This document shows, piece after piece, positions 1 through 16,948 of a stretch of DNA of 16,948 bases. A model generated the notes under the pieces. That model was given only the letters and a program-made list of their open reading frames with translations, was not told where the DNA came from and made no database searches. The translations under genes and the position numbers were made by a program. Source of the DNA: a virus. Position 1 is the first letter of the stretch. Every line of letters begins with the position of its first letter. Location: IMG/VR virus record IMGVR_UViG_3300045988_115596; one strand, given 5' to 3'.

Positions 1-342
1 GGTTTCATCGGCGGCATAGGCGACTGGATAGCCGAACATAAGGGACCTATCAGCTACGACCGCAAGTTGTTGATACCGCATGGCAAGGCCATTATGAGCG
101 GCCTTGCGCAAGGCATAGACGCGGGCTTCAACGGCAAGGTGCGCGCCTCCATAGGCGCTGTGAACGCGGCCATGTCCGACACAGGGTTTCGTGTGAGCGT
201 AGCGGGGGCGGCTCAAACGGGTGGCGTCGTCTACAACACCTATGAGGTGCATATCGACGGCGCGATAAGCGACCCGGACGGCGCGGCCAAGGCCATTGAA
301 CGGCTGCTTGCCGGCCACGCTCGGAGACGGGGCCGCAGATGA
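1..342 (+). CDS. Tape measure protein, C-terminal part (continues the ORF that runs off the 3' end of the window)
   Basis: Position 1 is a codon start in the frame of the ORF beginning at 15278. The translation reads [40 protein letters not shown]..., a typical actinophage TMP C-terminus. The TGA at 340-342 overlaps the next ATG (ATGA). Confidence 0.85.
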
Positions 343-1844
343 GGCAACCAATGTTGTTCATAGATCGCGGCCACGGGTGGGAGAACGTGACCGGGCATAG
401 CCACGCGCCGGCCGGCTTGGCCGGTTTCACGGTGGACTGGGGCACCGACTCGCCGGACACCCAGCCCGACCCAAGCGTGCTCCGCTTCCAGCTGCTCGAC
501 CGTACCGGCGACCTCGCCGGCAACAGCACGCGCCTTGCGGGCATGAAAGTGTTGGTTCAGTTGTCCCGCCGGCCGTTGTGGCGTGACCTCAACGACCCGA
601 CACCATGGGCCGTGCAGCCGGAAGAACTGACATGGGCCGACTTCCACCTGGCACACAAGCCGACACCGGAGGCGCAGCCCGACCCTACGGCGCTCACCAT
701 ATTCATCGGCAACGTGACCAGCGGCGGCACCATCACCCAACGCGCGGACAACACCTATATGCTCGACCTGTACGCTAACGCGCTCCAGGTGCGCATGAAC
801 CGCGCCACAGGCAAGGGGCCAACGTCATCGGACGCCAAACTGGCGGGCTTGCACTGGACCGGCACGGCCGCGCAGCGCGCGGACGAAATCAACCGGCGGC
901 TCAGCGCGCTGGGTTGCCCGCCACTGGATCCGGCGACGCTCGCATGGCTCAAGACCATGCCGCAGCCCGCCGCCTATGACAATGACTCCTACCCAGAGTT
1001 GTCCACCGTGTTATATGCGCTCGGCGCGCACCACCCGGACTTGCCCTTGTATTACGAGCGACACGGGCATGGTTCCGAATCGCTTAGCGCGGTATGGGCC
1101 GGCAGACGTGCAAGCATCACGTTGCACGCGGACGGTGCGCTGACCGTGGCGGGCGGCGGTTTGGAGCAGATCGCGGCGACCGGCGACAAAGTGACCGTGG
1201 ACGACACGACGCTGACCATCCCCGACACGGTGAGCCAAGTCAAGCTATCCACTAAGACCGTGAAATGGAACGACAACGACAACAAACTTTCGTTCGAGGC
1301 CGACGAAATCGACCTCACCGGCCAAGGGCTCTTGCCAAGCAATCTCACGGCAACCGTGGAATCGGTGTCTTTCGACTCGGACGCGGTGACGGCCAACGAG
1401 GCCGGCGACCATTGGACCGGCGGCGTATGGCAGCCCACGGCGGAGCAGCGCACACGGTGGGCGGAATGGCTCGCCGTGCAGACATTGAGGCTCAGACCGG
1501 AGAAACTGACCGCCAGCAGCCGGCATCTTGACTTGGACGTGTTCGAGCAGCAGTTGCAGCCTACCGCATCCCTGTGGGCGTTCGTAAGCACACGCTATAC
1601 GAAGCTTCTTGCGGACGACGGGACGCCGGCCACCAGTGGCGCGTGGCTCGCCATCGGCGGCACGTTGTCGTTCGACTGGCAGGCTGGCGACCCCGTCCTG
1701 GCCAACGAACTCACGCTGACCCCGTTGCCAATGCTGCCTAGCACGTTGAGCGCTTGGCGGGACTTGGACCCCATAAACCTCAAATGGAGCGAACTTGGCT
1801 TCACTTGGGGCGAGTTCTCGCAGATCACCTACTTCCAAGATTAA
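339..1844 (+). CDS. Minor tail protein in the distal-tail (Dit) position, 501 aa
   Basis: The start is ATGA-coupled to the TMP stop and the ORF has GC-rich third codon positions. It is the first gene after the tape measure. No catalytic motif was recognised, so the function is inferred from position only. Confidence 0.7.
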
Positions 1845-1853
1845 GGAGATATT

Positions 1854-3074
1854 ATGTCTGACTTCAACGCGGCGAACATGCCGACCACGCCACGCCACGG
1901 CATCCGCTACCCCGGCCCCACCGACCTGGTGCGCCACGCCTCACAGCAGTTCAAGGCAATGGCCGAGAGCATCGACGACAATATCGACAAACTGCCAGCC
2001 CAGATCACGGCACGTGTGGACGACGCGGCCACACGAGCCGCCGCCAGCGCCACCGCGGCGCAGCAGGCCGCCGCCTCGGCCGGCACCCTGGCCGACCAGA
2101 ACATGGCCGCGAACATCAACAACACGTCATCTCAGACCGCCGCCGCAATGGACAAATGGAGGAACGCCGGAAACCGGTGGCATAACGCCGTCATCATCGG
2201 CGACAGCCTATGCAAGGGCTACTATTCCGGCGCGGAGCACGCCGGACAGGGCATCGGCGACGTGATTTGCAAGAACTTGGGCATCGACACCGTGCAGAAC
2301 ATGGCCGTATCCGGCAGCGGCTTCACCGTCGGCGGCGACAACACGTTTGTGCAGCAGTGGAATCGTGTTTCAAACAAAAAAAACGTGGACCTTGTGCTTG
2401 TCATCGGCGGCGTGAACGACAACAACACCGATTGCAGCGCGGCCGTCACGCAATTGCTGAACTCCATCAATCAGTACGCGCCGAACGCCACCACATACGT
2501 GTTCCCAGTCGCCGGCGGCCGAGGCATGGGATTGCATGAGCACATCACCGCGCTCCACACCATCTCGCTCGCCACAATCTCGCAAACGACGACCAAGAAC
2601 CAGCGCGTGGTGCTCATGCAAGGCGTACATAGGTGGGGGCAGATGATCGGCGATGACGAGGCAGACGGTTACATCCACATGAAGCAGGCCGGATACCAGA
2701 AATGGGCATCGATCGCCACACGCCTGATGCTCAACGGTCAGAACACGTTCTGGCCGAACTTCAGCCGCGACCTATCAGTGAACAATCCAAGCGGCGACGC
2801 TTTGTTCGACCAGATTCAGCGCGCGCGCATCGTGGAATCGAACGGCACCATCACCCTGCAGATCACCGCGCACACGAAACGAGCAATCGACTCCGGCTAT
2901 ACCGTCTTCAAAAAAGACAACTACTTCATGAGCAACATCCAGGGCAAATTCATCGGCCTCAACGTCAACGGGTGCGCGATCAGCGTCGAAACCGGAGGAA
3001 TCAAAATGCAGATGGCGCAATTCACGAGAGATCGATGGATGCTTGTCGAGACCAGTTGGACAGCCGGAATGTGA
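1854..3074 (+). CDS. Tail fibre / receptor-binding protein with central SGNH (GDSL) hydrolase domain, 406 aa
   Basis: AAGGAG (1843-1848) lies 5 nt before the ATG. The N-terminus (GIRYPGPTDLV...SIDDNIDKL) is followed by an Ala-rich coiled segment, as in actinophage minor tail or fibre proteins. SGNH-like blocks are IIGDSLCKG, SGSGFTVGG, VIGGVNDNN and DGYIHMKQAGYQKWA. The last ~100 aa look beta-rich. Confidence 0.75.
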   Translation: MSDFNAANMPTTPRHGIRYPGPTDLVRHASQQFKAMAESIDDNIDKLPAQITARVDDAATRAAASATAAQQAAASAGTLADQNMAANINNTSSQTAAAMDKWRNAGNRWHNAVIIGDSLCKGYYSGAEHAGQGIGDVICKNLGIDTVQNMAVSGSGFTVGGDNTFVQQWNRVSNKKNVDLVLVIGGVNDNNTDCSAAVTQLLNSINQYAPNATTYVFPVAGGRGMGLHEHITALHTISLATISQTTTKNQRVVLMQGVHRWGQMIGDDEADGYIHMKQAGYQKWASIATRLMLNGQNTFWPNFSRDLSVNNPSGDALFDQIQRARIVESNGTITLQITAHTKRAIDSGYTVFKKDNYFMSNIQGKFIGLNVNGCAISVETGGIKMQMAQFTRDRWMLVETSWTAGM

Positions 3075-3081
3075 GGACGGA

Positions 3082-3396
3082 ATGGACACGGAATTATTAA
3101 CGCTTGTGGTCGCTTTCATCGGCTCCGGCGCGGCGACGAGCATCGTGCAATGTGCATTGGCCCGCGCCGACCGCGACACACCGATCAAGGAAGGTGTGCG
3201 GGTGCTCCTGTTCTGCAAGCTGGAGCACATACAGGCAGCAATGGCGGCTAACGGCGGCGTGTGCGACGTGGAAAACAAGCAGACCGCCGAGAAGATTTAC
3301 CGCGCATACCACGCGTTGGGCGGCAACGGCGTCGGCACGCAGATGATCGAGGACATACGAAACGCGCACATCGCGAGAACGGAGGAACAACAGTGA
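3082..3396 (+). CDS. Small membrane-anchored protein of the lysis cassette (holin or holin-accessory candidate), 104 aa
   Basis: The ORF-track start at 3043 overlaps the upstream gene, whereas ATG 3082 follows GAGGA (3073-3077). There is one N-terminal hydrophobic helix (LLTLVVAFIGSGAATSIV). The stop overlaps the endolysin GTG (GTGA). Confidence 0.55.
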   Translation: MDTELLTLVVAFIGSGAATSIVQCALARADRDTPIKEGVRVLLFCKLEHIQAAMAANGGVCDVENKQTAEKIYRAYHALGGNGVGTQMIEDIRNAHIARTEEQQ

Positions 3397-4229
3397 ACGT
3401 CAAATGGATAGGCTCTCCGAACCACTACCAGGGCCGCAACGGATACAAGGTAACACACATCACGCTGCACATCATGGCCGGCTATCTCGCCGGCACCGAC
3501 AGCGTATTCCTCAATGCGGCGTCTCAGGCAAGTGCGCATTACGGCATCGGCGGAGACGGGACGATCCACCAATACGTCGAGGAAACCGACGGCAGCTATT
3601 CAGATGCAAACTTCGCGTCAAACAACTCCACGATCAGCATCGAACATCAAGGCGGAATGGACGGCGTGCCATGCACGCAGTCGTGCATCGACGCCAGCGC
3701 ACGATTATGCGCCGACATCGCGCGACGATACGGCTGGACGCACCTATGGCACGACGGGCTGAAAGGCAACGTCTGGATGCACAGGGAGATACCGGGCACG
3801 GACCACGCAGGCTGTCCAGATCGGGCGACCAATGGCCTGCCGGTGCAACAGGTTTTGGACAAGGCAAACGAACTCTTGAAAGGTGAGGATATGCCAACAT
3901 CACAGGAAATCGCGGAAGCGGTATGGAATTTCGAGCAGAACGGCGTCAAATGCCGCGACCGACTCCAGGGCGTTGATCAGCAATGCCAGGCGATGCCTGA
4001 GAAAGTCTGGTCGTTCAGCATCAAGAACGTGCAGGCGCGAGACCGCCTTTATGGTCTGGATGCTCTGCAGATGCCGCAATTGGCCGCGACCGTGGCCGCG
4101 CAGCAGGCGGCTATCGACACTTTGGCCAAAAGCGTGGGCGCCGACCCGACGACCATCGCCAACGCGGTGGAGCAAGCCGTGAAAAACAAACTGGAATCGT
4201 TGATCATCACCGTGGGGGAAACCAAATGA
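3393..4229 (+). CDS. Endolysin, N-acetylmuramoyl-L-alanine amidase (Amidase_2/PGRP type) with uncharacterised C-terminal domain, 278 aa
   Basis: GTG 3393 follows GGAGGA (3381-3386). The upstream 44 codons of track ORF 3261 are Arg-rich out-of-context sequence. Amidase_2 signatures are present: THITLHIMAG, AHYGIGGDGTIHQYV, ISIEHQG and WMHREIPGTDHAGCPD (His/His/Cys zinc ligands). Confidence 0.88.
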   Translation: MNVKWIGSPNHYQGRNGYKVTHITLHIMAGYLAGTDSVFLNAASQASAHYGIGGDGTIHQYVEETDGSYSDANFASNNSTISIEHQGGMDGVPCTQSCIDASARLCADIARRYGWTHLWHDGLKGNVWMHREIPGTDHAGCPDRATNGLPVQQVLDKANELLKGEDMPTSQEIAEAVWNFEQNGVKCRDRLQGVDQQCQAMPEKVWSFSIKNVQARDRLYGLDALQMPQLAATVAAQQAAIDTLAKSVGADPTTIANAVEQAVKNKLESLIITVGETK

Positions 4230-4468
4230 GCGACAGCAGCAACGAGCCGCAGCACGCGGCAACCACCGAAGACGCCGGTTACAAGCCGGTGTTCAACGAC
4301 AAAGTGCGCACCGCCGTCTACATCGTCGGTCTGGTCTGCGTGATCGTAGGCACCGGCTTCACCGCCTTTGGCAATCCCGAAGTCGGCGACTGGGTAACCA
4401 CCGTCGGCGGCCTCATCGCCGCCGGCTTCGGAGTTGCCTATAATCCGCTCCGACTGGCAGGAAAATAG
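4226..4468 (+). CDS. Holin (two transmembrane segments), 80 aa
   Basis: ATGA-coupled to the endolysin stop. It has a polar N-terminus and two hydrophobic helices (VYIVGLVCVIVGTGFTAF and VTTVGGLIAAGFGVAY). The position directly after the lysin matches many actinophages. Confidence 0.7.
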   Translation: MSDSSNEPQHAATTEDAGYKPVFNDKVRTAVYIVGLVCVIVGTGFTAFGNPEVGDWVTTVGGLIAAGFGVAYNPLRLAGK

Positions 4469-4469
4469 G

Positions 4470-5300
4470 CTAGGAGCCAAGCAGCACGGCATCGAACCCG
4501 GCACGTAACCGCGTGTCGGGCATTGCTACGTAGACTTGCGTGGTCTCGACGCTCGCGTGCCCCAGCAAACGGGCTACCAGGAACAGATCATGAGTGGCCG
4601 CGTAAGTGGCCGTGGCGTACCGGTGCCTCAACGAGTGCGCCGCGTACCCGTCCGGCAGCAGATGGCTGATGTGGTCACCGATGTAGGACTCCTCGACATG
4701 GCCGCCGAACCGGCCGGGGAACAGGTAGCCGCGCGCGTCCATGACGATGGTGGCCAGATCGTCCGGCATCGGCACGATGCGCTGCTTGTCTCCCTTGCCT
4801 CGCACGATCAGCGAACGGCCGATGCTGTCGGCCACGACGTCATCGCTGTGGACGCGGGCGATCTCGCCGCGCCGCAGGCCGCACTCGGCCGCAAATCGGA
4901 TCATGAGCTTTTCCGATGGCGTGGCCTTCTCCATCGCGGCCGTAATGTACTGGTCCGGGCATGGCCGGGGATGCGCGTGGGGCTTCTTCACCCGCGGCAC
5001 GTCCAGACTCGGCTCGTCGGCTCGCCGGCCGCTTTTGTGCAGCCAACGGAAAAACGACGAAATGGTGTTCCGGTACGCCTTGCGGGTCTCCGGTTTCCAT
5101 TGTTGTCGCGCAAAGACCTGCACAATCTGCTCCGTGGTCACGTCTTCGGGACCTGATGGCATGAACAGCGCCGCGAGATGCACCATCTTGTATCGACGGC
5201 TTTTGATTGTCTGTGCTGATAGGCCGGCCGCCCTAAGGGTGTCAGTCCACCCTTCGATGCTTTTGCGCCATGGGACCGGTGCGCTGATTTTGTTCCTCAT
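4470..5300 (-). CDS. int: Tyrosine integrase (XerC/D-sized, 276 aa, no arm-binding N-domain)
   Basis: A SAM-like core-binding N-domain is followed by the catalytic signature GLRRGEI ... HSLRHRYAT ... LLGHASVETTQVYV (R, H-x-x-R, H, Y). It sits next to a tRNA-derived att site and starts 24 nt downstream of the repressor stop on the same strand. Confidence 0.92.
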   Translation of the reverse strand: MRNKISAPVPWRKSIEGWTDTLRAAGLSAQTIKSRRYKMVHLAALFMPSGPEDVTTEQIVQVFARQQWKPETRKAYRNTISSFFRWLHKSGRRADEPSLDVPRVKKPHAHPRPCPDQYITAAMEKATPSEKLMIRFAAECGLRRGEIARVHSDDVVADSIGRSLIVRGKGDKQRIVPMPDDLATIVMDARGYLFPGRFGGHVEESYIGDHISHLLPDGYAAHSLRHRYATATYAATHDLFLVARLLGHASVETTQVYVAMPDTRLRAGFDAVLLGS

Positions 5301-5324
5301 GATCCATCATGGGCATCCTGATCT

Positions 5325-5735
5325 TCACGCGGCTAAACTGAGCTTGGATAAGCTCAGAAGCCCCATGGATTTGAACCTTGGACCTCTGGTGTCCCCAGAG
5401 GTCCATGGTTCAAATCCATGCCCCGCTACTGATAGGCCGCCGTTTTCGGAATCATCCGAAGCGGCGGTTTTCTTATATCCAAGTAACTCGCCTTGCGTCA
5501 AAGACGGGTTGAGCAATGTTGCTACATCAGTATTAAGGAAATCGGCCGCTGCTTGAGTCTCATTAATAGTCCAGGTAATCTCACTACGCAGCTTCTTAGA
5601 GATAGTCTGCGGTGCAATCCCTAGAGCCTTCGCCAAATCCTTCTTCTGGATATGTCGAGCAGAGATCATCAGATTTACATTCATAGCCACTATGTCTTGA
5701 GCCTTGGCTTGAGGCTGTGCAATTACTGCTGTCAT
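5325..5735 (-). CDS. CI-like XRE-family HTH repressor with a long C-terminal extension that reads through attP and ends ...LSLAA
   Basis: The HTH reads NLMISARHIQKKDLAKALGIAPQTISKKLRSE. The ORF is open from TTG 5750; ATG 5735 (favoured, 7 nt after a TATTAT) and ATG 5684 are alternative starts. It is divergent from a Cro-like gene. The stop is TGA at 5327-5325. Confidence 0.85.
   Translation of the reverse strand: MTAVIAQPQAKAQDIVAMNVNLMISARHIQKKDLAKALGIAPQTISKKLRSEITWTINETQAAADFLNTDVATLLNPSLTQGELLGYKKTAASDDSENGGLSVAGHGFEPWTSGDTRGPRFKSMGLLSLSKLSLAA
5364..5420. repeat. Inverted repeat at attP with 26-bp arms (25/26 complementary) and a 5-nt spacer
   Basis: 5364-5389 (CATGGATTTGAACCTTGGACCTCTGG) pairs with 5395-5420 (CCAGAGGTCCATGGTTCAAATCCATG). 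The only mismatch is 5378/5406. Confidence 0.9.
5394..5428 (+). other. attP core: 3'-terminal 35 nt of a tRNA (Met-type; not a complete tRNA gene)
   Basis: CCCAG-AGGTC-CATGG-TTCAAAT-CCATG-CCCCGCT-A parses as anticodon-stem 3' strand, 5-nt variable loop, a perfect T-arm, acceptor 3' strand and discriminator. No matching 5' acceptor strand or D-arm lies upstream. From memory, CCC at positions 39-41, AGGTC, the TTCAAAT loop and CCCCGC resemble tRNA-Met/fMet. Confidence 0.75.
5437..5474 (+). terminator. Intrinsic terminator downstream of the tRNA 3' fragment (phage-borne replacement terminator for the target tRNA)
   Basis: CCGCCG(tt)TTCGGA-atca-TCCGAA(g)CGGCGG forms a 12-13 bp stem followed by TTTTCTT. 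It lies 9 nt after the tRNA discriminator base and inside the repressor ORF on the opposite strand. Confidence 0.7.
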
Positions 5736-5779
5736 AGCTTCATAATACAACGTAGTTTTATTTTTCTAGGCGTGTCGAA

Positions 5780-5817
5780 TTGACATCGTCACGATTTATA
5801 CGATATGACTATCGTAT
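5780..5817 (+). promoter_or_regulatory. Candidate early lytic promoter and operators of the genetic switch
   Basis: A perfect TTGACA (5780-5785) is followed by 18 nt and TATGAC (5804-5809), which places the transcription start near the A of ATG 5816. Palindromes sharing ACGAT/ATCGT half-sites are ATCGTcACGAT (5785-5795) and ATACGATAtgacTATCGTAT (5798-5817). Confidence 0.45.
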
Positions 5818-6058
5818 GGTTTTAGTCGAATCGCATGGCGATACTTCAGCGCGAGTCCGGAAGCTCATCCGCAAGAATCGCCTCACACAAAAGGACGTAG
5901 CCGCCGAAATTGGCATCAGTCAGCAACTCTTCACCAACAAACTTCACGGCCGAGCAAATTACACGCTCCGAGACCTCAGCCGCATCGCCGAGTTCTTCGA
6001 CGTGAGCCTTGATTACCTCGTCGGCCGTTCAAACGAGCAGAAAGGAAACAAGCGATGA
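5816..6058 (+). CDS. Cro-like XRE-family HTH regulator, 80 aa
   Basis: The HTH reads LTQKDVAAEIGISQQLFTNKLHGRANYTLRDLSRIAEFF. The track start at 5780 is a TTG that forms part of a consensus -35 hexamer. ATG 5816 is in frame and has no SD, so the mRNA is possibly leaderless. Confidence 0.8.
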   Translation: MVLVESHGDTSARVRKLIRKNRLTQKDVAAEIGISQQLFTNKLHGRANYTLRDLSRIAEFFDVSLDYLVGRSNEQKGNKR

Positions 6059-6594
6059 TGATCCATGATGCTGCCGGCTCCATTGTCGTGGTCTCGGCCG
6101 AATCCGTGAAGATGGCTGGCGAGGGTTGCATTGTCATTAACGCCCGCGCCGTCTACGTCCACAATCAATCTTTGACTTCTGGCCAAGCTGCGATCATCAA
6201 GCACGGCATCGCGACCATACTTGACGATCCTGAGGCTTTAGAAAAGCTGAAGCGGGAGCACGGCATCTCCGGCGTCGATTTGCCACCACGGCACAGCACT
6301 GGGGTTGATGGTGATGGCATGGATGCTCATATCGGGGAATCTGACCGTTTGGACAAAACTCCTGTCGGAACGCAGCCGCTCAGTGAGCTCGCCGACCGTT
6401 GCGGCTGTGGCTCCTGTCACGGTCAACGGCGTGGTCGTTCCCAGGTAAAGAACGAAGTTGAACGTTGCTTCGTCGCTCATTGTTCTTCCTTCCTTCGTTG
6501 TTTGAAAGGTTTGGTTTGTTGTGCGATTACAAGCCTATCGCTGCGGAGGAAGGAGCCTACCCGTCCATCCATGAATCAAGGAGCAGTGAAATGA
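6055..6594 (+). CDS. Hypothetical protein; only the first ~60 codons look coding, and the 3' part is probably a spurious read-through
   Basis: ATGA-coupled to the cro stop, and 6055 to about 6240 has reasonable codon bias. From 6238 it overlaps a better-supported minus-strand gene, then crosses a T-rich intergenic stretch giving a Cys/Arg-rich translation. Confidence 0.3.
   Translation: MMIHDAAGSIVVVSAESVKMAGEGCIVINARAVYVHNQSLTSGQAAIIKHGIATILDDPEALEKLKREHGISGVDLPPRHSTGVDGDGMDAHIGESDRLDKTPVGTQPLSELADRCGCGSCHGQRRGRSQVKNEVERCFVAHCSSFLRCLKGLVCCAITSLSLRRKEPTRPSMNQGAVK
6238..6480 (-). CDS. Hypothetical protein, 80 aa (minus-strand accessory or moron-like gene)
   Basis: A strong SD (GAAGGAAGGAAG) lies just upstream of the ATG at 6480. 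Third codon positions are GC-rich and the translation is balanced (MSDEATFNFVLYLGTTTPLTVTG...). No family was recognised. Confidence 0.6.
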   Translation of the reverse strand: MSDEATFNFVLYLGTTTPLTVTGATAATVGELTERLRSDRSFVQTVRFPDMSIHAITINPSAVPWWQIDAGDAVLPLQLF

Positions 6595-6749
6595 GTGTCA
6601 CAGTCAAACGTGTGGACAGGAAAAGCAGTCAGCGTTTTTACGAGCTGATCGTTGAGACGGCAGAAGTCACCGTGCGCGTCCCGTTCAACGGTTACGAGCT
6701 TGACGATCTTGAGAAACAGATCGACCGATGCTTCAACGAGGAGGATTGA
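6591..6749 (+). CDS. Hypothetical small protein, 52 aa
   Basis: AAGGAG (6578-6583) lies 7 nt before ATG 6591. The 42 upstream codons of track ORF 6465 cross intergenic-looking sequence. The translation is MSVTVKRVDRKSSQRFYELIVETAEVTVRVPFNGYELDDLEKQIDRCFNEED. Confidence 0.6.
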   Translation: MSVTVKRVDRKSSQRFYELIVETAEVTVRVPFNGYELDDLEKQIDRCFNEED

Positions 6750-6751
6750 CC

Positions 6752-6868
6752 GTGAAACGTTTCATCAAGTTCGCTCTTCTGATTCTGCTCAGCCCCTTCG
6801 TGTTGCTCATGCTGGGGCTGGCGCTCTCGATCGTCCTTCTGGACGATTTCCTCAACGACGACAACTGA
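6752..6868 (+). CDS. Small single-pass membrane peptide, 38 aa (below the ORF-track length cut-off)
   Basis: AGGAGGA (6739-6745) lies 6 nt before GTG 6752. The translation is (M)KRFIKFALLILLSPFVLLMLGLALSIVLLDDFLNDDN: a basic N-terminus, a ~24-residue hydrophobic helix and an acidic C-terminus. The stop is TGA 6866-6868. Confidence 0.55.
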   Translation: MKRFIKFALLILLSPFVLLMLGLALSIVLLDDFLNDDN

Positions 6869-7255
6869 CGGCATCCGATAACTTCATAGCCCTTGACCCA
6901 GCCGAAGGTCGGTTGCTGGTGAGGCGTGATAAAGCACCCGGCCGCGCCTTGCCCAGCGCGTTACAAACACGCCCGGAATGCCGGGCGGTTACCACGGCCC
7001 CAGCGGGGAGCTATGCGGGTGTATACAGATCGCTTCACAGCGTCTTGTTCGGGCGCAACTGGGGACCATCGCCGGCATACGTGCCGGGCTGTGCGGCGAG
7101 ACCTTGCGCGCTGCTTCGGCAGCTGACCTATGCGACGGCGCGGCTCCGTTACGAAGCAACCTTGCATGGCGAACCCTAACCCGGAAAACACTTGAGCAAT
7201 CTTGTGTTTTCCGAGCTAGGTTCCCCGCTCTAACGCCCCACCACCCGAAGGGCAC

Positions 7256-7309
7256 ATCATCCACAATTCTTATCCACTTATCCACAGTTCTTATCCACTT
7301 ACCCACAAT
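7256..7309 (+). promoter_or_regulatory. Cluster of five same-orientation DnaA-box-like 9-mers, including a 21-bp tandem duplication
   Basis: The 9-mers are TCATCCACA (7257), TTATCCACT (7270), TTATCCACA (7278, a perfect consensus), TTATCCACT (7291) and TTACCCACA (7299). The units ttcttatccacttatccacag (7267-7287) and ttcttatccacttacccacaa (7288-7308) are 19/21 identical. Confidence 0.6.
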
Positions 7310-7328
7310 ATGAAACGAGGTTCGAGAC

Positions 7329-7670
7329 ATGGGTTATTCGGTTGATTACAAGCCAACACGCCGACGTGCCAAGAGGACGGTGCCGAAGAACAAGGCCCAG
7401 CGCACGAAGGACATCAAGAACGCCATTCGATGGAATATCAGGCAATTGGAGCATGACACTGATGGAGCGGACACCATTGCGCGTTCCCTTGCCATCAGTC
7501 TGCTTCGACTGAACAAGATCGCACCGACGGCCGACCCTAGCGGCGACCATGTGATGCAGCAGCTTATCAGCGACGGTATCTTGGGCAAGCCCGAGAGGCG
7601 CGGCAGTGTGCAGATTTTCGACCGTGCCGAGTTATTGACATCGCTCAAGGCTTGGGTTGGTGTGCTGTGA
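7329..7670 (+). CDS. Hypothetical basic protein, 113 aa (first gene after the DnaA-box cluster)
   Basis: ACGAGG lies 8 nt before the ATG. The N-terminus is Lys/Arg-rich (KPTRRRAKRTVPKNKAQRTKDIKN). The stop overlaps the next gene's GTG (GTGA). No family was recognised. Confidence 0.65.
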   Translation: MGYSVDYKPTRRRAKRTVPKNKAQRTKDIKNAIRWNIRQLEHDTDGADTIARSLAISLLRLNKIAPTADPSGDHVMQQLISDGILGKPERRGSVQIFDRAELLTSLKAWVGVL

Positions 7671-7876
7671 ACCCACGTGCGAAGCTCACGGCCAAACAGG
7701 CGGCCCTATATCTGGGCGTGAGTGAAAGCCTGTTGCGCAAGTGGCGCGGCGAACATTACGGCCCGGTGTTCTACCGGCCCACGGACGCTCCCAACTGCCC
7801 AGTGCTGTATGAGTTGTCGGACTTGGACATGTTCGTAGCGCAGCGCAAGCGCAAGGCGGCCCAGAGTGCCGCGTAG
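7667..7876 (+). CDS. xis: Excisionase / MerR-like HTH DNA-binding protein (Xis family), 69 aa
   Basis: LTAKQAALYLGVSESLLRKWRGEHYGPVFYR...YELSDLDMFV is a typical Xis/AlpA-type helix-turn-helix. GTG 7667 (GTGA coupling) is preferred over the track's TTG at 7652. Confidence 0.7.
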   Translation: MNPRAKLTAKQAALYLGVSESLLRKWRGEHYGPVFYRPTDAPNCPVLYELSDLDMFVAQRKRKAAQSAA

Positions 7877-8588
7877 GCAAGTAGTCGCCCCGTCAATCCG
7901 TTCGGCCGAGATAGCGGCGTGGGGCAACGACTGTTGGTTGGAGCTGCCCGGCTGCACGAAAGTGGGCACCGAAGACGACCATATAGTGCCACATGCGCAT
8001 GGCGGCAAGGACACCGTGCCGAACCTACGCCGCGCGTGCAAGCATTGCAACGCTTCGCGGCAAGACCGCGTGCTGTATGGCTATGGCTGCCGCTTGCACA
8101 TGATCGTATGCCCGCCTGGCTCATGCGACCGGGAGGCCGTGGACTACATAGCCCAGCACGCGAAGCCAACTGACCCGGTTGTGTCGTGGGCTTCGCTGGC
8201 CGCCGCCATGCGCGTGGACGAAGCGGACATGGAGCAGCGGCGGGCCGTGGCTATGGCATGGTCTGCCGCCTACCGCCAGTTCGCCAAGAGCCGCGCGCCG
8301 TTGGACGTGTGGCTGGTGCGCACCATACCAGCCAGCCGCAAGCACCCGCAGATGCTGGCCGAGTGGATAGCGCTGGACTACGACATACAGGTGCTAGACC
8401 CCGGCTACGCCGAGAGCATGGCACGGGCACGTAACGACATGTACCGGCAGCTGGTGCGCCAGTGGTACGCCCTCCACCTGTCGCAAGAGACGATAGACGC
8501 GAGGCAAGCGGCCCGCCGCCAGCGACTCGCGGCCCTTGGCTTGCGTTCCATGCCATCTTCGGTGCCTTCATCGCGCCCGGAATGGTGA
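7866..8588 (+). CDS. HNH endonuclease fused to a ~165-aa C-terminal domain with a degenerate P-loop-like motif, 240 aa
   Basis: The HNH/zinc motif is CWLELPGC...DDHIVPHAHGGKDTVPNLRRACKHCN. The gene lies directly upstream of terS/terL, as in HNH-dependent cos phages. The C-terminal part begins HMIVCPPGSCDRE, resembling a Walker-A GPPGSGKS with the Lys-Ser lost. Confidence 0.8.
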   Translation: MPRRQVVAPSIRSAEIAAWGNDCWLELPGCTKVGTEDDHIVPHAHGGKDTVPNLRRACKHCNASRQDRVLYGYGCRLHMIVCPPGSCDREAVDYIAQHAKPTDPVVSWASLAAAMRVDEADMEQRRAVAMAWSAAYRQFAKSRAPLDVWLVRTIPASRKHPQMLAEWIALDYDIQVLDPGYAESMARARNDMYRQLVRQWYALHLSQETIDARQAARRQRLAALGLRSMPSSVPSSRPEW

Positions 8589-8602
8589 TTTTTTAAACTC
8601 GC

Positions 8603-8636
8603 GGCGCCGGGAAAGACCCCGCGCCCAGTTTTTTCT
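8603..8636 (+). terminator. Intrinsic terminator-like hairpin after the HNH gene (early/late boundary)
   Basis: GGCG(c)CGGG-aaagac-CCCGCGCC forms 8 G:C pairs with one bulge, followed by AG and TTTTTTCT. Confidence 0.55.
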
Positions 8637-8663
8637 CCCCCCAACACGGGAGGAAAAACTGGG
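8624..8663. repeat. 16-bp inverted repeat in the HNH-terS intergenic region (cos or regulatory candidate)
   Basis: CCCAGTTTTTTCTCCC (8624-8639) pairs with GGGAGGAAAAACTGGG (8648-8663), giving 15 Watson-Crick pairs plus one G:T and an 8-nt loop. It shares the T-tract and 3 nt with the preceding terminator hairpin. Confidence 0.8.
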
Positions 8664-8705
8664 CGAAAACGTTGGAATATCAAGGAAAAGAAAGGATACG
8701 GAGAA

Positions 8706-9020
8706 ATGAGCCAAAACACGTTCGACATTTTCGACGATACCGCCGGCCGGCACGTCGGGCAACAGGAAAAGGCCACGCGGCAGCTGATCGAGAGCCTTAC
8801 CGAGCGTTCGGGCGGCGAACTAGACCCATTCGCCACCACGCTATGCGCCAGCCTGTTGTCCCTTGCCCAGAACATCGACACACAGCGCAACGCCGGCAAG
8901 GAGATCAGCCGCAACATGAACACCTATCTGGATAACGTTCAGCGCCTTCAGGACATGTACCCGCCGGAACCGAAGGTGGACGAAGACGTGGCCGCCTATC
9001 TGGCCGAGGCGAAGGCATGA
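8706..9020 (+). CDS. terS: Terminase small subunit (by position), 104 aa
   Basis: It is the first gene after the HNH gene and intergenic hairpins, and its stop is ATGA-coupled to the large terminase. The protein is small, acidic and helical. No motif-level proof. Confidence 0.55.
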   Translation: MSQNTFDIFDDTAGRHVGQQEKATRQLIESLTERSGGELDPFATTLCASLLSLAQNIDTQRNAGKEISRNMNTYLDNVQRLQDMYPPEPKVDEDVAAYLAEAKA

Positions 9021-10471
9021 CCACGCCGCCGAGTATGCGGGCCGGCACGCGCCGCGACCCCTCGCGCCGCACCGACGGCGGCGTGGTGGCGAAGACCGCC
9101 GAACTATTGGGCAAACCGTTGTTGCCGTGGCAACGCTACGTGGCCGACGTGGCCGGCGAGATCGACGAAACGACGGGAACGTATCGGTACGACACCATCG
9201 TGCTTACCACGCCGCGCCAGTGCGGCAAGTCCACGCTGATAGACACCGAGGACACGCGCAATGCCCAGTTGGGCAAAGATAGGAAGATTTACTATTTGGC
9301 GCAGACGGGCAAGGACGCCGAACAGCATTTCAAGGACTATGTGAAGCAATTGCACTCTAGCCGGCTTGGCCCGCTGGCCCTGAAGCCGCGTCTGAGCAAC
9401 GGTGGCATGGAACAGCGGTTCGCCAACGACAGCTTCATACGTCCTTTGGCCGTCACGAAGGTGGCGGGCCACGGCGTGCAGATGGACAAGTTCACTTTGG
9501 ACGAGGCTTTTAGCCTTACCGAAGAGGCCGGCTATATGATCTTGGACGGCTTGGGGCCGACCATGAACACCCGTTTGCGCTTCACCGGCGTGCAACCACA
9601 GATGTGGATTACATCGACCGAAGGCACGGCCGCTTCGACGTTCTTCAACAGCCTGTTGGACGGCTTGCGCGCCGGCGACGTGCCCGAACGCACGGCGTGG
9701 TTCGACTTCGGCTTGCCCGACGACGAAGACCCCGAAGACCTCAAGGCCGTGGCACGCTGGCACCCGGCCGCCGGCCTGTTGTGGGACTTGTGCCAGTTGG
9801 CCGACTTCCGCCAGCAGTTCGGGGACAACAAGGCCGGTTGGGCGCGAGCCTTCGCCAACCGGCGCGACGTGGGCATAGCCGAGCGCGTCATAAACGCCGA
9901 CCTATGGGACGCCACCGCTTGCGAGCCGATAGCGCCCGGCGACTTGGCCGGCCGGCCGGTGGTGTTCGGCGCTGCCGTGGACGTGGACGCCACCCACACG
10001 GCGATTAGCGCCGGCATCAAGGAACACGACGGCACGGTAACGGTCCAGTTGCTCAAGGTGTTGGACGGCACCGGCGCGGCACCCGGCGAGATCACCAGAC
10101 TGTGCGCCACCTACGACGCGCCCTTGTGTATGGACTCGCGCGGCCCGAACGGCGACTTGTGCGACCGATTGCAAGCGCTGGCCGACATCAACGGCGACCC
10201 CGCTGTGCGTTTCGTGGACATGCAAGCCGGCGACTTCCTCAGCGTGGGCCAAGCGTTCGTGAGCGGTCTTGAGAACGGCACCGTCCGCCATGCCGCCGAC
10301 GCTGAATTGGACGCCAGCGCGGCGAACAGCGCGCGCACATGGAGCGGCGACGCTTGGCGCGTGTCAAGGCGCGGCAGCACCGGCCAGACTTCGCCGCTGG
10401 AAAGCGCCATGCTTGCCGCGTGGGGCGTCTCGCACCGGCCCGAACCCGAAGGGCCGTTGCAAATATTCTGA
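9017..10471 (+). CDS. terL: Terminase large subunit, 484 aa
   Basis: The Walker A-like motif is VLTTPRQCGKSTL. Size and position (between terS and portal) are typical of HK97-type TerL. Confidence 0.88.
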   Translation: MTTPPSMRAGTRRDPSRRTDGGVVAKTAELLGKPLLPWQRYVADVAGEIDETTGTYRYDTIVLTTPRQCGKSTLIDTEDTRNAQLGKDRKIYYLAQTGKDAEQHFKDYVKQLHSSRLGPLALKPRLSNGGMEQRFANDSFIRPLAVTKVAGHGVQMDKFTLDEAFSLTEEAGYMILDGLGPTMNTRLRFTGVQPQMWITSTEGTAASTFFNSLLDGLRAGDVPERTAWFDFGLPDDEDPEDLKAVARWHPAAGLLWDLCQLADFRQQFGDNKAGWARAFANRRDVGIAERVINADLWDATACEPIAPGDLAGRPVVFGAAVDVDATHTAISAGIKEHDGTVTVQLLKVLDGTGAAPGEITRLCATYDAPLCMDSRGPNGDLCDRLQALADINGDPAVRFVDMQAGDFLSVGQAFVSGLENGTVRHAADAELDASAANSARTWSGDAWRVSRRGSTGQTSPLESAMLAAWGVSHRPEPEGPLQIF

Positions 10472-10542
10472 CCATGTACGGCTGTGGCGGACTGTGGCGG
10501 GCAATGGCGCGCGCCACTCGCCACGGCCATGCGTGAGCGCGC

Positions 10543-11709
10543 ATGATGTGCCGCATGAACGACTTCGGTTTTTTTCAGCGGCTACGCTTCGCCGGCAAGA
10601 TCATCACGCGCGGCGTGGCCGCCGTGGACGACATGCCGGCCGAGATAATGCCGCCCAGCCGCACGGCCGCGTATGACCCGCTTCAACTGTCAACCGTGTT
10701 CCGTGGCGTTCAGGTGCTTCAAACCGCCATAGCCGGCTTGCCGTTGCACGAAATGCGCGGCGGCGTGAAGCTCAACACGCTTACGTCCATCATCGACCGC
10801 CCGGACGCCAACCGAAGCCGACGCGACTTCATAAGCGACATCGTGGCGTCGCTGTGTCTGGATGGCAACGCCTTCGTTCGCAAGCTGAGGTATGGCGGCG
10901 AAGTGGTGTCGTGCCAAGTCTTGCCGCCGTCACTGGTGACCGTGCGCGACGACGGCCGCGACCCCGCCGCGCCGGTGCTTCGCTATTCGTATCTTGGCCG
11001 CGAGTACACGCCCGACGATGTTACCCATCTGAAGTTCCTGAACGTTCCCGGCCGGTTGCGCGGCCTTGGCCCCATTTCGGCGGCACGCGAGGAGGTGGAG
11101 GGCGCGAAGATGGCCCGCGACTACAAGGCCCGGTTCTACACCGATTCCTCCAACGTGAAGGGCTATCTGAAGAGCGACCAGAAGATCACGCCCGACAGCG
11201 CGAAACAGGCGAAGGACGATTGGGGCAAGGCCGGCAAGGCCGGCGACATCAAGGTGGTTGGCAGCAACCTAACCTATGTGCCCTTGGACATGAAGCCGGC
11301 CGACCTTCAGTTTTTGGAAACACAGAAGTTCGACACAACCCAGATCGCCCGCCTGTTGGGCATCCCGGCCAGCATCATGCTTGCCGCCGTGGACGGCAGC
11401 AACCTTACTTATTCCAACATCGAGCAAAGCTGGATTGAGTTTGCCGACTACACCCTTGCGGCATATACGGGAGAGCTTGAGGAACTGTTAAGCGGCCTGT
11501 TGCCGCGTGGCCGCGTTGTGCGCTTCGACTGGGATAGTTCGCGCCGCGCCGATATGGCCGACCGTTACAACGCCTACAAGACCGCCATAGGTTCCGGTTG
11601 GCTCACCGTGGACGATGTGCGCGAACGCGAGGGCTTGCCGCCGTTGACACCCGAACAGGCGGCCCAGATTCAATCGATTGGAGGCAATGCAAATGAGCAA
11701 CGAGCATGA
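10543..11709 (+). CDS. Portal protein (HK97 family), 388 aa
   Basis: Portal-like segments include IIDRPDANRSRRDFISDIVASLCLDGNAFV and QKFDTTQIARLLGIPASIM. It lies between terL and the protease/capsid gene. The start is ambiguous (ATG 10543, 10546 or 10555). Confidence 0.88.
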   Translation: MMCRMNDFGFFQRLRFAGKIITRGVAAVDDMPAEIMPPSRTAAYDPLQLSTVFRGVQVLQTAIAGLPLHEMRGGVKLNTLTSIIDRPDANRSRRDFISDIVASLCLDGNAFVRKLRYGGEVVSCQVLPPSLVTVRDDGRDPAAPVLRYSYLGREYTPDDVTHLKFLNVPGRLRGLGPISAAREEVEGAKMARDYKARFYTDSSNVKGYLKSDQKITPDSAKQAKDDWGKAGKAGDIKVVGSNLTYVPLDMKPADLQFLETQKFDTTQIARLLGIPASIMLAAVDGSNLTYSNIEQSWIEFADYTLAAYTGELEELLSGLLPRGRVVRFDWDSSRRADMADRYNAYKTAIGSGWLTVDDVREREGLPPLTPEQAAQIQSIGGNANEQRA

Positions 11710-13330
11710 CGAAAGGCTTATGGAGGCGCGCACGCTCAACGTCACCGGCCTACGCTTGCGCGACACCAACGACACCGGCGACGGCATGACCTTGGAGGGC
11801 GTGGCCGTGCCCTTCAATCAGCGATATGCGCTGTTCAGTGATTACGCCGAGGTGATAGACCCCGATTGCGACTTCGGCACCCGCAAGACCGTGAAGGTGA
11901 GCCGCGAGCATGGCGACCTTATCGGCAAGCTGACCGACATGCGCAGCGAAGCGGACGGCTTGCACGTCGTGGCGAAGCTGGCCGACACCGAAAGCGGGCG
12001 CGAGGCCGCCGAACTGGTTCGTGAAGGCGTCTACGACGGCTTCAGCATCGGCTTCAGGCCGGTGGAAAACAGGGTTATCGACTCGGACGACGGCGTTACC
12101 GAGGTACACCGCCGCAAAGTGGACCTGTTCGAGGTTGCCGTTACTGGCATCCCCGCGTATCCGGCCGCCGAGATCACCAGCCAACGCTCACAAACCACAA
12201 CCACCAACAATGAAAGTGAGGCACCCAGTATGGGCAACGACAACGAACAGCGCGACGTGAACGAACGCTTGGAGGCGTTCGGGGAGGAACTGCGAGGCAT
12301 CAAGGCCACCGTGGCCGCCGGCATCCAGACCACCCCGCCGGCCGAGCTGGGCGGCGAGTTCCGCACCGCCGGCGACTATCTCAAGGCGCTGAGCGACGAA
12401 CGCGACGCCAACCACGCGGCCGCCATCGACCTTATGCGCCAGACCCGCGACGCCATCGTTACCGGCGACACCGGCAACACCGTGGCATGGATTGCCGATG
12501 ACTTGCGCCTGATCGAACAGCGCCGCAAGGTGACGAACATCCTCACCCGCGACACGCTGCCGGCCACCGGTATGAGCATGGAATACAACGTGGTCTCCGA
12601 GGACACCATGGCCGTGGACAAGCAGACCGCCGAGGGCGCGGCCCTGACCTTCGGCAAGGTGAAGTTCGGCACCAAGACCGCCGACATCAACACTTATGGC
12701 GGCTACACCACGCTTTCGCGCCAGACCATCGAGCGCAGCACCACCCCCATGCTCAACACGGCGCTGAAGGCCCTGAACAACGCCTACGCGAAGTCCACCG
12801 AAAACGCCGTGCGCACCTACCTGTACGACCTCATCAAGTCCCAGCGCGACGCGACCGACAACCCGAACAACATCACGGCCCCGGCCGCTTTGAACGACAT
12901 GACGACAGACCAGTGGGCCGGCCTTATCCTTGACGCCGCCGAGGTGATGGACGATAGGAACGCGGCCATGACCCGTCTGGGCGTTTCCAAGGACGTGGCG
13001 CTGGCCCTTATCAAGCTCAAGGACTCGGGCAGCCGGTTCATGGACATTTCCGGCAAGGGCGGCGACACCATCGGCGCTTTCGACGTCACCGGCGTGGTGG
13101 GCGACCTCATGCGCGTGCCGGTGTACTTGCTGCCGAAGGCCCCGACCGGCACCGCCGCGTTCATCGACCCGACCGCCGTCACCGTGTGGGAGAGCGGCGG
13201 TCCCACCCAGCTTTCCAACACCGACCCCGTGAACATCGTGGACAACTATTCTGTGTACGGGTACATGGCCGTGGCCGCGACCTTCACCGACGGCCTGTTG
13301 CCTGTCAAGTTCACTGCCACCGGGATGTGA
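11693..13330 (+). CDS. Prohead (capsid maturation) protease fused in frame to HK97-fold major capsid protein, 545 aa
   Basis: GGAGG (11680-11684) lies 8 nt before ATG 11693. The N-terminal ~165 aa is HK97-type S78 protease-like (EGVAVPFN..., REHGDLIGKL, GFSIGFRPV, LFEVAVTGIPAYPAAEI). A TTTTNNESEAPS linker follows, then a delta-like coiled segment (NERLEAFGEELRGIKA) and a Phage_capsid-like body through 13330. Confidence 0.85.
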   Translation: MSNEHDERLMEARTLNVTGLRLRDTNDTGDGMTLEGVAVPFNQRYALFSDYAEVIDPDCDFGTRKTVKVSREHGDLIGKLTDMRSEADGLHVVAKLADTESGREAAELVREGVYDGFSIGFRPVENRVIDSDDGVTEVHRRKVDLFEVAVTGIPAYPAAEITSQRSQTTTTNNESEAPSMGNDNEQRDVNERLEAFGEELRGIKATVAAGIQTTPPAELGGEFRTAGDYLKALSDERDANHAAAIDLMRQTRDAIVTGDTGNTVAWIADDLRLIEQRRKVTNILTRDTLPATGMSMEYNVVSEDTMAVDKQTAEGAALTFGKVKFGTKTADINTYGGYTTLSRQTIERSTTPMLNTALKALNNAYAKSTENAVRTYLYDLIKSQRDATDNPNNITAPAALNDMTTDQWAGLILDAAEVMDDRNAAMTRLGVSKDVALALIKLKDSGSRFMDISGKGGDTIGAFDVTGVVGDLMRVPVYLLPKAPTGTAAFIDPTAVTVWESGGPTQLSNTDPVNIVDNYSVYGYMAVAATFTDGLLPVKFTATGM

Positions 13331-13332
13331 CC

Positions 13333-13659
13333 ATGGAAGACGAACAGTTGTTGGCACAGCTGCGCAACGAAGTGAGCGTGCCAAGCGGTGACGATGAACG
13401 ACTAACCGCGAAGCTGGCCGCCGCCAAGGCGTATGTGGCAAGCGCCGTGGGCACGGCGTCCATCAAGGACGAAGTGCTGGCCGATTGCATCGTGAGTTGT
13501 GCTGCGGACCTGTACAACAGCCGCGACGCCCGGCTGGGCGTCATGAGCGTGGGCGACGGCACGCTGGAACCGTTCAGGGTCAGCAGCGACCCGTTGCGCT
13601 CGGTGTGGCCGAAACTCAACGCGGCCGGCATCCTGACCGGGAGCGTGGTGATCGCATGA
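13333..13659 (+). CDS. Head-tail connector (gp6-like), 108 aa
   Basis: ATG 13333 lies 2 nt after the capsid stop, and the track extension from 13186 is out-of-context Arg/His-rich. MEDEQLLAQLRNEV...DDERLTAKLAAAKAYVASAVG is a typical gp6-like connector N-terminus. Confidence 0.75.
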   Translation: MEDEQLLAQLRNEVSVPSGDDERLTAKLAAAKAYVASAVGTASIKDEVLADCIVSCAADLYNSRDARLGVMSVGDGTLEPFRVSSDPLRSVWPKLNAAGILTGSVVIA

Positions 13660-14027
13660 GCAGCCAAGTAACACGAGAGCGCGAAGCCCTCATGGACATG
13701 CTGACGGACGCCATGGGAGACCTCGCTTGCGTCGTCACCATCGACGCGCAGGACGCCCGCCCGTTGCCAGGAAAAATAGCGGTGCTGATAGACCCGCCGG
13801 AACTCACGTTCGAGGGCTGGCATATGCAAACCATCACTTGGACGGTGAACCTCATAGCCGGCACCATGGCCACGCAGACGCTCGCCTTGGACCTATTGAC
13901 TGACGGCGTGCAACGCTTGCACGACCGCCAAGTGAACTTGCGGGACGCGAAACCAAGCACGTTCAACCTGACCGGAGTGGGCAGCCTGGCCGCCTACACC
14001 ATAACCCTCAACCCATTGGATTCATAG
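13656..14027 (+). CDS. Head-tail joining or tail terminator candidate, 123 aa
   Basis: ATGA-coupled at 13656, and the track extension from 13485 is Arg-rich junk. It lies between the connector and major tail genes. The function is positional only. Confidence 0.6.
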   Translation: MSSQVTREREALMDMLTDAMGDLACVVTIDAQDARPLPGKIAVLIDPPELTFEGWHMQTITWTVNLIAGTMATQTLALDLLTDGVQRLHDRQVNLRDAKPSTFNLTGVGSLAAYTITLNPLDS

Positions 14028-14040
14028 AAAGGACACAATC

Positions 14041-14457
14041 ATGGCGACAAGAACCCTTGGACCGGGCAAGCTCACCATCACCGACACCGACAAAGGGCGC
14101 GACTTCAGCGCCGAAGTCACCAAGGTGCAGTTGGTGGCGTCGAACAACACCGACGACCCAATCAATTTCCTTGACGGCTCGCAGGACACCAGCTCAAGCA
14201 CCGATTGGACGCTTGAGGGAACCATCGTTGACAACTTCGACACGGACAACCTCGCCAACTGGTGCTTCGACCATTCCGGCCAGACGCTGCCGTTCGAGTG
14301 GGTGCCGAACAACAAGGGGGCGACCAAGTGGAACGGTAAGGTGAACATCTCGCCCGTGAGCATCGGCGGCGACGTGAAATCAAAGAACAGCAACGACTTC
14401 AGTTTCCCCGCGACCGAACTCGCGCACTCCGCCTACACGCCGTCCTCCGAGGTCTGA
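14041..14457 (+). CDS. Major tail (tube) protein, 138 aa
   Basis: AAAGGA lies upstream of the ATG. The protein is small and beta-rich (GPGKLTITDTDKGRDFSAEVTKVQL...WNGKVNISPVSIGGDV). It sits upstream of the chaperone/TMP block. Confidence 0.7.
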   Translation: MATRTLGPGKLTITDTDKGRDFSAEVTKVQLVASNNTDDPINFLDGSQDTSSSTDWTLEGTIVDNFDTDNLANWCFDHSGQTLPFEWVPNNKGATKWNGKVNISPVSIGGDVKSKNSNDFSFPATELAHSAYTPSSEV

Positions 14458-14458
14458 A

Positions 14459-14842
14459 ATGGCAGCCAAAGCCGCATACGTGGTGGGGCAAAAACGTTTC
14501 GTTCAGACCATGCGCAAAGCAGGCGCGGACATGAAGGAGCTGAAGGACGTGAACCGGCAGGCCGCGGACATCGCGTTGCCGGCCGTCCGGCAGCTCGCGC
14601 CGCGCGGCGAGTCGGGCAGGCTCGCCGGATCCATTCGCGTGGGCGCGACACAGAAGGCCGGCGTCATCCGTGCCGGCCGCAAGTCCGCGCCCTACGCGGG
14701 AGTCATCAACTACGGGTGGCCGAAAAGGGGCATCAAACCCCGCCTGTTCGTCAACCAGGGCGTGGCCGGCACCGAGGGCGCGTGGCGGCGCGTCTACAAG
14801 CAGTTCATCGACAAAACCATGAGCAAGGTAAAAGGAGCTTAG
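14459..14842 (+). CDS. HK97 gp10-like head-tail joining protein, 127 aa
   Basis: LPAVRQLAPRGESGRLAGSIRV...APYAGVINYGWPKRGIKPRLFV matches the gp10-family pattern (P..tG.L..si ... YA..v..G). It starts 1 nt after the previous stop. Confidence 0.7.
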   Translation: MAAKAAYVVGQKRFVQTMRKAGADMKELKDVNRQAADIALPAVRQLAPRGESGRLAGSIRVGATQKAGVIRAGRKSAPYAGVINYGWPKRGIKPRLFVNQGVAGTEGAWRRVYKQFIDKTMSKVKGA

Positions 14843-14845
14843 ATC

Positions 14846-15118
14846 ATGAAGACCATCAGGATTACCCACACCGGCGGCGAAACACATGAAGCGCCGTTGA
14901 CGCCGCGCGTGATTTGCGCGGCCGAGGAACACGCGCAGGTGAAGAAATGGGCGACCGGGGACGCAAGCCGCATCCGCCAGGCGTATTACATGGCCTATCT
15001 CGCCGAGAAGTTCGCCAAGCTCACCACACTTGACTTTGACGCATGGCTTGACGGAGTGGACGTGGACGGCGTGGAAATCACGGCGGCGGAGGCCGACGCG
15101 GGAAAACCTACGGCCTGA
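14846..15118 (+). CDS. Tail assembly chaperone (gpG-like), 90 aa
   Basis: AAGGAG lies upstream. It immediately precedes the tape measure gene and contains a canonical slippery heptamer near its 3' end. Confidence 0.8.
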   Translation: MKTIRITHTGGETHEAPLTPRVICAAEEHAQVKKWATGDASRIRQAYYMAYLAEKFAKLTTLDFDAWLDGVDVDGVEITAAEADAGKPTA

Positions 15119-15288
15119 CCCCGTGGCCCGAAGACTCTCTCGGCTATCTGTCCTGTCTGCTCGCCCGATATTTCGGCGGCACGCCGTGGGAGTGGCGGGA
15201 AAGGGCCAATTGGATGGATTGGGCCACGGCTGTGGAAATCATGCAGGACGAGGCCGAGAAGATGGAGGAGGTGACGCATGACTCATAG
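14846..15288 (+). CDS. Tail assembly chaperone G-T-like fusion made by -1 programmed frameshift (about 147 aa)
   Basis: After the slip at G_GGA_AAA (15100-15106), the -1 frame is open to TAG 15286-15288. It reads ...[62 protein letters not shown] and overlaps the TMP start. Confidence 0.7.
15100..15106 (+). promoter_or_regulatory. -1 ribosomal frameshift slippery heptamer G_GGA_AAA
   Basis: It matches the X_XXY_YYZ pattern in the zero frame of the gpG-like ORF, 10 nt before its stop. It is close to the lambda G/GT site G_GGA_AAG. Confidence 0.7.
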
Positions 15289-16948
15289 CGCGATAATGTC
15301 CGTGAGAATCACGGGCAACAGCGACGACGCCGTGAAGGCGTTCCAGAAGGCCACCACGAAGGCGGCGGCGTTCGGTTCGTTCATGGGCGGCGCTGCCCTC
15401 AAGGGCGTTACCGCCCTATGGGACAAGGTAAGTTCGTTCGGCAGCGCCGTGATGGACATGAGCGACAGCACGGACAAGTTCGTTTCGACGATGAACTTCG
15501 CCGGCATCGACACCGCCAACGTCGAAAAGGCAAGCAAGGCGGCGCGCGACTACGCGGACCGCACAGTGTATGATCTGTCCACCATCCAGAACACCACGGC
15601 GCAGCTCGCCGCGAACGGCATCAAGGACTACACCGGCCTTACAGAGGCCGCCGGCAACCTGAACGCCGTGGCCGGCGGCAACGCCGACACCTTCGGCTCC
15701 GTGGCCATGGTGCTCACCCAGACGGCCGGCGCGGGCAAGTTGACGACGGAGAACTGGAACCAGTTGGCCGACGCCATCCCCGGCGCGTCCGGCAAGCTCC
15801 AGGAAGCCATGAAGGCCAACGGCGCGTACACGGGCAATTTCAGGGACGCGATGGAGAAAGGCGAGATCAGCGCCGACGAGTTCAACCAGGCGATTATGCA
15901 GCTCGGCATGAGCGACGTCGCCAAGGAAGCCGCAAGCAGCACCAAGACCATGGAAGGCGCTTTGGGCAACTTGGAGGCCGCGATCACCGGCGGGCTGACG
16001 GACGCGTTCAACCTCATAAAGCCAGCGGTCACGGGCGCGTTGACCGAAGCCGGAGACCGTATCAGCCAGTTCAGCCAAACCGCCACCAACGGTTTGAAGT
16101 CGTTCATCCAGGGCGTGAGCGACACGGGCGCGTTCCAATCGCTCTCAGGCATGGTGTCAGGCATCGGCGGCGCGTTGTCCTCGTTGGGCGGCGCGTTCTC
16201 GAGCATCGCCGCGACGATAGCGCCGGGCTTGCAAGGCCTGTCCGACGCGGGCGGCATCGGGACGGCCGTGGGCGAGGCGTTCACCGGCGCGGCCGGGATC
16301 ATCCAGGCGTTGGCGGACAAACTCACCCAGTTTGGCGATTGGGTCAGCGCGAACGCGGAACCCATCAGCGGCGCTCTTGTGGCCATCGGCGGCGGTTTCG
16401 CCGCGTTCAAGGTGGCAAGCGTCATCAGCGCCGTGGTATCCGCGTTGCAGGGCTTCAGCCTGGCGTCCACCGCCGCGTCAATCGGACAATGGGCGTTGAA
16501 CGCGGCCATGAACGCCAACCCGATAATGATCGTGGTCACGGCCATTGGCGCGCTGGTGGCGGCGTTGGTGTGGTTCTTCACTCAGACCGAGACGGGCCGG
16601 CAGATTTGGAGCCAGTTCACCGCGTTTCTGGGCAATTGCGTGAACAGCATCATCGCGTTCTTCCAGTCGTTGCCGGGCCGTATCGGCGCGTTCTTCCAAA
16701 ACGCAGCCGACGGCGCAAGGAACACGTGGAACAGCGTCGTGGATTGGTTCAGGGGATTGCCGGGCCGTATCCTCAACGCTCTGGGTGACGTCGGTTCCAT
16801 CCTTGTGAACGCCGGTTCGAGCATCATTGACGGTTTTCTCTCAGGTCTCAAGGGCGCTTGGGGCAAAGTGACGGGTTTCATCGGCGGCATAGGCGACTGG
16901 ATAGCCGAACATAAGGGACCTATCAGCTACGACCGCAAGTTGTTGATA
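15278..16948 (+). CDS. Tape measure protein, N-terminal 557 codons (open at the window end; continues at 76-342 for about 645 aa in total)
   Basis: GGAGGAGG lies upstream of ATG 15278. The TMP core reads [26 protein letters not shown]...[39 protein letters not shown]. It has Ala/Gly-rich repeats and hydrophobic segments ([20 protein letters not shown]). I read no stop through 16948. Confidence 0.88.
16874..16948 (+). repeat. 75-bp terminal duplication of window bases 1-75 (circular-contig overlap)
   Basis: ggtttcatcggcggcataggcgactgg...cgcaagttgttgata is identical at both ends. It lies inside, and in frame with, the TMP coding sequence. Confidence 0.95.

What the first reader, a model, noticed from the sequence alone, without database searches (positions are those of the whole stretch)
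5325..5750. attP lies inside the repressor ORF and the viral-form repressor ends in an ssrA-like ...LSLAA tail: predicted integration-dependent immunity switch
Seen in the sequence: the XRE repressor ORF (minus strand) does not stop after its HTH domain. It reads on through the phage-borne terminator hairpin (5437-5467) and the 35-nt tRNA 3'-end block (5428-5394, codons 108-119 = VAGHGFEPWTSG). It then continues for 66 more nt and ends ...GLLSLSKLSLAA-TGA at 5325, 24 nt upstream of the integrase ATG on the same strand.

Established knowledge: C-terminal LAA-type tails are the ClpXP degron of tmRNA tags. In mycobacteriophages BPs, Brujita and Charlie (Broussard et al. 2013), attP sits within the repressor gene. 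Integration there truncates the gene, removes such a tag, and converts an unstable viral repressor into a stable prophage repressor.

Inference: recombination anywhere in the tRNA block replaces everything after codon 119 with host tRNA sequence. If the target is a tRNA-Met with the canonical CUCAUAA anticodon loop, the next codons become TTA-TGA (Leu-stop). The prophage form would then lack the 22-residue tail DTRGPRFKSMGLLSLSKLSLAA. Integration would also separate int from the rep promoter.

To my knowledge this switch has only been characterised in mycobacteriophages.
Basis: partly seen in the sequence, partly recalled or inferred. Interest (0 to 1): 0.88.

Follow-up and report, generated by a model that had tools for sequence, protein, structure and literature searches.

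The report
Bifidobacterium phage integration-dependent immunity switch
In this small gut Bifidobacterium phage the integration site lies inside the repressor gene, so integrating into the host initiator tRNA gene removes a 22-residue tail ending in LAA; the design is real and well supported, but it was already predicted for close relatives in 2018.

Summary
The window is a complete circular phage genome of 16,873 bp. Its XRE-type repressor ORF (5325-5735, minus strand, 136 aa from the ATG) reads through a 36-nt copy of the 3' part of a tRNA-Met gene (5394-5429). It then runs 22 more codons to ...KLSLAA-TGA, 24 nt before a small Xer-like integrase gene.

Public data hold both predicted forms. 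Viral contigs carry the full-length ORF. That stop codon comes from the antisense strand of the tRNA anticodon loop.

Across five unrelated tail sequences the ORF always ends L-(A/T)-A-stop. The last Ala is written with all four synonymous codons, and all three stop codons occur at the same position. The tail is therefore translated and under selection.

The integrase is 40% identical to the integrase (gp32) of Cluster G mycobacteriophages, the group that includes BPs.

The mechanism is integration-dependent immunity, but protein stability was not tested. Mavrich et al. 2018 already predicted this system for the related B. breve prophages Bb423phi2 and 689b-1, so this is a new member of a known kind.

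One extra finding is new to my knowledge. attP is a 57-bp quasi-palindrome, and its single mismatch is almost always "perfected" in prophage attL junctions.

The parts
4470..5300 (-). int: 276-aa tyrosine integrase with only two domains (SAM-like core-binding plus catalytic) and no arm-binding domain
   Evidence: Pfam Phage_integrase plus Phage_int_SAM_4. Aligns end to end with XerC/XerA models, below their cut-offs. 40% identity over 97% of its length to gp32 of Cluster G mycobacteriophages such as Angel, E 2e-48.
5325..5735 (-). rep, viral form: 136-aa HTH (XRE/Cro-C1 type) repressor including its stop codon. The ORF finder starts it at TTG 5750.
   Evidence: phrog_4583, transcriptional repressor. 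P0001 is the same 136-aa form at 98% identity.
5328..5393 (-). 22-codon tail present only in the viral form, DTRGPRFKSMGLLSLSKLSLAA. It is replaced by a single host-encoded Leu plus stop after integration.
   Evidence: Terminal L-(A/T)-A-stop is kept in five tail families, with synonymous codon changes and all three stop codons.
5394..5429 (.). attP common core: 36 nt identical to the 3' part of the host tRNA-Met gene (3' strand of the anticodon stem through the first C of CCA). tRNA sense is on the + strand.
   Evidence: attR contigs align to the window down to 5394 and an attL contig aligns from 5429. Matches 36 of the 39 nt of the published Bb423phi2/689b-1 core.
5364..5420 (.). 57-bp quasi-palindrome. 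Arm I (5395-5420) lies in the tRNA block. Arm II (5364-5389) is its inverted copy and encodes tail residues TRGPRFKSM. The spacer is 5 nt and there is one mismatch.
   Evidence: Conserved in all relatives. The arms co-vary in L016. Absent from the mycobacterial, Gordonia and Curtobacterium counterparts examined.
5431..5472 (+). Phage-borne intrinsic terminator for the tRNA that is rebuilt at attR. It lies inside the rep coding sequence (residues KKTAASDDSENGG).
   Evidence: dG -24.5 kcal/mol, z -4.1, followed by UUUUCUU. Relatives keep equivalent hairpins with different sequences.
5338..5357 (-). Small hairpin CTGAGCT-TATCCA-AGCTCAG inside the tail codons (LSLSKLS), followed by TTTAG. It may act as an attenuator between rep and int.
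   Evidence: The stem is conserved while the loop varies (K/E change, 3-nt insertion). Its function is inferred only.
5798..5817 (.). Perfect palindrome ATACGATA-N4-TATCGTAT between rep and the divergent HTH gene. It is a candidate operator, located 13 nt downstream of a TTGACA at 5779-5784.
   Evidence: unique in the genome, 0.01 expected by chance. Repressor binding was not tested.
5816..6058 (+). Divergently transcribed Cro-like HTH gene: 80 aa from ATG 5816. The ORF finder starts it at TTG 5780.
   Evidence: Called as an 80-aa gene in L001-L004.

Best explanation
This is an integration-dependent immunity switch of the BPs/Brujita type in a 16.9-kb temperate Bifidobacterium siphovirus.

In the free circular genome, a leftward promoter upstream of rep transcribes rep and then int. 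The viral repressor (136 aa) carries a 22-residue C-terminal extension ending in LAA. That extension is inferred to target the protein to ClpXP or a similar protease, so immunity cannot be established from the free genome.

The small armless integrase recombines the 36-bp core inside rep with the 3' part of the host tRNA-Met gene. This tRNA looks like the initiator type.

After integration, the repressor-side junction (attR) rebuilds the tRNA from the phage-borne T-arm, acceptor strand and terminator. The repressor ORF now runs into the antisense of the anticodon stem-loop and ends ...WTSG-L-stop (115 aa). It has lost the tail and is inferred to be stable and active. int is moved to the other end of the prophage (attL), behind host DNA and away from the rep promoter.

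Shown here: the anatomy, both natural forms, the exact junctions, selection on the tail end, and integrase homology.

Inferred: proteolysis of the long form, repression by the short form at the palindromic operator candidate, and the dependence of lysogeny on integration.
For: Junctions. L001-L004 read ...CTCTGGG|TTATGAGCCCAG... with tRNA-Met(CAT) on the opposite strand. Their repressor is 99% identical to the window's and ends WTSGL. Homology to the window stops at 5394 in attR contigs and starts at 5429 in an attL contig.

Two forms. 117-aa prophage forms occur in Bifidobacterium isolate genomes next to metA, with a tRNA-Met antisense at the 3' end of rep. 119-141-aa viral forms occur in circular or concatemeric contigs. 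The window itself has a 75-nt terminal repeat located elsewhere in the genome.

Tail selection. Seven sequence variants of the final three codons, across five unrelated tail families, all encode L-(A/T)-A-stop. The last Ala is written GCG, GCA, GCT and GCC. The stops are TGA, TAA and TAG. Sequence downstream diverges. In L016 arm II is read in another frame and the tail still ends ILAA. LAA is the end of only 1 of 715 stop-terminated segments in the window. The variable base of arm II is A or C in most copies, and both give Arg codons.

Cassette. int-rep-cro spans 1.6 kb. int is Xer-like and armless and 40% identical to the gp32 integrase of Cluster G mycobacteriophages. Angel, EricDab and Barebow have the same layout.

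Literature. The defining features are in PMC3694055 and PMC4557955. The same prediction for Bb423phi2 and 689b-1 is in PMC6109161.
Against: No stability, immunity or ClpXP data exist for any Bifidobacterium member. Mavrich et al. saw no excision or induction of Bb423phi2.

About a third of the relatives end in LTA rather than LAA, and it is unknown whether LTA works as a degron.

I could not retrieve the host's own ssrA tag for comparison.

The integrase C-terminus (...DAVLLGS) is not an obvious tag and varies among relatives, whereas BPs Int is tagged.

A weak excisionase-like HTH ORF (7652-7876, phrog_66, E 8e-5) means that absence of an RDF is not established.

Part of the tail sequence is also constrained at the DNA level by the palindrome and a hairpin. 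Only the last 3-4 codons give clean evidence of protein-level selection.
Confidence: 0.8

Rival explanations
1. The extension is a passenger. The ORF merely stays open across attP DNA that is conserved for integrase binding and hairpin formation. The long and short repressors behave the same, and integration changes only gene order.
For: 64% of 22-codon windows in this genome have no stop. Two thirds of the tail is encoded by the palindrome arm and a conserved hairpin, which are DNA- or RNA-level constraints. The same tail DNA persists unchanged in attL junctions, where it is no longer fused to rep.
Against: The last Ala uses all four synonymous codons with no replacement. The penultimate residue is only Ala or Thr. 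Three different stop codons sit at the same position, and sequence diverges directly after them. Unrelated tails (L016, L017) also end LAA, and so does the L122/L123 type in the frame a tRNA-like arm I gives, as read in L123. LAA ends are otherwise absent from the window.
Confidence: 0.08
2. The tail matters, but not as a ClpXP degron. One option is that the hydrophobic extension blocks oligomerisation or operator binding. Another acts at the RNA level: the 26-bp hairpin in the rep-int mRNA is cleaved or stalls ribosomes. That would uncouple int from rep and could create non-stop messages that are tagged by tmRNA.
For: The 3' part of the rep mRNA is predicted to fold very stably (dG -94 kcal/mol for 181 nt, z -8.2), with a long perfect helix. 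The palindrome arms co-vary in L016. The palindrome is absent from the mycobacterial, Gordonia and Curtobacterium systems, so it adds something of its own.
Against: Selection is visible on the very last residues and on the stop position, which an RNA-only mechanism does not need. In BPs both forms bind DNA alike, and the difference lies in proteolysis (PMC4557955).
Confidence: 0.1
3. The window is a false circle, built by an assembler that joined the two ends of an integrated prophage through the 36-39-bp direct repeat. On this view the long ORF never exists in one molecule.
For: Prophage ends share the core repeat, and many related contigs break at it.
Against: The assembly's terminal repeat lies in a tail-gene region, not at att. 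Prophage attL nearly always has T or G at the variable arm-I position, yet the window and 11 other attP contexts have A next to the phage spacer. Joining attR to attL cannot produce that combination at normal k-mer sizes. An independent 22.9-kb contig (L018) holds more than one genome length with an intact attP.
Confidence: 0.02

Closest known systems
Bifidobacterium breve prophages Bb423phi2 and 689b-1 (Mavrich et al. 2018, Sci Rep 8:12772, PMC6109161)
   Same: Same host genus and the same attB: the tRNA-Met next to metA. The published core is TGGTAGCGGGGCATGGATTTGAACC(A/T)TGGACCTCTGGGT. Same small genome, about 17-18 kb at 61% GC. int lies at attL and rep at attR. In-silico circularisation gave a longer repressor with an ssrA-like end. 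The viral form of that type is in my data as L017 (131 aa versus 113 aa).
   Different: The window is the natural excised circular form, not a reconstruction. Its repressor is about 82-85% identical, its integrase about 64% identical, and its tail is different (22 residues ...GLLSLSKLSLAA versus 19 residues ...PRLILSLAA). In the parts I read, the paper does not mention the palindromic structure of attP, and it detected no excision.
Integration-dependent immunity of mycobacteriophages BPs, Brujita and Charlie (Broussard et al. 2013; PMC3694055, PMC4557955)
   Same: A three-gene int-rep-cro cassette with attP inside rep, overlapping a tRNA 3' end. The viral repressor is longer; by coincidence it is also 136 aa in BPs. 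The tag is C-terminal. The integrase is armless, and here it is 40% identical to Cluster G gp32. The antisense T-arm gives the same G-F/L-E-P signature in the repressor.
   Different: Different host phylogeny and a different tRNA. The tail here ends in a canonical LAA, whereas the Cluster G homologue Angel gp33 ends ...DKAS. No clear tag on Int. attP carries an inverted second copy of the tRNA arm, which is absent in Angel. The rep-cro intergenic region is about 80 bp rather than about 200 bp. No experiments.
Small-genome actinophages with predicted integration-dependent immunity: Gordonia Cluster CW such as Jeanie (PMC5559632), and the best isolated-phage integrase hits Gordonia EricDab and Curtobacterium Barebow
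   Same: Genomes of 16-18 kb. The best integrase matches among isolated phages are about 41% identical. Same rep-int order with a divergent HTH gene. EricDab Rep ends ...PPWAA and its Int ends ...WAAAA.
   Different: Other hosts and other tRNAs. No palindromic second arm.
Lambda sib retroregulation of int
   Same: In both, integration physically separates a cis element from a gene, so that the viral and prophage states express it differently.
   Different: In lambda the element is an RNase III site downstream of int that acts on int mRNA. [quoted passage not shown] Any RNA-level role of the hairpin here is speculation.

Membership tests
Integration-dependent immunity system (Broussard et al. 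2013) | attP lies inside the repressor ORF, so integration truncates the gene | tested here: met
   attR contigs L001-L004 lose homology to the window at 5394, inside the ORF. The ORF then ends TTA TGA in tRNA antisense.
Integration-dependent immunity system (Broussard et al. 2013) | Two natural repressor forms: a longer viral form and a shorter prophage form | tested here: met
   136-aa P0001 and the window versus 115-aa P0002. 117-aa forms occur in Bifidobacterium genomes. Several other viral/prophage pairs were found.
Integration-dependent immunity system (Broussard et al. 2013) | [quoted passage not shown] | tested here: met
   Met at sequence level only. The end ...LAA (LTA in some relatives) is conserved through synonymous changes in five tail families. 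Degradation itself was not tested.
Integration-dependent immunity system (Broussard et al. 2013) | Compact cassette: rep and int co-directional and adjacent, with a Cro-like gene divergent from rep | tested here: met
   int 4470-5300(-), rep 5325-5735(-), HTH gene 5816-6058(+), spanning 1.6 kb.
Integration-dependent immunity system (Broussard et al. 2013) | Small tyrosine integrase without an arm-binding domain, related to the BPs/Brujita integrases | tested here: met
   276 aa, with SAM-like plus catalytic domains only. 40% identity over 97% coverage to Cluster G gp32, E 2e-48.
Integration-dependent immunity system (Broussard et al. 2013) | Integrase also carries a C-terminal degradation signal | tested here: inconclusive
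   The window Int ends ...AGFDAVLLGS. Relatives end ...AAVRLI...AAVRLDV...AAVLLSA. There is no conserved AA end. A second int in L123 ends ...RLAA and EricDab Int ends ...WAAAA.
Integration-dependent immunity system (Broussard et al. 2013) | No excisionase or recombination directionality factor | tested here: inconclusive
   The ORF at 7652-7876 gives weak hits to phrog_66 'excisionase and transcriptional regulator' and to phrog_25900 (E about 8e-5), and no NCBIfam hit. Its homologue in L005 carries Pfam HTH_17. It sits next to the packaging genes, so its role is unclear.
Integration-dependent immunity system (Broussard et al. 2013) | The viral form is unstable and inactive, the prophage form is stable and confers immunity, and lysogeny requires integration | not testable with these tools
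   Needs protein half-life, immunity and int-mutant experiments.
tRNA-Met-integrating small bifidoprophages (Bb423phi2/689b-1 group, Mavrich et al. 2018) | [quoted passage not shown] | tested here: met
   The 36-nt core of the window lies inside the published 39-nt core. In L005 and L006 the gene after rep (which overlaps the tRNA-Met) has the Pfam HTS (homoserine O-succinyltransferase) domain; read as metA.
tRNA-Met-integrating small bifidoprophages (Bb423phi2/689b-1 group, Mavrich et al. 2018) | Siphovirus-type genome of about 17-18 kb and about 61% GC, with shared gene order | tested here: met
   16,873 bp at 61.3% GC. Gene order (capsid-protease fusion, portal, HNH, tape measure, amidase, int, rep) is shared with L005, L017 and L018, with 75-80% DNA identity in structural genes.

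The most novel reading that the evidence does not exclude
In this Bifidobacterium phage family, attP is a 57-65-bp quasi-palindrome. It consists of the tRNA T-arm block plus an inverted copy that also encodes part of the tail. Its single mismatch behaves asymmetrically. The tRNA-like base (A) is kept in 12 of 13 attP contexts, in 54 of 54 empty attB sites and in all attR sites examined. In 23 of 25 prophage attL junctions the base has changed, and in 21 of those it is the exact complement of the other arm, which makes the palindrome perfect.

The most novel reading is that this templated 'perfection' of attL is a one-way lock, or is selected as one. It would stabilise lysogens made by an armless, directionless integrase, and so would supply the directionality control that such systems lack.

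The dull alternative is neutral quasi-palindrome mutagenesis in old, vertically inherited prophages.
Probability: 0.15. Interest if true: 0.65.

Novelty: new member of a known kind. Interest (0 to 1): 0.33.

Why it matters
The finding shows, from natural sequences rather than in-silico reconstruction, that both states of an integration-dependent immunity switch coexist in human-gut Bifidobacterium populations. It also shows that the degron-like end of the viral repressor is under purifying selection.

This supports the view that these 17-kb bifidophages are active temperate phages rather than cryptic remnants, which was an open point in the 2018 study. It also extends the evidence for this minimal three-gene switch beyond soil actinobacteria.

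Practically, the cassette is a candidate single-copy integration vector and synthetic switch for bifidobacteria, targeting a conserved tRNA-Met site.

The conceptual advance is modest, because the mechanism and its presence in this phage group were already proposed.

Tried and rejected
1. A megablast of the int-rep region against the INPHARED phage records found nothing. Protein-level searches were needed.

2. The genome-contig scan used the short pattern GGACCTCTGG-N3-10-CCAGAGGTCC, which was too unspecific. Of 24 hits, 23 were chance palindromes in unrelated taxa. Only L044, an attL in a B. angulatum MAG, was useful.

3. I first read L011 and L012 as attP-int cassettes lacking a fused repressor, which would have argued against the model. 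Their upstream hairpin turned out to be the host tRNA terminator, which also flanks 54 empty attB sites. They are attL junctions.

4. I tried to place the crossover inside the core. L016 compared with P0017/P0018 suggests it lies on the T-loop/acceptor side of the variable arm-I base. The attP/attL asymmetry suggests it lies on the anticodon side of that base. L123, which looked decisive, has a second divergent integrase gene next to the site and is not a clean junction. The position is unresolved.

5. I tried to obtain the Bifidobacterium ssrA tag through tmRNA-integrated prophage ends. The Bifidobacterium contigs stop before the tmRNA coding part, and the two tmRNAs recovered belong to other organisms.

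6. Rfam gave only meaningless microRNA-type hits on the palindrome. The promoter scan found no consensus promoter.

7. Inverted spacers in L078 and L086 could indicate integrase-mediated flipping. Both contigs end inside the palindrome, so I treat them as possible assembly artefacts.

8. The papers by Broussard et al. 2013 and Ventura et al. 2005 are not in the library. Lunt and Hatfull 2016 appears there only as a citation with no PMC id. The defining features were taken from the open addendum and the 2015 BPs repressor paper.
Full report
**What is in the window**

The window carries a 75-nt direct terminal repeat. It is therefore a circular assembly of 16,873 bp, at 61.3% GC. Gene content and order match the small tRNA-Met-integrated Bifidobacterium prophages: capsid-protease fusion, portal, HNH, tape measure, amidase and holin.

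The region of the finding holds three genes:
- a 276-aa tyrosine integrase (4470-5300, minus strand);
- an HTH repressor ORF (5325-5735 from the ATG, or 5750 from the TTG listed by the ORF finder, minus strand);
- a divergent Cro-like HTH gene (5816-6058, plus strand).

**Check of the observation**

The repressor ORF does run past its HTH domain. It passes through a hairpin region and through VAGHGFEPWTSG (codons 108-119 in 141-codon numbering, 5429-5394). It then continues for 22 codons to ...GLLSLSKLSLAA-TGA (stop at 5325-5327), 24 nt before the integrase ATG.

The tRNA identity block is 36 nt, not 35.

The hairpin at about 5431-5472 folds on the + strand, which is the tRNA sense strand. Its dG is -24.5 kcal/mol (z -4.1) and UUUUCUU follows it. 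This fits a phage-borne terminator for the rebuilt tRNA.

An open stretch of 22 codons is not remarkable in this genome, since 64% of such windows have no stop. An LAA end is remarkable: 1 of 715 stop-terminated segments, and that one is this ORF.

Codons 121-129 are encoded by an inverted copy of the tRNA block. The arms are 5364-5389 and 5395-5420, 26 nt each, 96% complementary, with a 5-nt spacer. This palindrome explains ARAGORN's spurious 94-nt 'tRNA-Gln' and the meaningless microRNA-type Rfam hits.

**Integrated and free forms in public data**

A protein search with the repressor returned two length classes.
- Full-length forms end ...VAGHGFEPWTSGDTRGPRFKSMGLLSLSKLSLAA, or ...ELILTA, ...KLILAA, or ...PRLILSLAA.
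- Short forms end ...VAGHGFEPWTSGL. They include P0002 (115 aa, 99% identical to the window protein) and P0011 and P0013 (117 aa, from NCBI Bifidobacterium genomes, one named B. breve).

Four metagenome contigs carrying P0002 read ...GAACCATGGACCTCTGGG|TTATGAGCCCAGCGAGCTACC.... ARAGORN calls a tRNA-Met (CAT) on the opposite strand across that junction. The stop codon is the antisense of U33-C34-A35 of the anticodon loop.

By blastn, these attR contigs match the window from 6842 down to exactly 5394. An attL contig (L045) matches from exactly 5429 down to 1975. The segment 5394-5429 is therefore the duplicated core.

In L005 and L006 the tRNA is followed by a gene with the HTS domain, which is metA, and then the ATP synthase operon. 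This is the site reported for Bb423phi2 and 689b-1.

The tRNA has a C1xU72 mismatch and three G-C pairs in the anticodon stem. By established criteria it is the initiator tRNA. This is my reading of the sequence, not a tool result.

In attL junctions, int is preceded by the palindrome, the tRNA 3' fragment and the host terminator. Integration therefore does separate int from the repressor promoter.

**Is the tail translated and selected?**

I collected the 3' ends of the ORF from the window, from IMG/VR contigs found with a palindrome pattern, from contigs found with the integrase, and from contigs encoding the homologous proteins.

Within the main family the last codons read as follows:
- TTA GCC GCG TGA
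- TTA GCC GCA TGA
- TTA GCC GCT TAA
- TTA GCG GCC TGA or TAA
- TTA ACC GCT TAA
- TTA ACG GCT TAG

The final Ala is written with all four codons and is never replaced. The penultimate residue is Ala or Thr. The preceding Leu is invariant within this family. All three stop codons occur at the same position, and the sequence diverges directly after them.

Three unrelated tails behave alike:
- L017, the viral form of the Bb423phi2 type, ends ...PRLILSLAA.
- L016 has different arms, a 10-nt spacer and arm II read in another frame, and ends ...SAYILAA.
- The L122/L123 type ends ...DFGFTLAA in the frame that a tRNA-like arm I gives.

This is the signature of purifying selection on a C-terminal L-A/T-A. 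The rest of the tail is confounded. It is encoded by the palindrome arm and by a small conserved hairpin (5338-5357), so conservation there may act at the DNA or RNA level.

**The integrase and the family**

The integrase has only a SAM-like core-binding domain and a catalytic domain. It aligns end to end with Xer-type models, below their cut-offs.

Among isolated phages its relatives are almost all actinophages. It is 41% identical to the integrases of the small-genome Gordonia phage EricDab and Curtobacterium phage Barebow. It is 40% identical over 97% of its length to gp32 of Cluster G mycobacteriophages such as Angel and Liefie, which is the BPs group.

Those phages have the same rep-int order with a divergent HTH gene. 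Their repressors contain the same antisense T-arm signature (GFEP or GLEP). They end ...DKAS (Angel)...PPWAA (EricDab) and ...RRAS (Barebow).

The defining features of integration-dependent immunity were taken from PMC3694055 and PMC4557955:
- a three-gene cassette;
- attP inside rep;
- a tagged viral repressor;
- a tagged armless integrase;
- no xis.

Five structural features are met here. The integrase tag and the absence of an RDF are inconclusive. The functional features cannot be tested with these tools.

**What is already known**

Mavrich et al. 2018 (PMC6109161) described the ~18-kb prophages Bb423phi2 and 689b-1 at this same tRNA-Met. They noted int at attL and rep at attR. By in-silico circularisation they showed a viral repressor with 18 extra residues that include an ssrA-like tag. 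They stated that these prophages resemble integration-dependent immunity systems, and they detected no excision.

About half of the Gordonia phages with a mapped attP are predicted to use the same system (PMC5559632).

What the present window adds is modest:
- a natural excised genome;
- natural pairs of long and short forms;
- codon-level evidence of selection on the tag;
- a distinct tail and integrase subtype, with the integrase about 64% identical to the Bb423phi2 type.

**An unexplained extra: the quasi-palindrome**

Arm I is the tRNA block and arm II is its inverted copy. They are conserved in every relative, and in L016 they co-vary at several positions. No such second arm exists in Angel, EricDab or Barebow.

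Each arm has one variable base: x in GAACC[x]TGG (tRNA position 51) and y in GGTCCA[y]GG. The base x distributes as follows.

| Site | Base at x |
|---|---|
| attP (repressor upstream) | A, the tRNA base, in 12 of 13 contexts |
| Empty attB, commonest host type | A in 54 of 54 |
| attR | A in all sites seen |
| attL | not A in 23 of 25; exact complement of y in 21 |

Fisher's test for attP against attL gives p = 4e-7, although the contigs are not independent. The published attL and attR of Bb423phi2 show the same difference.

The base y is A or C in most copies, and both give Arg codons.

I could not fix the crossover position (see Tried and rejected). My working explanation has two parts. The mismatch is corrected by templated, quasi-palindrome mutation in attL, where nothing constrains arm I. 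Selection keeps the tRNA base in attP, either because arm I is donated to the tRNA or because it must match attB. Whether the corrected attL also hinders excision is an open and testable idea.

**Verdict**

Proteolysis is inferred.

It is a new member of a known kind, already predicted for sister prophages. Interest is moderate to low, with a small upside from the attP palindrome asymmetry.

Noticed in passing
window 1-75 and 16874-16948: A 75-nt direct terminal repeat shows that the window is a circular assembly of a complete 16,873-bp phage genome (61.3% GC). The closure point lies in a structural-gene region, not at att.
   Followed up: yes
window 5364-5420; attL loci L044-L124: The single mismatch of the attP quasi-palindrome is 'perfected' in prophage attL junctions (21 of 25). 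attP (12 of 13), empty attB (54 of 54) and attR keep the tRNA base. No explanation was established. Templated quasi-palindrome correction is the leading idea.
   Followed up: partly
window 5336-5429 (+): ARAGORN reports a 94-nt 'tRNA-Gln (ttg)' here. It is an artefact of the tRNA 3' fragment plus its inverted copy and the neighbouring hairpin. No real tRNA gene is present.
   Followed up: yes
window 5426-5431; L001 1410-1416: The phage copy of the tRNA 3' end reads ...CCCCGCTAC-TG instead of ...CTACCA. In lysogens of this subtype the rebuilt tRNA-Met therefore has no encoded CCA (ARAGORN 75 nt versus 77 nt in L005 and L006) and would need CCA addition. Some relatives carry TGG (CCA).
   Followed up: partly
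L122 2360-2450: This attP context has a repressor upstream, but arm I carries the 'perfected' sequence plus one extra G. The repressor frame shifts and ends ...GAPSG instead of ...TLAA. It may be a natural untagged variant or a dead-end product.
   Followed up: partly
L123 899-2767: Two divergent Xer-like integrase genes flank one palindromic site whose left arm has a different T-arm (ACAGG/CCTGT). The left integrase ends ...ATRLAA, a tag-like C-terminus. This may be a tandem or composite element.
   Followed up: partly
L133, L135 and five other loci: A different integrated element occupies the same tRNA-Met. Its junction lies further into the gene, after TTATGAGCCCA on the anticodon side. A larger integrase-like ORF starts about 200 nt inside. 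At least two kinds of element therefore target this tRNA.
   Followed up: no
window 5798-5817 and 5779-5784: A unique perfect palindrome ATACGATA-TGAC-TATCGTAT lies 13 nt downstream of a TTGACA hexamer and overlaps the ATG of the Cro-like gene. It is a candidate operator and rightward promoter. A TATTAT at 5742-5747 (minus strand) ends 6 nt before the repressor ATG, which suggests a leaderless rep mRNA.
   Followed up: partly
window 7652-7876 (+): A 74-aa ORF gives weak excisionase/HTH_17-type hits (phrog_66, E 8e-5). It sits just upstream of an HNH/small-terminase-like gene (7866-8588). It could be an RDF, which integration-dependent systems are said to lack, or a packaging-related DNA-binding protein.
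   Followed up: partly
L018 (22.9-kb contig): The contig contains the capsid and portal genes twice, about 16.6 kb apart, with an intact attP between them. It is a concatemer or over-circularised assembly of a related phage, and gives independent evidence for free replicating genomes.
   Followed up: partly
L078 and L086, first 110 nt: The palindrome spacer is in the opposite orientation (TGTCC instead of GGACA). Both contigs end inside the palindrome, so this may be an assembly artefact rather than integrase-mediated inversion.
   Followed up: no
proteins P0033-P0041: The same core-plus-tail module (VAGHGFEPWTSGDTRGPRFKSM...LAA) is fused to HTH domains only 37-50% identical to the window repressor. 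Some of these lack the linker and terminator segment. The attP-tail-int module therefore moves between different immunity specificities.
   Followed up: partly

What the first reader, a model, noticed from the sequence alone, without database searches (positions are those of the whole stretch)
7256..7309. Array of five DnaA-box-like 9-mers with 21-bp periodicity just upstream of the first post-switch operon gene
Seen: TCATCCACA, TTATCCACT, TTATCCACA, TTATCCACT and TTACCCACA all lie on the same strand, starting at 7257, 7270, 7278, 7291 and 7299. The spacing is 13/8/13/8, which corresponds to a tandemly duplicated 21-bp double-box unit. One 9-mer is the exact TTATCCACA consensus. The array ends 20 nt before the ATG of the 113-aa basic protein.

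Established: TTATCCACA-type 9-mers are the DnaA recognition element. Clustered, helically phased boxes are characteristic of oriC and of DnaA-dependent plasmid or phage origins and promoters.

Inference: in a phage with no replication genes, this is the best candidate for a host-DnaA-dependent origin. It could alternatively be a DnaA-controlled promoter coupling lytic gene expression to host replication status. The repeats could also be iterons for the adjacent basic protein rather than DnaA sites.
Basis: partly seen in the sequence, partly recalled or inferred. Interest (0 to 1): 0.65.

Follow-up and report, generated by a model that had tools for sequence, protein, structure and literature searches.

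The report
DnaA boxes ahead of phage late genes
A small Bifidobacterium prophage carries a real, evolutionarily conserved cluster of binding sites for the host replication initiator DnaA, wedged between a previously undescribed large structured RNA and its DNA-packaging genes; the cluster looks more like an optional control site than a replication origin.

Summary

**Context.** The window is the circular (attP) form of a known ~17-kb Bifidobacterium prophage family that integrates at tRNA-Met next to metA.

**Are they DnaA boxes?** Comparative data support this.
- The same three-box module, with box starts 13 and 8 bp apart and always on the same strand, recurs in three deep clades whose surrounding spacers cannot be aligned.
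- The box variants match those predicted in the B. longum oriC.
- Box presence does not track any neighbouring phage DNA-binding protein.

**Is it an origin?** The evidence weakens this reading.
- 35 of 87 unique relatives lack boxes yet keep intact packaging and head genes.
- No box cluster occurs elsewhere in any relative.
- Copy number drifts from about 2 to 6 among near-identical phages.
- No AT-rich unwinding element or DnaA-trio adjoins the array.
- Three small actinophages with related terminases have no box cluster.

**Where it sits.** The array fills the gap between the 3' end of a ~375-nt, strongly covarying, plus-strand structured RNA and the ribosome-binding site of the first late gene. 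That RNA is absent from Rfam.

**Favoured reading.** It is a host-DnaA control site in the leader of the late operon. DnaA binding and its effect are inferred, not shown.

The parts
7257..7265 (+). Box 1, TCATCCACA (1 mismatch to TTATCCACA). It corresponds to conserved 'box A' of the module.
   Evidence: The homologous box in other clades is TTATCCACA, TCGTCCACA or TTTTCCACA.
7270..7278 (+). Box 2, TTATCCACT ('box B'). Its last base is the first base of box 3.
   Evidence: The 13-bp offset from box 1 is conserved in L124, L123, L101, L131 and L070.
7278..7286 (+). Box 3, TTATCCACA, the exact consensus ('box C').
   Evidence: The 8-bp-phased doublet TTATCCACTTATCCACA also occurs in about 37 unrelated viral contigs, often inside larger box clusters.
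7291..7299 (+). Box 4, TTATCCACT. It belongs to the duplicated 21-bp unit.
   Evidence: It is absent from many near-identical relatives that carry only 2-4 boxes.
7299..7307 (+). Box 5, TTACCCACA. This is B. longum oriC 'type D'.
   Evidence: The type list comes from PMC2430713.
6877..7251 (+). Conserved ~375-nt structured RNA element (leader or ncRNA) that ends 5 nt before box 1. Invariant blocks include CAGCGCGTTACAAACAC (6954-6970), GGTTCCCCGCTCTAAC (7219-7234) and CACCACCCGAAGG (7239-7251).
   Evidence: The alignment covers 22 lineages. RNAalifold predicts 58 pairs, 34 of them with compensatory changes. 93.4% of cells are paired against 37-49% in slid controls, and 0 of 500 shuffles reach the observed values. 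There are 115 G-U cells against 11 A-C cells, which points to the + strand. The single-sequence z-score is -3.0. Rfam gives no real match.
7312..7320 (+). Ribosome-binding region GAAACGAGG of the first late gene, beginning 5 nt after box 5.
   Evidence: It is conserved in most lineages, and AAACGAG is enriched in the k-mer test. As RNA, 7252-7345 is less structured than shuffles, with z = +1.87.
7329..7670 (+). 113-aa 'MGY' protein. It has a disordered arginine/lysine-rich N-terminal tail, a long helix and a winged-helix-like C-terminal domain. Its function is unknown, and it always follows the RNA element.
   Evidence: Pfam and PHROGs give no hit. The only homologues are Bifidobacterium hypothetical proteins. 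The AF2 model has pLDDT 79.6. Foldseek hits are weak (E >= 0.27) and mostly winged-helix proteins.
7652..7876 (+). Small HTH_17 (excisionase/MerR-like) DNA-binding protein.
   Evidence: Pfam PF12728 at E = 8e-5, below the curated cut-off. PHROGs 'excisionase and transcriptional regulator'. Its recognition-helix type does not track box presence.
7866..8588 (+). Packaging-type HNH endonuclease.
   Evidence: Pfam HNH at 6e-8. In Gordonia phage Emperor, whose large terminase is related, the cohesive ends lie inside the 3' end of this gene.
8589..8705 (+). HNH-TerS gap, the expected cos neighbourhood by analogy with Emperor. This places cos about 1.3 kb from the array.
   Evidence: It is the joint third-lowest-GC 60-bp window. 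The assignment is an inference.
8706..10471 (+). Candidate small terminase (104 aa) and large terminase (484 aa). Portal and a protease-capsid fusion follow.
   Evidence: PHROGs terminase large subunit at 8e-33. Pfam portal and Peptidase_S78 + capsid.
5395..5431 (+). attP core, the 3' end of tRNA-Met. It lies inside the 3' end of the minus-strand repressor gene (5325-5750), the arrangement of integration-dependent immunity.
   Evidence: Homology with prophage junctions starts at 5394. The core matches the published att core with 2 mismatches (PMC6109161).

Best explanation
The array is a cluster of binding sites for the host initiator protein DnaA. It sits in the transcribed leader of the phage's late (packaging/head) operon. 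Upstream it abuts the 3' end of a ~375-nt structured leader RNA. Downstream, its last box ends 21-24 nt from the start codon of the first late gene.

Proposed mechanism (inferred). DnaA, probably in its ATP form, oligomerises head-to-tail on the 3-5 same-strand boxes. It then acts as a reversible, orientation-dependent barrier or modulator for RNA polymerase entering the late operon. Expression of the packaging genes would thereby be coupled to the host's DnaA and replication status.

The site is an accessory module. It can expand, contract or be lost without destroying the phage.

Shown here: motif identity, conservation, geometry, position and dispensability. Inferred: DnaA binding, and the sign and mechanism of the effect.
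For: **Identity of the boxes**
- There is one exact consensus and four 1-mismatch boxes.
- The variants here and in relatives (TTATCCACA, TTACCCACA, TTGTCCAC-, TTTTCCACA) are the types predicted for the B. longum oriC.
- Anchoring only on T[CT]CAC in the spacers of 22 lineages gives upstream flanks of T 22/27, T 19/27 and A 22/27, and a downstream base of A in 17 and T in 7 of 27.

**Selection**
- A box A-N4-box B-box C module with starts 13 and 8 bp apart recurs in three deep clades of the family. Their inter-box and flanking sequences differ.
- Box 7-mers are the most enriched words in the spacers.
- Density is 10.6 per kb in the spacer zone against 0.22 per kb elsewhere.

**Host rather than phage reader**
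- Near-identical HTH_17 proteins occur with boxes (L033) and without (L032, L114). Three different HTH_17 types occur with boxes.
- The putative recognition helix of the MGY protein is identical in the window (5 boxes) and L032 (0 boxes).
- The inverted repeat in the cI/cro intergenic region (candidate operator) is of the TACGATA type, not box-like.

**A natural DnaA arrangement**
- The overlapping doublet recurs inside larger DnaA-box clusters in unrelated contigs.

**Regulatory position**
- The distance to the end of the RNA element and to the RBS/ATG is fixed.
- The strand is fixed relative to transcription.
- The plus-strand structured leader lies directly upstream.

**Accessory nature**
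- Near-identical phages carry about 2 to 6 boxes.
- 35 of 87 loci have none, yet keep intact late genes.

**Precedents from my own knowledge**
- DnaA acts as a transcription factor and as an orientation-dependent transcription block in E. coli.
- Mycobacteriophage L5 'stoperators' are orientation-dependent roadblocks in actinophage intergenic regions.
Against: - No experiment or data set shows DnaA binding here.
- No promoter was found at or near the array. The consensus scan found none in 5200-9100, but it also missed the cro promoter, so it is insensitive for this host.
- DnaA roadblocks in leaders are rare and poorly documented.
- An 8-bp start-to-start spacing means adjacent 9-mers overlap, and simultaneous occupancy is untested.
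- About five box-less lineages carry other short direct repeats at the same place. The spacer may therefore be prone to slippage, or may serve as a platform for other factors.
- The region is also selected to be unstructured as RNA. This could explain part of its C/A-rich, G-poor composition without any DNA-binding protein.
Confidence: 0.4

Rival explanations
1. **Host-DnaA-dependent replication origin, or helicase-loading site.** The phage encodes no replication protein. DnaA bound at the array would recruit the host helicase. Transcription of the upstream structured RNA might help by opening or priming the DNA.
For: - No replication gene is recognisable in the 16.9-kb genome. Mavrich et al. 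likewise say most genes of the family relate to structure and assembly.
- The array is the only DnaA-box cluster in the genome.
- It is the second most AT-rich 60-bp stretch.
- It lies between the early and late modules.
- From my own knowledge, a single DnaA box downstream of the RNA II-primed origin of pBR322 serves DnaA-dependent helicase loading and is dispensable. That would tolerate the patchy distribution seen here.
Against: - 35 of 87 relatives lack boxes and have no box cluster elsewhere, yet keep intact late genes.
- No DnaA-trio run follows the array. A genuine oriC-like cluster found in the same scan (L176) shows boxes, a GC spacer and CTA/TAG trios for comparison.
- Beyond the boxes themselves there is no AT-rich stretch. 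Flanks reach 57-65% GC.
- Emperor, RRH1 and Maggie have no box cluster.
- Family member Bb423phi2 showed no copy-number rise after induction.
- Box number drifts from about 2 to 6.
- The RNA strand is C-rich at its 3' end, which is unfavourable for a persistent R-loop (inference).
Confidence: 0.25
2. **No DNA-level function.** On this reading the spacer is simply an unstructured, C/A-rich 5' leader that evolves by replication slippage. The resemblance of the repeat unit to a DnaA box would then be coincidental, or the motif would be read at the RNA level.
For: - All lineages have G-poor spacers here.
- The array plus RBS folds worse than 197 of 200 shuffles.
- Copy number varies by 8- and 13-nt units among near-identical phages.
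- About five box-less lineages have other short direct repeats at the same place.
- Strict same-strand orientation is what an RNA motif would show.
Against: - Slippage explains copy number. It does not explain why the same 9-mer family, with the same 13/8 geometry, persists in three deep clades while everything around it changed.
- It also does not explain why the un-anchored flanks reproduce the DnaA consensus.
- It does not explain why the variants are the host oriC types.
- No complementary partner for UUAUCCACA was found in the element that tracks box presence. This was checked by inspection. The UGUGG hairpin loop exists with and without boxes and is absent in the window.
Confidence: 0.15
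3. **Iterons or operators for a phage-encoded protein.** Candidates are the adjacent 113-aa basic winged-helix-like protein, the HTH_17 protein, or the immunity repressor acting as a stoperator-type silencer.
For: - The 113-aa protein has a basic tail and a winged-helix-like fold, and it is encoded immediately downstream.
- An HTH_17 protein follows it.
- From my own knowledge, direct repeats in one orientation are typical of Xis/Cox-type and stoperator sites.
- Some box-less lineages have their own repeats in the same spot.
Against: - There is no covariation. Identical putative recognition helices occur with and without boxes, and different ones occur with boxes.
- The motif does not occur in the cI/cro intergenic region of the same phage, where the candidate operator (an inverted repeat) is of the TACGATA type.
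- The repeats of box-less lineages do not recur consistently elsewhere in their loci, including the early region.
Confidence: 0.08
4. **cosB-like terminase-binding repeats next to a cos site,** as in lambda cosN/cosB.
For: - The repeats lie upstream of the packaging genes.
- A conserved sequence (GGTTCCCCGCTCTAAC) followed by variable repeats superficially resembles conserved cosN plus phage-specific cosB.
Against: - The conserved sequence is part of a covarying RNA helix. GAACC at 7171-7175 pairs with GGTTC at 7219-7223.
- In the related cos phage Emperor, the ends lie inside the 3' end of the HNH gene, just before TerS. By analogy cos is near 8500-8700, about 1.3 kb away.
- The ends of IMG/VR contigs do not coincide with this site.
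Confidence: 0.03

Closest known systems
DnaA-box clusters outside oriC that regulate or titrate DnaA (E. coli dnaA promoter, datA, DARS; B. subtilis DnaA-box clusters)
   Same: Several consensus or near-consensus 9-mers lie within about 50 bp in an intergenic or leader position. They are not associated with an unwinding element. Copy number is comparable (3-5).
   Different: This cluster is on a phage, in the leader of a late operon and directly after a large structured RNA. All boxes are on one strand, with overlapping 8-bp-phased doublets. No promoter overlap was found, and binding is untested.
DnaA boxes on phages and plasmids (lambda pR-downstream sites, P1 oriR, the pBR322 box downstream of the RNA II origin, the phage T5 injection-stop region)
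   Same: Host DnaA sites are embedded in a mobile element's noncoding DNA. In T5 they are conserved across relatives yet lie away from the replication origin (bioRxiv 10.1101/866236). In pBR322 the box follows a structured primer RNA and is dispensable (my own knowledge).
   Different: No initiator gene or iterons accompany the boxes, unlike P1. T5 boxes come in pairs separated by 3 bp inside inverted repeats. The pBR322 box has the opposite orientation relative to the RNA (my own knowledge). None of these sits 21 nt before a late-gene start codon.
Chromosomal oriC of Bifidobacterium longum
   Same: It uses the same box types: TTATCCACA, TTACCCACA, TTGTCCACA and TTTTCCACA (PMC2430713).
   Different: The phage array has no dnaA/dnaN neighbourhood, no multi-cluster organisation, and no AT-rich unwinding region or DnaA-trios. 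It has only 3-5 boxes on a single strand.
Mycobacteriophage L5 stoperators
   Same: Both are short asymmetric sites in intergenic regions of an actinophage, in one orientation relative to transcription. In L5 they stop elongation into downstream genes (my own knowledge).
   Different: L5 sites bind the phage's own repressor and are scattered about 30 times over the genome. Here the motif is the host DnaA box, occurs at one locus only, and is unrelated to this phage's candidate operator.
Lambda nutL-N arrangement
   Same: The order is the same: leader RNA element, then a small protein with an arginine-rich N-terminus, then downstream operon.
   Different: The RNA is about 375 nt with many helices, not a 15-nt boxB hairpin. 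The protein has a winged-helix-like domain. No homology or antitermination evidence exists. This is an analogy only.

Membership tests
DnaA-box cluster (DnaA-binding site array) | 9-mers matching TTATCCACA / TT(A/T)TNCACA | tested here: met
   There is one exact and four 1-mismatch matches. The family-wide flanks around TCCAC reproduce TTA...A.
DnaA-box cluster (DnaA-binding site array) | Boxes correspond to those used by the host's own DnaA at oriC | tested here: met
   The hosts are Bifidobacterium. The predicted B. longum oriC box types A-D include all variants seen (PMC2430713). This check relies on the literature list, because the host oriC sequence was not re-read here.
DnaA-box cluster (DnaA-binding site array) | Conservation of the sites under divergence of the surrounding sequence | tested here: met
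   The module with 13/8 spacing is present in three deep clades. It is absent from the other clades.
DnaA-box cluster (DnaA-binding site array) | Physical binding of DnaA | not testable with these tools
   This needs EMSA, footprinting or ChIP.
DnaA-dependent replication origin (oriC-type or plasmid-type) | Adjacent AT-rich DNA unwinding element and/or DnaA-trio run next to the terminal box | tested here: not met
   Downstream of the array come the RBS and coding DNA (ATATGAAACGAGGTTCGAGACATGGG...). Upstream is the GC-rich RNA element. There are no in-phase CTA/TAG repeats. L176 serves as a positive example of trios.
DnaA-dependent replication origin (oriC-type or plasmid-type) | Indispensable and therefore present in all functional relatives | tested here: not met
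   35 of 87 unique loci have no box, and there is no other cluster in 672 kb of family sequence. Box-less lineages have full-length TerL, portal and capsid.
DnaA-dependent replication origin (oriC-type or plasmid-type) | Supports autonomous replication / is the site of initiation | not testable with these tools
   This needs a plasmid replication assay or marker-frequency analysis. The only published hint is that Bb423phi2 did not amplify on induction.
Iterons/operators of a phage-encoded DNA-binding protein | Site sequence co-varies with the recognition element of the cognate protein | tested here: not met
   Types of the HTH_17, MGY and cro-like proteins do not track box presence.
Lambda-type cosB (terminase small-subunit binding repeats) | Immediately adjacent to the cohesive-end cleavage site | tested here: inconclusive
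   By analogy with Emperor, cos lies at the HNH 3' end / TerS gap, about 1.3 kb away. Virion ends of this phage are unknown.

The most novel reading that the evidence does not exclude
The ~375-nt structured plus-strand RNA and the DnaA-box module directly behind it may together form a protein-free, host-only replication start for a tailed phage that encodes no replication protein. The RNA would open or prime the DNA, in the manner of ColE1 RNA II or by transcriptional activation. DnaA on the boxes would then load the host helicase. Box-less relatives would use a DnaA-independent loading route.
Probability: 0.12. Interest if true: 0.85.

Novelty: new member of a known kind. Interest (0 to 1): 0.55.

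Why it matters
If DnaA really binds here, a gut-commensal prophage would be reading the host's replication-initiation state directly. It would do so through the host's own initiator rather than through a phage-encoded sensor, and at the entry to its packaging genes. That would be a compact way to time late gene expression or to silence the prophage.

It would also add a Gram-positive, high-GC example to the few known phage uses of DnaA boxes away from origins.

The family is very common in human gut Bifidobacterium. It shows natural variants with 0 to 6 boxes, which form a ready-made allelic series for experiments.

The adjacent, apparently undescribed large structured RNA may be the more important object. 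It is conserved in every family locus recovered and gives the array its context.

Tried and rejected
- **cos/cosB idea.** Rejected. The 'conserved cosN-like' sequence is part of a covarying RNA helix. The related cos phage Emperor has its ends inside the HNH gene 3' end.
- **Phage-protein iterons.** I compared HTH_17, MGY and cro-like sequences across lineages with and without boxes and found no covariation. I also looked for the motif in the cI/cro intergenic region and found none.
- **Known RNA family for the upstream element.** Rfam gathering and E-value scans of the window and of seven other loci gave nothing real.
- **Sequence homology of the element to the small actinophages Emperor, RRH1 and Maggie.** nhmmer gave only E > 4 noise. 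A by-eye resemblance in Emperor (GGTGTTCCGCTCGCAACCACCCACCCGA) is therefore not claimed.
- **Similar DNA in the phage database.** No match. tblastn with the 113-aa protein found nothing.
- **PDB sequence search for the 113-aa and 179-aa proteins.** Nothing significant.
- **Idea that boxes substitute for the terminator-like hairpin inside the element.** The hairpin is a long A-tract/U-tract helix in all lineages, with no clean anticorrelation. Dropped.
- **Gene context of unrelated DnaA-box clusters.** Heterogeneous and uninformative.
- **Literature.** Searches for DnaA with bifidoprophages, or for this RNA, found nothing.

Full report
**Observation**

- A scan for TTATCCACA with at most 1 mismatch finds 8 sites in the window. 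Shuffles give 1.6 on average, and 0 of 200 reach 8. Five of the sites lie in these 51 bp.
- Tandem Repeats Finder calls a 21-bp period with 2.4 copies.
- The array ends 21 nt before the ATG at 7329.
- The copies arose by duplication, so the shuffle statistic overstates independence. The decisive evidence is comparative and follows below.

**What the window is**

Gene content:
- tail, lipase and amidase genes at 339-4468;
- a tyrosine integrase at 4470-5300 (-);
- a cI-like repressor at 5325-5750 (-);
- a cro-like gene at 5780-6058;
- three small unknown ORFs;
- a 460-nt noncoding stretch at 6869-7328;
- a 113-aa protein;
- an HTH_17 protein;
- an HNH endonuclease;
- a 104-aa candidate small terminase;
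- large terminase, portal, a protease-capsid fusion and connectors.

Other features of the window:
- It has a 75-bp exact terminal overlap, so it is a circular assembly of 16,873 unique bp.
- In metagenomic contigs the same element is a prophage next to metA and the atp operon. Homology begins at window position 5394.
- Positions 5395-5431 match the published tRNA-Met att core.
- Relatives in isolate genomes are all Bifidobacterium.

This is the known ~18-kb tRNA-Met/metA bifidoprophage family (Bl-1, 689b-1, Bb423phi2). The attP site lies inside the repressor gene, which is the integration-dependent immunity arrangement. One member did not amplify after mitomycin C (PMC6109161).

**The array in relatives**

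Among near-identical phages the array has roughly 2 to 6 boxes, differing by 8-nt and 13-nt units.

A search with an invariant 17-mer of the upstream noncoding element recovered 86 viral loci. Together with the loci already held, they gave 83 unique sequences.

In 8-9 of 22 lineage representatives the spacer between that element and the ribosome-binding site carries DnaA-like boxes.
- The boxes are always on the + strand.
- They share a conserved architecture: box A, 4 nt, box B, box C, with starts 13 and 8 bp apart.
- The inter-box and flanking sequences differ between lineages. Examples are TTATCCACAtcatTAATCCACATATCCACA in L124 and TCGTCCACAatcgTTGTCCACTTATCCACA in L131.
- These lineages fall in three separate deep clades of a tree built on the upstream element.

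An unbiased k-mer test ranks TTATCCA, ATCCACA, TCCACAA and TATCCAC first. Each occurs in 8 of 22 lineages against 0.02-0.04 expected.

Anchoring only on T[CT]CAC, the free flanks are T 22/27, T 19/27 and A 22/27 upstream. The downstream base is A in 17 and T in 7 of 27.

Box density is 10.6 per kb in the spacer zone against 0.22 per kb in 672 kb of other family sequence. No second cluster occurs anywhere.

The variants seen are the types listed for the B. longum oriC (PMC2430713).

The overlapping doublet TTATCCACTTATCCACA also occurs in about 37 unrelated viral contigs. There it often lies inside larger same-strand box clusters next to AT-rich DNA. The odd 8-bp phasing is therefore a natural DnaA-box arrangement.

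**Who reads the boxes**

No neighbouring phage protein co-varies with box presence.
- L033 (boxes) has nearly the same HTH_17 protein as L032 and L114 (no boxes). Box-bearing lineages carry at least three different HTH_17 recognition helices.
- The 113-aa protein is modelled with a disordered basic tail, a long helix and a winged-helix-like domain (pLDDT 79.6). Foldseek hits are weak (E >= 0.27) and mostly winged-helix proteins.
- The putative recognition helix of that protein is GDHVMQQLIS in both the window (5 boxes) and L032 (none). It is GDNTFQQLIA in box-bearing L033 and L040.
- The inverted repeat in the phage's cI/cro intergenic region (candidate operator) is of the TACGATA type.

A conserved host factor is therefore the simplest reader. 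I rate the DnaA-site identity at about 0.7.

**Context: a structured RNA**

The stretch 6877-7251 is the best-conserved DNA of the family. It has long invariant blocks separated by hairpins that covary.
- RNAalifold predicts 58 pairs, 34 of them with compensatory changes.
- 93.4% of cells are paired against 37-49% when partners are slid by 1-3 columns. The covariation score is 0.427 against at most 0.10, and 0 of 500 shuffles reach the observed values.
- There are 115 G-U cells against 11 A-C cells, which places the structure on the + strand, the same sense as the late genes.
- The sequence GGTTCCCCGC pairs with GAACC at 7171-7175 and, in invariant predicted pairs, with GCGGG.
- Rfam has no match, and literature searches found no description.

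Box A begins 5 nt after this element ends. The last box ends 21-24 nt before the start codon in every box-bearing lineage. As RNA, the array plus RBS is unusually unstructured, with z = +1.87.

**Origin or control site**

Evidence against an origin:
- 35 of 87 unique loci lack boxes. Box-less lineages keep full-length terminase, portal and capsid genes.
- There is no DnaA-trio run. Beyond the boxes there is no AT-rich stretch, and flanks reach 57-65% GC. A genuine oriC-like cluster with trios turned up in the same scan for comparison (L176).
- Emperor, RRH1 and Maggie, three small actinophages with related terminases, have no box cluster.
- Box number is unstable.

Evidence for an origin:
- No replication genes are recognisable.
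- This is the only box cluster in the genome.
- It is the second-lowest-GC stretch.
- A dispensable DnaA box follows an RNA-primed origin in pBR322 (my own knowledge).

The fixed position in the late-operon leader, the fixed strand and the gain/loss pattern fit an accessory regulatory site better. I therefore favour a DnaA-dependent modulator or roadblock at the entrance to the late operon, with confidence 0.4. The origin or helicase-loading reading gets 0.25.

The cos alternative is unlikely. In Emperor the cohesive ends lie inside the HNH 3' end, just before TerS. The equivalent position here is about 8500-8700.

**Unexplained**

About five box-less lineages carry other 8-10-nt direct repeats in the same spacer.

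Many box-less lineages instead have a conserved GAAGG-N4-5-ATGAAA. This opens an upstream ORF or an in-frame N-terminal extension of the 113-aa protein.

The spacer may therefore be a general regulatory platform, of which the DnaA-box module is one version.

**Verdict**
- The DnaA-box identity is well supported by comparative evidence.
- A control-site role is favoured but unproven.
- The array is a new member of a known kind.
- The neighbouring RNA is the more novel object.

Noticed in passing
window 6877-7251 (+): A ~375-nt noncoding element is conserved in every family locus recovered. It has strong covariation: 58 predicted pairs, 34 with compensatory changes, and 93% of cells paired against 37-49% in slid controls. 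G-U pairs favour the + strand. It has no Rfam match and I found no description in the literature. It always precedes the 113-aa 'MGY' gene. It is probably a new large structured leader or ncRNA of Bifidobacterium prophages.
   Followed up: partly
window 6877-6888: The element begins with a near-invariant (G/C/A)ATAA(C/T)-N3-4-A, read as GATAAC, GATAAT or CATAAT. This looks like a -10 box followed by a start site, so the RNA may have its own promoter. No -35 was seen.
   Followed up: no
window 7329-7670 (+): The 113-aa protein has an arginine/lysine-rich disordered N-terminus (PTRRRAKRTVPKNKAQRTK...IRWN), reminiscent of the arginine-rich RNA-binding motifs of lambdoid N proteins. It also has a winged-helix-like domain. 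It may bind the upstream RNA, in an arrangement like nutL-N. This is an analogy only.
   Followed up: partly
window 1-75 and 16874-16948: There is an exact 75-bp terminal overlap. The window is therefore a circular assembly of 16,873 unique bp in the attP (excised) configuration, so this prophage family is seen outside the chromosome in at least one sample.
   Followed up: yes
window 5336-5431: ARAGORN's 94-nt 'tRNA-Gln' is not a gene. It is the att core (the tRNA-Met 3' end, 5395-5431) plus an inverted partial copy of it (5364-5389) separated by 5 nt. The core lies inside the 3' end of the minus-strand repressor ORF, as in integration-dependent immunity.
   Followed up: yes
relatives L028, L044/L058, L054, L061, L118 (same spacer position as window 7252-7311): These box-less lineages carry other short direct repeats at the same place. 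Examples are ACAGACCRAC x2 spaced 13 bp, ATCAATC(A/G)GA x2 spaced 12 bp and CATCGAACA x2 spaced 10 bp. The repeats do not recur consistently elsewhere in their loci.
   Followed up: partly
relatives L056, L057, L114, L034, L103 (position equivalent to window ~7247-7260): These box-less lineages share GAAGG-N4-5-ATGAAA directly after the RNA element. This gives an in-frame N-terminal extension of the MGY protein in L056, L057 and L114. In L034 it gives an 18-codon upstream ORF that ends 4 nt before the main ATG.
   Followed up: no
window 8589-8705: The HNH-TerS gap contains T-runs and a GC-rich inverted repeat (CGCGGCGCCGGGAAAGACCCCGCGCCC), and it is AT-rich at 8672. It is the likely cos region by analogy with Gordonia phage Emperor, whose cohesive ends lie within the HNH gene 3' end.
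   Followed up: partly
L176 7020-7130 and L168 (unrelated 66%-GC viral contigs from the same gut data set): This is an oriC-like cluster. It has DnaA boxes in both orientations, the TTATCCACTTATCCACA doublet, a GC spacer and a CTACTATCTACTACCTAG run that resembles DnaA-trios. It may be a phage or plasmid origin, or a mis-binned chromosomal oriC.
   Followed up: no
window 6055-6749 versus loci L001, L028, L033, L034: The early region between cro and the RNA element is mosaic. The 179-aa ORF of the window is replaced by unrelated small ORFs in relatives. In several otherwise identical prophages an 80-aa minus-strand ORF is called there instead.
   Followed up: no
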